Assembly (NCBI GenBank): GCA_963828165.1
Contig: CAWHDR010000001.1
Span: forward strand, 288,001 to 352,000
Direction of reading: 5' to 3'
Length of the DNA stretch: 64,000 nt
Origin: an uncultured Chloroflexia bacterium
GTDB lineage: Bacteria; Chloroflexota; Limnocylindria; Limnocylindrales; CSP1-4
Positions 1 to 64,000 of the stretch are shown piece after piece. Under the pieces are notes generated by a model. It did not search any database, had not been told where the DNA came from, and saw only the letters and a program-made list of their open reading frames with translations. How positions within the stretch are numbered: position 1 is the first letter of the stretch; every line of letters starts with the position of its first letter. Both the position numbers and the translations under genes were made by a program.

Positions 1-297
1 GCCGGTCGGCTGACGACGTTCCGCTCGGTGGCGCTGCCGCTGGCCGGCCCGGCGCTGGCCACGCTGGCGGTGATCACGTTCCTCGCGTTCTGGAACGAAT
101 ACCTCTGGCCGCTGATCATCTGCCAGGACAACTGCACGCTGCCGCCGGGCCTCAAGTCGCTGCAGCGCCAGTTCACCGGCGATCCGGGTCTCGTCATGGC
201 GGGCGCCGTGGTGGCGGCCGTGCCGGTGCTCATCCTGTACCTGATCCTGCAGCGCTACATCGTCCAGAGCGTGGCGTCCACCGGCATCAAGGGTTGA
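1..297 (+). CDS. Carbohydrate ABC transporter permease, C-terminal part (truncated by window edge)
   Basis: MalG-type motifs FLAFWNEYLWPLI and LQRYIVQSVASTGIKG. Confidence 0.9.
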   Translation, partial: AGRLTTFRSVALPLAGPALATLAVITFLAFWNEYLWPLIICQDNCTLPPGLKSLQRQFTGDPGLVMAGAVVAAVPVLILYLILQRYIVQSVASTGIKG

Positions 298-3152
298 TGT
301 CGAGTCAGCGCGCCTCCATGCCCCTCGACGGGGAGTGGTCCTTCGTCGCGGATCCCGATGGACGGTACGACCCGCACCACCTGCCCGGGGGCCAGCCGAT
401 CTCGGTCCCGGGTTGCTGGGAGGCTCAGATCCCGGACCCGTATGGGATCGTCACAGCGTGGTTCAGTCGCACCTTCGAGGTCCCCGCCGCCTGGGACGCG
501 GGCCGGCTCGTGATCCGTTTCGGCGCGGTCATGTACGCCTGCGAGGTGTTCCTCAACGGCGTCTCCATCGGCGGGCATGAAGGTGGCTACACCCCGTTCG
601 AGCTCGAGGCTGGCCAGCAGGCGGTCCGTGGAGGCCCGAATCGCATCGACGTCCGGGTCACGAACCCGCTGAACGTCATCGCGGACTACCCCGTCTTCCC
701 GGAAGCCGACCTGCGCCCGCTCGAGGCGCTCGCTCCGGACATCCCGTTCGGTGAGATCCCGCACGGCAAGCAGACCTGGTACTCGAGCCAGAGCGGCATC
801 TGGCAATCGGTCGCGCTCGAATGGCGACCCGCGGTAGCGCTGCGGCCACTGCGGATCCGACCGGACGTGGCGGCCGCTCGAGCGATCATCGACTGGGGGC
901 TCGATCCCGGCGGTGATGCCGCCCTGCCCGAGGGCGCCGTCATCAGCGTCGAGGTCGTCGGCCCCGACGGGGAGCCTGCCGGCTCGATCACCGCCGTGGC
1001 GAAGGGCGGGCGGGGGCACGGGGAGCTCCTGGTGGAGATTGCGAACCTGCGCCTCTGGGATATCGATCGACCGAATCTCTACGTCGCGAGGGCGAGGCTG
1101 GAGGATGCCGCAGGCACGCCGATGGACGAGGTCTCTGCGCGGTTCGGGATGCGCGAGATCCGGACCGAACAGGGCCGGATCCTGCTGAACGGACGCCCGA
1201 TCTACATCCTTGGCGCCCTCGACCAGGATCTCTATCCGGACACGATCTCGACCCCTCCGTCGCGGGCCTTCCTCGACGAGCAGATGCGCCGCACCCGGGA
1301 GATGGGCATCAACCTCCTGCGATGTCACATCAAGGTGCCCGATCCCGCGTATCTCGATGCGGCCGACGAGGCAGGTTTGCTCGTGTGGTGCGAGCTGCCG
1401 AACTGGCTGCGCTTCAGCCGGGGAGCCGCGCAGAGAGGTCGAGCGACCCTCAAGGCGATGGTCGAGGAGCTCGGCAACCATCCGTCGATCGTGGCCTGGA
1501 CGATCATCAACGAGGACTGGGGCACCCGCGTGCGCCAGGAGGCACGCGATCGGCGGTGGCTCGCTCAGACCTATGACTGGCTGAGAGCGCTCGACCCGAG
1601 CCGACTCATCGTCGATAACTCCGCCTGCGAGACCGCGGCCTGGCCCAACTTCCACGTTCGCAGCGACCTAGCCGACTTCCACGTCTACTTCGCGGCGCCG
1701 GATCATGCGAGTCGGTGGCGTGCGCGGGTCGAGGAGTACGCCGGACGTCCGGCCTGGCTCTGGAGCCCCCACGGGGACGCGCGCCAGCGCGGCGACGAAC
1801 CCCTCGTCCTGAGCGAGTTCGGCAGCTGGGGCCTACCTCGGCCGGAGCGACTCGTGGGTGAGGCCGGACGGCCGCCGTGGTGGTACAGGACCGGCCGGAG
1901 CTACTTCCGTCCAAGCGGAATGTCCGAGCGCTTCGAGCGCAGCGGCCTCGAGCGGATCTGGACGTCGGTCGGGGAGATGGCGGATGCCACCCAGTGGCAC
2001 CAGTTCGAGGCGCTCCAGTACGAGATCGGCGAGCTTCGGCGACACGACACCATCCAGGGTTATGTCGTCACGGAGCTGTGCGACGCGAACTGGGAGGCGA
2101 ACGGGCTGCTCGACGAGCGGCGGGGACCGAAGGTCTTCCACGATCGGCTGCAAGATCTCCATGCGCCCGACGTGGTCGTCGCCGACCTCGACCGACGCGA
2201 CTATCAGGGCGGCGATCAGATCAGCGCGGAGGTGACCCTGTCGTCGTACGGTGAGCCGGCTGGCGGCGGGACGCTCACGTGGTGGTTGGACGGTCACGGA
2301 CTGAGCGGCGAACGAACGAGCTCCACCATCGGGGCGTGGCCCGAGGGCGGGGCTCGCGTGGTCGGCCGGATCGACGTGGCGACGCCGCACGTCGAAGCGG
2401 CCCGCGACGCCATCCTCCACGTGGTCGCCAGCGACGACGCCGGCCGGGAACGCGCCTGCACTGCCTACGGCATCGCCCTCGTGCCGGCTCCCGGCCGGCT
2501 CGGAGAACGGCTCGACGTCGCGATCCACGATCCGAACGGGTTGTGGGACGTGGAGGGCCTGATCGCTACCCTGGGCCACCGCCGTGCGGGGCGCCATGCC
2601 GCGGGAATCGTGGTCACGACCGAGCTGGACCGCGACCTCCTCGAGCATGTCGAGCGAGGCGGGCGTGCCCTCCTCCTCGCCCGGAGCCGTGACGCCATCG
2701 CGCCGGGTCTCGAGCTCGCGCGCCCGCTCGCCATCCACCCACGCAATCTCCCGCATGAGGACTGGGCCGACGAGCGCAACCCGTGGGACGGCGACTGGGT
2801 GACCACCTGGAGCTGGATCCGCCACGACATCCTGCCGGGTCTTCCCGAACGAGCGCCCCTGGACTTCGCCTACCAGGAGGTCATGCCCGATCACGTCATC
2901 GCCGGCTACGACCCGGAACGCGACGGCGACGAGGTCGCCGCCGGGATATTCGCGGGCTGGGTGCACGCCCCCGCGGCGCTCGCCTGGACGTTCCCGCAAG
3001 GAGCGGGCTCGCTGACCGTGACGACCTTCCGGGTAGCGCCCGAATCGGGCCCGGTCGCCTCGCTCCTCCTCGATCGTCTCGTGCGTCACGCTGCGGGAGC
3101 GCCGCTGACCGAGCGCGGCGCGCTGGCCAGCGCGCAGGTGCCGCCGGCCTGA
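297..3152 (+). CDS. Glycoside hydrolase family 2 (beta-galactosidase/glucuronidase-like)
   Basis: HEGGYTPF, RFGMREI, GINLLRCHIK, NHPSIVAWTIINEDWG (acid/base), LSEFG (nucleophile); TGATG coupling to the upstream permease. Confidence 0.9.
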   Translation: MSSQRASMPLDGEWSFVADPDGRYDPHHLPGGQPISVPGCWEAQIPDPYGIVTAWFSRTFEVPAAWDAGRLVIRFGAVMYACEVFLNGVSIGGHEGGYTPFELEAGQQAVRGGPNRIDVRVTNPLNVIADYPVFPEADLRPLEALAPDIPFGEIPHGKQTWYSSQSGIWQSVALEWRPAVALRPLRIRPDVAAARAIIDWGLDPGGDAALPEGAVISVEVVGPDGEPAGSITAVAKGGRGHGELLVEIANLRLWDIDRPNLYVARARLEDAAGTPMDEVSARFGMREIRTEQGRILLNGRPIYILGALDQDLYPDTISTPPSRAFLDEQMRRTREMGINLLRCHIKVPDPAYLDAADEAGLLVWCELPNWLRFSRGAAQRGRATLKAMVEELGNHPSIVAWTIINEDWGTRVRQEARDRRWLAQTYDWLRALDPSRLIVDNSACETAAWPNFHVRSDLADFHVYFAAPDHASRWRARVEEYAGRPAWLWSPHGDARQRGDEPLVLSEFGSWGLPRPERLVGEAGRPPWWYRTGRSYFRPSGMSERFERSGLERIWTSVGEMADATQWHQFEALQYEIGELRRHDTIQGYVVTELCDANWEANGLLDERRGPKVFHDRLQDLHAPDVVVADLDRRDYQGGDQISAEVTLSSYGEPAGGGTLTWWLDGHGLSGERTSSTIGAWPEGGARVVGRIDVATPHVEAARDAILHVVASDDAGRERACTAYGIALVPAPGRLGERLDVAIHDPNGLWDVEGLIATLGHRRAGRHAAGIVVTTELDRDLLEHVERGGRALLLARSRDAIAPGLELARPLAIHPRNLPHEDWADERNPWDGDWVTTWSWIRHDILPGLPERAPLDFAYQEVMPDHVIAGYDPERDGDEVAAGIFAGWVHAPAALAWTFPQGAGSLTVTTFRVAPESGPVASLLLDRLVRHAAGAPLTERGALASAQVPPA

Positions 3153-4279
3153 TGCGAGTGGGTATGAGGACGCTCGCCGTGCTGCTTATGGCTGCCGTCG
3201 CTGCGTGCGCGGAGCCGGGCGCGACCGGCCTGGGCTCGCCGTCCGGCTCGGGATCGCGGGCACCCGGGAGCGGCTCGACCACGCCCACGTCGAGCGCCCC
3301 GTCGTCGCCCGCCGTGAGCCCGACGGTTCCCGAAGGTCAGTTCATCAACCCGGTGATCGACCGAAACTTCGCCGATCCTTTCGTGCTCGAAGTCGACGGC
3401 ACGTACTACGCGTACGCGACCGGCAACCTGACCTACAACATCCAGGTCACGACCTCGACCGACCTCGTCCATTGGGAGCGCGCCCGCGAAGCGTTGCCAC
3501 GGCTGCCCCTCTGGCAGCCCACCTCCAAGGGCCTGACCTGGGCCCCGGAGGTGACTGAGACGGATGCGGGGTTCGTCATGCACTACACCGGCCGCGATGT
3601 CCAGGCCGGAATGCAATGCCTGGGCGTGGCCACCGCAGTCGATCCGACGGGGCCGTTCGTGGACGAGAGCAACGGACCGCTCCTCTGCCAGCACGACCTC
3701 GGCGGATCCATCGATTCGAGTCCCTTCCTGGACGCCGACGGCACGCGTTACCTGCTGTGGAAGAGCGATGGGAACTGCTGCGGGATCCCGGTCCGCATGT
3801 TCATCTCGGAATTGGCCGCTGACGGCAGGACGCTCGTGGGCGAGCCGACAGATCTCGGGCTGGCGGTCGACGCTCCGTGGGAACGGAATCTGATCGAGGC
3901 ACCGACCCTCCTCTTCCACGACGGGACCTACCACCTGTTCTTCTCGGCCAACGACTACGGGAGCCGGAACTACGCCGCGGGCTACGCAACCTCCGCGAAG
4001 GTGCGCGGCCCGTACGTCGACGCCGATGAGAACCCGATCCTGTCTACGGACATCCCGGTCGGCACCGCCGGCCTCCCAGCGGGTCCCGGTCATCAATCGA
4101 TCATCGCCGACGGCGCCGGGGACCTGTGGATCGTCTATCACGCCTGGGACAGCGGGCTGATCGGCGACTCGATCGGGGGACGACGGAGCATGTGGATCGA
4201 CGAGCTCGTGTTCGAGGACGGCCGGCCCGTGGTGAAGGGGCCGGACGTCGGGCCTCAGCCGGTGCCGGCGCCCCCGTGA
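3152..4279 (+). CDS. Glycoside hydrolase family 43 lipoprotein with Ser/Pro/Thr-rich linker
   Basis: Lipobox-like AVAAC; FADPFV, WAPEV, SIDSSPF, IEAP, GPGH motifs; start may instead be 3164. Confidence 0.88.
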   Translation: MRVGMRTLAVLLMAAVAACAEPGATGLGSPSGSGSRAPGSGSTTPTSSAPSSPAVSPTVPEGQFINPVIDRNFADPFVLEVDGTYYAYATGNLTYNIQVTTSTDLVHWERAREALPRLPLWQPTSKGLTWAPEVTETDAGFVMHYTGRDVQAGMQCLGVATAVDPTGPFVDESNGPLLCQHDLGGSIDSSPFLDADGTRYLLWKSDGNCCGIPVRMFISELAADGRTLVGEPTDLGLAVDAPWERNLIEAPTLLFHDGTYHLFFSANDYGSRNYAAGYATSAKVRGPYVDADENPILSTDIPVGTAGLPAGPGHQSIIADGAGDLWIVYHAWDSGLIGDSIGGRRSMWIDELVFEDGRPVVKGPDVGPQPVPAPP

Positions 4280-5547
4280 GGATCGTCCCGGCCAGCCGGC
4301 GCCGCTCGATGGGATGCCAGCGGTCGAGGCTCGGGACCGGCCGGAAACGGCTCCAGAACGCCGTCCAGCCCCGCACGGGCGAGGGCACGGTAGCGCTCGC
4401 CCACCGGATGCGGGCGGCGGTCGAGATCCACGAGCCCGCAGGCGTTAGGCCGGTCGTTCACCTCCCGCAGGGCGGTGTCCCAGTCGACGTGGTCGACGAA
4501 CCCATACCAGCACACACCGCGGATGGGCAGCCCTTCTGCGCGAAGCACCAGCGCCTCGTTCCAAACCGTGGCCAGCCAGGCCTCGGCCGCGGGGCCCTCC
4601 ATGTTCGTTTCGCTCAACATGAAGGGCAACCCGAAGTGGGCGTGATAGGCGCGCGCCTGGGCGGCATAGCCCCGGGGCTCCTCGCGGAGCTGGGCGGAAC
4701 CGTCCGCCCCGATGAGCCACTCGTTCCCGGCGTAGAAGTCGTGACCGACGATGCAGCTATCGCTGGAGCCGTTCTCGGCGTACCAGGCGAGTCGCTCCTC
4801 CCCCATCCCGTTCGCTCGCAGCCAAATCGTCACGAGCTCGCCGGGTCGACGGCCGTACGTCAGGTCCCAGGCCACGAACCGGAGCTCGTTGAGGTACTGC
4901 GCCTGCTGCCTCGCCTCAGGAACCGCCGGCTCATATCCCTCACAGGTGTCGCTCTGCACAAAGACCGCGTCGGGGCGTCGCGCGCGGATCGCGGCCATCG
5001 CGAGCACGGCGGAGGTCGCCGCCCCATCGATGGCCGCGACGAAGCTCGCATCGTCCGTACGACGCTCGTTCCACCATCCGAGCTGGGCCGAGAAGCGGGC
5101 GCTGATCAATGGCTCGTTGACCGGCGTGTAGTAGCGGACCCACGGATAGCGATGGGCGAAGCGGTCCGCGAAGGACGCGAACCGGGATGGCAGCCCTGGG
5201 TCGCCGAAGCCCCAGAGGTCATCGGGCAGGCCGAAGTGGAGCAGGTCGACGATGGGCTCGATCCCGTTGGCCTGCAATGCCGACATGGCTCGGTCCGTCC
5301 AGCGCCAGTCCAGCCGCCCGGGAATTGCGGCGATGACGTGGAACGGGATCCCGTAGCGCAGGTATCGGATCCCGAACTCGGCGACGAGCGCGAGGTCCGC
5401 CTCGACTCTGTCGTCGTGCCCGGTCTTGCGCAGCTCGTCCTGGCGGATCCCACCTTCGATCAGTGGCGCCGAGCATTCGATCCCCGAGGCGATGACGAAG
5501 CCTCGATCCAGCTCCAGCGTGAGCGCGTCCCCGGCGGCGATGGACAT
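4255..5547 (-). CDS. Glycoside hydrolase family 1-like beta-glycosidase
   Basis: ASGIECS, LRYGIP, DLLHFG, TPVNEP (acid/base), LSETN (nucleophile); start taken at MSIAAG after a GAGG RBS. Confidence 0.85.
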   Translation of the reverse strand: MSIAAGDALTLELDRGFVIASGIECSAPLIEGGIRQDELRKTGHDDRVEADLALVAEFGIRYLRYGIPFHVIAAIPGRLDWRWTDRAMSALQANGIEPIVDLLHFGLPDDLWGFGDPGLPSRFASFADRFAHRYPWVRYYTPVNEPLISARFSAQLGWWNERRTDDASFVAAIDGAATSAVLAMAAIRARRPDAVFVQSDTCEGYEPAVPEARQQAQYLNELRFVAWDLTYGRRPGELVTIWLRANGMGEERLAWYAENGSSDSCIVGHDFYAGNEWLIGADGSAQLREEPRGYAAQARAYHAHFGLPFMLSETNMEGPAAEAWLATVWNEALVLRAEGLPIRGVCWYGFVDHVDWDTALREVNDRPNACGLVDLDRRPHPVGERYRALARAGLDGVLEPFPAGPEPRPLASHRAAPAGRDDPHGGAGTG

Positions 5548-5653
5548 CGTTTCCTCATGACGGCCGTCGCGCGCGACGGTCGTCGCTCGCTCCGTGGAAT
5601 GATGCGGCAACCGCAGGCTCCGGACGTGCCGGCGGGCCTGCCACGGGACGCCG

Positions 5654-6868
5654 ATGCGTAGCCAAGGACCCAGCCCAGTGGCAGGGGACCTCCATCCGTC
5701 GGCGCTGCGGGCGGCACTCGTCGAGCGCGAGCCTGCCGCGGCCCGCGACCCGGATGCCGTAGAGATCGTCCGCGCTCCGGGTCGTGTGAACCTCATCGGT
5801 GAGCACACCGACTACAACGAAGGCTTCGTGCTGCCGGCCGCGATCGACCTCGAGATCCGGCTGGCCCTCATCCCGACGAGCGATCGGCGGGTCGAGATCA
5901 CGGTCCTCGCCGATGGGACGACGAGCGGCTTCGATCTCGACGCGATCCCAGCGCGCCGGGGACACGGCATCGACTACGTCGCAGGCGTGGCGTGGTCGCT
6001 GGCCACGGCAGGGCTGCCGTTGCGTGGCTTCCGGGCCGTCCTCGCCAGCAATCTGCCGATGTCGGCGGGTCTGTCATCGTCGGCGGCGCTCGAGTTGGCG
6101 AGCGCCTGGGCCCTGCTGGAGCCGTCGGCGAGGCCGGTCACCGCGGCAGACCGGATGCAACTCGCTCAGCTGGCTCAGAAGGCAGAGAACGAGTTCGTAG
6201 GCGTGCGCAGCGGCCTGATGGACCAGTTCGCCTCGTCGCTCGGCCGACCGGGGACGGCGATGCTGCTGGACTGCCGATCGCTTGAGTGGCGGGCGGTCGC
6301 ATTGCCCCTCGAGGGTCTGGCCCTCGTGATCTGCGACAGTTCGGCTCCCCGGGATCTCGTTGCGTCCGAATACAACGCACGGCGAGCGCAATGCGAGCAG
6401 GCGGTCGCGATCATCGCTTCGATCGTTCCCGGCGTGCGTTCCCTGCGCGACGTCGATGAAGGCATCCTCGCGCGGACCTCAAACCGGCTGGATGACGAGA
6501 CGCGACGCCGGGTCGAACACGTCATCAGGGAGAACACGCGGGTCGTGGAATGCGTCGCAGCCCTCGAAGCTGGCAATCTCGCGGTCGTCGGTCGGCTGTT
6601 CGCCGAGAGCCATCGTTCGCTGCGCGACCTGTATGAGGTCAGTTCGCCCGCCCTCGATGCGCTCGTCGAGATCGCCTCCGCGGCTACCGGCACCGTCGCC
6701 GCCCGGATGACCGGCGCCGGCTTCGGTGGCTGCACGATCAACCTGGTGGCCCGCGACGCCGTGGATGAGTTCCGCGAAACCATCTCCCGCGACTACCCAG
6801 CCAGAACCGGCCTCCATGCCCGGGTGTTCACCGTCGAGCCGGCGGCCGGGGCAGGCTTGCTGCCGTGA
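5654..6868 (+). CDS. galK: Galactokinase
   Basis: APGRVNLIGEHTDYNEG, AGLSSSAA, GLMDQF, ARMTGAGFGG. Confidence 0.95.
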   Translation: MRSQGPSPVAGDLHPSALRAALVEREPAAARDPDAVEIVRAPGRVNLIGEHTDYNEGFVLPAAIDLEIRLALIPTSDRRVEITVLADGTTSGFDLDAIPARRGHGIDYVAGVAWSLATAGLPLRGFRAVLASNLPMSAGLSSSAALELASAWALLEPSARPVTAADRMQLAQLAQKAENEFVGVRSGLMDQFASSLGRPGTAMLLDCRSLEWRAVALPLEGLALVICDSSAPRDLVASEYNARRAQCEQAVAIIASIVPGVRSLRDVDEGILARTSNRLDDETRRRVEHVIRENTRVVECVAALEAGNLAVVGRLFAESHRSLRDLYEVSSPALDALVEIASAATGTVAARMTGAGFGGCTINLVARDAVDEFRETISRDYPARTGLHARVFTVEPAAGAGLLP

Positions 6869-6888
6869 CCATTCCGGAGCCGGACGGG

Positions 6889-7137
6889 TCAGGGCTCCTT
6901 GTGTCGCCGCTCTGCCTCCGTCTCGGTCGCGGTCGCGGTCGGCTTGGCTCGCGGGGTGGCCAGGCTCCAGACGAACGATGCGAGGCGTTCTTCGGTCTCC
7001 AGCGCTGACTCGTATTCCGAGGTCCCCCGGACGAGGCGCTGCCGCTGCACCGAGGCGTCGGTCAAGGCCCCGATCTGCCTCTGGATCTGGTCGGCGTCGA
7101 TCGCCGCCTCGAGACCCGAGTCATCGCTGTTGTCCAC
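6889..7137 (-). CDS. Small hypothetical protein (about 82 aa)
   Basis: Helical, protein-like ORF; GTG start at 7137 inferred. Confidence 0.5.
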   Translation of the reverse strand: MDNSDDSGLEAAIDADQIQRQIGALTDASVQRQRLVRGTSEYESALETEERLASFVWSLATPRAKPTATATETEAERRHKEP

Positions 7138-7393
7138 TCTGGAATCATCGGGTGTAGGCCCATCGAGAGCTGAGGATGAAATCCCGCTTGCGGGGTCACA
7201 GGTCCGTAGCAATGGCGGGCGAAAACGTCACGGTGACACTGACATCTTCTCGGGACTGACAGTCCTGGGCATTCACGAGCGATAGGGTGACCCACGACCC
7301 CCAAGGATCGGCCGGCTGGGCGAAGGCTGTCGATTGCCGCCAACCGAGGGCCAAAAAAAGCGGCAGGCAGCGCCAGCGCCCTAGACTGGGCGC

Positions 7394-8428
7394 TTGAGCG
7401 GATCGGATCGGCTGGTGGATCGCGCGGACGAACATCGAGCGCGCCTGGCCAGCCTGTGGGCGCTGCTCGACCGACGACGTACGGCGGCCGCCCTGCTGAC
7501 GACTCGCCGGAACTTCGCGTGGCTCACGGTCGGCGGGATCGGTCACGTCCTGCAGTCAGTGGACACGTCGATCGCGGCCATCCTCGTGACTCGAGGCGAC
7601 ACCGTCGTCATCACCCAGAACATCGAGGCATCTCGGCTCGCCGAGGAAGAGCTCGGGGGTCTCGACGTCGAAGTGGTGGCCGTCCCCTGGTGGGAACCCG
7701 GAGCGATCGAGGCCGAGGCCGTTCGCCGCCTGGGAGCGGGCGTTCGTACGGCGAGCGACGCCGATCTCGAAATCGAGCTGTCGCGGATCCGCAGTGTGCT
7801 CTCCCCCATCGACCGCGATCGCCTTGCTGATCTCGGCCGGATCGCGGGCGACGCGACCGGCGCAGCCCTCGCGGCGATCCGACCCGGCATGTCCGAGGAC
7901 GACGTGGTCGCCGAACTGCTGGCCCGCCTGCCGGGTGTCCGAGTTCCCGTCGTGCTCGCCGCCGCGGACGAGCGCATCGCGAGGTACCGTCACCCGGTGC
8001 CGGGCGAGACGCAGATCCGCACCCGGTTGATGCTCGTCCTGGTCGCCGAACGATGGGGCCTCCATGTTGCCCTCACCCGGATCCGTGAGCTGGAGGCTCC
8101 CACCGGAGACCTCGCCCGACGGATCGAGGCGGTCCGCGCTGTGCAAACGGCCATGCATGCCGCGACCCGACCGGGCGCGACATTCGGGGAGGTGTTCGAG
8201 GTCGCCCAGTCGGCGTACGCGGCCAGCGGGTTCCCGGACGAATGGCGCGACCATCACCAGGGCGGCTCGATCGGGTATCAGCCGCGCGAACGGGTCGCAC
8301 TCCCAGACGACCAGACCACCATCGAAACGGGGATGGCGTTTGCCTGGAACCCGTCCGTTGCGGGGGCGAAGGCGGAGGACACGATCGTCATCGCGGACGA
8401 GGCGACGCGGACGGTGACCCACGGGTGA
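7394..8428 (+). CDS. M24 family metallopeptidase (Xaa-Pro aminopeptidase-like)
   Basis: ARYRHP, HHQGGSIGY, AWNPS, AKAEDT motifs. Confidence 0.85.
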   Translation: MSGSDRLVDRADEHRARLASLWALLDRRRTAAALLTTRRNFAWLTVGGIGHVLQSVDTSIAAILVTRGDTVVITQNIEASRLAEEELGGLDVEVVAVPWWEPGAIEAEAVRRLGAGVRTASDADLEIELSRIRSVLSPIDRDRLADLGRIAGDATGAALAAIRPGMSEDDVVAELLARLPGVRVPVVLAAADERIARYRHPVPGETQIRTRLMLVLVAERWGLHVALTRIRELEAPTGDLARRIEAVRAVQTAMHAATRPGATFGEVFEVAQSAYAASGFPDEWRDHHQGGSIGYQPRERVALPDDQTTIETGMAFAWNPSVAGAKAEDTIVIADEATRTVTHG

Positions 8429-10008
8429 TCCAGTCGCGGACCGGGACCCTCGGCGCGCTGTCGCGCTCCTCGATCGTGCTGTCCGTGATCGTGGGCGTCG
8501 TCGCGCTCGCGGTGTACGTCCGGACGCTGCTCCCAGGACTCGCGTTCGGCGACTGGGGGGAGATGCAGACCGTTCCCCATGTCCTGGGCGTCGCCCATCC
8601 GACGGGCTACCCGACGTACCTCATCCTGTCGTGGCTGGCGCACCTCGTGCCCATCGGCTCGATCGCGTTCCGTGCGAATCTCCTGTCGGCGGTCCTGGTG
8701 GCGGGCGCCCTCGGGGTGACCGTCGCGATCCTGGCTCGGTTGGGCACCCGTCCGGCTATCGCGGGCGGAGCGGCGCTCGTGCTCGGCGCCGTGGGCACGG
8801 TGTGGGCCGCAGCTACGGTCGCCGAGGTCAACCCGCTCCACCTGTTGTTCGTCGCCCTGCTGCTGCACCGTGCGCTCGTCTGGGAGGAGCATCGAAGGCC
8901 GCGCGACCTCATCCTGGGTGCCGCCCTCCTCGGTCTGGCGCTAGGCAACCACCTGCTGACGCTGTTCGTCGCTCCGTTCGTCGTGCTCTTCGTCCTGTGG
9001 GTCGGACGGCGGGAGATCGTCGCCAGCCCACGGCTCCTCGTCGGGGCCGTCGCCGCTGGTCTGATCTCGGCCAGCGTCTATCTCTACATCCCGATCGCGG
9101 CGGCGGCGGACCCGCCCCTGCCGTACAACCATCCTGTCAGCCTCGAAGCAGTCCTGTGGCTCGTCAGCGGAGCCCAGTTCCGGAGTCAGTTCGCGTTCCT
9201 CTCGGCGAGCGGAGCGTCCGAGTTCGTCGCCTCGCTGCCTGCGCTGTGGGAGGTCCTTGCGGGCCGCGCGACGCCGCTCCTGCCGATCGTGGGCGGCGTC
9301 GGCGTGGCGTTGCTGGTCCGCCAGCGGCCGGCGTTCGGGCTGATGTGCGTGGCCATCCTGACCATCAATCTCTACATCTGGGCCACGTACCTGCGCCTCG
9401 AGCACTACCTGCTCGTTCCGTGGCTGATCCTGGTGCTCGGGGCCGGGGTCGCACTCGAGGTGGTCGCGAGAACGCTGGTGGCCCGGGCGCCGTCGAGTGC
9501 GGCCACAGCCGGCGTCGGCGTGCTCGTCGGGGCGGCGACCGTGGCCCTGGCGGTCGGCCTGGCCGGGGCGAACTGGGCGACCGCGGACCGGAGCACCGAT
9601 CGCAGCGCCGACGCCTTCGTGGAGGCCGTCATGACCACGCTGCCAACGGACGCCGCGATCCTGTCCGAGTGGGATGCGTCGACGCCGCTGTGGCACGCCC
9701 AGTACGTCCTCGACCGACGCCCCGACCTCCTCATCGTCGACGACACGAACATCGTCTACGAGGGCTGGGGCTCCCGCGAGAACCGCATCGCGTCCCTGAT
9801 CTGTGACCGTCCCGTGTTCATCCTGCGCCTGAGCGATGCCGATCTCGTGCCGACGCGGGCCGCCTATCGGCTCGAGCCGTTCATGACGGTCATGGTCGCC
9901 TTGGGCGGACCCTCGGCGTCGGTGAGCCGGCCGATCCACCGGGTCGGGCCGCTGGATTCGGCCGTGTGCCGTGGCATGGCGCAGGACTCAGGGGCGGCGG
10001 CGGACTGA
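8425..10008 (+). CDS. DUF2723/TMEM260-like multi-pass glycosyltransferase (putative protein O-mannosyltransferase)
   Basis: GDWGEMQ, LGVAHPTGYPTY, AEVN, GNHL motifs; many TM segments; GTGA overlap with the upstream gene. Confidence 0.82.
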   Translation: MIQSRTGTLGALSRSSIVLSVIVGVVALAVYVRTLLPGLAFGDWGEMQTVPHVLGVAHPTGYPTYLILSWLAHLVPIGSIAFRANLLSAVLVAGALGVTVAILARLGTRPAIAGGAALVLGAVGTVWAAATVAEVNPLHLLFVALLLHRALVWEEHRRPRDLILGAALLGLALGNHLLTLFVAPFVVLFVLWVGRREIVASPRLLVGAVAAGLISASVYLYIPIAAAADPPLPYNHPVSLEAVLWLVSGAQFRSQFAFLSASGASEFVASLPALWEVLAGRATPLLPIVGGVGVALLVRQRPAFGLMCVAILTINLYIWATYLRLEHYLLVPWLILVLGAGVALEVVARTLVARAPSSAATAGVGVLVGAATVALAVGLAGANWATADRSTDRSADAFVEAVMTTLPTDAAILSEWDASTPLWHAQYVLDRRPDLLIVDDTNIVYEGWGSRENRIASLICDRPVFILRLSDADLVPTRAAYRLEPFMTVMVALGGPSASVSRPIHRVGPLDSAVCRGMAQDSGAAAD

Positions 10009-10051
10009 GCGCGGCTGAGTCGCGACAACGCCGGGTTGATCGATGCGCCGG

Positions 10052-11782
10052 TCAGCGGCGAGGGGGCACGCAGTCCTCGCCAGCACCGCGCGCGGCGTTC
10101 CACAGGCCGCGCCGGGCGCCTTCGAGCCGATCCAGCCCGGCCATGGCCGACGACTCGACCTCCCGCCCGACACGTTCGCGAACCTCCCTGGCCAGCACCC
10201 GCGCCCAGCGCCGGCCGAGCCATCCCGCGTGGGCGCCAAGCATCCGAGCGATGAGATACCCCGCCAGCAGGGCCGCCACGAGAACGATGAAGGGGATCGG
10301 CAGCTGACCGAGGATCGGCACGCTGACCGAGTCGACGGGGAACTTGATGAGCACCCACAGGACCACCCATACACCGGCGAAGATCAGGGCCAGCGTGGCC
10401 ACGGTCTGCAGGAGCCCGATGACCGTCCAGAGACGGCTCGTGGGCACGTCGGTCCCGCGCGTGGAGATCGCCCGGTCCACGGCCCGTGCCAGGTTCGTTC
10501 CGACCGATCTCGGTTCCATGCTCGTGGCGAGCGAGGCGCGAACGGCGGGCGGGGCGTCTCGTAGCGGCGCCTCGACCGCGCGGCGAAGGACATCGAGCGC
10601 GGGCGCGAGCGAGCCGCGGTCCCGCCAACGGGACAGGAAGGCAACCGGATCTGCGACCCGTGCCTGCCGGCCCGACCATCGGTAGATCCGCGAGGTGACC
10701 CCGGCAAGTGGCCCCGCTCCCCTGGCCCGAGCCCGCGCGCGGGTCGCCGCCACGGCCTGGCGCTCGGCCGCGGGCAGGTCTACGACGCGCAGCACCTCGT
10801 CGGTGACACGGTCGCTCGTGGCCCGTCGCGACGCCCCGTCGAGGAACGGCTTCGCCCTCGCCGTCGAGTCCACGCCGGCCGTGCTGGCCAGTGCGGTCAC
10901 CGCGGCGGCGATCGAGGTGACCAGGTGCGCTCGAACCACGCGCTTGGCCTCGACGGCGCCGGCGAGCCATTCACGCAGCGGGTCGATGCCGCCGGCATCT
11001 GATCCACGCGCCGAGGTCAGCAGGACCGGGACCCGGAAGCCGCGAGCGCCGCCTCGTGCCATCGCGGCCAGGTCACGCTCAAGGTCGCGCCGGACGCGGG
11101 TGGCGTCGTCGCTCGAGAGGCGGTCGGTCTTGTTGAGCACGACGACCTGCCGCTCCAGCCGAGGCAGCCACGTGGCGAGGAAATCGTCGTGGAGGATCGC
11201 GTCGTGGTACTTCTCCGGATCCGTCACCCAGACAACGGCGTCCACGCGCGGCAGGATCGACTCGACGCGCTGCCGATGCTCCTCCTCGATGGAATCGAGA
11301 TCCGGCAGGTCGAGGATCGCGACGTTCCCGAGCGTTTCCTCCGCATGGTCGCGAACCTCATGATCGGGGATCCCGAGCCATCCCAGGAGACCACCCAGGT
11401 CGGGGCGGCTCGCTCGCGGGACCCACGCAAGCGGGTGGGCCGTTGTCGGGCGGCGCACCGAGGCGTCGCTGACCGGCGATCCGGCAAGGGCATTGAGCAG
11501 GCTGGACTTCCCGACGCCGGTTCCCCCGACGAGGGCAAGGACATAGGTCTCCGCCGGGAACCCGAGACGCCCCGAGACCTCGCCTGCCACGGCCCGGGCG
11601 TCATCGATCGGGACGCCGAGCACGACCGCCGCGGCGATGGCCTCGTCGAGCCGCCGGAGACAGGCGCCGATCCCGTGATCCCCCAGCGACGGGGCCGCCC
11701 AGTCGGGCAGCGTCTGATCGGACAGCGCCGGCACGGCCGAGACCTCGCGCGTGGTGGTTCGAAGCCGCTCGGCGATGCTCAT
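10052..11782 (-). CDS. Dynamin-like GTPase with two C-terminal TM helices
   Basis: G1 GGTGVGKS, G2 RPTT, G3 DLPD, DPEKY, G4 NKTD; hydrophobic hairpin near the C-terminus; start MSIAER overlaps the partner's stop. Confidence 0.82.
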   Translation of the reverse strand: MSIAERLRTTTREVSAVPALSDQTLPDWAAPSLGDHGIGACLRRLDEAIAAAVVLGVPIDDARAVAGEVSGRLGFPAETYVLALVGGTGVGKSSLLNALAGSPVSDASVRRPTTAHPLAWVPRASRPDLGGLLGWLGIPDHEVRDHAEETLGNVAILDLPDLDSIEEEHRQRVESILPRVDAVVWVTDPEKYHDAILHDDFLATWLPRLERQVVVLNKTDRLSSDDATRVRRDLERDLAAMARGGARGFRVPVLLTSARGSDAGGIDPLREWLAGAVEAKRVVRAHLVTSIAAAVTALASTAGVDSTARAKPFLDGASRRATSDRVTDEVLRVVDLPAAERQAVAATRARARARGAGPLAGVTSRIYRWSGRQARVADPVAFLSRWRDRGSLAPALDVLRRAVEAPLRDAPPAVRASLATSMEPRSVGTNLARAVDRAISTRGTDVPTSRLWTVIGLLQTVATLALIFAGVWVVLWVLIKFPVDSVSVPILGQLPIPFIVLVAALLAGYLIARMLGAHAGWLGRRWARVLAREVRERVGREVESSAMAGLDRLEGARRGLWNAARGAGEDCVPPRR

Positions 11783-13629
11783 CCCTGGTTGGGCGCGGCA
11801 ATGTCGACCGCCTCGGCGTCGGCCCGGACCGGTTCGGGCGCGTCGCCGTCGCGTGCTCCCCGGAACAGCCCGAGCGCGTCCATGGGCACGGTGGCCGGCA
11901 GGCGGCGGGTCTCCTCTGCCGCCGCCCGAAGGTCGGCCGCCAGCGTGTCGAGCTCCTCGGGGGCCACGGCAAGCACGTCGAACCGGCGCTGCTCCTCCGC
12001 GAAGGTTTCGACGAGGGCGTCGTCGAGACGCTGGCGGGCTCGCGAGATCAACTCGACCATCGCGGCTTCCCCGAACAGGGCGGCCAGCAGCTTCTGGTTG
12101 AGGAACGCCGTGGCGGCAGCCACACCGACCTCCGTCCCGGTCAGGCCGGCGGTATGGATGAACGATGCGAGCATGACCCCCACGCCGATGGCATTGACCC
12201 CGATCGAGGCGCCGCGCGCGAGGCGTCGCTTCCCCGCCCCGGTCTCGGCGATGTCGGTGCCGATGGACGCGATCCAGTCGTCCAGCCGGGCGCGCAGGCG
12301 CTCGTCGAAGCCCGCCGACGGGGCCCACAAGGCCGGGTCGGCCGCGACGGCATCGGCCACGGCACGTGTCTCAGACCAGGCCGAGGCGGTCCGGCGCGCA
12401 GCTTCCGCAGCATGGAGCCGAGCCAGTGCAACCAGGTCGTCCGTCGTGGCCTCGCGGATCTCGGCGACTGGCGCCGTGGAGGGCCGGAAGATGCTCGCGA
12501 TCGCACCGCGGACCGCCCCGATCCCCCGCGAGAAGATGCGCGTGATGTCGTCGGCGCCGACGTAGTCCTGCCAGTGCCGAAGCGCCTCTTCGCGAAGGAA
12601 CGTGCCGTGGCTCACCGCGTCGCGGACCGCGGCGAGCGCGCGGTGGTGGTGGGTCGCGGCAAGCCGGCGGTCCGCAGCCGCGTCGATCGCCTCGTGGGCG
12701 GCGTCGTCGGCGACCTGGTCGAGGAGCGGGCCCAGGCCCGCCAATGAACCGGCGAGCGCCCGCGCGGCAAGCTCCAGACGAGCCTCGCGGTCCGCCCGCA
12801 GGTGCTCGATCCGGGCGGTCACAGGCGCGACCGCCGCCGCCCCGAGCGCCTCCTGCGCGGGATCGATATCGCCTTCCGTGACGCCCACCACCTCGAGGGC
12901 CACCTCCGACTCCTCGTCGGCTGGCCGCCCACCGAGGCCAGCCTCGGCGAACAGGCGCGCGACGTCGTCCAGCACCTCGCGCCGGTCGTCGGCTTCGTCC
13001 GGCAGGCGGTTCACGACCACGACGAGCGGCAGGCCCCGCTCCCGGACACGACCGAGCACCAGCCACGGGACCCGATCCGCGTAGCGGGTCGCCGTCGTCA
13101 CGAACAGGCACAGGTCGGCCGCTTCGACCAGCTGGTCGGCGAGATCACGGTTGGCATGCTCGACGCTGTCGATGTCGGGGGCGTCAACGAGGGCGAGGCC
13201 CGGGGAGACGTTCGGATCCTCCTCGATCCGGAGCCGGCGGGGCTCGATCCGCGAGAGCGTGCCTCCCCGCAGGGCCAGCGCGTCGTCCGGGTGGGCAAGG
13301 ACGATGGCCGTCCGGGTCGTCGGCCGGAGGACGCCCGTGGGGCTGGCCGCACGTCCCGCGATCGTGTTGAACAGGGTGCTCTTGCCGGCTCCCGTCGGAC
13401 CGAGGAGGAGCACGACCAGGGGTGCGTCGAGGCTGCGGGCGCGGACGCGGACATGGCCCGCGAGGTGATCGCGCAGCCGCGCCGCGCGAGTGCGGGCGGC
13501 ATCCGATGCCGGACGCAGCGCCGATCGCCGACCGGCGAGCTGCTCGATCCGGTCGACGAGCTCTCTGAGGCCGGTGGCCTGAACCCCCGGATCGGCCGCC
13601 TGCGCCTGGGTGCGGTCATCCACCGTCAC
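11779..13629 (-). CDS. Dynamin-like GTPase
   Basis: G1 GPTGAGKS, RPTT, DAPDIDS, FVTTATRYAD, VVNR; long helical C-terminal region. Confidence 0.82.
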   Translation of the reverse strand: MTVDDRTQAQAADPGVQATGLRELVDRIEQLAGRRSALRPASDAARTRAARLRDHLAGHVRVRARSLDAPLVVLLLGPTGAGKSTLFNTIAGRAASPTGVLRPTTRTAIVLAHPDDALALRGGTLSRIEPRRLRIEEDPNVSPGLALVDAPDIDSVEHANRDLADQLVEAADLCLFVTTATRYADRVPWLVLGRVRERGLPLVVVVNRLPDEADDRREVLDDVARLFAEAGLGGRPADEESEVALEVVGVTEGDIDPAQEALGAAAVAPVTARIEHLRADREARLELAARALAGSLAGLGPLLDQVADDAAHEAIDAAADRRLAATHHHRALAAVRDAVSHGTFLREEALRHWQDYVGADDITRIFSRGIGAVRGAIASIFRPSTAPVAEIREATTDDLVALARLHAAEAARRTASAWSETRAVADAVAADPALWAPSAGFDERLRARLDDWIASIGTDIAETGAGKRRLARGASIGVNAIGVGVMLASFIHTAGLTGTEVGVAAATAFLNQKLLAALFGEAAMVELISRARQRLDDALVETFAEEQRRFDVLAVAPEELDTLAADLRAAAEETRRLPATVPMDALGLFRGARDGDAPEPVRADAEAVDIAAPNQG

Positions 13630-13878
13630 AGGGTCACCCCGGCGCGCCGCGCGCACACCGCAGAAGCCCGGCCCGCTCTTTCGGTTCTGTTGCAGACCAC
13701 GGTCATGGATTCCAGGTCATTTGACGTAGCGAAGGTGGTCATCCGTCGACAAATCGCCCCTCGAGCCCCGATCGGTTGAAGGAATGGCCGGCCGGCCGGC
13801 TCATACGTGATGAACCGGCGACCCCGCCGGATCAGAGGACAGGGCACCACGGTGCCGGATCAAGAAGGAACCATCGAA

Positions 13879-14544
13879 ATGACAACCCGAGTGCAGGATC
13901 GCCCGAACCGGTCCACGCAGAGTACCCTCCTCGCGTCGATCGCGGCCGGCGTAGCCCTCGCCGCCGTCGTGGCGTTCACGGCGTTTGGCAGTGGCGGGGA
14001 CGGTAACGACGACCCGGTCGTTGCCCCGATCGCGAACCCGAGCCCGAGTCCGACCGCGCCGGTCACGCCGGTTCCCGTCCCGATCGAGACGCCGGCGCCC
14101 GCGCCGGTTGCGGTCCCGGACGAGACTCCGGCGCCGACAGACGCTTCCGAAGACGGCGGCTCCGACGCCATGCCGATCACGGTAGAGCTCGAGACCGCGA
14201 CGGGCGCGGACGTCTATGTCGACATCGCCGACACCACGGGCCTCCTCGTTGACGCGCGATCCGGAACGCCCGGCGAGGGCATGTCGGTGGAGACGCTCGT
14301 GGCCGAGAACGTCGATGCGACGACGCTGAAGCTGACGTGGGCCGATTTCCCGATCGACAACGCGCTGGCCCTCTACATCGACGAACACGAAGGTGGCATC
14401 CGCCTCCTGCTGGTCCAGCCGGAGCCCAGTGGCCCGGCCGATGCCATCGGGTTCGACCGGGAGCTGATCCTGACATTCTCGGAGCCGATCTCCGCCGACG
14501 ACGTCGAGACCCTCCTCGTCGAAGGGCTCGACACCCCGGGCTGA
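13879..14544 (+). CDS. Membrane-anchored/secreted hypothetical protein with Pro/Thr-rich linker
   Basis: AAGGA RBS, N-terminal hydrophobic helix, PSPSPTAP linker, acidic domain. Confidence 0.7.
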   Translation: MTTRVQDRPNRSTQSTLLASIAAGVALAAVVAFTAFGSGGDGNDDPVVAPIANPSPSPTAPVTPVPVPIETPAPAPVAVPDETPAPTDASEDGGSDAMPITVELETATGADVYVDIADTTGLLVDARSGTPGEGMSVETLVAENVDATTLKLTWADFPIDNALALYIDEHEGGIRLLLVQPEPSGPADAIGFDRELILTFSEPISADDVETLLVEGLDTPG

Positions 14545-14561
14545 TCGTGCGACCCGAAGAT

Positions 14562-14590
14562 GCCCGCTCCGACCGCCAGTCGGGGCGGGC
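14562..14590. terminator. Hairpin terminator between convergent genes
   Basis: GCCCGCTCCGAC-cgcca-GTCGGGGCGGGC followed by a pyrimidine run. Confidence 0.65.
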
Positions 14591-14599
14591 TCTCTCGTT

Positions 14600-15013
14600 C
14601 TAGATCGCGCGCATCCGGTTGTTCTTCGGGTCGTGCGTGACCTCCGCCAGCCCGAGCGCCTCCATCAAGGGCGGCATGTACACACCGAACCGGCCGCGAA
14701 GGCCCTTCTTGAGGCCGTACCAGCCGCCGAGCGGGTTGTCGGCGGAGCGGCCCCAAGCCTCGACGCTCCCCTCGGGCGCCGGCTTCTGCTCGTCAGCACC
14801 GCCAAGCGGCACCCAGTCGCCCTGCTCCTTGAGCATGCGATGGAGGTCGTCGATCGCCCGCGCGTCGTAGAGGAGGCGGGTCCCGCCGACCTGGCACACG
14901 ATGGCCGGAGGGTCGGCGGCATCGTCTCGATACATCTGGTATTCCGACGTCCCCGGAGGTGTCTTGAGGACCCACGGATCGTCCTTGGTGCCGCTGCCGC
15001 TGAAATTCGCCAT
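14600..15013 (-). CDS. Conserved hypothetical protein (DUF6855-like)
   Basis: GSGTKDDPWVLKTPPG, GGWYGLKKGLRGRFGVY, NNRMRA; GGAGG RBS. Confidence 0.8.
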   Translation of the reverse strand: MANFSGSGTKDDPWVLKTPPGTSEYQMYRDDAADPPAIVCQVGGTRLLYDARAIDDLHRMLKEQGDWVPLGGADEQKPAPEGSVEAWGRSADNPLGGWYGLKKGLRGRFGVYMPPLMEALGLAEVTHDPKNNRMRAI

Positions 15014-15107
15014 GGTGCGTGCCTCCCCTGCGTACCGATCACCCGACCGGAGCCCTCAGGCTAGCAGCACGCGTAAACCGTCAGGGCGGTTCCAGGACGC
15101 CTCGGGG

Positions 15108-15591
15108 CTACCTGTTCGAAGTGCCGGAGAGAGCCGGCACCCCGGAAGCGCCGCCGAGGAACACCCGTAACTCCGTAGCCAGCTTCTCCGGGATCTCCTC
15201 CGCCATGTGGTGACCCGACGCGACCTCGTGTCCCCGGACGTCGTCCGCCCACGCGCGCCAGATCGCGAGCGGGTCGCCGTACAGGTCGCCGAGGTCGTCG
15301 TCCGCCGCCCATAGCACGAGGACCGGCGCTGCAACCTTCCGGCCAGCGGCCCTGTCGGCGTCATCGGCCGACCGATCGACCCCCAGGCCGGCCCGGTAGT
15401 CCTCCATCATCGCGTGGACCGTGGCCGGGTCGTGGATGGCGCGGCGGTAGTCCTCGTGGTTCTCGATGCCCATCGCGACCGGGTCGTTCTGGACCATGCA
15501 GCAGCAAGACGGGTGGTCCGGCGCCGGCACGCCGCACGCGCAGGACGACCTCGCCCACGTCGACGCGGTCGAGGGTGAAGCCGTCGAACAC
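15108..15591 (-). pseudogene. Alpha/beta hydrolase (haloacetate dehalogenase-like) with internal deletion
   Basis: N-terminus MFDGF...GPPVLLLHG joins out of frame near 15492 to the C-terminus AMMEDYRAG...GHHMAEE; the nucleophile region is missing. Confidence 0.8.
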
Positions 15592-15636
15592 GCGCTCAGG
15601 GTCGGGGTCGAGGCGCGGGGCGTTGGCGTCGGCGCT

Positions 15637-15822
15637 CTAGCTCTTCTTGCGGTCTCCGCGGTCCCCCTGCCCAGGCTTGGCCGTGGCCTTGGCCTGCTGG
15701 CGCTGGTCGGCGGCCAGGGATCGGCCAACCTCCACCTGGTCGGTCGTGAACCTGCCCTGGTCGTCGCGTCGGATGTAGCGCTTGCTGGTGCCGGTGTCGA
15801 GGAGTTCGCGTTGGCCTGGCAT
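15637..15822 (-). CDS. Small basic hydrophilic hypothetical protein (61 aa)
   Basis: GGAGG RBS before MPGQRELLDTGTSKRYIRRDDQGRF...GQGDRGD. Confidence 0.7.
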   Translation of the reverse strand: MPGQRELLDTGTSKRYIRRDDQGRFTTDQVEVGRSLAADQRQQAKATAKPGQGDRGDRKKS

Positions 15823-15916
15823 GAGAGCCTCCATGCTGTTCCCCGTCATGGTCGGCCGCGGACCGATTCGCGCATCCGACCCCCGGCCGGGACCGGCATT
15901 GCATCGCGCTTGCGGG

Positions 15917-18900
15917 TCAGGCGGCGTCCGACCCCGCGGCGAGGAGGAGCGTGGCAAGATCCCCGGCAGCCAGCGGGCGTGCGAAGAGGTACCCCTGGCC
16001 TAGCTTGGCGCCCAGGCGCACGAGGCGATCGAGTTGCTCTTCGGTCTCCACTCCCTCGGCGACGGTCTCGAGATGCAGGGTCTGCCCGATCTTCACGATG
16101 GAGCGGACCAGGGCCGCAGCCTGGCGCGACGTCCCGATGTCCGCGATGAACGAGCGATCGATCTTGAGCACGTCGATCGGCAGTCGGGACAGGTAGCTCA
16201 GCGACGAATAGCCAGTGCCGAAGTCGTCGATGGCGATCTGCACGCCCAGCGCCTTGAGGCCTTCCAATGCTGCCAGGCTCGCCCCGGCTTCCTCGACCAG
16301 GACGCCCTCCGTGATCTCGAGCGTCAGGTCTGCGGGTTCGAGACCGGACTCTTCGAGCGCCAGCTGGACGTGCTCGATGATCGAGCCGTGGAGCAGCTGA
16401 CGCGGCGAGATGTTGACGCTGAGTCGCAGGTCGTCGGGACCGTCGGCGGACGCGCGCCAGCCCTGGACCGTCCGGCAGGCCTCCACCAGGATCCATCGGC
16501 CAAGCGGCACGATGAGGTCGGCCGCTTCGGCAAGCGGGATGAACTGGGTCGGCTCGACGGCGCCGCGCGTCGGGTGCTTCCAACGTGCGAGCGCCTCGAC
16601 ACCGACGATCCGCCGCGTCGCCATCTCGACGATCGGCTGGTAGGCGACCGTGAGGTCGCCCCCGTCGATCGCCTGCTTGAGGTCGGCGCGCAGCTCGATC
16701 TCCGCCAGCCCCTCGCCCGCCATCGAGGCGTCGTAGATCTGCCACACCCCCTTGCCCCGGCCCTTGGCCGTGTACATCGCCGCGTCCGCCTCGCGAAGCA
16801 CGGCAGCGGCCTCCGACCCGGGGTGCCCGAACGCCAGTCCGATGCTGGCACGCGCGGTGATGCGGTGGCTCGCGATCTCGAATGGCGGCAGGAACGCCGC
16901 GATGATGCGGTCCGCCACGCGCGTCGCTTCCTCCTGGGTCGTCTGCTCCAGCAGGACCGCGAACTCGTCGCCGCCCAACCTGGCCGCCGTGTCACTGGCC
17001 CGGACGAGCTCGCCCAGACGACGCGCGACCTCGATGAGGAGGCCGTCGCCCGCCGCGTGGCCCAGCCCGTCGTTGATGAGCTTGAAGTCGTCGACGTCGA
17101 AGAAGATGACGCCGACGGCTGCCTCGTCACGCCGCAGGAGCGCGTGGTCGAGGCGATCGGTGAACAACGCGCGATTGGCGAGCCCCGTGAGTGAATCGTG
17201 GAACGCCTGGTGGCGGAGCTCGTCCTCGAGTCGCCGACGCTCGGTGATATCGTGGATCAACGCGCTGTAGTGCTGGGTGCCGCGGACCCGGACCGGCCAG
17301 ATGGTCAGTTCGACCGGGAAGCGCCGGTCGGCCCGGTCCATGGCGGTGACCTCGACCCGGCGGCCGATCAACGGGCCGGTCCCGGTCGCGCTGAACCGGC
17401 GGAGGCCGGTTTCGTGGGCCGCGCGCTGCTCCTCGGGGATGATGAGCTCGCTCAGGCGCATCCCCATCGCGTCGTCGCGTGACCAGCCGAACGTCTCGGT
17501 AGCACGCTCGTTCCAGTCCGTCACACAGCCCTCGCCGTCGATGGCGACATAGGCCGAGCTCGCGGTGTCGATGATCCGGCGCTGCTGTTCCTCGCTCGCG
17601 CGGACCGCCTCCTCGGCCTCCGTCTGTGCGGTGACGTCCATCAGCACGCCGTGGGACTGCAGGCGGCCATCGGGCAGTCGATGCAGGGTGGCCTCGTCGC
17701 GCACCCAGATCTCCCGCCCATCCCGGTTGCGGATGCGGAACGTCTGGTGCAGCGGCTCCCCGCTCATGAAGTGGACGTTCTCGGCCGTCGTGATCTTGGC
17801 AAGGTCGTCCGGATGAACGCGCTCGTACCAGAGCTCGGGATCGCTCATCAGTTCGGCCGGCGTGTAGGACAGCAGGTCGACCGCCTGCGGGCTGACGTAG
17901 GTCAGCGCCGAGCGGGGGGACTCGGCCGTCCGCCGCTCGTCGATGTAGACCATGGCGGGGATCCGCTCGATCAGCCTGCGGTGCCTCGCCTCGGCCGCGG
18001 AGAGGTGCTCCGCGGATGCCTCGGCCTCGCGGACGGCGTTCGTTCGTTCGCGAACCAGCAGCACCTGGCGGATCACTGCGGTGACGATCACGGCCCAGCC
18101 GAGGGGTCGGACGAGCAGGTTCTCGTCGCTCGTCGTCGTGGAGGCGACCAGGCACGCCACCGCGACGGCTACCGCGCCGAGCGGCAAGGCGTCGCGAAAG
18201 AACGTCGCCAGGCGGACGCTCTGCCACTCAACCCGGGACTCGAGTCGGAACGTGGCGCCGGCCAGACCGATGGCCATCGCTCCGATCGAGAACAGGTAGT
18301 TCGACCAGTGCCCGGGCGGCGTGATCACCGGGGCGGCGGCGACCCACTGCAGGTATCCGATGCCGTAGAGGAACGTTCCGATCAACAGGGCATAGAGCCC
18401 GCCGTCGCGAACCCGCGCCCGCGTCGCGAGTGCGGCGATGAGGCCGGCGCCCGAAATGGACAGGCACGTGATCGGGAAGCTCAGGAGCAAGGCCCCCGCG
18501 AGGAAGTCGTGGTCCGTGACGAGATACCCGAACAGCAACGTCACCACGGTCGCGATGGCGAGGAACGTGATCACGCAATCCAGGTAGAGGCCGAGCCGCT
18601 CGCGTCGATCGACCGCGTGCCGGACCGCGAGATCGAGCGCGAGCACGGCCGGGACCATGACCGCAAACGTCAGCAGGTCCGACGGAGATGGCACGACGAC
18701 GACGCCGAGCATGCCCTGGGTCAACCAGGCGATCTGGGCGCCGAGCCAGATACCGGACACCGCGGCGAGCCTGGCCCGGATCCGGCGTTCGAGACCGACC
18801 GAGGCACGGAAGCCGCGGAATGCGAGCGCGAAGCCCACCGCGTAGAACGCCGTCCAGTGCACGTTCTCCCAGAGGACGGCCTGTCCGTTGAGATCGACGA

Positions 18901-19012
18901 CCGTCAGGAGGGCAGCGCCCAGGCCGAGTGCCACGGCCACGACGATGCCGAACGCCCAGCGAGTCGAACGAGGAACCGCCGCGGGGGGAGCGGAGGGGTT
19001 CAGGGTGGCCAT
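15917..19012 (-). CDS. Membrane-bound PAS-PAS-GGDEF-EAL diguanylate cyclase/phosphodiesterase
   Basis: Multi-TM N-terminus, two PAS/PAC domains, intact RLGGDEF, GVEALARW, DDFGTGYSS. Confidence 0.93.
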   Translation of the reverse strand: MATLNPSAPPAAVPRSTRWAFGIVVAVALGLGAALLTVVDLNGQAVLWENVHWTAFYAVGFALAFRGFRASVGLERRIRARLAAVSGIWLGAQIAWLTQGMLGVVVVPSPSDLLTFAVMVPAVLALDLAVRHAVDRRERLGLYLDCVITFLAIATVVTLLFGYLVTDHDFLAGALLLSFPITCLSISGAGLIAALATRARVRDGGLYALLIGTFLYGIGYLQWVAAAPVITPPGHWSNYLFSIGAMAIGLAGATFRLESRVEWQSVRLATFFRDALPLGAVAVAVACLVASTTTSDENLLVRPLGWAVIVTAVIRQVLLVRERTNAVREAEASAEHLSAAEARHRRLIERIPAMVYIDERRTAESPRSALTYVSPQAVDLLSYTPAELMSDPELWYERVHPDDLAKITTAENVHFMSGEPLHQTFRIRNRDGREIWVRDEATLHRLPDGRLQSHGVLMDVTAQTEAEEAVRASEEQQRRIIDTASSAYVAIDGEGCVTDWNERATETFGWSRDDAMGMRLSELIIPEEQRAAHETGLRRFSATGTGPLIGRRVEVTAMDRADRRFPVELTIWPVRVRGTQHYSALIHDITERRRLEDELRHQAFHDSLTGLANRALFTDRLDHALLRRDEAAVGVIFFDVDDFKLINDGLGHAAGDGLLIEVARRLGELVRASDTAARLGGDEFAVLLEQTTQEEATRVADRIIAAFLPPFEIASHRITARASIGLAFGHPGSEAAAVLREADAAMYTAKGRGKGVWQIYDASMAGEGLAEIELRADLKQAIDGGDLTVAYQPIVEMATRRIVGVEALARWKHPTRGAVEPTQFIPLAEAADLIVPLGRWILVEACRTVQGWRASADGPDDLRLSVNISPRQLLHGSIIEHVQLALEESGLEPADLTLEITEGVLVEEAGASLAALEGLKALGVQIAIDDFGTGYSSLSYLSRLPIDVLKIDRSFIADIGTSRQAAALVRSIVKIGQTLHLETVAEGVETEEQLDRLVRLGAKLGQGYLFARPLAAGDLATLLLAAGSDAA

Positions 19013-19111
19013 AGATGGTCGTGACCGTACGCTGGGACGACGCAGCCTACCACGGCCCATTTGGCCTACCGCCGTGCGGCATTCACCGTCGGATCACCCT
19101 GGCTGGGGCGC

Positions 19112-21352
19112 TCAACGATTCGTGTCGGCGGCGAGGTCGCGCACCACCGCGGCCAATGAGCGTCGGAGACGCCCGGGCATGGCTGGCAATCGCCGGTTGG
19201 CGATGAGGCGCCGGCCGACACGGCGAGCAGGGGCCGTACGCGGTCGCCCGCTCATGGCCACCGGAACGCCGACTGGCTCCGGCCCCGGCAGGACGACGGG
19301 CGATGGTCGCGGCGACAGGACTACGGCCGGCGACGGAGACGGCATCGCGCGGATGCGTGGCGCCCGTTCCTGGAACGTGGTCGGGATCGCGGCCCACGGG
19401 CGCGGGGATGCCGCGGCGGCGCGCCACCCATCCGGGTCCGCCGGGCGAAGGCGACCGTCCATGACGGCCTCGAATTCGTTGCCGTCGATCCGCTCCTGCT
19501 CGTAGAGGTACGCCGCCACGTCGCGGAGCCGGGGCATCTCGGCGATGAGGGTCCGACGGGCTCCGGTGTAGGCCTCGTCGAGGATGCTGCCGATCGCTCT
19601 CGCCTGTGCGTCTCGCACGTCGCGGCTGAAGCCTGCGGATTCGCCGACCAGGGTGGTGAGGATGCCCCGACCGGTCGCGCCCTCGTCGGAGGCTTCGGGA
19701 TCGCGACCCATGCCGAAGCGCAGGACCATGGTCGTGGCGATGCTCGTCGCCTTCTCGAAGTCGTTCGATGCGCCGCCGGTGACCTCGTGGAACAGCAACT
19801 CCTCCGCCACCCGGCCGCCCATCAGCGCCACGAGTCGGGCGCGCAGGTCGGTCTCGGACGGGAGGTCGTCGTCCTCGGAGCTCGAGACCGTGACGCCGAG
19901 GGCCTCGCCATGCGCGAACAGGCTGATCTCCTCGACGCGCCGCTTGTCACCGTGGAGGAGGCCGCACACGGCGTGCCCCGCCTCGTGGGCGGCGATGATG
20001 CTGCGCTCGCGGTCGTCCATCGAGCGCTTGCGCGAGGTGCCGAGGGCCGTCTTCAGCCAGCCGTTGTGAACCTGCATCGGACCGATCGCGTCGAGCCCGG
20101 TTCGCGCGGACAGGATGGCCGCTTCGTTGAGGAGGTCGGCGAGCATCGCTCCCGAGAATCCGTAGGTCTTGCGGGCGAGCGCGGGCAGGTCGACATCGGC
20201 GGTCAGCGGCTTGCCCTTCGCATGGACGGCCAGGATCGCCAATCGGCCGTCGCGATCGGGCAGCGGGACGTGGATCTTGCGCGTAAATCGGCCCGGGCGA
20301 AGGGCCGCCGGATCGAGCGTGTCGAGGCGGTTCGTGGCGCCGATCACGACGACGCCGTCGTTGGTCCCGAATCCATCCATCTCGACGAGCAGCTGGTTGA
20401 GGGTCTGCTCGCGCTCCTCGTGGCTGTCGGCGCCGCCCCTCGCCTTGGCCATCGCGTCGATCTCGTCGATGAACACGACGGCTCGGCCCGCCGCCCGGGC
20501 CTTGGCGAACAGCTCCCGAACGCGTCCCGCGCCGACCCCCACGTATTTCTCGACAAATTCTGAGCCCGAGACCGAGAAGAACGGGACGTCGGCTTCCGCG
20601 GCTACGGCCTTGGCGAGCATCGTCTTGCCGGTACCGGGCGGCCCGTAGAGCATCACGCCCCGGATCGCGGTGGCGCCCAGCCGGATGAACCGGCTCGGGT
20701 CGCGCAGGAATTCGATCGTCTCGGTCAGTTCCAGCTTGGCCTCGTCCGCGCCCGCGACGTCCGCGAGCGTGATGCTCGGGCGTTCCGCGACGACGGTCGC
20801 GTCAGTCCGGCGGCGATTGAGGTTGCGCGACGGACGCCATTTCCGAGCTGCCGAACCACGGACGCGCAAGAAGATGAGGATCGCCAGGACGAGCAGCGCG
20901 CCCGACATCGCCAGACCGACGAACGAGGGCATCGCACCGGCGCCATTTCCGGGGTCGAGAGCGATCGCCTCATCGGTCAGGAGTCGCGAGTAGCCAGCGG
21001 CGCGGATCACGTCGAGAGCGTCGCCGACGGGGACTTCCGGTCTGACGACGTGGATCGCACCGCTGGCCGTTCGCGCGATGAGCACGGGTGCAGGCGCACT
21101 CACCGCTGTTCCATTCGCCGGCGTCATGGCACTGATCGCGTCGATGTCGCCGCTGCGCGCCGCCCCGAGCACCTGGTCGAGCGTCCACCGGTCACCGGTC
21201 GTCGTGAACATCGGCGGCGTGCCTGTCACGGGGCCCGCGGCGCCCGCCGACCCGCCGCCGAGCACGCCTGTCAGGACGAGCGCGAGACCCGCGCCAGAGA
21301 GGAGGAAGGCGAGCAGGATCGCGATCACGCGCGGCGTGCGCAGGAAAGTCAA
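19112..21352 (-). CDS. ftsH: FtsH-family AAA+ zinc metalloprotease (probable paralog)
   Basis: GPPGTGKT, FIDEID, ATNRLDTLDPAALRPGRF, HEAGH, GASND; two TMs; start uncertain (TTG 21352). Confidence 0.88.
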   Translation of the reverse strand: MTFLRTPRVIAILLAFLLSGAGLALVLTGVLGGGSAGAAGPVTGTPPMFTTTGDRWTLDQVLGAARSGDIDAISAMTPANGTAVSAPAPVLIARTASGAIHVVRPEVPVGDALDVIRAAGYSRLLTDEAIALDPGNGAGAMPSFVGLAMSGALLVLAILIFLRVRGSAARKWRPSRNLNRRRTDATVVAERPSITLADVAGADEAKLELTETIEFLRDPSRFIRLGATAIRGVMLYGPPGTGKTMLAKAVAAEADVPFFSVSGSEFVEKYVGVGAGRVRELFAKARAAGRAVVFIDEIDAMAKARGGADSHEEREQTLNQLLVEMDGFGTNDGVVVIGATNRLDTLDPAALRPGRFTRKIHVPLPDRDGRLAILAVHAKGKPLTADVDLPALARKTYGFSGAMLADLLNEAAILSARTGLDAIGPMQVHNGWLKTALGTSRKRSMDDRERSIIAAHEAGHAVCGLLHGDKRRVEEISLFAHGEALGVTVSSSEDDDLPSETDLRARLVALMGGRVAEELLFHEVTGGASNDFEKATSIATTMVLRFGMGRDPEASDEGATGRGILTTLVGESAGFSRDVRDAQARAIGSILDEAYTGARRTLIAEMPRLRDVAAYLYEQERIDGNEFEAVMDGRLRPADPDGWRAAAASPRPWAAIPTTFQERAPRIRAMPSPSPAVVLSPRPSPVVLPGPEPVGVPVAMSGRPRTAPARRVGRRLIANRRLPAMPGRLRRSLAAVVRDLAADTNR

Positions 21353-21469
21353 GACAGGGCTCCAGTCGGATCGATCAGTGCTGTACGGGACCGTACCGCT
21401 CCACACCCCGGGCGACCATCCGTTGAAGGTCCCGCTCCCATCTACAGCGAATGGATGATGCAAGCCCGG

Positions 21470-22300
21470 TCAGGAACCTGCTAGCGCCGCGATGACGGCG
21501 TCCGAAAACGGCGGCCACGCGTCAAGCGCCCACGCGCCGTAGTCGCGATCGGTGAGGCAGACGAGCGCCGCATCCAGGGCCGGATCGACCCACAGGAATC
21601 CGCCAGATCCACCGAAATGGCCGAACGTCGCAGGGGAGTTCCGGCTGCCCGTCCAGTGCGGATCCTTGGCGTCGCGGAGCTCGAAGCCGAGGCCCCAGTC
21701 GAGGGGATCGAAGCGCCCGACCCCGGGCAGGAGCCCGATGAGACCCGGAAAGGCAGTGGCGGTAGCTGCTTCGAGGGTCGTGCGGGCCACGAGCGTCGGG
21801 CGCAGGAGCTCACGGGCGAAGGCGGCGAGATCGGAGAGTGGGCCGTGGAGTCCCTCGGAGGCCCGGGTGATGAGCTGCGTGCCGGTCATCGAGAGCGGGC
21901 CCAGGATCCTCCGCCCCAGGGCGTCCTCGAACGGGACGCCGTCGCGTTCGGCGAGCCGGGCGCCGAGGATGTCGAAGCCCTCATTCGAGTAGATCCGACG
22001 GGTTCCGGGCCGGGCGATGACGGTTTCGCCCTCGAATGGAAGGCCCGATGCGTGGGCGAGCAGGTGCCTGACCGTCGCGTCGGGCGGCCCCGCCGATTCG
22101 TCGAGATCGAGGAGGCCCTCCTCGACTGCATCCAGGACGGCGTACGCGGTGACGAGCTTCGTCACCGAGGCCCACCGGAAATCGTGGCGGACATCGCCGT
22201 GGCTCGCGATGAGGCCCTCACGGCCGACGACGGCCGCCGCGGCGTGCTCCGCCGCCCAACCATCGATCGTCCCCAGGGCTACGTCCAGTCGATCATCCAC
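21470..22300 (-). CDS. Serine hydrolase, beta-lactamase-related family
   Basis: ASVTK (SxxK), LLAHASG, YSN, GHFGG. Confidence 0.88.
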   Translation of the reverse strand: MDDRLDVALGTIDGWAAEHAAAAVVGREGLIASHGDVRHDFRWASVTKLVTAYAVLDAVEEGLLDLDESAGPPDATVRHLLAHASGLPFEGETVIARPGTRRIYSNEGFDILGARLAERDGVPFEDALGRRILGPLSMTGTQLITRASEGLHGPLSDLAAFARELLRPTLVARTTLEAATATAFPGLIGLLPGVGRFDPLDWGLGFELRDAKDPHWTGSRNSPATFGHFGGSGGFLWVDPALDAALVCLTDRDYGAWALDAWPPFSDAVIAALAGS

Positions 22301-22466
22301 GGCGGCTGATGCTAGCCGCCGTGGATGCTTGCCGTCTGCGGGGTAAGGAGGCTGGTGCCAGCGCTGGCCACTCGAAGCCTCGCGACGTGTCCTGAGAACC
22401 GTCTGAGCGCGCCGTTCGTGTGGGGCTTGTCACAGGATCGACGCGATTCGCGCCTACACTTCGGGC

Positions 22467-23147
22467 ATGCAGTTCTTCCGCTCCAAGCCGCAAGCGCTCC
22501 CCTCCCCAGCCGAGGCCCTCCCGGGCCGTTCCGAGCCCATCGTCACTCCGGGCATCCACACCGTCCTCGGCACCCCGATCGCCGGCCCCTGGCCGGACGG
22601 CACGAAGACCGCGGTCTTCGGCGCCGGATGCTTCTGGGGCGACGAGAAGGATTTCTGGCAGCTTCCGGGCGTCGTCACGACCGCCGTCGGCTATGCCGGC
22701 GGACACACGCCGAACCCGACGTATCAGGAGGTCTGCTCGGAGCGGACCGGCCACGCCGAGGTGGTGCTGGTCGCGTACGACCCGTCAGCGATCTCGTACG
22801 AGCAGCTGCTCAAGAGCTTCTGGGAGCACCATGACCCGACGCAGGGCATGCGCCAGGGCAACGACGTCGGCAGCAGCTACCGCTCGATCATCATCGTCGC
22901 CGGCGACGAGCAGCGGGCGGTCGCCGAGGCCTCGAAGGCCATGTACCAGGAGCAGCTGTCGACGGCGGGGTACGGCTCGATCACGACGGAGATCGTCGAC
23001 GCCGCCTCGTACCCGTTCTACTACGCCGAGGACTATCACCAGCAGTACCTCGACAAGAACCGAGGCCCAGGAGCCTATTGCCCGGACCACCGGACCGGCG
23101 TGAAGTTCCCTGACGTCGTCGTGACGCCGCTGCAGTACGTGGACTGA
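22467..23147 (+). CDS. msrA: Peptide methionine sulfoxide reductase A
   Basis: [29 protein letters not shown]. Confidence 0.96.
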
Positions 23148-23165
23148 GCCGCTCCGCAGCGAGGC

Positions 23166-23465
23166 TTAGGTTTTGGGCCGTTCCTTGGGCGCTTTCAACG
23201 GGATGTTACCCATCTCCGTGAGCGTTGCGACCCGCGCATCGTGGTCAGCCGCTCGCGCCATCCGCTGGAACTCTGCAGTCACAGCGTCGAGCGCAGCGGC
23301 CTGACGCTCGTACAAGTGGTGGTCTGCATCCGTCAACGGCCGTCCCGGCATCGCCCAGGGTCCACGTTCGACCATCCGCGAGTAGTGCTTGTAGTCGGCG
23401 AGCATCTGCGGGAGGTGCTGCAGCCACGTTTTGCTTCTGTCATTTGGTCCGACATCCCTGCTCAT
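23166..23465 (-). CDS. Hypothetical protein (islet)
   Basis: ORF with no recognisable motif; start uncertain (23465 or 23513). Confidence 0.4.
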   Translation of the reverse strand: MSRDVGPNDRSKTWLQHLPQMLADYKHYSRMVERGPWAMPGRPLTDADHHLYERQAAALDAVTAEFQRMARAADHDARVATLTEMGNIPLKAPKERPKT

Positions 23466-23509
23466 GCCTGTGCTTGTTACGTGTCGCCATGCCCGGAAGC
23501 GCACTGAAG

Positions 23510-23908
23510 TCACCCGGGAGCTAGGTCCTGAGTCGTGATGAGCATGATGCTTCTGGGGTCGTCGGCTGGCCCCTTTTGGCAGCCACCTTGAACAACGTCC
23601 CCAGCCCGAAACCGGACCGTGTTGCGCTCGTCGAGAACCTCCAGCTCCGGGGTGAAGCGAGCCGAGTATTGCGGGGGCCAGACGAGGTCAATGCGTCGAC
23701 CATCCGACAGCTCCAACCACGTGATACGCGGGTCGTCCGGGCTGCCAACGAGGGTGGCATCACTCAGGCCAACCCCACGACATGCGCTTGCGAACGCGGT
23801 GAAGGGTAGCGGTAGGGGTGGGGTGGGCGGCGATACGCAGGCAGTCAAACAAAGTCCTAGAAGCACGGCCGGAACCGTGCCCCTAGGACTCCTGAGCAAC
23901 CGGCGCAT
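23510..23908 (-). CDS. Putative lipoprotein (islet)
   Basis: MRRLLR...LLGLCLTAC lipobox followed by a small domain with Cys residues. Confidence 0.6.
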   Translation of the reverse strand: MRRLLRSPRGTVPAVLLGLCLTACVSPPTPPLPLPFTAFASACRGVGLSDATLVGSPDDPRITWLELSDGRRIDLVWPPQYSARFTPELEVLDERNTVRFRAGDVVQGGCQKGPADDPRSIMLITTQDLAPG

Positions 23909-24140
23909 CGTTGAAACCATGATGCGTTGACGGCTACGTCGGGTGCGTAAGTTCGGCCTCCTGACGAAGCTGCAACTCCGGGTCGTATCGCCAGCGCGAG
24001 TCACGCCAGAGTGCCGCTGCTCGCGAGGGACCGAGCGAACAAGCTCGACGATGGTGATGAGCGTCTGCTCGTGCTCCAGTTCGAGGCGTGCCATAAGCGC
24101 AGAATAGGGGTCGCCCCACCAACCGACAGGGAGATAGCAA

Positions 24141-24389
24141 ATGGCCCCGCGCGTAGTCCTGACCATCACGCCCGGGAACGACAAGTCATTCGAGACGAAG
24201 GTCCGGGAGGCAGTCAACGCCGTTGACGGTCCAATCGACTGGAGTGACGAAGCGCAGGCTCGCGCGGTCGAGGGGGAGGTTCGCCGGTCATATCCTGAGG
24301 CTGAGGTGATGGTGACGGACCACCCAATCAACCCGCCCACTTGGAACATATATCGCGACGGCGCCCCGCGACGCCTTCACCTCGATTGA
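24141..24389 (+). CDS. Small hypothetical protein (islet)
   Basis: GGAG RBS; 82 aa with WNIYRDG near the C-terminus. Confidence 0.55.
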   Translation: MAPRVVLTITPGNDKSFETKVREAVNAVDGPIDWSDEAQARAVEGEVRRSYPEAEVMVTDHPINPPTWNIYRDGAPRRLHLD

Positions 24390-24415
24390 GGCGGCAATAC
24401 GCTGACCTAGCTGAG

Positions 24416-24502
24416 AACCCCCGCGGCTACTGCCCGAATCACTCGACCGGCGTGAAGCTGCCGGATGACTTCGTCGTCACGCCGCTGCAGTACGTGGACT
24501 GA
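24416..24502 (+). pseudogene. msrA: Orphan 3' fragment of msrA
   Basis: Translates [28 protein letters not shown]-stop, homologous to the msrA tail. Confidence 0.85.
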
Positions 24503-24589
24503 CCGCCCGCGATCGTCGACACGTATGCTGGAGATGCGACTGATGCCTGTCACCCAGCCGACCCTTCTCCTCGACAAGCGCCGTGGGCT

Positions 24590-25246
24590 GTGATCGACCC
24601 TCTGTCGAGGCCGACGATCCCCGACGGACTCGTCACCGGCGGTGTCGTCGCCATCGCGAGGCGGCTCACGGCTGAGAGTGCGCCACACGTCGCCGATGCC
24701 CTCCTCGCCGGCGGCGTGCTGGCCTTCGAGATCACCCTCAACGAACCGGTCGATGCCGCTCTGCGTGCGATCGGATCGGTCGCCGGGCGTTCACCGGAGC
24801 TTGCCATCGGCGCCGGGACGGTGCTATCGATCGAGGCAGCGCAACAGGCCCTCGATGCCGGCGCCACCTTCCTGGTCATGCCGCACACCGAGCCCGAACT
24901 CGTCGCCTGGGCCGCTGCACGCGGGATCCCGACCTTGCCCGGTGCGGCCACGCCGAGTGAGGTACTGGTGGCGTGGCGCGCTGGAGCCGCCGCCGTCAAG
25001 GTCTTCCCGGCGTCCGTCGTCGGACCCGCGTTCGTGCGCGAGTGCCGTGGGCCGTTCCCGGACATCCCGCTCGTCCCGAGCGGCGGCGTGACCATCGATA
25101 CCGCCGCCGACTTCATCCGGGCGGGCGCCGTGGCCGTGGGCGTCGGCAGCTGGCTGATCGGCGACGCTGCGCCCGAAGGCGTCACGGCACGGGCGCGCCG
25201 GATCGTCGATGCCGTCGCGGCGGGACGAGCCGCCAGCCGTCCCTGA
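24590..25246 (+). CDS. eda: KDPG/KHG aldolase
   Basis: FEITL, IGAGTVL, PGAATPSE, VKVFPA, PSGGV. Confidence 0.9.
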   Translation: MIDPLSRPTIPDGLVTGGVVAIARRLTAESAPHVADALLAGGVLAFEITLNEPVDAALRAIGSVAGRSPELAIGAGTVLSIEAAQQALDAGATFLVMPHTEPELVAWAAARGIPTLPGAATPSEVLVAWRAGAAAVKVFPASVVGPAFVRECRGPFPDIPLVPSGGVTIDTAADFIRAGAVAVGVGSWLIGDAAPEGVTARARRIVDAVAAGRAASRP

Positions 25247-25266
25247 CCGCGAGGTCGACCGCCCGA

Positions 25267-26286
25267 TCAGCCGCCGTTCGAGGCGGAGTCGAGCGTCTTT
25301 GCGTCCCACGATGCGAGTGCCACGCGCAGCTTCGCTCCGACCGCCGGATCGGCGATCGCGCCACCGACCTCGTCCAGGCCGAGCAACGCGGCCCCCGCGA
25401 CGGGCGGCGCCTTCGTTCGCACCAGCCGCGCTCGCCGGGCGATCGCCTGCACGCCGGCCTCGATCCGGAGGCGAAACGCCTCGTCGGCTGTTCGGAAGAC
25501 TCCGCCGCCCAGGACCACCTCGGGATCGGTGCGGGCGAGCCGGAGTCGCCGCATCATCGCGCCGGCCATCGCGACGACCTCATCGGCAAGGCGATCGACG
25601 ATCGCGCGCGCCGCCTCGTCCCCCTCCATCGCCGCTGCGAACACGACCGGGGAGAGCTCGCCGATGCGCCGTTGCGAAACGCGGCCGTGGTACATCGCCA
25701 TCGTCAGGGCCCGTGGCGTGCCAAGCCCGAAATGCCCAGGCACGGTCCGCTCCAGGACCGTTCGAGGCCCACGGCCATCGCGCGCACGAACGGCCGCCGC
25801 GAGTCCCCCCCAGCCGACGTCCGTCGCCCCGCCCCAGTCCCCGGAGATGTTTCCCAGCGCGTCCAGCCGGGCGGTACGGCCGTCGGGCGCGACCCCGGCC
25901 GCATTGACGCCCTGGCCGCAGATCACGACCACGCCCCAGCCCCGGTCCGTGCCGGCGCGCAAGGCCGCGAACGTATCGTTACGAAGCAGGTCGGTCCGCG
26001 CGAAATCGCCTGCTGAGAGTCGCCCGGTCAGCTCGCGGACGTCGGCGGGCGTATCGGCACCGGCAAGACAGTACACGCCGACATCGGCGCGATCCGCGTC
26101 CCGCACGCCGGCGGTGGCATAGGCCTGGGCGACCAGTGCGGACATTCGCTGCATCCCCGCATCCCCACCGACCTGCTGGTGGGACGTGGTCTCGCCCCGG
26201 ACCGCGGCAAGCAGGCGCCCGTCTCCATCGACCAATGCCACGTCGGTCTTCGAGTTCCCGCCATCGACGGCCAGGACCAGCGTCAC
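25267..26286 (-). CDS. BadF/BadG/BcrA/BcrD-family sugar (GlcNAc-type) kinase
   Basis: AVDGGNSKTD, AGAD, NDTFAA, SGDWGG, VLGGG. Confidence 0.88.
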   Translation of the reverse strand: MTLVLAVDGGNSKTDVALVDGDGRLLAAVRGETTSHQQVGGDAGMQRMSALVAQAYATAGVRDADRADVGVYCLAGADTPADVRELTGRLSAGDFARTDLLRNDTFAALRAGTDRGWGVVVICGQGVNAAGVAPDGRTARLDALGNISGDWGGATDVGWGGLAAAVRARDGRGPRTVLERTVPGHFGLGTPRALTMAMYHGRVSQRRIGELSPVVFAAAMEGDEAARAIVDRLADEVVAMAGAMMRRLRLARTDPEVVLGGGVFRTADEAFRLRIEAGVQAIARRARLVRTKAPPVAGAALLGLDEVGGAIADPAVGAKLRVALASWDAKTLDSASNGG

Positions 26287-26879
26287 GGCAAGGCGTCCAG
26301 CCGCACGAACTCGCCGTCCCGCGCGCGTACGTCATCGATGATCGCCGACAGCGCGAGGCTTGTCGCGGTCGTCCATGGATGGAGGAGGATCACGGCGCCG
26401 TCGCCATGGGCCATCGCCGCGCCCACGGCCTCCTGCGCGACGCCACGACCGGTCGCGGCGCTTCGCCAGTCGAGCCCGTCGACGTCCCAGCGGGTCTCGC
26501 GATAGCCGAGTCGGTCCAGGGCGCGGAGGACGCCCGGTTCGTTCGTCCCGGCACCGAACGGACAGCGGAACCACGGCCGCGGGTCCCGTCCGGTCGTTCG
26601 CTGGATCGCCCGCTCCGCGGCCCGGACGTCCGCGGCGATTCCCCTCGGGGTCAGGAGCGACATACGGGCGTGGTAGTGCGAGTGGTTGCCTACGAGGTGT
26701 CCGCCGTCCGCGATCGAGCGAGCGAGGCCCGGATACGCCTCCGCCCACCGTCCCTGCAAGAAGAACGATGCCGTGATCCCCGCCGCGGCCAGCGTATCGA
26801 GGACCTTCTCGGTGCCACCGGGTCGATGGCGCCGGTCCGGGTGCTCCGCGTCGAAGGTAAGCGCCACGCGGACGCTCAC
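26283..26879 (-). CDS. Polysaccharide deacetylase (NodB/CE4)
   Basis: LTFDAE, GNHSHYH, FRCPFG, WDVD, ILLH. Confidence 0.88.
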   Translation of the reverse strand: MSVRVALTFDAEHPDRRHRPGGTEKVLDTLAAAGITASFFLQGRWAEAYPGLARSIADGGHLVGNHSHYHARMSLLTPRGIAADVRAAERAIQRTTGRDPRPWFRCPFGAGTNEPGVLRALDRLGYRETRWDVDGLDWRSAATGRGVAQEAVGAAMAHGDGAVILLHPWTTATSLALSAIIDDVRARDGEFVRLDALP

Positions 26880-27979
26880 TTCTCGACGCCGGTGATGACG
26901 ATGCCGCGGGTGAAGAACCGCTGGGTCAGCAGGAACGCGATCACGGGTATCACGAGGGTCATGAGCGTGCCGGCCTGGATGTACCCGGGTTCGCGGTAGT
27001 AGATGCCGTTAAATCGCTGCAGCCCTAGCGCGACCGTCTGGATCTCGGGCCTGCCGGCCGTGTACAGGAGCGGACCGAAGAAGTCGTTCCAGGAGTAGAC
27101 GAGATGGAACACGGCGACCGCGACGATAACCGGCCAGGCCTGCGGGATGACCACCGAGATCAGCGTCCGGAACGGGCCGGCACCGTCGATCGCCGCCGCC
27201 TCGTCCATCTCGGTCGGGATCGTCAAGAAGTACTGGCGCATCAGGAAGACGTCGTAAGCGTTCGCGAAGAACGCCGGGACCAGGAGGGGCAGCCAGGTCC
27301 CCACCCAACCGATCCGCTGGAACACCGTGTAGGTCGGGATGATCGTCACGGCCGCCGGAAGGAAGATCGTGGCGATCAGCAGGGTGAACAGCAGCCCGCG
27401 GCCGGGGAACCGAAACCGCGCGAAGCCATAGGCGACGAGGGTGCACGACAAGAGCGTGCCAATGGTCGAGACGACGGCGATGAACACGGTGTTGAACAGC
27501 AGGCGTGGATAGTCGATGAGGTCCCACACCGCGGCGAAGTTCTCGAAGTGCGGCGCGAACACCCAGACGGGTTCCAGGGTCCGCCACGATCCCTCCCACA
27601 CGATCGGCGCCGCGTCCGGTGCGGCGGGGTCCACGAATGTGCTCTGCCGGCGCAGCGGTTCGAGCAGCGCGAGCTGGCGGGTGGTCCCGTCCGGCATCGG
27701 GACATTCATGACGGTCAGCTCCTCCCCGCCGTAGGAGAACGTCACGGGATCAGCGGGATACAGGGGGCCGTGCGCCTGGGTGATCTGCTCCAAGCTCTTC
27801 ACCGAATAGGCCACGGAGCGGAGCATCGGGGAGAGGAAGGCCGCCAGGGCCAGGACCGCGATCAGCGTGACCAGGAACGACCTGCTGCTGTCGCCGCGCT
27901 CACGAGGCGGTCGGCTGCCCTCCGCCACGCGTCCGCGCCGCCGCAGGATCCCGCGGCGAGGGATCGAGAGCGCCGTCAT
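26876..27979 (-). CDS. Carbohydrate ABC transporter permease
   Basis: EAA loop DEAAAIDGA, SWNDFFGP. Confidence 0.92.
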   Translation of the reverse strand: MTALSIPRRGILRRRGRVAEGSRPPRERGDSSRSFLVTLIAVLALAAFLSPMLRSVAYSVKSLEQITQAHGPLYPADPVTFSYGGEELTVMNVPMPDGTTRQLALLEPLRRQSTFVDPAAPDAAPIVWEGSWRTLEPVWVFAPHFENFAAVWDLIDYPRLLFNTVFIAVVSTIGTLLSCTLVAYGFARFRFPGRGLLFTLLIATIFLPAAVTIIPTYTVFQRIGWVGTWLPLLVPAFFANAYDVFLMRQYFLTIPTEMDEAAAIDGAGPFRTLISVVIPQAWPVIVAVAVFHLVYSWNDFFGPLLYTAGRPEIQTVALGLQRFNGIYYREPGYIQAGTLMTLVIPVIAFLLTQRFFTRGIVITGVEK

Positions 27980-28923
27980 CGCGCTTCACCCGCGTAGTAG
28001 ACCCAGCGCCGGGCCGTCCCGAACAGGATGAGCGTGATGGCCAGCGTGATCAGGAACAGGAGCCAAGCGAGCGTCGCCCCATACGACATGTTCTGGAAGG
28101 TGAAGAAGTTCTTGTACAGGTACAGGTTGTAGAACATCGTCGAGCCGCCCGGCTCCCCCGTGCCGTCCTGGAGCACCAGCGGGACGAGGAAGTACTGCAT
28201 GACCTCCACGACCGACAAGACGATCGTGTAGAAGATGACCGGGGTCAGCATCGGGATCGTGATGTGGCGCAGCGACGCCAACGCTCCTGCCCCGTCGATC
28301 CGGGCGGCCTCGTACAGATCCGTGGGAATCCCTTTCAGCCCGGCCAAATAGACGATCATCCCGGCCCCGATGCCCCAAACGCCGATCAGGGCGAGGCCCG
28401 GGTAGACCCAGCCGGGATCCTCCAGCCACGGCGGCGGGTTCTCGACACCGACCGCCTGAAGGGCGAGGTTGATCCAGCCGGTGCTCGGGTTGAGCATCCC
28501 GCCCCAGATGAAGACGCCCGCCACGAACGGCACGACGTAGGGCAGGAAGAACAGGACCCGGAAGCCGCTCGAGCCGAACAGGTGCCGGGAATGGAGCAGC
28601 AGCGCCACGAGGAGCGGCAGGATCACCGCCACGGGCAGCGCGAGCGCGGCGAATTTCAGCGTGATGGCGAGCGAATCCCAGACCTGCTGATCCTTGAACA
28701 GCTTCTCGTAGTTCTTCAGGCCGACGAACGTCAGCGGTTCGGCCTGGGCGAGGTTGATGTTGGTGAACGAGAAAACCAGCGTGGCGATCATCGGGATGGC
28801 CGTGAAGGCCAGGAACCCGATCAGCCACGGCGCGATGAAGGCGTAGCCCCAGCGTGCGCGCCGCCAGCCCAGTCCGGAGAAGCGAGGCTGTCGTGGCGGT
28901 CGCGCCACGCTGAGGTTGGCCAT
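27976..28923 (-). CDS. Carbohydrate ABC transporter permease
   Basis: LYEAARIDGA, FVGLKNY. Confidence 0.92.
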   Translation of the reverse strand: MANLSVARPPRQPRFSGLGWRRARWGYAFIAPWLIGFLAFTAIPMIATLVFSFTNINLAQAEPLTFVGLKNYEKLFKDQQVWDSLAITLKFAALALPVAVILPLLVALLLHSRHLFGSSGFRVLFFLPYVVPFVAGVFIWGGMLNPSTGWINLALQAVGVENPPPWLEDPGWVYPGLALIGVWGIGAGMIVYLAGLKGIPTDLYEAARIDGAGALASLRHITIPMLTPVIFYTIVLSVVEVMQYFLVPLVLQDGTGEPGGSTMFYNLYLYKNFFTFQNMSYGATLAWLLFLITLAITLILFGTARRWVYYAGEAR

Positions 28924-28926
28924 GGA

Positions 28927-30417
28927 TCAGCTGCCGCCCGCGTCCCAGACGCCCTGCATCTCGGCGCGCATCGCCTCGATCTCGGCGTTCAGGTCGAGTC
29001 CGGGCGTCGTCTGCCACTTGGTCCCGTACTTGCTCAGCAAGTCGAGCGTCTGGTTGTACGCCGGCATGAACGATTCGAAGTTGGGCACGTCGGCGAATGC
29101 GACGCCGTCCTTCGCGACCTTCGTGTCGATCCCTTGCGTGTAGTCGGCGAACTGCGCCGTCAGGAACGCGTCCTGCTTCGATTCCACGGCAGGCATCCCG
29201 CCATAGAGTGCGAGCAGGTCCTCGTTGCTAAGGAGGTACAGGAGCACCTCGAATGCCTGGTCCGGATTCTTGCTCGCCTTCATGATCCGCCACGTGTCGG
29301 CATTGAAGGCGGCCGTCGTCTGGCCCTGGTAGGACGGGGTCGCGGCCATGTTCCAGTCGTCACCGGCGTCCGACACGCAATATGTCGACCAGAGGTAATT
29401 GGTGCTCATCGCGACCTTGCCGGCGCAGAACGGATAGCCCGCCGGATTGATGTCGGTCGTCTCGAAGATCGGACCGGTCATGCTGAAGTGGTCCGTCCAG
29501 ATGCCGTCGTAGAAGTGCTTCCACGCCGCCGCCCATGGTGCGGGGATCTCGACGGTCTTGCCGTCGGCCGCCATGAACGAGCCGGCCCCGAAGTAGGCAC
29601 CGGTCTGACGCAGGTCGTCACGCTGCGGCTCGAAACCCCATTGCACGATCTTTTCCGGATCGAAGCCTGCCTCGGTCGCGTCAGCGCCGTTCTCGTCCAC
29701 GGTCAGGATCTTGGCGATCTCGCGGACGGTGTCGTAGTCCCACGGACGCTTGGAACCGTCCGGCATCGTGTACTCACTGTTCCACGCATGCGGCGGCTCG
29801 GCGAGACCGGCCTCCTTGAACATGTCGGCCTTGTAGAACAACACGGACGGATAGACCGCGTACGGGATGCCGAGCTGGCCTTCGCCCCCGGCGTTGTACA
29901 GGTCAACGGTCGACTCGGGGAACTGGCCCATGTCGAAGCCGGCTTTGTCGATGTGCGGCTGCAGGTCGAGCCACTGGCCGTGGAATGCCTCGGCACCGCC
30001 GATTCCCACGGGGCCGACGATGTCGGGACCATTGCCCGCGGCGAGCTGCGTGGACAGGGCGTCGCGTGCGCCCTGGTAGATGAACCCTTCGAACTGCAGA
30101 TGGATGCCCTCGTGCGAGGCATTGAAGTCCTCGGTCACCTTGAGCTCCACCTCGACCTGCTCGGGTGCGTCACCCGTACCGAGGCAGCAATACCAGCGGA
30201 TCACCACGTCGCCTGGGTCGGGCTGGGAGCCCGTGACCGGCAACGGCGTCGAGACCGGCGCAGTCGATGCCGAGGCGTCGGCCGAGGCGTCCGCAGACCC
30301 GGCGGGCGCGGGCGAACCAGTCGGCGTAACGGTGCTGGGGGTAGTTCCTCCACAGGCACCAGCCAGCAGGGCCAGTACCGAGACCAGGACGGCGATCCGC
30401 CCGAACGTTGGTTGCAT
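28927..30417 (-). CDS. Extracellular sugar-binding lipoprotein
   Basis: Lipobox LAGAC, S/T/P linker, GPDIV; GGAGGAG RBS. Confidence 0.88.
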   Translation of the reverse strand: MQPTFGRIAVLVSVLALLAGACGGTTPSTVTPTGSPAPAGSADASADASASTAPVSTPLPVTGSQPDPGDVVIRWYCCLGTGDAPEQVEVELKVTEDFNASHEGIHLQFEGFIYQGARDALSTQLAAGNGPDIVGPVGIGGAEAFHGQWLDLQPHIDKAGFDMGQFPESTVDLYNAGGEGQLGIPYAVYPSVLFYKADMFKEAGLAEPPHAWNSEYTMPDGSKRPWDYDTVREIAKILTVDENGADATEAGFDPEKIVQWGFEPQRDDLRQTGAYFGAGSFMAADGKTVEIPAPWAAAWKHFYDGIWTDHFSMTGPIFETTDINPAGYPFCAGKVAMSTNYLWSTYCVSDAGDDWNMAATPSYQGQTTAAFNADTWRIMKASKNPDQAFEVLLYLLSNEDLLALYGGMPAVESKQDAFLTAQFADYTQGIDTKVAKDGVAFADVPNFESFMPAYNQTLDLLSKYGTKWQTTPGLDLNAEIEAMRAEMQGVWDAGGS

Positions 30418-30467
30418 GCGCGTACTCCTCCGTCTGCGACGACCGTTCGATGGGTTGCTCGACGTTG

Positions 30468-31262
30468 TCACCGACTCGCCCCTCCTCCGCGTGTGATCGC
30501 CTCCGCTTGGTGCGACCAGCTCGGCCGCTCGACGTCGCGATCGACGTAGTAGCGCGAGCGATCGCCGCGCACGAACGTCCGACCGAACTCGACCGCCGTG
30601 TCATCGGCGGCGAATGCGACGCCTTCGATCAGGAGGGCCGCGGCGCCCCGGCGCTGGCCCAGCAGGGCGGCCTCGCGGGTCCGCAAGTGGACAGGCTCGA
30701 GGGCCTCTCGAGCGCGGACCACCGGCGTGTCGTAGCGGGTCGCCATCAGCTCGTACAGCGAGGCATGCTCGAGGTCGCTCGCGAGCAAGCCCGGAAATCG
30801 CTCGGCGGGGAGATGGACCTGCTCGAGGAGATACGGCTCACCGCCCGCCAGCCGGAGCCGCTCGAGGTAGAGCGTGGGCGAACCCGCCTCGAGCCCCAAC
30901 GCCGCGGCGACCGAGACCGTGGCCGACTCGGGACGCGCCGAGATCAGGCGGGTCTGGGGGTCGAGGCCGCGTTCCTGCATCTCGTCGGCGAAACTGGCGC
31001 GGCTGGCGATGTCGCGCTCGAGGCGCGGTCGGAGGACGAACGTGCCGCGGCCGCGGGTGCGCTCGATGCGCCCCTGCTGGACGAGCTCCCCTAGCGCTCG
31101 GCGGACCGTGATCAGGCTCACGCCGTAGTGGCGAGCCAGCTCACGCTCCGGCGGGAGGCGGTCGCCCGGCTGCCACGTCCCGTCGTCCAGGGATTCGCGC
31201 AGGTCGAGATAGACCTGGTGGTGCATCGGTACGGGGCCGAGCGAGAGGCGGAAACGGGCCAT
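30468..31262 (-). CDS. GntR (HutC/UTRA) transcriptional regulator
   Basis: PGDRLPPERELA, TVRRAL, GRGTFV, UTRA-like C-terminus. Confidence 0.92.
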   Translation of the reverse strand: MARFRLSLGPVPMHHQVYLDLRESLDDGTWQPGDRLPPERELARHYGVSLITVRRALGELVQQGRIERTRGRGTFVLRPRLERDIASRASFADEMQERGLDPQTRLISARPESATVSVAAALGLEAGSPTLYLERLRLAGGEPYLLEQVHLPAERFPGLLASDLEHASLYELMATRYDTPVVRAREALEPVHLRTREAALLGQRRGAAALLIEGVAFAADDTAVEFGRTFVRGDRSRYYVDRDVERPSWSHQAEAITRGGGASR

Positions 31263-31316
31263 CGTGACTGGCGGCTCCTCGAGGTCGGACGGGAAGGACC
31301 AGGGTTGCGCGGTCCG

Positions 31317-31344
31317 CGATTGCTGATAACGTTATAAGCAATCG
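31317..31344. promoter_or_regulatory. AT-rich palindrome, putative GntR operator
   Basis: CGATTGCTGATAACGTTATAAGCAATCG, 28 bp with one mismatched pair, between the divergent gntR and GH4 genes. Confidence 0.7.
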
Positions 31345-31388
31345 TGTCAAGTCCCCGGCCCCTCGGGCTTGACGGAATGGGAGGGTGG

Positions 31389-32657
31389 ATGGGCACCAGG
31401 GTCACCGTCGTCGGCGGCGGCAGCACCTATACCCCGGAGCTGGTCGACGGCTTCGTGCGACGCGCGGACCGCCTCCCCATCGACGAGCTCGTCCTGCTCG
31501 ACACGGACCCTGACCGGCTCCACGTCGTCGGCGGCCTCGCACAGCGCATGCTCGACCGTCTCGACTGGACCGGCCGCCTGCAGCTGACCGGCGATCGGGA
31601 CGCGGCGGTCGACGGCGCGGACTTCGTGCTGTTCCAGCTGCGGGTCGGTGGCCAGGCCGCGCGGCTCGTCGACGAGACGCTCCCCCTCCGATTCGGGGTC
31701 ATCGGCCAGGAGACGACTGGCGCGGGTGGCTTCGCGAAGGCGATGCGCACGGTCCCGGTCGTGCTCGACCTCGCCGAACTGGTCGCCCGCCGCTCGGCGC
31801 CGGACGCCTGGATCATCGACTTCACGAACCCGGTCGGCATCGTCACCCAGGCCCTCATCGATGACGGGCACCGGGCGATCGGGCTGTGCAACGTCGGCAT
31901 CAACCTGCAGCGCCGGATGGCCACGCTCTTCGACGTCGGGCCGGAACGGGTCGAGCTGGAGCATGTCGGGCTCAACCACCTGACCTGGGAGCGGGCGGTC
32001 CGCGTCGATGGCGTCGACCGGCTGCCCGAGTTGCTCGATTCGCACGCCGAGCAGTTCGCCGATGAATTCCGCCTTCCGGTCGACATGATCCGCACCATCG
32101 GCGCGATCCCGTCCTACTACCTGCGCTACTACTTCCTCACCCGGACGGTGCTCGAGGAGCAACGCGCTGGCCACACTCGAGCTCGGGACGTCATGGACAT
32201 CGAGGCCCGCCTCCTCGAGCTCTACCGGGACCAGTCCCTTGCCGAGAAGCCGGCCCTCCTGGCCGACCGCGGCGGCGCCTTCTATAGCGAGGCGGCCGCC
32301 CAGCTCATCGCATCGCTCCACGACGGTGCGGGCGACGTCCAGGTCGTGGACGCCCGCAACGACGGGGCGATGCCGGACCTGCCGGCCTCCGCGGTGGTCG
32401 AGGTCCCTGCGCGCATCGATCGGGATGGCGCGCATCCGCTCCCGCTGGCGCCACTCGCCCCGGAGCAGCGCGGCCTGGTCCAGGCCGTGAAGGCGTACGA
32501 GGAGTTGACCGTGGCCGCAGCGCGGTCCGGCGACCGGACGCTGGCCGTCCGGGCGCTCGGCGCGAACCCGCTGGTCGGGCCCGAGGTGGCTCGCCCACTG
32601 CTCGAAGCCATGCTCGACGCAGACCGGGAGCACCTGGACCGGTTCGCGCCGGTCTGA
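31389..32657 (+). CDS. 6-phospho-beta-glucosidase (GH4)
   Basis: VVGGGSTYTPE, QLRVGG, GQETTGAGG, FTNP, GLCN, GLNH, RGGAFYS. Confidence 0.93.
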   Translation: MGTRVTVVGGGSTYTPELVDGFVRRADRLPIDELVLLDTDPDRLHVVGGLAQRMLDRLDWTGRLQLTGDRDAAVDGADFVLFQLRVGGQAARLVDETLPLRFGVIGQETTGAGGFAKAMRTVPVVLDLAELVARRSAPDAWIIDFTNPVGIVTQALIDDGHRAIGLCNVGINLQRRMATLFDVGPERVELEHVGLNHLTWERAVRVDGVDRLPELLDSHAEQFADEFRLPVDMIRTIGAIPSYYLRYYFLTRTVLEEQRAGHTRARDVMDIEARLLELYRDQSLAEKPALLADRGGAFYSEAAAQLIASLHDGAGDVQVVDARNDGAMPDLPASAVVEVPARIDRDGAHPLPLAPLAPEQRGLVQAVKAYEELTVAAARSGDRTLAVRALGANPLVGPEVARPLLEAMLDADREHLDRFAPV

Positions 32658-32747
32658 GGCGGGAGGTCCGTCGCGACACGCGCGTGCAATGCCGCGGCGG
32701 GCGTCGTGAGCCGCGTGATCCGACCCGATGCGGCATGCTTGCGCGCG

Positions 32748-35591
32748 ATGTCCGATCCCTATCGATCCCAGGCCTACCAGATCGACGATGCGCGACCGCC
32801 CAGCCGGACCACCGCCGGCTGGATCGCGATCATCGTGTTCGCGTTCCTGGCCGCGGTCGGCATCCTGGGTGCGGTCGCGGCACTGTCGGTGTACGGCTCC
32901 CTCGCGAAGGACCTCAAGGATCCGGCGGAGCTGACCCAGTACACCTTGCCGGAGGAGACCGTCCTCCTCGACCGCACCGGGGAGGTCGAGCTGGCCCGCT
33001 TCGGCGAGTTCAAGCGCGATGTCGTGGCGTTCGAGGACATCCCGCCGCTCGTGCTCGACGCCACGACTGCGATCGAGGACAAGACGTTCTGGGAGAACGC
33101 GGGCTTCGACCCGCTGGCCATCATCGCCGCCGGCCTCGACTCGTTGCGTGGCAACAGCCGCGGTGCCTCGACCATCACCCAGCAGCTCGTCCGTGCGCGC
33201 CTGCTCGAGCGCGACCTGCTCCAGGACGAGGACCGGACCTTCGAGCGCAAGCTCAAGGAGATCATCCAGTCCATCCGGGTGACGCAATACTTCGGCGAGC
33301 AGGGCGACGACGGCAAGCAGCAGATCATCGAGGCCTATCTCAACCAGATCTATTACGGCAACCAGAGCTATGGCGTGAAGGCCGCGGCTCGCTCGTATTT
33401 CGGCAAGGAGCTGGCCGACCTGACGCCGGGTGAGGCGGCGACCCTCGCCGGGCTCCCCAAGTCGCCGTCCAACTACGACCTGGTACGCAATGCCAACGAG
33501 AGCTGCGACAGCGAGCCGGAGGAGGACCAACCGTGTCCCGCGGCCGACAGCCACCTCATCGTCCCGCCCGACACCGTCATCCTCCAGCGCCGGGACCAGA
33601 TCCTCGAGCTCATGGCGGACGACCGGACCCCGATGTCGAAGGACCAGTACAGCGACGCCGAGCTGACCGCGGACGTCGGGAAGGAGATGGAGCTCGCGCG
33701 GCAGACGGCGCCCCGCTGGCAGGCCCCGCATTTCGTATGGGCCGTGCGCGACGAGCTGACCATCAAGCTGTGTGGCGAGGACACCCCGTCGTGCGACGAG
33801 CTCGACAACGGCGGCCTGCGTGTGACCACGACCGTGGACCTCGACCTCCAGAAGATCGCCGAGAAGTGGGTCAAGGGCGCGACGATCGTCCCCCACCGCG
33901 GGAGCAACCGGCGGGAGGCTGCCGCCAAGGCCCTCGGCTTCGAGGACTACGAGCCCTGGATGCGCAACCTCGAGGACAAGAACGTTCGGAACGGCGCCCT
34001 GGTCGCGGTCGACTACGAGACCGGCGAGCTCGTCGCCTACGTCGGGTCGGCCGAGTACTACGCGACGCAGAGCCGTCCCGAGTTCCAGCCGCAGTACGAC
34101 GTGGTCGGCCAGGGCTTCCGGCAGCCGGGCTCGGCCTTCAAGCCGTTCAACTACGTCGTCGGCATCGACGACGGGACCATGACCGCGGGCGACATGTTCA
34201 TGGACGTCGGCACCGATTTCGGGGGCGGCTATACCCCGAACGACGCGGACAACCTCGAGCGTGGCCCCGTGCGCCTGCGGAACGCGCTGCAGTTCTCCCT
34301 GAACATCCCGTCCGTGAAGGCCATGGCCCTCAACACCCCGGAACACATGTTCGCCCGGGCAAAGGACTTCGGCATGACCTTCCAGAGCGAGACCACCGAT
34401 GCCGGGCTGGCCCTCGCGCTGGGCGTGGCTGAGACCCGACCGGTCGACCTGGCGTCCGCGTACGGCACCTTGGGGAACGGCGGCCGGCGCATCCCGCCCA
34501 CGACGATCCTGGCGATCAAGAACCGCGCGGGCGAGGACGTCGTCGATCCCTACACGCCGCCGGAAGGCACCCAGGTGGTCAGCCCCCAGGCGGCCTGGAT
34601 CGTCACCGACATCCTGGCCGGCAACACCAACCCTCGCGTGAACCCCTTCTGGGGCGAATTCGCCATCGAGGGTCCGGGCGGCGACCGCCGGCCGGCGACG
34701 CTCAAGACCGGGACGAACAACGACGCCAAGGACCTCAACGCGTACGGCTACATCGCCCCGCCAACCGAGGCGGGTCGGGCGGATGGCGCCTACGCGCTCG
34801 CGGTGGGAGCGTGGAACGGCAACAGCGACAACACGGCCGTCGGCGAGGTCTTCTCGATCGATGTCTCGACCTTCGTGTGGCAGGGATTCGTGCAGGAAGC
34901 CAGCGCCGAGTGGGAGATCACGAACTTCGAGCGCCCAGCCGAAGGCCTGACCCAGGTCGCGATCGACCCGTTCACCGGCCTGTTGCCCGGCGCCGGCAGC
35001 GAGGGCGTCGAGGAGTGGTTCATCGGCGACAGTGCGCCCGATGCCCGTGTCGAGGGCGACACGTGCGGCGAGCGGGTGCTGGCCGTCGCCGGTCACGAGG
35101 ACGAGTTCGACAACTGGATGGACGCGAACCGCGACTGGATCGGGCGCGCCGAGCGGGGGCCGGGCACGAGGGGCGGGCCCGAGAACACGAGGACCGCATA
35201 CTTCTACAACAGCCAGTTCAATCCCTACGGCCGGACCTGGGGCGTCATCGTCGAGGGAGACGGCTGCGGTTCGCCCAGCCCGTCCCCGAGCTGTTTCATC
35301 GTCCCCACGCCTGACCCGAGCGGCGTGGTCCCGTCGTTCGCGCTGCCGTCGCCCACGGGCGATGAGGCGGTCGCGCAGCCGTGCCCGACGGTGGCCCCGT
35401 CCGCGAGCCCGTCGCTCGAGCCGAGTGCGACGCCAGAACCATCGCTTGAGCCGACGCCGGAACCGACGCCCGAGCCGACGCCGGAGCCCACACCCGAGCC
35501 GACACCGGAACCGACGCCGGAGCCCACACCTCCGCCGTCGTCGGCTCCTGAGCCGTCAGTCGCGCCGGCCGACGCCTCGACGTCTCCCTGA
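32748..35591 (+). CDS. Class A penicillin-binding protein (transglycosylase/transpeptidase)
   Basis: AIEDKTF, GASTITQQL, RKLKE, YLNQIYYG; SAFK, SLN, KTG. Confidence 0.93.
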   Translation: MSDPYRSQAYQIDDARPPSRTTAGWIAIIVFAFLAAVGILGAVAALSVYGSLAKDLKDPAELTQYTLPEETVLLDRTGEVELARFGEFKRDVVAFEDIPPLVLDATTAIEDKTFWENAGFDPLAIIAAGLDSLRGNSRGASTITQQLVRARLLERDLLQDEDRTFERKLKEIIQSIRVTQYFGEQGDDGKQQIIEAYLNQIYYGNQSYGVKAAARSYFGKELADLTPGEAATLAGLPKSPSNYDLVRNANESCDSEPEEDQPCPAADSHLIVPPDTVILQRRDQILELMADDRTPMSKDQYSDAELTADVGKEMELARQTAPRWQAPHFVWAVRDELTIKLCGEDTPSCDELDNGGLRVTTTVDLDLQKIAEKWVKGATIVPHRGSNRREAAAKALGFEDYEPWMRNLEDKNVRNGALVAVDYETGELVAYVGSAEYYATQSRPEFQPQYDVVGQGFRQPGSAFKPFNYVVGIDDGTMTAGDMFMDVGTDFGGGYTPNDADNLERGPVRLRNALQFSLNIPSVKAMALNTPEHMFARAKDFGMTFQSETTDAGLALALGVAETRPVDLASAYGTLGNGGRRIPPTTILAIKNRAGEDVVDPYTPPEGTQVVSPQAAWIVTDILAGNTNPRVNPFWGEFAIEGPGGDRRPATLKTGTNNDAKDLNAYGYIAPPTEAGRADGAYALAVGAWNGNSDNTAVGEVFSIDVSTFVWQGFVQEASAEWEITNFERPAEGLTQVAIDPFTGLLPGAGSEGVEEWFIGDSAPDARVEGDTCGERVLAVAGHEDEFDNWMDANRDWIGRAERGPGTRGGPENTRTAYFYNSQFNPYGRTWGVIVEGDGCGSPSPSPSCFIVPTPDPSGVVPSFALPSPTGDEAVAQPCPTVAPSASPSLEPSATPEPSLEPTPEPTPEPTPEPTPEPTPEPTPEPTPPPSSAPEPSVAPADASTSP
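35448..35531 (+). repeat. (EPTP)7 coding tandem repeat
   Basis: Seven 12-bp units in the PBP tail. Confidence 0.9.
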
Positions 35592-36406
35592 CCCCGCCTT
35601 CCCTGCCCGGCGCCGCGCCCGCGATCATCGAGTTGCGGGGCGTCTCGGTTCGCCGGGCGGGCCGCACGATCCTCGGCCCGCTCGACTGGACCGTGCGCGA
35701 CGGCGAGCGCTGGGCCGTCCTCGGGCCGAACGGCAGCGGCAAGACGACCCTGCTGTCGGTCGCGTCGATGAACCTGTGGCCCACGACCGGCACCGTCGAG
35801 GTGCTCGGGGAGCGCTATGGCCGAACGGACGCGCGCGAGCTTCGGCGTCGCGTCGGGTTCGCCGGAAGCGCCATCGAGGCGGCCATGCGACCCGACCTGA
35901 CCCCGACCACGCTGATCATGACCGCCCGTCACGGTGCGTTCGAGCCGTGGTGGCACGTCTACGACGACGCCGACCGTGATCGGGCGCGGGAACTCGGGGA
36001 GCGGATGGGACTGGCCGATCACCTCGACCAGGCGTTCGGGACGTTGTCCGCCGGCGAGCGCCGGCGCACCTCGATCGCCCGGGCACTCATGCCGGACCCG
36101 GACGTGCTCATCCTGGACGAGCCGATGGCCAGCCTCGACCTCGCAGCGCGGGAGCTGCTCATCGCAGACCTCGAGTCACTGGCGGAGGAGCCGCGGCTGC
36201 GCACCATGGTCCTCGTCTCGCACCATCTCGAGGAGATCCCAGTGGGGTTCGGGCAGGCGCTCGTGCTGCGCGAGGGCCGTGTGCTTGCCGCCGGCCGGAG
36301 TGAGGACGTCCTCACCGACGATGTCCTGAGCGAGGCCTTCTCGATGCCCCTCACCGTGGAGGGGCACGGCGGCCGGTGGACGGCCAGGATGCGACGCGAC
36401 CCGTGA
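35588..36406 (+). CDS. ABC transporter ATP-binding protein (ModF/YlmA-like)
   Basis: GPNGSGKT, LSAGE, ILDEP, VSHH; start uncertain (CTG 35588 or TTG 35633). Confidence 0.88.
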   Translation: MTPPSLPGAAPAIIELRGVSVRRAGRTILGPLDWTVRDGERWAVLGPNGSGKTTLLSVASMNLWPTTGTVEVLGERYGRTDARELRRRVGFAGSAIEAAMRPDLTPTTLIMTARHGAFEPWWHVYDDADRDRARELGERMGLADHLDQAFGTLSAGERRRTSIARALMPDPDVLILDEPMASLDLAARELLIADLESLAEEPRLRTMVLVSHHLEEIPVGFGQALVLREGRVLAAGRSEDVLTDDVLSEAFSMPLTVEGHGGRWTARMRRDP

Positions 36407-36469
36407 CCGACGCGTGGCCGAGGCGGGGCTCGACACGCGAATGTCACGAGTCCGGTGCACCATGACGCC

Positions 36470-38050
36470 GTGAGCACCTCCGCATCAGCCCTCAGCTCGG
36501 TCGTTCCCGCGCGATCGTCGACGTCGCGGGTCGCCGCCGCCGCCGCCGGCGTGGCCGCCGCGGCCGTCGCCCTCGGAGCCTCGGAGTTGATCGCTGCCGT
36601 GCTGCCGGGCGCGACCTCCCTTGTCGCGGCGATCGGCCAGGTCGTCATCGACCTGCAACCGGCGGGCGCCAAGGACCTGGTCGTGGCGCTCTTCGGGACC
36701 AACGACAAGGTGGCCCTCGAGATCGTCGTGGTCCTCGCGTCGCTGGCGTTCGGTGCTGGCCTCGGCATCGTCGCCGCGCGTCGCTTCGTCGTCGCGGCTG
36801 CGGGCTTTGTCGCATTCGGCGTGCTCGGCTTCGCGGCCGCCCTCGGTAACCCGCTGGCCAACGGGGCCTCCGTTGCGGCCCAGGCCACGGTGGCGGTCGG
36901 GCTCGGCATCCAGACCCTGTCGTGGCTGCTCGCACGGGCACCGCTGGCGGTCGCGGATGCGGTAGGGGTACGCGCATCGTCGGACCCGGCACGCCGCTCA
37001 TTCCTGTTGCGGACCGGCGCCGTCAGCCTGTCCGCCCTCGTGGTGGGTCTCGGCGGCCGCAGCCTGCTCGCTGGTTCGCGGACGGCGCCGATCACGGTGG
37101 GGGAGCTGCCGGTCCCCTCGGAGACCGTGCCGCCCATCGCCGCCGGGGCCGACCTTGCGCCGGCGACGCCCGGCCTGACCCCGATCGTCGTTCCGAATCA
37201 GGATTTCTATCGCATCGACACTGCCCTCCTCGTCCCGAGCGTGGACATCGCGACCTGGACGCTGCGCATCCACGGCCTCGTCGAGCGTGAGACGACGCTG
37301 ACCTGGGACGAGCTGCTGGCCCTGCCCATGTTCGAGCAGTACGTGACGATCGCCTGCGTCAGCAACGAGGTCGGGGGCGGGCTGGTCGGGAACGCGAAAT
37401 GGACGGGGGTCCGGTTGCGCGACGTGCTCGAGATCGCCGGAGTCTCGTCGTCGGCGGACCAGCTGGTGGGCCGGTCGGTGGACGGATTCACGGCGGGCAT
37501 GCCGACCGCCTGGGTCATGGACCCGGCCCGCGAGCCCATGATCGCCGTCCAGATGAACGATGAGCCCCTGCCGCCGGCGCACGGCTACCCCGCGCGGCTC
37601 ATCGTCCCCGGCCTGTACGGCTACGTATCGGCGACGAAGTGGCTCGCCGAGCTCGAGCTGACCACCCTCGAGGGGTTCGACGGGTACTGGGTCCCGCTCG
37701 GCTGGTCCAAGCTCGCGCCGATCCTGACCCAGTCGCGGATCGACACGCCGCGCGGCGGATCGGTCGCGGCAGGCCGTGTGCCGATCGCCGGAATCGCCTG
37801 GGCACCGGATCGCGGCGTCAGCAAGGTCGAGGTCGCGATCGACGGGGAGTGGCACGACGCGGAGCTCTCGGCTCCGATCTCGGACACGACCTGGGTCCAG
37901 TGGGTCGTGGCCTGGGACGCGACGCCGGGTCAGCACACGGTCAGTGTCCGCGCGACCGATGGGACCGGCGCGGTCCAGGAAGAGCGGTCGTCGCGGCCCG
38001 CGCCGGACGGCGCTCGTGGCTGGCACACGGTCTCGATCTCGGTCTCCTGA
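36470..38050 (+). CDS. Membrane molybdopterin-dependent oxidoreductase (sulfite oxidase family)
   Basis: Multi-TM N-terminus, RRSFL, FYRID, IACVSN, HGYPARL, ATKWL. Confidence 0.9.
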   Translation: MSTSASALSSVVPARSSTSRVAAAAAGVAAAAVALGASELIAAVLPGATSLVAAIGQVVIDLQPAGAKDLVVALFGTNDKVALEIVVVLASLAFGAGLGIVAARRFVVAAAGFVAFGVLGFAAALGNPLANGASVAAQATVAVGLGIQTLSWLLARAPLAVADAVGVRASSDPARRSFLLRTGAVSLSALVVGLGGRSLLAGSRTAPITVGELPVPSETVPPIAAGADLAPATPGLTPIVVPNQDFYRIDTALLVPSVDIATWTLRIHGLVERETTLTWDELLALPMFEQYVTIACVSNEVGGGLVGNAKWTGVRLRDVLEIAGVSSSADQLVGRSVDGFTAGMPTAWVMDPAREPMIAVQMNDEPLPPAHGYPARLIVPGLYGYVSATKWLAELELTTLEGFDGYWVPLGWSKLAPILTQSRIDTPRGGSVAAGRVPIAGIAWAPDRGVSKVEVAIDGEWHDAELSAPISDTTWVQWVVAWDATPGQHTVSVRATDGTGAVQEERSSRPAPDGARGWHTVSISVS

Positions 38051-38102
38051 CCGGAGCGAAGCCCCCAGCGGCCACCGGCGAGAATCGGTATAAAGTCCAG
38101 AC

Positions 38103-38684
38103 ATGCCGCGCCGCCGCTACATCTTCGACCCGCCCGAGCGCTTCGTGGCCGGCACGATCGGTGACCCCGGCAATCGGACGTTCTTCCTGCAGGCGCGCGA
38201 CGGTGGCCGGGTGGTCTCGGTCGCGCTCGAGAAGGTCCAGGTCGCGGTCCTCGCGGAGCGACTCGACGATCTGCTGGGCGAGCTCGATCGCCGTGGCGTG
38301 CCCCACGGCGTCCCGGACGAGGTCCTCGCGGATGCGGCCATCGGTCTCGACGATGACGTCTCGGCCCTGGACGAGCCGCTCGTGGAGGCGTTCCGTGCCG
38401 GTTCCCTGACGCTCGGCTGGGACCCGGACGCCGAGCGCGTGCTCCTGGAGGCGCGTGCCCAGGACGAGGAGGGCGAGGCCATCGATCCCGATGACGACGA
38501 CGACGAGGACGAGGACGGGCCGGACCTGCTGCGGGTGCGCCTGACCGCGGCAGCGGCCCGCTCATTCGTGGCCCGGGCCGCCCGGGTCGTGGCGGGCGGC
38601 CGCCCGCCCTGCCCGCTGTGTGGAGCTCCGCTCGATCCGCGCGGTCACATCTGCCCGCGCCGGAACGGCCACTACGTCAACTAG
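38103..38684 (+). CDS. DUF3090 family protein
   Basis: FVAGTIGDPGNRTFFLQAR, GRPPCPLCG...GHICPRRNG. Confidence 0.9.
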   Translation: MPRRRYIFDPPERFVAGTIGDPGNRTFFLQARDGGRVVSVALEKVQVAVLAERLDDLLGELDRRGVPHGVPDEVLADAAIGLDDDVSALDEPLVEAFRAGSLTLGWDPDAERVLLEARAQDEEGEAIDPDDDDDEDEDGPDLLRVRLTAAAARSFVARAARVVAGGRPPCPLCGAPLDPRGHICPRRNGHYVN

Positions 38685-38738
38685 CGGCTTCGTCCGCGCC
38701 CTGCTCGCAAGCCGGTTCCTCGGCGTCGTACACTGGCG

Positions 38739-38886
38739 ACGGCGCGTTCCCGCGCCCGACTGCCAGACCGAGCCCCCACGCGGCGCGGCGAAGCGGCAGT
38801 AAAGGGGATCCGGATCCTCGGGAGAACCGGTCGACCATCCGACCGGCCGACGACGTGGCGGTGTGGGCGCGTGCGTCGACGGCCGT
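38739..38886 (+). ncRNA. Putative structured cis-regulatory leader RNA
   Basis: -10-like TACACT at 38729-38734 followed by several nested stems (see findings). Confidence 0.55.
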
Positions 38887-38902
38887 GACGGAGAACTGAC
38901 CG

Positions 38903-40258
38903 ATGACCACCGACAAGGCCTTCAAGCGGGTCGTGCGTGCGCGCATGGCCAAGACCGGCGAGCGATACGCCGCCGCCCGACGCACGTTGGTCGAGGGCGC
39001 CACAGACGGACGACACGCGCAGGCGACGGCCGACGCCGCCACCGCATCTGGCTATCGGCTGCGCGGCGGCCTGCACCCGGAGACGGCCACGCTGGCCAAC
39101 GTCCTGGCGAATCAGGATGTCGTCTCGGGCGTGACCGGCGAGCCCTTGACCGAGGCCGCGATCCTCGGCATCGGCGGCGGCCTGGGCGCCGGCTACATCC
39201 TCTGGGAGTTCAAGAGCCACGGCGGGCCGATCCTCACCCTCGGATTCCGGAACCAGTGGCAATACCCGTCGATCCCCGGCTGGACGGGCAAGACGCTCGA
39301 CCGGCTCGGCATCGAGCCCGACCTGCACGAGACCGGCGGGACGAAGCGTGCTCGCGAGGCGCTCGATGCGCGCCTGCACGCCGGCGTCCCTGTCATCGCC
39401 TCTGTCGATCTCCAGTCGGTCGGGACCTGGGGCCAGCCCCCCGCGATGTCGGGGGTCTTCGGTCTCGTCGTCGTCGTCTTCGGACGTGACGCGGATGGCT
39501 CGTACCTCGTTGACGACCGTGGCCAGAGCCCGTTCCGGGTACCACCCGCGACGATGGCGGCAGCACGCGGGCGGATCGGCTCGTTCAAGCACCGGATCGT
39601 CGGGCTGCGAACGACGCCCGGACCGATCCCGGCCGAACGGCTTCGCGCAGCGCTGCGCGCGGGGCTCGAGGACCAGGTGGATCACCTGCGATCCCCATCC
39701 GACTCGTTCTCCCTTCCGGCCTGGCGCAAGTGGGCCCGGCTGATGACCGACGCTCGGAACGCGAAGGCGTGGCCGCGGGTCTTCGCCGACGGCCGGGGCC
39801 TGTTCGGCTCGCTGTCGGCCCTTCACGAGAGCGTTGACGGCGGAGTCGGGCCGTGGGGTGGGCACTTGCGAGAGCTGTATGCCGCATCGCTTGACGAGGC
39901 GGCCATCGCGCTCGACAACCCCGCGCTCGGCGACGCGGCGCGGGCATGGCGGGGCGTCGCCGACCAGTGGGAGGAGCTGGCCGACGCGGCGGTACCACCC
40001 GATCTCGATGGCGCTGCCGATGCGGTCGAGGCCGTAGAGGCGCTTCATGAGGCGGTCATGGCCGGCGAACCGGGTCGTTCGCGTGTGAGCGCCGCCGCGG
40101 AGACCGTGTCGGCGATCCGGGATCGCTACGCCGACGCCTTCCCCCTTCCACCGGACCGCGTCCCGGCGATCCTCGAGGATCTCGGCGAGCGGCTCGGCGC
40201 GATCTACGGGGCAGAGGTCGACGCGCTCGACACGACCGCTCGGGCCATCGGCAGGTAA
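38903..40258 (+). CDS. BtrH N-terminal/DUF4872-like protein with Arg-rich N-terminal extension
   Basis: LHPETATLANVL, LGIGGGLG, YLVDDRG; N-terminus KAFKRVVRARMAKTGERYAAARR; GGAG RBS. Confidence 0.78.
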   Translation: MTTDKAFKRVVRARMAKTGERYAAARRTLVEGATDGRHAQATADAATASGYRLRGGLHPETATLANVLANQDVVSGVTGEPLTEAAILGIGGGLGAGYILWEFKSHGGPILTLGFRNQWQYPSIPGWTGKTLDRLGIEPDLHETGGTKRAREALDARLHAGVPVIASVDLQSVGTWGQPPAMSGVFGLVVVVFGRDADGSYLVDDRGQSPFRVPPATMAAARGRIGSFKHRIVGLRTTPGPIPAERLRAALRAGLEDQVDHLRSPSDSFSLPAWRKWARLMTDARNAKAWPRVFADGRGLFGSLSALHESVDGGVGPWGGHLRELYAASLDEAAIALDNPALGDAARAWRGVADQWEELADAAVPPDLDGAADAVEAVEALHEAVMAGEPGRSRVSAAAETVSAIRDRYADAFPLPPDRVPAILEDLGERLGAIYGAEVDALDTTARAIGR

Positions 40259-40374
40259 AGGGCGCCTCCGCCGCGCGATCGGCATCGATGGGTAGACTCC
40301 CTGCATGACCCGGTCGCGCGGCGCAACCACGCACAACGCCCCCGACGTCGGCTAGTCCGGTCGAGCCGATCAGC

Positions 40375-41103
40375 GTGCCGGATCGCGACGCGACCCTGGA
40401 GGTCCTGCGCGATGGCGCCATCTCGATCGTCGGGCGCGTCATCGGCTCGAGCAACAACGCGCTCTTCGTGACGGTCGCCTGCCCGGAACCCGGGCCGCTC
40501 GAGCCGCTCGCCGCCATCTACAAGCCCACGGCGGGCGAGCGCCCGCTCGACGACTTTCCGGATGGGACCCTCACACGCCGAGAGGTCGCCGCGTGGCAGG
40601 TCTCGGAGTCGAGCGGCTGGGACATCGTCCCGCCGACGGTGCTGCGTGACGGGCCGTTCGGCGAGGGCATGGTCCAGGCGTACGTGGAGCCCGATCCCAC
40701 GGTCGACGTCGTGGAGCTGATCACGTCCGCGGACCCGCGCCTGCGGCGGATGGCCGTGCTCGATGCCGCGATCAACAATACCGATCGCAAGGGCGGTCAC
40801 ATCCTGCCGGTGGACGGCGGCCGGCACATCCACGGCGTGGATCACGGCGTGTGCTTCTCGCCCGTGCCGAAGCTGCGGACGGTGCTGTGGGCGTGGCGCG
40901 GCCAGGAACTGGCGCCCGATGAGATCGATGGTCTCCGGCGCGTCCGAGACGACCTCGATGGGCAGCTCGGGGTGACGCTACGAGCGTTGCTGGGACGGAC
41001 CGACCTACGGGCCACGGTCCGGCGCGTGGATTCGTTACTGAAGAGCGGGCGCTTTCCGCTCCCCTCGCCGACGTGGCCGGCGATCCCCTGGCCGCCGTTC
41101 TAG
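40375..41103 (+). CDS. SCO1664 family protein (PI3/4-kinase-like fold)
   Basis: GSSN, IYKP..GERPLDDFPDGTL, NNTDRKGGH, DHGVCF, IPWPPF; true start is probably ATG 40305 with a +1 error. Confidence 0.9.
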   Translation: MPDRDATLEVLRDGAISIVGRVIGSSNNALFVTVACPEPGPLEPLAAIYKPTAGERPLDDFPDGTLTRREVAAWQVSESSGWDIVPPTVLRDGPFGEGMVQAYVEPDPTVDVVELITSADPRLRRMAVLDAAINNTDRKGGHILPVDGGRHIHGVDHGVCFSPVPKLRTVLWAWRGQELAPDEIDGLRRVRDDLDGQLGVTLRALLGRTDLRATVRRVDSLLKSGRFPLPSPTWPAIPWPPF

Positions 41104-41117
41104 CACCGGACATACGT

Positions 41118-41145
41118 CGGCGGGGTCCGTTTCCGGACCCCGCCG
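41118..41145. terminator. Hairpin terminator between convergent genes
   Basis: Perfect 12-bp stem CGGCGGGGTCCG-tttc-CGGACCCCGCCG. Confidence 0.75.
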
Positions 41146-41162
41146 CTCGAGCTTCGTACGGG

Positions 41163-41642
41163 CTAGGCTCGCCCGAACGCCGCCTTGATGCCGGGCTGCA
41201 TCAGGTAGTACAGGATGATGGCCGAGATGGCGATGCCGATGATCTGGCCGGAGATGTCCCCGCCGCCGACGATCGTCAGGACCGCAAGCCCGAGGCTGAT
41301 CAGCTGCAGCACGACGCCGAGCATCCATGCCCACGGCTGCAGGGTCCAAGCGCCGTAGGCGAACGCCAGGTTGGCGATCCCTGAGACGAGCAGCAGGAGG
41401 CCGAAGATCGCCCCCATGCCGAAGAGGGCGGCCTGCCCGGTCGAGGCCGCGCCGATGCCACCGAGCCCCACCAGGCCGATGCCCGCGATGATGCTCAGGA
41501 CGCCGCCGATCGCGGAAAGGACCGCGAGGATCGTGATCCCCGTCGGGCGCGCCGCGCTGGATGTCGTCGCCGGTACCGGCGGCGGTGCCGATGGCGGTGC
41601 CGATGGCGGTGCCGGCGGCGGGGTGATGGTCGGTTCAGTCAT
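41163..41642 (-). CDS. Small 4-TM membrane protein with Pro-rich N-terminus
   Basis: RPTGITIL, PWAW, YYLMQP; GGGAGG RBS. Confidence 0.75.
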   Translation of the reverse strand: MTEPTITPPPAPPSAPPSAPPPVPATTSSAARPTGITILAVLSAIGGVLSIIAGIGLVGLGGIGAASTGQAALFGMGAIFGLLLLVSGIANLAFAYGAWTLQPWAWMLGVVLQLISLGLAVLTIVGGGDISGQIIGIAISAIILYYLMQPGIKAAFGRA

Positions 41643-41841
41643 CTGGTGCTGTGCCTCCCTCATACGTATCCGACCCGCATCCGAAACGAATGCGATGACG
41701 GCATCCTAGCCCCCCGGACCGGTGTGGCAAGGGCTATTTTCGCGGGCCGTTCGACCCGACGCACCACGAGACGCGGCTCAGGGACAGCCGGAGATCCGTC
41801 GGTGGAGGCCCAGTGCAGCGCGGGGCCTTACGATCGGGGCG

Positions 41842-43921
41842 ATGCTCACCATCGACGCGGAGGCGCTTCTGGCCGACCTGGATCCCGCCCAGCGCGAGGC
41901 GGTCACCACGGTCCGCGGACCGCTGTGCATCCTGGCCGGGGCCGGCACGGGCAAGACCCGCGTGATCACACGGCGGGTCGCGTTTGCCCTGGCGACCGAC
42001 GCCGTCCGGCCGTCCGACGTCCTGGTCGTGACGTTCACGGACAAGGCCGCGACGGAGATGCGCGACCGCCTGGCGGCGGCGGGGCGGCGAGGCGTCTCGG
42101 CGTTCACGTTCCATGCGGCGGCCCTGCGTCAACTGCGCCATTTCTGGCCGCGGATCCACGACCGCGACCTGCCGGGAGTCCTCTCCTCGAAGGCGTCGCT
42201 GCTCGTGCCGCTGGCGCGATCGTTGCCCGGCGGCTACCGATACCTGGCCGTACGGGACCTCGCAGGCGAGATCGAGTGGGCGAAGGCACGCCGCATCGCA
42301 CCCGCGGCCTACGCCGATGGCGTCGTCGCGCAGCGGCACGACGGCCCGCTGCCGCCGGACCTCATGGCTCGGTTCTACCGGGACTACGAGACCGCGCGCG
42401 ACCGGGCGGGACTCATCGATTTCGAGGACATGCTGGCGATGACCGTGGAGTTGATCGAAGGCGACGAGGCGGTCGCGGACGAGGTCCGCTCGCGCTACCG
42501 ATGGTTCTCGGTCGACGAGTACCAGGACACGAACCCGCTCCAGCAGGCGCTGCTCGACGCCTGGCTCGGGGGTCGCGATGACCTCGCCGTCGTCGGCGAC
42601 GAGGACCAGACGATCTACACGTTCACCGGCGCCACGAGCGACTACCTGACTGGGTTCTCCGGTCGATACCCGGATGCTGCGATCGTGCGGCTGGAAAGCA
42701 ATTTCCGTTCGACGCCACAGGTGCTGAGCCTCGCGAACCGCGTGCTGGCCGCCGGACGCGCGGCAAACGACGAGCGTGCTCCGGGGGCGGCGCCGCGACC
42801 GGAGAAGCGGCTCGTACCGACGCTCGATGGTGGGCCGGCTCCGCACATCGCTGGCTTCGACACGGACGAGGCGGAGGTCGTCGGGATCACGGCCGCCATC
42901 CGGGCGCTCACCCGGAACGGCATCACCCACGGCGACATGGCGATCCTCGTCCGCACGAACGCCCAGTTGCCGGCCCTGGAAGCCGGCCTCGGGGCTGCGG
43001 GCATCCCGTTCCACGTCCGGGGAGAACGGTTCTTCGCGCGTCCGGAGGTCCGCCGGGCATTGCGTGTGGCCGCGACCCTGGACCGGCCGGCGGAGGCTCG
43101 GCGCGTCGCGGAGTCGTCCGAGGCCATGACCGACGCGCTCCCCGCCAGGTTGGCCGAGGCGTTCGAGCACGAGCTCGGTGTCCGACGCGATGCCGTGCCG
43201 GATGGCGATGCCGCGCGCGAACGGCACGCGGCGGTCGTGACGCTCCTCGAGCTCGCGGAGGCGCTCGTGGCCGCGGATCCGGGCACGGACACGGCCGGCT
43301 TCCTCGCCGAGGTCGAGCGTCGAGCGGCGGCGGAGTCGGGTGGGGCGATCAACGGCGTCGAGCTGCTGACCTACCACCGCGCCAAGGGGCTGGAGTGGGA
43401 GGCCGTCTTCCTGCCCGCGCTCGAAGAGGGCACGCTTCCGATCCGCCAGGCGAGCGAGCCCGGGGAGCTCGCCGAGGAACGGCGACTGCTCTATGTCGGA
43501 ATCACGAGGGCGCGCCGGCACCTGTGGCTCTCGTGGGCGCGCCGCCGAACGGCCGCGACCGGACGCGAGGGTCGGCGCAGCCGGTCGCGCTTCCTCGACG
43601 GTCTCATCCCGCAACCGGCCCGGACGGTCAGGGTCGTGCCGTCCGAGACAGCGCCAGCGGGTCGCGGCAGGCGACCGCTCGCCGCTCTCCAACGCGCTTC
43701 GTGCCTGGCGCACCGAGCGCGCGCGTGCGGACGCGATCGCCCCCTTCATCGTGTTCCATGACAGCACGATCGAGGCGATCGCCGACCGCCGACCGGCCAC
43801 GATCCCGGAACTTCGACGCGTGCCGGGCGTCGGGCCGATGAAGCTCGATCGCTATGGAGAAGAGATCATCGCGATCGTCGCGCGCACGATCGATCCGACC
43901 CCGGACGATGGTCCCCATTGA
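41842..43921 (+). CDS. uvrD2: ATP-dependent DNA helicase UvrD2 with C-terminal HRDC (frameshift at about 43640-43670)
   Basis: AGAGTGKT, TFTDKAA, VDEYQD, GDEDQTIY, HRAKGLEW, YVGITRAR; the HRDC (ALRAWR...IVFHDST...GVGPMKLDRYG) lies in another frame. Confidence 0.88.
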
Positions 43922-43946
43922 CCGAACGCCCGTTCGAAGGTATCGT
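43918..43946 (+). promoter_or_regulatory. Sigma70-type promoter
   Basis: TTGACC-N17-TATCGT. Confidence 0.65.
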
Positions 43947-44136
43947 TCACAAGTCACCGATCCGCAGCGACGGCTCCGGTCGAGCGCCTCGAACAACGGA
44001 CGCTCCCGCCCGCAGCGCGAATCACGAGACCGTTCCGGCCCCCATCTCGGGCTGTCCAGAGCGAAACCAACCATCGGCCGCGGCCCAGGACCAAACCACC
44101 TGTGGCGCGCCAGAAAGCAATACGAGTATCCAAACC

Positions 44137-44334
44137 ATGATGTCCCGTTCCACCACCACGACCTTTGCCGGTCGTTCCAGCTCCATGCGCCGCATGCGCC
44201 GCCGCGCGACCGCCGCCAACACCGGCTCGCGCATCTTCTGCGGCACCAACGGCTGCCCCAGCTTCCTCGAGGTCGATCCGACCTCCGGCGTCGCAACCTG
44301 CGCGATCTGCGGCTTCACCCGCCGCACCCACTGA
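44137..44334 (+). CDS. Small Arg-rich Cys4 (zinc-ribbon-like) protein, 65 aa
   Basis: CGTNGC...CAIC, GC3-rich codon usage. Confidence 0.65.
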   Translation: MMSRSTTTTFAGRSSSMRRMRRRATAANTGSRIFCGTNGCPSFLEVDPTSGVATCAICGFTRRTH

Positions 44335-44400
44335 CCTAGCCGACGTCGCACCGGCCGGGATGGCCGACACGGCAGTCCGCCGAGGCGCCATCCTGCCGGG

Positions 44401-45765
44401 ATGACGTCCCTCCGCGCCCTCGATCGCGCGCGTCTCGCGAGCCACATGGCCGACGAGACCGCGCGCTTCGTCGCCGAACATCCGCGCTCTCGACAGCTGC
44501 ACGAGCGCGCCAAGGCGTCGCTCTTGGACGGCGTCCCGATGAACTGGATGGTCCGCTGGGCGGGCCCGTTCCCCCTGTTCGTCGAGGAAGCCTCCGGTGC
44601 CCGGTTCACCTGCGTCGACGGACACGAGTACGTGGATCTTTGCCTCGGCGACACCGGGGCCATGGCCGGCCATGGCCCCGGGCCGACCGTCGCCGCCGTC
44701 GAGCGCCAGCTCCGCCGCGGCATCACGCACATGCTCCCGACCGAGGACGCCATCTGGTCCGGCGAGGAGCTCCAGCGGCGGTTCGGCCTGCCGTCCTGGC
44801 AGTTCACGCTGTCGGCAACGGATGCGAACCGCTTCGCGATCCGCCTCGCGCGCCACATCACCGGCCGCAGCAAGGTGGTCGTCCACGACCAGTGCTACCA
44901 CGGTTCCGTCGACGAAACGTTCGCGGTCCTCGACGGGGATGGTCACGTGCGACCCAGGGAGGGCCTGATCGGGCCACCGGTCGACCTTGCCGAGACGACC
45001 CGGGTCGTGGGATTCAACGACGTCGACGGCCTTGCCCGTGCGCTCGCCGACCGAGACGTCGCCGCGGTCCTGATCGAGCCCGCCCTGACGAATATCGGCA
45101 TCGTCCTGCCCGAGCCCGGTTATCACGACGCGGTCCGTGACCTCACGCGACAGACCGACACGATCCTCATCATCGATGAGACCCACACCATCTGCGCCGG
45201 CCCGGCCGGCGCCACCGGAGCCTGGGGTCTCGAGCCCGACATGCTCGTGATCGGCAAGACGATCGGGGGCGGTATCCCGGCCGCGGCGTACGGCATGAGC
45301 CGCGACATCGCCGACCGGGTGAGCGCCTCGATCCCGGAGAAGGACGCCGACGTCGGCGGGATCGGCGGCACGCTGGCGGGCTACGCGCTATCTCTTGCCG
45401 CCGTGCGGGCGACCCTGGGCGAGGTCCTGACCGACGCAGCGTTCGAGCGGATGCTCCCACTCGGCGAGCGCTGGGCCGATGGCGTCGAGGGCGTGATCCG
45501 TGCGCACGGGGTGCCGTGGCACGTGACGCGACTCGGCGCCCGGGCGGAGTACCACTTCATGCCGGAGCCGCCGCGCACCGGCGCGGAGCAGGCCGCGAAT
45601 GCCGATCCCGAGCTCGAGCGCTTCCTGCACCTCTGGGCGATGAACCGTCGCGTCCTCATGACGCCGTTCCACAACATGGCCCTGATGTCGCCGGTCACGA
45701 TCGAGGCCGACGTCGATCGCCACACCGAGGTGTTCGAGGCCGCCGTCGTCGCGCTGTTCGACTGA
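44401..45765 (+). CDS. Class III PLP aminotransferase (GSA-aminomutase-like)
   Basis: DGHEYVD, YHG, IEPALTN, IIDETHT, GKTIGGG, GGT. Confidence 0.9.
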   Translation: MTSLRALDRARLASHMADETARFVAEHPRSRQLHERAKASLLDGVPMNWMVRWAGPFPLFVEEASGARFTCVDGHEYVDLCLGDTGAMAGHGPGPTVAAVERQLRRGITHMLPTEDAIWSGEELQRRFGLPSWQFTLSATDANRFAIRLARHITGRSKVVVHDQCYHGSVDETFAVLDGDGHVRPREGLIGPPVDLAETTRVVGFNDVDGLARALADRDVAAVLIEPALTNIGIVLPEPGYHDAVRDLTRQTDTILIIDETHTICAGPAGATGAWGLEPDMLVIGKTIGGGIPAAAYGMSRDIADRVSASIPEKDADVGGIGGTLAGYALSLAAVRATLGEVLTDAAFERMLPLGERWADGVEGVIRAHGVPWHVTRLGARAEYHFMPEPPRTGAEQAANADPELERFLHLWAMNRRVLMTPFHNMALMSPVTIEADVDRHTEVFEAAVVALFD

Positions 45766-45838
45766 CGCACGAGGCGCCCTGGCGCCGAGCCCACCCCGTG
45801 ACAGGCAAGCTGACGCTACCCGCGACTATCGTTGACGC

Positions 45839-48800
45839 GTGCAGCTGATCGATGGGCGACCCGTCTTCGCCGCGACGGACCTCGTCGCCTACCTGGCCTG
45901 CGAGCATCTCACCCAGCTCGAACGAGCCGCCCTGGCCGACCTCGTCAAGCGGCCGATGCGCGACGATCCCGAGCTCGACGTCATCCGCAAGCGTGGCTTC
46001 CAGCACGAGAAGCGCTACCTCGCCGAGCTGCAGGCGGCGGGACGCACGTCGGTCGAGATCCAACCGGACGGGTCGATCGAGGATCAGGGCGACCGATTGC
46101 GAGCCGCAGCGGCCGAAACCGTCGCCGCGATGGCCGCCGGTGCCGACGTCATCTACCAGGCGACGTTCTTCGATGGGGAGTGGCGCGGCCACGCCGACTT
46201 CCTGTTGCGGGTGGACGACCCTGATCGTCCGTCGGTCTGGGGCGCGTACCACTACGAGGTCGCCGACACGAAGCTCGCCCGGCACGTCAAGGCGAGCGCG
46301 GTCCTGCAGATCTGCTCGTACATCGACCAGCTGGAACGGATCCAGGGCGTCCGCCCGGAGTGGCTGCACGTCGCGCTCGGTGGCAGCGCCCGGGCCGTGG
46401 AGCGGCTGCGCGTCGACGACTACATGGCGTACTACCGGAGCGCCCGCGACCGATTCCTGGCCACGATGGCGGACGAGTGCGGGCCACGTATCCACCGGCC
46501 GAGACATATCCCGAGCCCGTCGAGCACTGCGACGTCTGCCGCTGGGCGGCCGAATGCGTCCAGCGCCGCCGGGACGACGACCACCTGAGCCTGGTCGCAG
46601 GCATCAGCGGACGCCAGCGTCGGGCGCTGCAGCATCGCGATGTCAGGACGCTGGAGGCGCTCGGCAAGCTGACCGTCCCGATGGAACCGCCGCTCGAGGG
46701 GACCAGCCTGGGTGCGTTGACGCGCGTCCGGGAGCAGGCCCGGATCCAGCTCGAGGGGCGCCGATCCGGCCCGCGCTACGAGCTGTTCGTTCCCGACGAT
46801 GGACTGCCCCTCGAGGTGGAGCGAGGGCTGGCGAGCCTGCCGGAGCCGTCGCGGGGCGACCTGTTCTTCGATATCGAGGGCGATCCGTACGCCTTCGACG
46901 ACGGGCTCGACTACCTGTTCGGCGTGCTCGATGTCGACGGAACGTTCGTGGCGATCTGGTCACGTGACGAGACCGGCGAGTTCACGCTCGATGCCGAGCG
47001 GCGGGCCTTCGAGGAACTGATGGACCTCTTCATGGCCCGTCTCGCAGCCCATCCGGACATGCACATCTACCACTACGCCCCGTACGAGCCGACCGCGCTG
47101 AAGCGGCTGATGGGCCGCTACGGAACGCGCGAGGAGGAGGTGGACCAGCTCCTGCGCAAGGGCGTCATGGTCGACCTGCTGCGGGCGGTCCGGCAGTCGT
47201 TGCGCGCCTCGGTCGAGAGCTACTCGATCAAGAAGATGGAGCAGTTCTACGGCTTCGAGCGCGAGATCGACCTGCGCGACGCCGGAAGCAGCATCGTCGC
47301 ATTCGAGCAATGGCTGGAACTCGGTGAAGGCGAGCGTCCCGAGTCGACCCATCTCGAGCGGATCGAGCGCTACAACCGCGACGACGTCGTGAGCAACGTC
47401 CGATTGCGCGACTGGCTGGAGGATCGTCGGGTCGAGCTGGCCGAGCGGACGGGACTCGATGTCCCAAGACCGGTCGAGCGCGAGGCCCAGGTCTCGGATG
47501 AGCTCTCCGCCACCGCGGCGCGCGTCGCCGCCCTCGTCGAGCGGCTCGCCGATCCGGCGGAGGTTCCGACCGATCCCATCGATCGATCCCCCGAACAGCA
47601 AGGACGTTGGTTGCTGGCCCAGATCCTCGGTTGGCACCGGCGCGAGGACAAGGCGATGTGGTGGGAGTTCCACCGGCTGCTCGATCTCATGCCGGAGCAG
47701 CTCGTGGACGAGGACGAACCCATCGGCCTGCTGAACCCGGTCGGCCCGGTCGACGAAGAGCGGAAGGGCAAGCAAACCTGGCGATACGCGTTCCCTGCCC
47801 AGGATTTCGACGTCTGGCGAGGAGAGGCCTTCGACCCGGACCGAAAGGCGGAGCGCCCCGGCGACAGTCCCTGGGATTGGGTGGCCGGAGAGGTCATGGC
47901 GATCGATGCGGCCGCTCTCACGGTGGATATCCGGCGGCAGGTGGAGGCGCCCCATGCGCGCGCCATCGTGCCGCTGCCCTGGTTCCGGGCGGCGGCCCAC
48001 CAGCAACGCCTCATCGAGATCGGCGAGTGGGTCGCAGACCACGGAATCGACGCCGCGGGGCCGCATCGTGCGGCGCGCGACCTCCTGTTGGGTCGACCCC
48101 CGCGGGCCGGGCAGGCGCCCGGAGCCGCGCTGGCCACGGACGACGAATCGGACCTCGCGGCGGCGCGGCGCCTCGTGACGCAGCTGGACCAGACGGTGCT
48201 GGCCATCCAGGGACCACCGGGCTCGGGCAAGACGTACAGCGGCGCCCGGATGATCTGCACGCTGCTCGCCGGCGGCAGGCGCGTCGGTATCACCGGCACG
48301 AGCCACAAGGTCATCTGCAACCTGCTCCGGGCGGTGCTTGCGGCGGCGGCGAAGGAGGGTGTCGATGTCCGGCCGGTCCAGCACGGGCCGGCGGATCAGG
48401 TGCTCGCGGACGAGCGGGTCGTGCGAGCCAAGAACGCGGACGACGTGCGCGCCCGATTGGACGATGGCCGCGCGAATCTCGCCGCCGGGACGTCATGGTT
48501 GTGGGCTTCCTCGAAATTGGTCGGCGGCGTCGACGTCCTGTTCGTGGACGAGGCCGGCCAGATCTCGCTGGCCAATGTCCTCGCGATGTCCCAGGCGCCT
48601 GACAGCGTCGTCCTCCTGGGCGATCCGCAACAGCTCGATCAGCCGCTCAAGGGTTCGCATCCACCCGGGGCGGATCGCTCGGCGCTCGGCCACGTCCTCG
48701 GCGATCACGCCACGATCCCCGGCGAGCGTGGGCTGTTCCTCGAAACCACGTGGCGCCTGCACCCGACCTTGTGCGCCTTCACGTCCGAGGCCTTCTATGA

Positions 48801-49413
48801 CGACCGCCTGGAATCGGAGCCGCACCTGCACATCCAGCGCCTTGATGCGACCGACTCCGCGCTCGACGGTGTCGGACCTCGAATGGTCGCTCATCCGACG
48901 ACGGGCGCCGACAACGAGTCGGCTGAGGAAGCCGAGGTCGTCGCCCGCCTGGCTCGCTCCCTGGTAGAGAACGGCGCCACGTGGGTGGACGAGCACGGCG
49001 TCGCGCGCCGCGTGGGCTGGGATGACGTGCTCATCGTCGCGCCGTACAACGCACAGGTCGGCGCCATCAAGCGGCGCCTGCCCAACGAAGCCCGGGTCGG
49101 GACGGTCGACAAGTTCCAGGGCCAGGAAGCGCCGATCAGCCTGTATTCCATGACGACGTCCAGCCCGGAGCTGGCGCCACGTGGGATGGACTTCCTCTAC
49201 AGCCGCAACCGGCTGAACGTGGCGACGTCGCGCGCCCGCTGCGTCGCCGTGGTCATCGCGTCGCCCGACCTGCTGCGCGTCCGGGCCCGAACGCCCGAGC
49301 AGATGCGTCTCGCGAATGCGTTCTGCCGGTTCGCGGAGCTCGCGTCCAGTCCGCCCGACGAGGCCCCTGCGCGGTCCTCGAACATGGAAGTCCTGACACT
49401 CGGCCTCGTCTGA
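45839..49413 (+). CDS. TM0106-family RecB-like nuclease fused to RNase H-like and SF1 helicase domains (frameshift near 46477)
   Basis: GHADFL/EVADTK nuclease, FFDIEGDP, YNRDD, QGPPGSGKT, VDEAGQ, GDPQQL, TVDKFQGQE, NVATSRA. Confidence 0.88.
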
Positions 49414-49438
49414 GTGACCGCCGGTATCATCGCGGACC

Positions 49439-50713
49439 ATGGCTGCTGACCTTGCGCCCAACGACCTCGAGCGCCTTCGCCGGCGGACGCTGCGGTCGCT
49501 GGTTGCGGGCGTTGCGCTCGGGAGCACCGGCCACATCGCTGCTGCCACGGTCGCGACGATCGTCGCCCAGGACATCGCCGGCAGCACGGCCTGGAGCGGG
49601 GCGCCGGGAGCGACGGTCGTGCTCGGCGCCGCGGCCGGTGCCGTCGTCCTGGCGCAGCTCATGGTTCGGTTCGGCCGACGAAACGGACTGGCGGCCGGGT
49701 ATGGGATGGGCGTCGCTGGCGCCTTCGTCGCCACCGCGTCCGTCGTCTTGGCCTCCCTCCCGCTCCTGCTCGTCGGAACGTTCCTGATCGGCTTCGGCAA
49801 CGCCTCCAACCAGCTGTCCCGTTACGTGGCGGCCGACTTGTTCCCGCCGGAGCGGCGTGCCTCGGGGCTGGGTACGGTCGTGTGGGGCGCGACGATCGGG
49901 GCGGTGATCGGACCCAACCTGGCGGCACCGGCGTCGGACGTGGCGAGCGGCCTCGGGCTGCCTGATCTCGCCGGCGCTTATCTCGTCCCGGTCGTCTTCG
50001 TGGGGATGGCCATGCTGCTCACGCTCGTGACCCTCCGCCCCGACCCGTACGCGCTCGCCGACCTGTCGTCGGTGCGCGATCGCGCCGACGGTGAGCGGAG
50101 CACGGCACTCGCCCTCAGGAGCGTCCTTCGCCGGCCGAACGTTCCGGTCGCGATGGTCGCGCTGGTGACGGGCATGGTCGTGATGGTGCTGATCATGACG
50201 ATGACGCCGCTGCACATGGCCCAACACGGCCACGACATCGCTGCGGTCGGACTCGTCCTCAGCGGGCACACCTTCGGGATGTACGGCCTGTCACCGATCT
50301 CCGGAAGGCTGACGGATCGTCTCGGGAGTGTGCCGGTGATCCTTGCCGGCCTGGCCACGTCAGCGCTCGCGGCGATCCTGGCCGCGGCGGCGCCGCCCGA
50401 GGGCGGCGTCCTGCTGTTCGTCGCGTTGTTCCTCCTCGGGTACGGCTGGAACCTCGGCTACGTGGCGGGCTCGGCGTTGCTGACCCAGGACCTGTCGCTC
50501 GCCGAACGGACGCGGTTGCAGGGCCTGACCGATGGTCTCATCTGGAGCTCCGCCGCAGCGGCGAGCCTCGGTTCGGGGGTGGTGGTCGCCTACGCAAGCT
50601 ACGCGACCCTTGGGCTGCTGGGTGCGGCCCTGGTGGTCGTGCCGGTGCTCCTCGTGCTTGCTCGCCGGACCGCCGTGAACGATCACGCGGCGGCGCCCGC
50701 CGCTGGCTCGTAG
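49439..50713 (+). CDS. MFS transporter
   Basis: About 12 TMs, RFGRR, GRLTDRLG. Confidence 0.9.
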   Translation: MAADLAPNDLERLRRRTLRSLVAGVALGSTGHIAAATVATIVAQDIAGSTAWSGAPGATVVLGAAAGAVVLAQLMVRFGRRNGLAAGYGMGVAGAFVATASVVLASLPLLLVGTFLIGFGNASNQLSRYVAADLFPPERRASGLGTVVWGATIGAVIGPNLAAPASDVASGLGLPDLAGAYLVPVVFVGMAMLLTLVTLRPDPYALADLSSVRDRADGERSTALALRSVLRRPNVPVAMVALVTGMVVMVLIMTMTPLHMAQHGHDIAAVGLVLSGHTFGMYGLSPISGRLTDRLGSVPVILAGLATSALAAILAAAAPPEGGVLLFVALFLLGYGWNLGYVAGSALLTQDLSLAERTRLQGLTDGLIWSSAAAASLGSGVVVAYASYATLGLLGAALVVVPVLLVLARRTAVNDHAAAPAAGS

Positions 50714-50729
50714 CCAGGAGAACCTGCCC

Positions 50730-52025
50730 CTAGACCGTCCCGAGCGCGCGCAGGACCCACGCGGCGAGGACCCGAGCGCACATCTCGACCTCGTCGAGCG
50801 GCACGAACTCGTCCGCGCTGTGCGCCACCCGAACATCGCCCGGGCCGAAGATCACGCACGGCGTCCCACCGACGTTGACGAACATCTGCATGTCCGCCCC
50901 GTATGGCTCACCAAGGAGGGCGGGCCGTCGCCCGCTGATCGCCTCCGCGACATCGGCGAGACCCGCGGGCAGCGGGTGATCGGAGGGCACGCGCGCCGAC
51001 CCGAAACGCCCGCCGGTGATCTCGACGGTCGCCGGATGCTCGCGCAGGAACTCGTCCGCGGCGCACGCCGCGGCGATCGCCTCGCGCAGATCCGCTTCCG
51101 CCTCGTCCGCCGTCTGGCCGAGCCGAACGCCATATCGACCGTCCGCGGTCACCCGGTCGAGCACGGTCGAGGCCCAGTCCCCGCCACCCACGATGCCGAT
51201 GATCGTCGGGTACGGCAGGCCAAGGGCGGTCATCAGCGGGTCCGTCTCGGCGTCGTTGCGGCGCGCCTCGTCGGCCTCGAGCGCGCGGGTCAGGACGAAC
51301 AGCTTGTCGAGCGCGGAGACGCCCTCGCGCCGCTGCGACGCGTGCGCCGCCCGGCCCGGGACGGTGAGCCGGAACGTGATGGCGCCCGCGTGGGCGACGA
51401 CGACGTCGAGGTTCGACGGCTCGGTGATGACCGCGAGGTCGCCCGTGGCCCCGGCCCGGATGGCGGCGAGCGTCCCCTGGCCGCCATCCTCCTCTGACGG
51501 CACCAGGACGACCATCAGCTCCCCGTCGAGGCGGCCCAGCTCGCCGCTCGACCCAAGGGCGCGGACGGCGCCGAGGATCGACGCGACACCGCCCTTCATG
51601 TCGCAGGCGCCCCGGCCATAGAGGCGACCCTCGCGGATCTCGGCACCCCACGGATCGGCCGTCCACGTGGCGGGATCGCCGGGCGGAACGACGTCGAGGT
51701 GGCCCGACAGGATCACGCGCGGCCGTGCGCCGGACCCGTCGGGCGCGGTGGGCGCGGCGGGCGAAGCGGTAGCGCCGGCGCGTCCGATGACGACCGGGAG
51801 CGACGTGCGCGGCATCTCCTGGCCCGGCCACGCTGGATCTCCCTTGATCGCGGCGAGGTCCGGCCGGACGACCTCCACCTCCATGCCGAGCGCGCCCAGC
51901 GCGTCCGCGGCCCACGCCGCGACGTCTTCCTCGGACCCGGTGATGCTCGGGATGCGGACGAGCGCCCGAAGGTCCTCGACGAGATGCTCCCGGTCGACGG
52001 CCGGCGCGGTCGGTGCGTCAGTCAC
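50730..52025 (-). CDS. M20 ArgE/DapE-family deacylase
   Basis: SGHLDVVP, GRGACDMKGG, SEEDGG, TEP, AHSADE. Confidence 0.9.
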   Translation of the reverse strand: MTDAPTAPAVDREHLVEDLRALVRIPSITGSEEDVAAWAADALGALGMEVEVVRPDLAAIKGDPAWPGQEMPRTSLPVVIGRAGATASPAAPTAPDGSGARPRVILSGHLDVVPPGDPATWTADPWGAEIREGRLYGRGACDMKGGVASILGAVRALGSSGELGRLDGELMVVLVPSEEDGGQGTLAAIRAGATGDLAVITEPSNLDVVVAHAGAITFRLTVPGRAAHASQRREGVSALDKLFVLTRALEADEARRNDAETDPLMTALGLPYPTIIGIVGGGDWASTVLDRVTADGRYGVRLGQTADEAEADLREAIAAACAADEFLREHPATVEITGGRFGSARVPSDHPLPAGLADVAEAISGRRPALLGEPYGADMQMFVNVGGTPCVIFGPGDVRVAHSADEFVPLDEVEMCARVLAAWVLRALGTV

Positions 52026-52886
52026 GAAGGATCGGTCGCGTCATGCACGTCGGCCCACCCGATCCGTTGATCCCGATCTGGGTCGCCGGATAGATGTGCA
52101 CTTCGCAGCCGGCCGCGACCAGGGCAGCCGCCGTCTCGGGGTTTCCGTCGGCCATGATGACCACGCCGGGCCTGACGGCCAGCACATTGCACCCGAGCGT
52201 CGGGAACTCCGCATCCGGCACCTCGACGAGACGGATGTCGAGATCGACCAGCAGCTCCCACAGGCCCGACCGGCAGGAGGGGCAGGTACACGACGGCGAG
52301 GTCGTCGGCGACGGGCGAGATCACGCTCATGAGATGGATGAGCTCGGCCGGCCCCTTCCAATACGGCACGTCGAACACGCGCACGTCGCCACCGACCAGG
52401 TCGGCCAGCTGGAAGACGCCGCTGGCATTGCTCCGGAGCGTGCGCCCGACGCAGAACAGGTCCGGTCGCAGCCAGAAGGTGTCGCCGCCCTCGATCGTCC
52501 CGGGCGGCTCGATCCGCCCGAGCGTGGGGATGCCGGCTGCCTCGGTCCACGCCTCCAGGATGTCCGGCTCGTCCGCGCGGTTCGGCTTTCCGGGGCGGAG
52601 CGGGATCGCGCCGCGGTCCGTCACGAGCAACGGGTCGAACGGGTAGATGAGGTCTGGATCATCGGTCTCTGCTTCCAGGACGTGCACGGTCGGTCCGAGG
52701 CCCGCGAGAACCTCGACGAACGCGTCGTGCTCGCGGCGCGCCACCTCGAGGTCGACCGGAGTACAGGAATCCGTGCGCCGGATCGTCGAACGCCCGCCCG
52801 AACGCCTCGCCCGGCGGCTTGACGAGCACGTCACGCAGCGTGGAGGTCATGCTCTGGGCGCCATATCGCCGAGCCGTCAATGTCAT
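52018..52886 (-). CDS. Amidinotransferase/dimethylarginine dimethylaminohydrolase-family protein (two frameshifts)
   Basis: FDP, IEGGD, IHLMS, GSGGPTCMTRP spread over three frames; shifts near 52760 and 52265. Confidence 0.82.
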
Positions 52887-52934
52887 GTCCGAAGGATAGT
52901 CGCGAGGCGTCCATCGGAGTACGCTGCAGGGACC

Positions 52935-53165
52935 ATGGCCGCCTACGCCACGATGGTTCGCATCGATCGCGTCAAGCCCCGCCTCGCCGGTCACGTGTCC
53001 GCAAGCCCGGCGGGATCGCCTGCGGCCGAGCCCCTTCTCGCACCCGAGGCCATCGACCTTGTCGGCCGTCCGATGCTCCCGCTCGTGGCCGAGCGGTGGA
53101 CCGGACTGCGCGAGGCATGGTCCCAGACGACGTTCTACCTCTTCCACGCCGAAGGCTGGCGCTGA
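52935..53165 (+). CDS. Small hypothetical protein
   Basis: Ends WSQTTFYLFHAEGWR; TACGCT 9 nt before the ATG; start uncertain. Confidence 0.5.
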   Translation: MAAYATMVRIDRVKPRLAGHVSASPAGSPAAEPLLAPEAIDLVGRPMLPLVAERWTGLREAWSQTTFYLFHAEGWR

Positions 53166-53194
53166 CCGGCCGATCTTGGCGAACGAACTGCTCC

Positions 53195-54362
53195 TCAGGC
53201 GAGTGGCGGGGGCGCGAACCGGTCGGGATCGAGCATCGGCGGTGGCCCCGACACGCGGCCATCCAGCAGGTCCGCCAGAAGACGCCCGCTCGCGGGCCCG
53301 GTCGAGATGCCCCACGGGCCGTGGCCGGCGGCGATCCATAACCCGTCCAGCCCTGCCACGCGCCCGACGAGCGGCCGCCCATCGACGCTCTGCGGGCGGG
53401 CGCAGACGCGGTGCGGACCGACCCTCGCCGATGCGATGCCCGGAACGTACCCGGCGCCACGGGCCAGGATCGCGGGCACCAACGCGGCGGGATCCGGTTC
53501 CTTGTCCAGGAACGTCGATCCGAGAGAGCTTGCGGCGCCAGCGGTGACCAGGCTGAAGGATGCGCCCGCGGCGCCGCGCGCGAGGCTCGGTTCGTGCCCG
53601 GGTTCGATCTCGATCTCGGCCTCCTCGAGGACGTGCATCGGGGGTCGCTCCAGCGTGATGCCGACGACCACGCCCCACGACGGGCGGATCGGTCGCCAGG
53701 CCCCGCCCGGGTCGATGACGGCCGGCGTCCAGGGACCCGCCGCGACGACCACGTGCGCGGACGCCAGACGACGCCCATCCTCCAGCTCCACGCCGGCGAC
53801 CCGGCCCGATCCGAACCAGGGCCTCGCGGCCGCGCCCGACGCGGATGTCGACGCCGAGGCGGGTGGCCCACGCGGCGTACGCGCGGGTCGCGGCGGCCGG
53901 CGCGACCGGGTAGCCGATCGCCAGACGGCAAGCCGCCACGTCCATCGCCAGGGTCGGCTCCACCGCCCTCGCATCCCCTGGTCCGAGAAAGGTCGGAGAC
54001 AGGCCGGGATGCGTTTCGTCCAAGGTGTCGACCAGTCCTCGCGCGACGCCCGGATCGTGGCGTGACCATCAGCAGCCCTGGCCGGCTCAGCGGGCAGCGT
54101 GAATCCCTCGACACCCGCGGTCGCGAGGGCACGGTAGAGCGCGAGCGTCTCGAGATGCAGCTCGACCAGGACCGGATCGAACGGATGCTGGACGACCCCC
54201 GAGTTGCGGCCGGACGCGCCGGCCGCGATCTCCGATCGTTCGAGCAGGACGACCCGGCGACCGGATGCCGCGAGGTGCGCCGCGCACGAAACGCCGACGA
54301 TCCCGCCGCCGATCACGATGACGTCGGCTGAGCGATCGGCGCGGCGAGGGGGGCTGGCCATC
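53195..54362 (-). CDS. FAD-dependent oxidoreductase, DAO family (three compensating frameshifts)
   Basis: VIGGGIVG, GASGRNSG, VVAAGPW, CARPQSVDGRPLVG, GHGPWGIS. Confidence 0.85.
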
Positions 54363-54410
54363 GTGGCCGATGATGGCATGGGCGCCCGGCGGGTCGCGCC
54401 CGGGACACAT

Positions 54411-54440
54411 GGACGCCCCGAACGAGACGTCGGGGCGTCC
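54411..54440 (-). terminator. Hairpin downstream of yceI
   Basis: GGACGCCCCGA-N8-TCGGGGCGTCC. Confidence 0.6.
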
Positions 54441-54504
54441 TTCGCGCGGAGGAGACGCGCTGGTGATGGGCGACGGATCGGGCCGTCGATCCGTCAGGTC
54501 GAGC

Positions 54505-55068
54505 TCAGGCGTTGGCGGCGACCAGCTCCGCGGACTCCGCGACGGCGACCTCGTCGGCCGCGATCGTGATGTCGAGCTTGATCTCCTTGCCGACCAGCCA
54601 GCCGCCCTGCTCGAGGGCGACGTTCCAGTTGAGATCCCAGTCCGCGCGCACGATGGTCGCGGTCGCTGACAGGCCCGCGTGGCGCGCGCCACTCATCCCG
54701 GGGACGATCCCCTCGAGCGTCACGTCGAACGTGATCGGCTTCGTGACCTCGCGGATGGTCAGGTCACCGGTGACGTTGAAACGGTCGTCATCGACCTGCT
54801 CGACACCGGTCGCGACGAAGCTGATGTTCGGGAACCGCTCCACATCGAAGAAGTCGGGGGAGCGGAGGTGCGTGTCGCGGGCGCCGAAGCTCGTGTCGAC
54901 GCTGGCGGCCCCGACGCGGAACTCGCCGCGGGATCGGGTCGGGTCGTTCTCGTCGAGCTCGATGGTGCCGTCGACGTCGCGGAAGGTTCCGCGGACGTTC
55001 GTCACCATCATGTGCTTGGCCGAGAAGTTGACCTGGGTGTGGGCGGTATCGATCTTCCAGCTGGTCAT
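54505..55068 (-). CDS. yceI: YceI family polyisoprenoid-binding protein
   Basis: WKIDTAHT, HMMVTNVRGTF, RDTHLRSPDFFD, GDLTIR. Confidence 0.92.
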   Translation of the reverse strand: MTSWKIDTAHTQVNFSAKHMMVTNVRGTFRDVDGTIELDENDPTRSRGEFRVGAASVDTSFGARDTHLRSPDFFDVERFPNISFVATGVEQVDDDRFNVTGDLTIREVTKPITFDVTLEGIVPGMSGARHAGLSATATIVRADWDLNWNVALEQGGWLVGKEIKLDITIAADEVAVAESAELVAANA

Positions 55069-55123
55069 GATGCGTGGGTTCCTTCGCGGGTCGTGGGCGC
55101 CGGGCGGCGGGATGGGACAGTTC

Positions 55124-55165
55124 GTTGACGTTGCAACCATATCCAGATATCGTTGATGTGTCAAC
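55124..55165. promoter_or_regulatory. Two inverted repeats, putative MarR operators
   Basis: GTTGACGTTGCAAC (55124-55137) and GTTGATGTGTCAAC (55152-55165) between the divergent yceI and marR genes. Confidence 0.72.
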
Positions 55166-55203
55166 AAGTCAGCCAGCCAGACCGAGGGTGTAGCATCGAG
55201 ACC

Positions 55204-55692
55204 ATGACCGTCACCGAGGGGACCGCGGCCCGACCGCTGTCCGCGAGCGACCCACGCATCGAGCCGTGGCGTGCGTTCCTTCAGGCCCACGCCCGGGTCA
55301 CGCGCCGACTCGACGAGGAGTTGCGCGCCGAGCACGACCTGTCGCTGGCCGAGTACGACGCGTTGCTGACGATCGCCGACGCGCCGGACCGACGGATCCG
55401 GATGCGTCAGCTGGCCGACCGCGTGATCCTGAGCAAGAGCGGCGTGACGCGCCTGATCGACCGGCTGGTCCTTGATGGGCTGGTCCAGCGCGACGTGTGT
55501 CTCTCGGATGCGCGTGGCGCCGAGGCCGTGCTCACCCCGGCCGGCCTGGACCGCCTGCGGCACGCCTCGCGGACGCACCTGCGCGGCATCGACGAGCACT
55601 TCTTGGCGGCCCTCGAGCCCGAAGACCTGACGGCGATCCAGCGCTCCATGCGGGCGGTCGCCGAGCGAGCCGGAGCCGACAGCGACGGCTGA
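55204..55692 (+). CDS. MarR family transcriptional regulator
   Basis: LSLAEYDAL, LSKSGVTRLIDRL, DARG..AVLTPAG. Confidence 0.92.
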   Translation: MTVTEGTAARPLSASDPRIEPWRAFLQAHARVTRRLDEELRAEHDLSLAEYDALLTIADAPDRRIRMRQLADRVILSKSGVTRLIDRLVLDGLVQRDVCLSDARGAEAVLTPAGLDRLRHASRTHLRGIDEHFLAALEPEDLTAIQRSMRAVAERAGADSDG

Positions 55693-56437
55693 CTCGGCCC
55701 GGCCCGGTCGCCTGTACGCGGGCACCAGCGGCTTCGCCTACCCGGGCTGGAGCCCGCGCTTCTACCCACGCGCGCTGCGCGGCGATGATCTGCTTCGCCA
55801 TTACGGGTCGCAGCTTCCCGCGGTCGAGCTCAACAACACGTTCTACCAGCAACCGTCCGCCACCAAGGTGGCCGCCTGGCTCGAGGCGACGCCACCGTCG
55901 TTCCGGTTCAGCGTCAAGGCCCAGCGTGGCGGCTCGTGGGGCGCGTTCGGTGGCTCCCCCGAGGCCGGCCTGCCGTGGCTGACCGGGCCGTATCGCGCCT
56001 TCGGGGAGCGGCTGGGGACCGTGCTCCTCCGGGCCCCCGACACGCTCAAGCGTGACGACGGCCGGCTGGCGGCGTTCCTTTCCGCCTGGCCGAACGACCT
56101 GCCGCTCACCGTCGAGCTGCGACATCCCTCGTGGCAGGCGGACGAGACCGTGACCGCGCTGACCGATGCGGGGGCGGCCCTCTGCGCGACGGACGATCCC
56201 GATGAGCCGTTGCCACCCACCTTGCGCCGGACGGGGCCGTTCCTCTATCTGCGCCTGCGACGGCACGACTACGCGCCCGACGAGATCGCGGCCTGGGCCG
56301 ACCGGCTGGCTCCGTTCCTCGACGCCGGCGACGACGCCTTCGTCTTCTTCCGGCACGACCCGGTCGGGCGCGGGCCGGAGCTGGCGCTCGAGCTCTCGGC
56401 TGCCGTGGCGAGCCGTGGTCGGGTCGCTCCGGGGTAG
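55685..56437 (+). CDS. DUF72 domain protein
   Basis: LYAGTSGFAYPGW...FYP lies upstream of the first canonical start; FRFSVKA, ELRHPSW, YLRLR; start codon unclear (ACG 55685). Confidence 0.85.
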   Translation, partial: TADSARPGRLYAGTSGFAYPGWSPRFYPRALRGDDLLRHYGSQLPAVELNNTFYQQPSATKVAAWLEATPPSFRFSVKAQRGGSWGAFGGSPEAGLPWLTGPYRAFGERLGTVLLRAPDTLKRDDGRLAAFLSAWPNDLPLTVELRHPSWQADETVTALTDAGAALCATDDPDEPLPPTLRRTGPFLYLRLRRHDYAPDEIAAWADRLAPFLDAGDDAFVFFRHDPVGRGPELALELSAAVASRGRVAPG

Positions 56438-56460
56438 CCGCCCCTCGGGCGAGCGTGGCG

Positions 56461-56528
56461 GACCCCGCGGGCCGCGCGCCTACGCGCGGGGCCGTCCGCC
56501 CACGCGCGGGGCCGTCCGCCTACGCGCG
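56461..56528. repeat. 20-bp tandem repeat (about 3.4 copies)
   Basis: YACGCGCGGGGCCGTCCGCC at 56481 and 56501, partial copy at 56521, degenerate copy at 56461. Confidence 0.75.
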
Positions 56529-56846
56529 CGAGTCCTCGGCCGGACCGAAGGCGACGAGAAGTACCAACCGCGCCTCGATGTCATGGAAGCGGTGGGTCAC
56601 GCCTGCGGCAACGAAGATCACCGTACCGGCGCGAACGCCCCGGACCTCGTCCCCCACTGTCACCCGGGCCTGCCCCGACATCACGACATAGAGCTCGTCC
56701 TCGGTGTGCGGCGACTGCGTGTCGACCGCACCCGCCTCCAGCACGTACAGCCCGCCAGACAGATCCGGGACTGACACGAACTCGTGGTAGCGCCTGCCGC
56801 TGGCTCCCCGTGCCGCCTCGAGATCGTCGAGCTCCCAAGCATCCAT
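56520..56846 (-). CDS. Cupin domain protein
   Basis: DTQSPHTEDELYVV, GVTHRFHDI. Confidence 0.88.
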   Translation of the reverse strand: MDAWELDDLEAARGASGRRYHEFVSVPDLSGGLYVLEAGAVDTQSPHTEDELYVVMSGQARVTVGDEVRGVRAGTVIFVAAGVTHRFHDIEARLVLLVAFGPAEDSRA

Positions 56847-56943
56847 CGGTGGTGACCCTCCAGCGGCGAGGGTAGCAGCCGTCGCCGCGGACGGGGGGCG
56901 TCGTGCCGACCCGAACTCGAGCATCCGGCTAGCATTCGCGACG

Positions 56944-58221
56944 ATGCGTCCCCGACTTCGATCCAAGACGTCGCTTCTGGGGCTCGCCCTGGCGCTCATG
57001 GCCGGCTGCGCGGGCCCTGCCGAGCCATCCCCTCCGGCGAGCAGCGTGCCCACGAGCGCGCCGTCGGTGACCACCGCGCCCTCCGTTTCTGTGCCCCCAA
57101 GCCCCGGCTCCGCGGGATCCTCGGGCGCGATCGGCGAGCCACCCCGCCTCGGGCTCGAACCGGTGGTGGGTGGCCTTGAATCCCCGCTGGACATCGCCTG
57201 GCGACCGAACGACGCAGCGACGCTGTTCGTCGTGGAGCAGGGTGGGCAGATCCGCATCGTTCGCGATGGCGCCCTGATCGATCGACCGTTCCTGGACATC
57301 CGGGGCCTGGTCAGCGCCGGCGGCGAGCGTGGCCTCCTGGGTCTCGCCTTCCACCCCGCCGCCGACGATCGGCGGTTCTTCGTGTACTACACGGCGCTCG
57401 ATGGCAACCAGATCGTGGCCTCCTACGAGACCTTGGCGGACGAACGCGACCGGGCCGACCCCGACAGCGCCGTGATCCTGCTGCGCATGGACGACCGGTT
57501 CGGGAACCACAATGGCGGCGCGCTCGCGTTCGGACCTGATGGCTACCTGTACATCTCGACCGGAGACGGCGGTGGCGGCGGCGATCCGCTCGACTCGGGA
57601 CGGAAGCTCGACACGCTGCTCGCGAAGATCCTGCGCATCGATGTCGACGTCGAGGCCGGAGCCGATCCGCCCTACGGCATCCCGGACGACAACCCATTCC
57701 TGGACGACAGTGAAGCCCGCCCCGAGATCTGGCTCACCGGTCTACGCAACCCGTGGCGGATCCGCTTCGATCGGGCGACCGGGGATCTCTGGATCGGCGA
57801 TGTCGGGCAGGGCGTGTTCGAGGAGATCGACGTGGCGCGCGCGGGCGTCGGGGGCCTCGACTTCGGCTGGAACATCATGGAAGGGTCGGCCTGCTACCGG
57901 AATGGCGGCACCGACTGCCTGACCGACGAGCTGACCCTTCCGGTCACCCAATACGGCCACGATCTGGGGTGCTCGGTGACGGGCGGCACGGTCTACCGCG
58001 GCGAGGCGCAGCCGGCGATGCGCGGCTGGTATGTCTTCGCCGACTTCTGCTCGGGGCGGTTCTGGGTCCTCGATCCTGAACGGGACGACGTGCATGAGTC
58101 CACGTTGGCGGCAGAAAGCGACCGCTCGATCAGCGCCATCGCGGAGGACGCGGCCGGCGAGCTGTTCGCGACCGACCTGTCCGGCGGCGACCTGCTTCGG
58201 GTCGTCGTCGACGGCGGCTAG
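56944..58221 (+). CDS. PQQ-dependent sugar dehydrogenase (GSDH) lipoprotein
   Basis: Lipobox MAGC, GERGLLGLAFHP, NHNGG, GLRNPWR, DVGQ. Confidence 0.9.
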   Translation: MRPRLRSKTSLLGLALALMAGCAGPAEPSPPASSVPTSAPSVTTAPSVSVPPSPGSAGSSGAIGEPPRLGLEPVVGGLESPLDIAWRPNDAATLFVVEQGGQIRIVRDGALIDRPFLDIRGLVSAGGERGLLGLAFHPAADDRRFFVYYTALDGNQIVASYETLADERDRADPDSAVILLRMDDRFGNHNGGALAFGPDGYLYISTGDGGGGGDPLDSGRKLDTLLAKILRIDVDVEAGADPPYGIPDDNPFLDDSEARPEIWLTGLRNPWRIRFDRATGDLWIGDVGQGVFEEIDVARAGVGGLDFGWNIMEGSACYRNGGTDCLTDELTLPVTQYGHDLGCSVTGGTVYRGEAQPAMRGWYVFADFCSGRFWVLDPERDDVHESTLAAESDRSISAIAEDAAGELFATDLSGGDLLRVVVDGG

Positions 58222-58223
58222 GG

Positions 58224-58883
58224 TCAGCGCGCCCTGTAGGTGACGGTGACGCTGACGGCGATCTCCGTAGAACCTGCCTCGACCGGTGTGGACGCGTCCT
58301 CCGCCATCATCATCCGAGCTGCTTTGTAGCGAGGCTCCGGCGGCGAGGGCGTGCCACCCTCGACGATGTCCGACACGCCGACGATCGCCAGCCCAGCCGC
58401 CTCGGCAAGCACTTCCGCCCGCGCGCGGGCCGCGGCCATGGCGCGCAGGCGTGCCTCGCGCTCGGCAGGAGCCGGGTCGGCCACCCGGAACGAGAGTCCG
58501 TCCATGCTCGTCGCTCCGGCGCGCAGGGTGCCGTCGACGACATCGCCGAGGCGGGCGAGGTCGCGGACCGTGACCTCGACGACGTTGGCCAGCTCGTATC
58601 CGGTCAACACCGGCGGCTGGTTCTCGCGGTAGTCGTAGCGCGGCTGCACGGACAGTAGCGTCGTTCGGACATCGCGCCCGTCGACCCCCGCGTCCGCGAC
58701 AGCGGCGAGGATCGCGGCCATCAGCTCGGCGGCAACGCCGCGTGCCGTGTCGACCGTTGGCCGGGCGACGGAGACGCCCAGCCTGAGATCGGCGACGTCG
58801 GGTTCCACCGATACCTGCCCCGTGCCGCCGACCACGATCCGGCCGGCGTCCGGGTCACTGCGCCGGGAATCGTCCGACATCAT
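58224..58883 (-). CDS. SIMPL (DUF541) domain protein
   Basis: GTGQVSVEPDVA, VQPRYDY, AEVLAEAAG, PVEAG. Confidence 0.88.
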   Translation of the reverse strand: MMSDDSRRSDPDAGRIVVGGTGQVSVEPDVADLRLGVSVARPTVDTARGVAAELMAAILAAVADAGVDGRDVRTTLLSVQPRYDYRENQPPVLTGYELANVVEVTVRDLARLGDVVDGTLRAGATSMDGLSFRVADPAPAEREARLRAMAAARARAEVLAEAAGLAIVGVSDIVEGGTPSPPEPRYKAARMMMAEDASTPVEAGSTEIAVSVTVTYRAR

Positions 58884-59056
58884 CTTCTCCTGCTGTGGAG
58901 CGGTCATGGTAGGTGACTGAACGCAACACCTCTTCGGAGCTGACATGGTGGTGCAACCGGCCGGCCTCATGAGCCAGCGCGGCCGACACCGTCGCACCCG
59001 CAGCATCGGCGCATGCTCATCGCCGTCTTCCGTCACACCATGCCCGGCGCGTCCAC

Positions 59057-61678
59057 GTGACCAGGACCACCCGGATCGTCGCGCTCCGTCGCGCCGAAGC
59101 GGTCCGCCGCCGGCCGCCACAGGGGACTCGTTCGCGCCGTCTCGGGGCGGTCATCGCAGCGGTGGCATCGTCCGCGCTCGTGGTCGTCGGTCTCGCCGGG
59201 ATCGTGTCCGTGTCGGCGCTGGGTGTGCTGTCATCCAACCTGCCCGATCCGAGCGACCTCGGCAATCTCGCGTTCGCGCAACCGACCATCGTCTACGACC
59301 GCTCCGGCAAGACCGAGCTCGGACGGTTCCAGGACCAGCGCCGGCGCGTCATCGACTATGCCGAGATCCCGACCCTCGTCCTCGATGCGACGACGACCGC
59401 GGAGGACCGCTCCTTCTGGGACAACGCCGGCATCGATCCAGCCGCCCTGATCTCGGCCGTCGCGGAGAACGCATCCGGCGTGAGCGAACGTGGCGCCTCG
59501 ACCATCACCCAGCAGCTCGTCCGAGCGCGTCTCCTGCCGGAAGACGTCGTGACGGGCTCCGATCGCTACATGCGCAAGGCCAAGGAGATCGTCCAGGCAC
59601 TGCGGTTGACGGACGAATACCCGGGTGCCGCCGGCAAGGAACGCGTCATCAGCGCGTACCTCAACGAGATCTATTACGGACACGAGGCCTACGGGATCGC
59701 GGCGGCAGCCGACGTCTACTTCGGCGTGACGGACCTCGCGGACCTGACGGTGGCACAGGCCGCGCTCCTCGCCGGTCTTCCGAAGGCCCCATCGATGCTG
59801 GACCCGTACCGGCACGCGGTGAAGGACGACGACGGCCGACTCGTCGTCCCGTCGAGCGCCGAGCCGGTGGTCCGTCGCGACTGGGTGCTCCAGGGACTCG
59901 CGACGGCCGGGCGCTGGACCAAGCTCACCCCGGCACAGCTCGAGGCGGCCATGGATGAGCCCGTCGTCCTGGCCGGGGAGCGACCGATCAGGATCCCTGG
60001 CGGGCACTTCACGTGGCAGGTCCGCCGGCAGCTGCTATCGATCCTGGGACCGGACGCGGACCTTGAGCGCGGCGGCTACCGGGTCACCACGACCCTCGAT
60101 TGGAAGGCGCAGCGACTCGCCGAGCGCTGGGTCGGCGCGGCAGCCATCGCCCCGAACATCTCCCGCAAGAAGGCGGGGGCGATGCTCAAGGACCTGAAGA
60201 TCAAGAGCGGTGACCGGCGCTGGATCACGGCGTTGCGCGGAAAGGATCTGCACAACGGTGCGCTCGTCGCCCTCGATTATCGGACCGGCGACGTGCTCGC
60301 CTACGTCGGCAGTGCCGGCTACGCGCGCGACGACCTCGCGAGCAAGGTCTTCGAGCCGAAGTACGACGCGGCCGGAGACGGCGCTCGGCAGCCCGGCTCG
60401 GCGTTCAAGCCGATCCTGTACGCCGCCGCGTTCGAAGCCAAGCGCCTGAGCCCGGGCAGCCTGCTCCTCGACGTGACCACCGAGTTCGACAAGGGCCAGG
60501 ACTGGGCTCCGCGCGACGCCGACCAGCGCGAGCGCGGTCCGGTCCTCGTCCGGCGCGCGCTCCAGTACTCGCTCAACATCCCGGCCATCCGAGCCCTCCA
60601 CCGCGTCGGCAACGAGCGGGTGGCCGACACGGCCGAGGCCATGGGCATCCGCTTCACCGGTGGTCGAAAGGCTTTCCTCCAGTCGGGCCTGGCCGGCGCG
60701 CTCGGGACGGTCGAGGTCCGACCGCTCGACCTGACGTCCGCGTACGGGACGATCGCCAACGGCGGTGTCCGCGTACCGCCGCGGATGGTGCTCGAAATCC
60801 GGGGACCCGACGGCCGGGTGGTCTGGGCGGCGCCGAAGCCCGATGGAGAACGGGCCATATCCGCGCAGTCGGCCTTCCTGGTCAGCGACATCCTCGCGGG
60901 CAACACGGACCCTGGTCAGAACGACATCTGGGCCGCGAAACTGGCGCTGCGCAACGGTCCCGGCGGATCGCGCCGGCCGGCAGCGGCCAAGACCGGCACC
61001 ACCAACGACGCCCGCGACCTCGGCACCTATGGCTACCTCCCGGCGAGCGGCACGGACGGCGTCGGCCTCGTGGTCGGTGTCTGGATGGGCAACAGCGATC
61101 ACTCCTACCCGCGTTCCCGGGGCGACGCGGCCACGTCGTTGACCGCGGCCGCGCCGTTGTGGCGTGCGTTCGTCCGCGATTACACGCGCTCGTGGGAGGT
61201 CGCGAAGTTCAAGCGGCCCAAGGACGTCGTCTCGGCCACGATCGACGCCTGGTCCGGCGGTCGACCCGGCTCGTGGACGCGGGACACGACCAAGGAATGG
61301 TTCATCCGCGGCACGCAGCCCGGCGCACGGAAGGCGATCGACCGCGATGGCCTTCTGTACCGGCTGGGCTGTGGCGGTTGGCGGGTCGATCCGGTCAAGG
61401 CGGAGCTCGGACGGCCGGCGTGGAAGGCGGACGTCCAGGACTGGTTGCGGCGGGCGCGGCAGGGCAACGGCGTCACCGGTCGCTACGACTCGTCGACGGC
61501 CTACTTCTGGGGCGAGAGCTCGTGGGGTGGGTCGCTCTACGGGGCATGCTACCGACCGCCGGTACGCGAGAGGCCGGACAAGCCTGACAAGCCGGACAAG
61601 CCGGACAAGCCCGACAAGCCCGACAAGCCGGGCGGCGGCGATCCCAAGCCGACGCCCCCACCTCCGGACGGCGATTGA
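59057..61678 (+). CDS. Class A penicillin-binding protein (second paralog)
   Basis: AEDRSFW, GASTITQQL, RKAKE, YLNEIYYG; SAFK, SLN, KTG. Confidence 0.92.
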   Translation: MTRTTRIVALRRAEAVRRRPPQGTRSRRLGAVIAAVASSALVVVGLAGIVSVSALGVLSSNLPDPSDLGNLAFAQPTIVYDRSGKTELGRFQDQRRRVIDYAEIPTLVLDATTTAEDRSFWDNAGIDPAALISAVAENASGVSERGASTITQQLVRARLLPEDVVTGSDRYMRKAKEIVQALRLTDEYPGAAGKERVISAYLNEIYYGHEAYGIAAAADVYFGVTDLADLTVAQAALLAGLPKAPSMLDPYRHAVKDDDGRLVVPSSAEPVVRRDWVLQGLATAGRWTKLTPAQLEAAMDEPVVLAGERPIRIPGGHFTWQVRRQLLSILGPDADLERGGYRVTTTLDWKAQRLAERWVGAAAIAPNISRKKAGAMLKDLKIKSGDRRWITALRGKDLHNGALVALDYRTGDVLAYVGSAGYARDDLASKVFEPKYDAAGDGARQPGSAFKPILYAAAFEAKRLSPGSLLLDVTTEFDKGQDWAPRDADQRERGPVLVRRALQYSLNIPAIRALHRVGNERVADTAEAMGIRFTGGRKAFLQSGLAGALGTVEVRPLDLTSAYGTIANGGVRVPPRMVLEIRGPDGRVVWAAPKPDGERAISAQSAFLVSDILAGNTDPGQNDIWAAKLALRNGPGGSRRPAAAKTGTTNDARDLGTYGYLPASGTDGVGLVVGVWMGNSDHSYPRSRGDAATSLTAAAPLWRAFVRDYTRSWEVAKFKRPKDVVSATIDAWSGGRPGSWTRDTTKEWFIRGTQPGARKAIDRDGLLYRLGCGGWRVDPVKAELGRPAWKADVQDWLRRARQGNGVTGRYDSSTAYFWGESSWGGSLYGACYRPPVRERPDKPDKPDKPDKPDKPDKPGGGDPKPTPPPPDGD
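61574..61627 (+). repeat. (PDK)6 coding tandem repeat
   Basis: Six 9-bp CCNGACAAG units. Confidence 0.9.
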
Positions 61679-61711
61679 CACCGCGTTGACTCCCCTCCAC
61701 AGTCCGGCGAC

Positions 61712-62842
61712 ATGCGCTCCGACGTGACCACCTGGGCGATCCGTGGCATCGGCCTCGCCGCGGGCGCTCTCCTCGTCTTCGGCCTCATCCAGCTCGGGAT
61801 CGCGGCGGCGAATGTGCTGCTGCTCCTGTTCCTGTCGGTCCTGCTGGCGTCGGCGCTCGAGCCGATGATCGGCTGGCTGCGCGAGCGTCTCCGGCTTGGT
61901 CGCGTCGGGACGATCCTCATCGTCTACCTCGCCTTCTTCATCGTCGCGATCGGGATGGCCTTCATCGTCGTGCCGGCGGCCGTGAACCAGGGTCAGCGGA
62001 TCGTCGCCTCCTTGCCACCGTTCTTCGATGAGATGCGCGACTGGGCAAGCACGCTGCGACCGGTCGCGCTCTCGACGTCGATCACGGCCCTCGTCGATTC
62101 GGTGGCGGAGTTCTTCGCCCCGGCCCCGCCGCCGAGCCCGGGCGAGGTCGTGGAGGTCGGCACTGCGGTCGCCGAGGGGGCGCTCTTCCTGTTCACGATG
62201 CTGGCCATCGTGTTCTTCTGGCTCGTGGAGCACGCCCGGTTGCAGCGCTACACGCTGGCGTTCCTTCCGGCCGACCGCCGAGCCGGGTCCCGTAACGCGT
62301 GGAACGAGATCGAGACCCGCCTGGGGCTGTGGGTCCGCGGGCAACTCATCCTCATGGGCTCCATGGGCGTCGCGACCGGCGTCGCCTATTCGCTGCTGGG
62401 CCTGCCGGGAGCCCTCCTGCTGGGCTTCATCGCCGCGCTGACCGAGGCCATCCCCATCGTCGGGCCGTTGCTGGGGGCCATCCCGGCCATCCTGGTGGCC
62501 GCCACCGTCTCGCCGGAGCTCGCCCTGGTCGTCGCCCTCATCTATCTCGTGCTCCAGCTGATCGAGGGCAACGTGCTCGTGCCGATCGTCATGCGCAACA
62601 CGATCGGGATCTCCCCGCTGCTGGTGCTGTTCAGCCTGCTCGTGGGCGCCGAGGTAGGTGGACTGCTGGGGGCGTTCCTCGCGGTGCCGATCGCGGCCTC
62701 GATCGAGATCGTTCTTTCCCGCCTCCAGGCCCGAGAGACACCGGTCGCCCAGGATCCGGCCGCGATCGAGACTCCCGACGAGGACACGACCGAGGGCTAC
62801 GAGCGCTCGTTGCCGGACGCCGCCAACGCTTCGTCGAAGTAG
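61712..62842 (+). CDS. AI-2E family transporter
   Basis: WVRGQL, IPIVGP, QLIEGNVLVP, GAFLAVP. Confidence 0.9.
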   Translation: MRSDVTTWAIRGIGLAAGALLVFGLIQLGIAAANVLLLLFLSVLLASALEPMIGWLRERLRLGRVGTILIVYLAFFIVAIGMAFIVVPAAVNQGQRIVASLPPFFDEMRDWASTLRPVALSTSITALVDSVAEFFAPAPPPSPGEVVEVGTAVAEGALFLFTMLAIVFFWLVEHARLQRYTLAFLPADRRAGSRNAWNEIETRLGLWVRGQLILMGSMGVATGVAYSLLGLPGALLLGFIAALTEAIPIVGPLLGAIPAILVAATVSPELALVVALIYLVLQLIEGNVLVPIVMRNTIGISPLLVLFSLLVGAEVGGLLGAFLAVPIAASIEIVLSRLQARETPVAQDPAAIETPDEDTTEGYERSLPDAANASSK

Positions 62843-62875
62843 GTCACGGGTTCCGCTCGCCGAGACGCGAAGACC

Positions 62876-63850
62876 CTAGATCCAGTCGCGCCAACGGGCC
62901 ACGCCAAGGATCACGATCGCCATGCCGATCATCGCGCCCACGACGATCCAGAAATTCGTCGTGTCCTCGAAGAACGGCATCGCGAAGTTCATGCCCATGA
63001 CGCCGGCCAGCACGACGGCCGGCAGCAGGACCCCGGACAGCAGGGTCAACGTCTTCATGACGTCGTTCGCGTGCTGTGAGACCCGGCCCATGTAGATGTC
63101 ATACGTGCCCAGCAGGCTGTCCCGCACCGAGTCGATCGCGGTGATCGCTCCCTCCAGGCGGTCCACCAACCCTGGCCACGGTTGGCCGACGGCCTCTTCG
63201 GGCTGCATCTCCGGGCGGGCGAGAGCCGCCAACGCCTCGCGATGGGGGGCAAGGGTTCGGCGCATGAGGCCGATGCGCCTTCGGAGCGAGACGAGGGCAC
63301 CGAGGACATCGTCCTTCGGCCGGCCGTGCAGGGCCCGCTGGTCGAGGTCATCGATGTCGCGCTCGATCAACTCGACGAGCTGGAAGTACCCGATGAAGAC
63401 CTCGTCCACCAACGCCGACATGAGGGCGGCGGCGTCCAGCGCGCCCAACCGGGTCTCGCCATCCAGGCCTTCCACATACCGTTGAAGAGCGCCGACCGGG
63501 CCGCTATGGACGGAGAGCACGAGGTTCTCCCTCGCGACCAGGTCGATCTCGCGGCGGCTCAGGCGATCGGGGTCGTCCTCCGTGGGCTCGAGTGCCTCGA
63601 GGGTGAGATGCAGCCGATCCTCGGACCGCCAGGAGTTGGCCCGACCGAATTCGTTCCCGAGTCGTTCCTGTTCCGCCTCGGGGAGCTCCAGGCGAGCGGC
63701 CAGCTCGGCGAGGGCTTCCTCGTCATCGGCTCGATCGAAATCGATCCACAGCAGCTGTCGGTCGCCGAGCTTCGAGACGTCGAGGTCGGCCAGGTCGATG
63801 CGCCGATCGTGGCCATCGGCATCGAATAGCCGGGCGGTGACGGGGCTCAG
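62876..63850 (-). CDS. corA: CorA family divalent cation transporter
   Basis: NDVMKTLT, GVMGMNF; the frame stays open upstream to LSPVTARLFDADG (CTG 63850), with no canonical start before 63520. Confidence 0.85.
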   Translation of the reverse strand: MSPVTARLFDADGHDRRIDLADLDVSKLGDRQLLWIDFDRADDEEALAELAARLELPEAEQERLGNEFGRANSWRSEDRLHLTLEALEPTEDDPDRLSRREIDLVARENLVLSVHSGPVGALQRYVEGLDGETRLGALDAAALMSALVDEVFIGYFQLVELIERDIDDLDQRALHGRPKDDVLGALVSLRRRIGLMRRTLAPHREALAALARPEMQPEEAVGQPWPGLVDRLEGAITAIDSVRDSLLGTYDIYMGRVSQHANDVMKTLTLLSGVLLPAVVLAGVMGMNFAMPFFEDTTNFWIVVGAMIGMAIVILGVARWRDWI

Positions 63851-63860
63851 TTGACGGAGC

Positions 63861-63998
63861 TCAGTTGAGGAGCGCGAGCAGCAACGCCGCGACCCCTGCG
63901 ACCGCGGCGACCAGGTACTGGAGCACGAGCATCCCGCGGTCCGACGCCGGCTCGGCGTCGTCCATCACGAACGGCTGGTGGGTCCTGTCGGTAAGCAT
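63861..63998 (-). CDS. 45-aa single-TM small protein upstream of corA
   Basis: MLTDRTHQPFVMDDAEPASDRGMLVLQYLVAAVAGVAALLLALLN; may extend beyond the window. Confidence 0.55.
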   Translation of the reverse strand: MLTDRTHQPFVMDDAEPASDRGMLVLQYLVAAVAGVAALLLALLN

Positions 63999-64000
63999 CG

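What the first reader, a model, noticed from the sequence alone, without database searches (positions are those of the whole stretch)
38729..38905. Nested, possibly switchable 150-nt leader RNA upstream of the BtrH-like gene
Seen: after TACACT (38729) the sequence can form nested stems: ACGGC 38739/GCCGT 38882; CGCGCCC 38751/GGGCGCG 38865; ACTGCCA 38759/TGGCGGT 38856; CCGAG 38768/CTCGG 38817; CCCC 38773/GGGG 38804; and hairpin CCGGTCG 38827/CGACCGG 38840. ACTGCC also pairs perfectly with GGCAGT 38795, a mutually exclusive alternative. The outer stem closes 4 nt before the GGAG RBS. I cannot assign it to a known riboswitch class. Inference: an undescribed cis-regulatory or protein-binding RNA; my top candidate. 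High GC favours chance pairing, so covariation is the decisive test.
Basis: partly seen in the sequence, partly recalled or inferred. Interest (0 to 1): 0.82.

Follow-up and report, generated by a model that had tools for sequence, protein, structure and literature searches.

The report
New leader RNA tied to peptide tag
The stretch is a real, strongly conserved folded RNA at the start of a messenger RNA, found in many bacterial phyla and in no RNA catalogue searched, and it always comes with the same short, arginine-rich first 30-35 amino acids of whatever protein follows, which points to a self-contained gene-control module of a kind not described before.

Summary
It pairs no better than shuffled controls (67.2% vs 65.5%, 98 sequences), and the window folded alone is not beyond chance (z -0.89).

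Comparative data show a different fold with strong covariation (92.8% paired vs 72.6% shuffled; 54 of 60 pairs compensatory):
- A 5' domain: P1, P2 enclosing P3, and P4.
- A pseudoknot between the P1 loop and GGGA after P4.
- A 3' hairpin stack (P5-P8) that pairs the Shine-Dalgarno sequence and the bases just before the AUG.
- A 7-bp kissing loop between L3 (CCCACGC) and L8 (GUGUGGG).

No Rfam 15 family matches.

The RNA always precedes genes whose products begin with one ~35-aa helical-hairpin module (MTTxKxFKRRVRARMxKTGExYxxARR) fused to unrelated domains. 79 of 80 loci chosen by the peptide alone, from at least eight phyla by record title, carry the RNA.

Most likely it is a translational operator bound by that module (autogenous control); binding is inferred, not shown. 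Interest is high.

The parts
38729..38734 (+). -10 promoter box TACACT (TAnnnT); the transcript is inferred to start about 7 nt downstream, at the foot of P1
   Evidence: In 97 aligned upstreams the first, second and sixth positions are T 88%, A 96% and T 89%, with a weak TTG about 23 nt upstream. Homology between same-genus loci begins here. The start site itself is inferred.
38741..38756 (+). P1 hairpin GGCGC / GCGCC with loop GUUCCC
   Evidence: Helix 1 pairs in 97.1% of cells and 3 of 5 pairs covary.
38748..38751 (+). 5' strand of pseudoknot PK1 (P1 loop UCCC), pairs with GGGA at 38820-38823
   Evidence: It was not in the covariance model. The 3 core pairs are 98.6% paired and all covary (CG/UA/GC types).
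38759..38800 (+). P2 (ACUGCC 38759-64 / GGCAGU 38795-800) enclosing P3 (CCGAGCC 38768-74 / GGCGCGG 38782-88)
   Evidence: P2 has 5 of 6 pairs covarying. P3 has 6 of 6 covarying and is 95.7% paired.
38775..38781 (+). L3 loop CCCACGC, 5' partner of the kissing loop
   Evidence: The kissing loop is 99.2% paired over 98 sequences and 6 of 7 pairs covary. Without any alignment, 94 of 97 leaders have a 7/7 complement between P4 and the AUG, against 137 of 1940 shuffles.
38801..38819 (+). Conserved AAA junction and P4 hairpin GGGGAU / AUCCUC with a variable loop
   Evidence: AAAGGGG is at least 90% conserved. P4 is 94.5% paired and 4 of 6 pairs covary.
38820..38823 (+). GGGA, 3' strand of PK1
38828..38902 (+). 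3' domain: P5 (38828-33/38897-902, abuts the AUG), P6 anti-SD UCCG 38838-41 / SD CGGA 38889-92, P7 38843-56/38873-87, P8 38858-60/38868-70
   Evidence: All pairs of helices 8-15 covary. The 3' strand of P6 overlaps an SD-like tetramer in 91 of 98 leaders, mostly 8-13 nt before the AUG. The single-sequence MFE reproduces this domain.
38861..38867 (+). L8 loop GUGUGGG, 3' partner of the kissing loop
   Evidence: There are 13 different L3/L8 combinations, for example CUCACGC/GCGUGAG, CCCCAGC/GCUGGGG and CCUGCGC/GCGCAGG.
38890..38905 (+). Shine-Dalgarno GGAG (38890-93) and start codon ATG (38903-05)
   Evidence: Read directly.
38903..39004 (+). Codons 1-34: N-terminal module MTTDKAFKRVVRARMAKTGERYAAARRTLVEGAT, an Arg/Lys-rich helical hairpin
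   Evidence: M1 K5 K8 R12 R14 T18 G19 E20 Y22 A25 are invariant. AlphaFold2 gives helix 3-18, a turn and helix 22-33, pLDDT 87.4. Codon-position entropy is 0.60/0.42/1.11 bits. No Pfam or NCBIfam model matches.
38903..40258 (+). Whole gene, 451 aa: module, then linker, then BtrH_N and DUF4872
   Evidence: Homology to same-genus loci ends at the stop codon.

Best explanation
Positions 38741-38902 are the 5' leader of the mRNA for the 451-aa gene. They are one instance of a widespread, uncatalogued structured RNA class.

Shown:
- A compact 5' domain (P1, P2 around P3, P4) locked by a pseudoknot between the P1 loop and GGGA.
- A 3' hairpin stack whose lower helices pair the Shine-Dalgarno sequence and the six bases before the AUG.
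- A 7-bp kissing loop joining L3 of the 5' domain to the apical loop L8 of that hairpin.
- Strict two-way coupling of this RNA to a ~35-aa Arg/Lys-rich helical-hairpin module at the N-terminus of the encoded protein, whatever the rest of the protein is.

Inferred:
- The leader is a translational operator.
- When the kissing loop docks the ribosome-binding-site hairpin onto the 5' domain, ribosome binding is blocked.
- The effector that stabilises this closed state is the N-terminal module itself. It could act in trans, or in cis as the nascent chain emerges on its flexible linker.
- Every gene carrying the cassette would then limit its own expression and be co-regulated with the other copies in the genome.
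For: Structure:
- On 98 sequences, 92.8% of cells pair against 72.6% in shuffles and 38.5-46.2% when partners are slid. 54 of 60 pairs have compensatory changes. On 28 sequences the figures are 95.6% against 80.9%.
- Neither pseudoknot was in the covariance model, yet they are 98.6% and 99.2% paired.
- An alignment-free test finds a kissing-loop partner in 94 of 97 leaders, against 137 of 1940 shuffles and 9 of 97 with L3 reversed.
- Conserved G-U pairs (for example P4 GU in 86 of 98) fix the sense strand.

Ribosome-binding-site occlusion:
- The 3' strand of P6 overlaps an SD-like tetramer in 91 of 98 leaders, and all P5 and P6 pairs covary.

Coupling of RNA and module:
- Protein-first, 79 of 80 loci picked by the peptide pattern alone have the RNA ending at the start codon.
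- RNA-first, 35 of 35 hits and 23 of 24 further hits (one is cut by a contig end) are followed by the module.
- The C-terminal parts differ. Of 80 proteins, AHSA1 is in 28, DUF4287 in 27, BtrH_N in 21, DUF4872 in 16, DUF1835 in 2 and Clp_N in 1; WD40 also occurs.
- The module is under protein-level selection and is a basic helical hairpin.
- It starts at residue 1 in most of the 150 listed proteins, out of 4103 clusters.
- No pathway theme links the genes, which argues for the module, not a metabolite, as the common factor.
Against: - No binding evidence of any kind exists. The module has no detectable relative among RNA-binding families.
- The coupling could be purely evolutionary. Promoter, leader and first 35 codons may be inherited as one block when fusions arise in the linker.
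- The 5' domain has many invariant junction and loop nucleotides, which is typical of small-molecule aptamers.
- P7 and P8 are very GC-rich, so it is unclear how the closed state is ever relieved.
- One module gene lacks the RNA (L112).
- One degenerate 5' domain lacks the module (L154).
Confidence: 0.5

Rival explanations
1. A metabolite- or ion-sensing riboswitch. The 5' domain is an aptamer, and ligand binding sets the kissing loop and so the accessibility of the ribosome-binding site, as in cobalamin riboswitches. The N-terminal module would be functionally related to the ligand.
For: It has a highly conserved, pseudoknotted 5' domain with invariant junction nucleotides. It has a separate, more variable RBS-sequestering platform. 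In another class of the phylum the 3' domain is remodelled while the 5' domain and kissing loop are kept. The phylum range is broad.
Against: No instance was found upstream of a transporter or biosynthetic gene. Every complete instance precedes the peptide module. The downstream domains share no pathway. No Rfam riboswitch model matches.
Confidence: 0.2
2. The coupling is only co-inheritance. The leader is an operator or enhancer for some other trans factor (a separate RNA-binding protein, an sRNA, the 30S subunit as a standby site, or temperature). The module has an unrelated job such as targeting, a degron or nucleic-acid anchoring.
For: Promoter, leader and module form one contiguous block whose homology starts at the -10 box. 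The block sits in different genomic contexts in the same genus, which fits a block that moves and fuses as a unit.
Against: The pairing is kept across at least eight phyla and many C-terminal domains with almost no uncoupled cases (1 of 80). Passive linkage alone would be expected to erode.
Confidence: 0.17
3. The leader is released or retained as a stable RNA that stays bound to the module and serves the protein as a cofactor or scaffold. This would be a ribonucleoprotein like the 5'-UTR-encoded guide or bridge RNAs of IscB and IS110 (recalled). Occlusion of the RBS would be secondary.
For: The structure is complex for a simple operator and is strictly coupled to a basic peptide handle.
Against: Covariation specifically maintains SD and AUG-proximal pairing, which is a cis-regulatory signature. 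No variable 'guide' segment is evident. The partner domains (SRPBCC, BtrH-like, WD40) are not known nucleic-acid enzymes.
Confidence: 0.1
4. Chance pairing in GC-rich intergenic DNA, with no functional RNA.
For: Single-sequence folding is not better than shuffles (z -0.89).
Against: Covariation is massive and conservation spans phyla. In the same genus the leader is more conserved than the coding sequence behind it.
Confidence: 0.01

Closest known systems
Cobalamin riboswitch regulatory kissing loop (L5-L13) (recalled from the literature; not read here)
   Same: A loop of the sensor domain forms a kissing complex with the apical loop of a downstream hairpin that holds the ribosome-binding site, linking sensor state to translation.
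   Different: There is no B12 box or four-way junction, and no match to RF00174 or any Rfam model. The genes are not cobalamin-related. The effector is unknown.
Autogenous ribosomal-protein leaders with pseudoknots (for example L20 and S15 operators) (recalled)
   Same: A pseudoknotted mRNA operator at the RBS of a gene encoding a small, very basic RNA-binding polypeptide, with strict co-occurrence of the RNA and the protein family.
   Different: Here the 'protein family' is a portable 35-aa N-terminal module fused to unrelated domains. No rRNA target or mimicry is known, and binding is not shown.
Rop/Rom protein and the RNA I-RNA II kissing complex of ColE1 (recalled; the one passage read in PMC11323272 was a reference list and did not state it)
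   Same: An alpha-helical hairpin protein that recognises and stabilises a roughly 7-bp loop-loop helix. The module here is a helical hairpin and the RNA has a 7-bp kissing loop.
   Different: Rop is a 63-aa homodimeric four-helix bundle that acts in trans on antisense RNAs. No sequence or fold match was found.
Arginine-rich-motif peptides binding RNA hairpins (lambda N-boxB, Tat-TAR) (recalled)
   Same: A short Arg-rich helix as a self-sufficient RNA-binding unit at a protein's N-terminus.
   Different: Those act on transcription, not on their own mRNA's RBS, and they are not found as a conserved cassette across unrelated bacterial genes.

Membership tests
Any Rfam 15 family | Covariance-model match at or near the gathering score | tested here: not met
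   The window 37500-40500 gave only two minus-strand miRNA-model hits far below gathering (23 vs 60 bits; 16.7 vs 46.7). Ten diverse instances gave 0 hits at E<=1.
Metabolite/ion riboswitch | Conserved structured aptamer in a 5' UTR | tested here: met
   The 5' domain with PK1 is conserved across phyla and covaries.
Metabolite/ion riboswitch | Expression platform controlling the RBS or a terminator | tested here: met
   SD and pre-AUG bases are paired in covarying helices P5 and P6. An SD-like tetramer overlaps P6 in 91 of 98 leaders. No terminator-like site was found in the window region.
Metabolite/ion riboswitch | Association with genes of one pathway, transporter or ligand | tested here: not met
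   Downstream domains are heterogeneous (AHSA1, DUF4287, BtrH_N/DUF4872, WD40, Clp_N, DUF1835). The only shared element is the N-terminal module.
Metabolite/ion riboswitch | Direct, selective ligand binding by the RNA | not testable with these tools
   This needs in-line probing, ITC or SHAPE.
Cobalamin riboswitch | B12-box core (RF00174) in addition to the regulatory kissing loop | tested here: not met
   No Rfam hit. Only the kissing-loop logic is shared.
Autogenous protein-binding leader (r-protein type) | RNA strictly co-occurs with the gene of one RNA-binding polypeptide | tested here: met
   79 of 80 protein-first loci and 35 of 35 plus 23 of 24 RNA-first loci show the pairing. That the module binds RNA is itself unproven.
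Autogenous protein-binding leader (r-protein type) | The encoded protein binds its own leader and represses translation | not testable with these tools
   No RNA-protein modelling or assay is available. The module is a basic helical hairpin.
RNA thermometer | Simple SD-masking hairpin without conserved tertiary structure or sequence | tested here: not met
   Two covarying pseudoknots and about 50 conserved nucleotides. No Rfam thermometer hit.
Integron attC / DNA-level recombination site | Single imperfect inverted repeat located 3' of cassette ORFs, with strand-symmetric pairing | tested here: not met
   The element is multi-helix with pseudoknots, lies 5' of the ORF from a -10 box, and has conserved G-U pairs valid only on the sense strand.

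The most novel reading that the evidence does not exclude
The promoter, leader and first 35 codons form a portable, gene-autonomous expression governor made of an RNA and a peptide. As the nascent N-terminal helical hairpin leaves the ribosome on its flexible Pro/Ala linker, it clamps the kissing-loop junction of its own mRNA in cis and shuts the ribosome-binding site. Each transcript would then be translated only a limited number of times. Evolution has pasted this cassette in front of unrelated domains in at least eight phyla. That would be a new class of co-translational cis-autoregulation, and a ready-made synthetic-biology part.
Probability: 0.22. Interest if true: 0.95.

Novelty: new variant of a known kind. 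Interest (0 to 1): 0.86.

Why it matters
A large, pseudoknotted leader RNA of about 165 nt is missing from Rfam 15 and from the literature I could search. Yet it sits in front of genes whose N-terminal module defines 4103 protein clusters, and it was seen in at least 535 loci of species-representative genomes. It is a substantial new 'orphan' RNA class in Actinomycetota, Chloroflexota, Gemmatimonadota and others.

Its strict pairing with a short N-terminal peptide, not with a pathway, is unlike known riboswitches and r-protein leaders. This suggests a modular RNA-peptide control unit.

It also matters for annotation. Gene callers sometimes read through the leader: in several listed proteins the module starts at residues about 61-131. 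The module also has no Pfam or NCBIfam model. Cultured carriers (Micromonospora, Isoptericola, Planomonospora, Actinopolymorpha, Streptomonospora) make it directly testable.

Tried and rejected
- Single-sequence folding gives no signal on either strand.
- The generic promoter and terminator scan of 38000-39500 found 0 sites. The -10 box emerged only from the comparative alignment.
- His local hairpin CCGGTCG/CGACCGG could be an alternative 'open' state in the BtrH clade (75.3% paired on 28 sequences). It is not kept in the wider set (53-65%), so I do not claim a switch.
- A small ORF in the leader is unlikely. The ORF 38618-38899 starts inside the upstream gene and the upstream sequence is not conserved. 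I did not pursue it.
- A mobile-element or integron reading was rejected (see the membership test). Only 3 loci turned up in viral contigs and 3 plasmid records.
- PADLOC gave no defence link. The one hit was a generic HEAT-ARM model on the WD40 protein.
- Module homology searches gave nothing usable: PDB sequence search (one hit, E 1.7), Foldseek against the PDB (best E 1.6), the ESM Atlas, Pfam (0 of 20 members at E<=10) and NCBIfam.
- The word-indexed search on module residues 1-40 returned only close DUF4287/AHSA1 relatives.
- The module homodimer job returned 'no answer' (score 0.07 against a mark of 0.42). I take it as no evidence either way.
- RNA-library contigs come from one study and four runs. 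Contigs of close relatives join leader and coding sequence (38713-39295 and 38704-39216), and one begins at 38737. These are assembled contigs from libraries that may contain DNA, so I do not use them as evidence of transcription or of a start site.
- Literature searches found nothing on this RNA or module. Searches ran six search terms on the main texts of PMC11109978 and PMC8632094 and found 0 occurrences. The motif lists of those surveys are largely in supplements, which were closed, so a listing there cannot be excluded.
Full report
**Observation.** The region lies between a DUF3090 gene (38103-38684) and a 451-aa BtrH_N/DUF4872 gene (38903-40258), both on the plus strand. On its own the sequence is unremarkable: MFE -83.4 kcal/mol against -79.5 +/- 4.4 for shuffles (z -0.89; 33 of 200 shuffles fold as well), and z 0.0 on the minus strand. 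A permissive Rfam 15 scan returned only two sub-threshold miRNA models on the minus strand.

**Conservation.** A DNA search of 61 related genomes found the leader in 14, ten of them strong matches in the same genus. Aligning those loci showed three things:
- Homology starts abruptly at GTACACT (38728) and ends at the stop codon 40258. The flanks are unrelated in every genome.
- The leader is 93-100% identical, while the coding sequence behind it is mostly 75-95% identical.

The neighbouring DUF3090 gene has orthologues of only 77-84% identity, located elsewhere in five of those genomes. Leader plus gene is therefore a unit that sits in different contexts.

**Building the family.** I built a covariance model from the 10 leaders (R1). 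It found 27 places in 19 of 151 genomes sampled from the family, including a second copy in the window's own genome. A second model built from 28 diverse hits (R2) gave these results:
- 19 of 151 genomes sampled from the class. This tally includes two unpublished genomes, G272 and G291, which I did not use further.
- 4 of 151 genomes sampled from the phylum. Three of these are in another class, where the 5' domain and kissing loop are kept but the 3' domain is longer.

**The fold.** On 98 sequences (A9) the supported structure has 92.8% of cells paired, against 72.6% in shuffles and 38.5-46.2% with slid partners. 54 of 60 pairs have compensatory changes. On 28 sequences the figures are 95.6% against 80.9%. 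In window coordinates the elements are:
- P1: 38741-45 / 38752-56.
- P2: 38759-64 / 38795-800.
- P3: 38768-74 / 38782-88, with loop L3 CCCACGC.
- A conserved AAA junction.
- P4: 38804-09 / 38814-19.
- The 3' stack: P5 38828-33 / 38897-902, P6 38838-41 / 38889-92, P7 and P8, with loop L8 GUGUGGG (38861-67).

The alignments were fitted to the nested helices, which biases those counts. Two tertiary pairings were not in the model and still hold:
- PK1 (P1 loop UCCC 38748-51 with GGGA 38820-23): its 3 core pairs are 98.6% paired and all covary.
- The L3-L8 kissing loop: 99.2% paired, with 6 of 7 pairs covarying.

An alignment-free test agrees. A perfect 7/7 complement of L3 lies between P4 and the start codon in 94 of 97 leaders, in 13 different sequence combinations. 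The same is true of 137 of 1940 shuffled regions and of 9 of 97 leaders when L3 is reversed.

His 'alternative' ACTGCC/GGCAGT is P2. The single-sequence MFE recovers P1 and the 3' domain but mis-pairs P2-P4.

**Regulatory anatomy.** The 3' strand of P6 overlaps an SD-like tetramer in 91 of 98 leaders, mostly 8-13 nt before the AUG. P5 pairs the bases immediately before the AUG. All of these pairs covary. The first six model columns are a conserved -10 box (TAnnnT) with a weak TTG upstream. The RNA therefore runs from the inferred start site at the foot of P1 to the AUG, about 165 nt. No terminator-like site was found in the window region.

**Gene association.** Every complete instance is followed by an ORF beginning MT(T)xKxFKRRVRARMxKTGE(S/R)YxxARR:
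- 35 of 35 hits.
- 23 of 24 further hits; the other is cut by a contig end.
- 6 of 7 hits in five cultured actinobacterial genomes. The seventh is a degenerate 5' domain fused directly to a BtrH-like ORF.

After a Pro/Ala-rich linker the proteins differ: BtrH_N/DUF4872, DUF4287 with AHSA1 (SRPBCC), WD40, Clp_N and DUF1835.

Searching by the peptide alone gives the same picture. A profile of the 35-aa module hits 4103 protein clusters at E<=0.001, and the match starts at residue 1 in most of the 150 listed. The best 80 carry record titles from Chloroflexota, many Actinomycetota, Gemmatimonadota, Trueperaceae, Acidobacteriota, Planctomycetota, Myxococcales and Dormiibacterota. 79 of those 80 carry the RNA ending exactly at the start codon. 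The exception is L112.

The module is under protein-level selection: codon-position entropy is 0.60, 0.42 and 1.11 bits. It is predicted as helix 3-18, a turn and helix 22-33, with pLDDT 87. It has no Pfam, NCBIfam or PDB relative.

**Interpretation.**
- Shown: a real, sense-strand, pseudoknotted leader that occludes its own RBS and is strictly coupled to an Arg-rich N-terminal helical hairpin.
- Inferred: the module is the effector, stabilising the kissing-loop-docked closed state (autogenous control). This could happen in cis as the nascent chain emerges.

I put this at about 0.5. It explains why the common denominator of the regulated genes is a peptide, not a pathway, and why the peptide is N-terminal. 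No binding data exist. The rivals are a small-molecule riboswitch (0.2), co-inheritance with another trans factor (0.17) and a stable ribonucleoprotein cofactor (0.1).

**Comparison with known systems.** The architecture works like a cobalamin riboswitch's L5-L13 switch or a pseudoknotted r-protein operator. The pairing of a helical hairpin with a 7-bp kissing loop recalls Rop and RNA I/II. All three comparisons are recalled, not read here. It is a member of none of them: there is no Rfam match in the window or in ten diverse instances. Literature searches and term searches in two survey papers found nothing. Supplementary tables could not be read.

**Verdict.** The finding is real and important, although the proposed fold was wrong. 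It is a new, widespread structured leader RNA forming a cassette with an N-terminal peptide module.

Noticed in passing
Own genome, contig C5:129064-129233 (locus L037/L044): A second copy of the leader (108 bits with R2) lies upstream of a 244-aa DUF4287 + AHSA1/SRPBCC protein with the same N-terminal module.
   Followed up: yes
window 38728-40258 compared with L002-L010: The leader-plus-gene unit lies in unrelated genomic contexts in same-genus genomes. It is more similar (leader 93-100%, coding sequence about 75-95%) than the neighbouring DUF3090 gene's orthologues (77-84%), which lie elsewhere. This suggests relocation or exchange within the genus.
   Followed up: partly
L003, L006, L008, L071, L073, L076 (BtrH-type genes): In several MAG loci the ORF after the module ends early (195-329 aa instead of about 450). 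These are either frameshifted pseudogenes or assembly errors.
   Followed up: no
L154 (a Planomonospora corallina genome), around 1501-1600: A degenerate 5' domain (AAAG changed to GGAG) is followed directly by a BtrH_N-like reading frame, with no 3' domain and no N-terminal module. It looks like a deletion remnant.
   Followed up: partly
L112:100-460 (Nitriliruptoraceae MAG): This is the only one of 80 module-bearing genes with no recognisable leader RNA upstream.
   Followed up: partly
Protein clusters (for example P0252, P0271, P0297, P0353): In some database proteins the module starts at residues about 61-131 instead of 1. This is about what results if a gene caller extends the ORF upstream through the ~170-nt leader, so the leader is probably hidden inside mis-annotated starts.
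   Followed up: no
window 38464-38545: The acidic Asp/Glu run in the DUF3090 gene attracted many unrelated RNA-library contigs (depth spike of 40-166 against a background of about 5). This is a low-complexity artefact, not expression.
   Followed up: no
window 38825-38905, minus strand, and the same place in relatives: Weak reverse-strand hits of the covariance models (E 0.001-0.006) and of an Rfam miRNA model fall on the 3' domain. They occur because the long P7 hairpin is nearly palindromic. They are artefacts.
   Followed up: yes
window 36455-38050 and 40375-41103: Upstream is a 531-aa molybdopterin oxidoreductase with a Big_7 domain. Downstream is a 242-aa ORF with no Pfam match.
   Followed up: no
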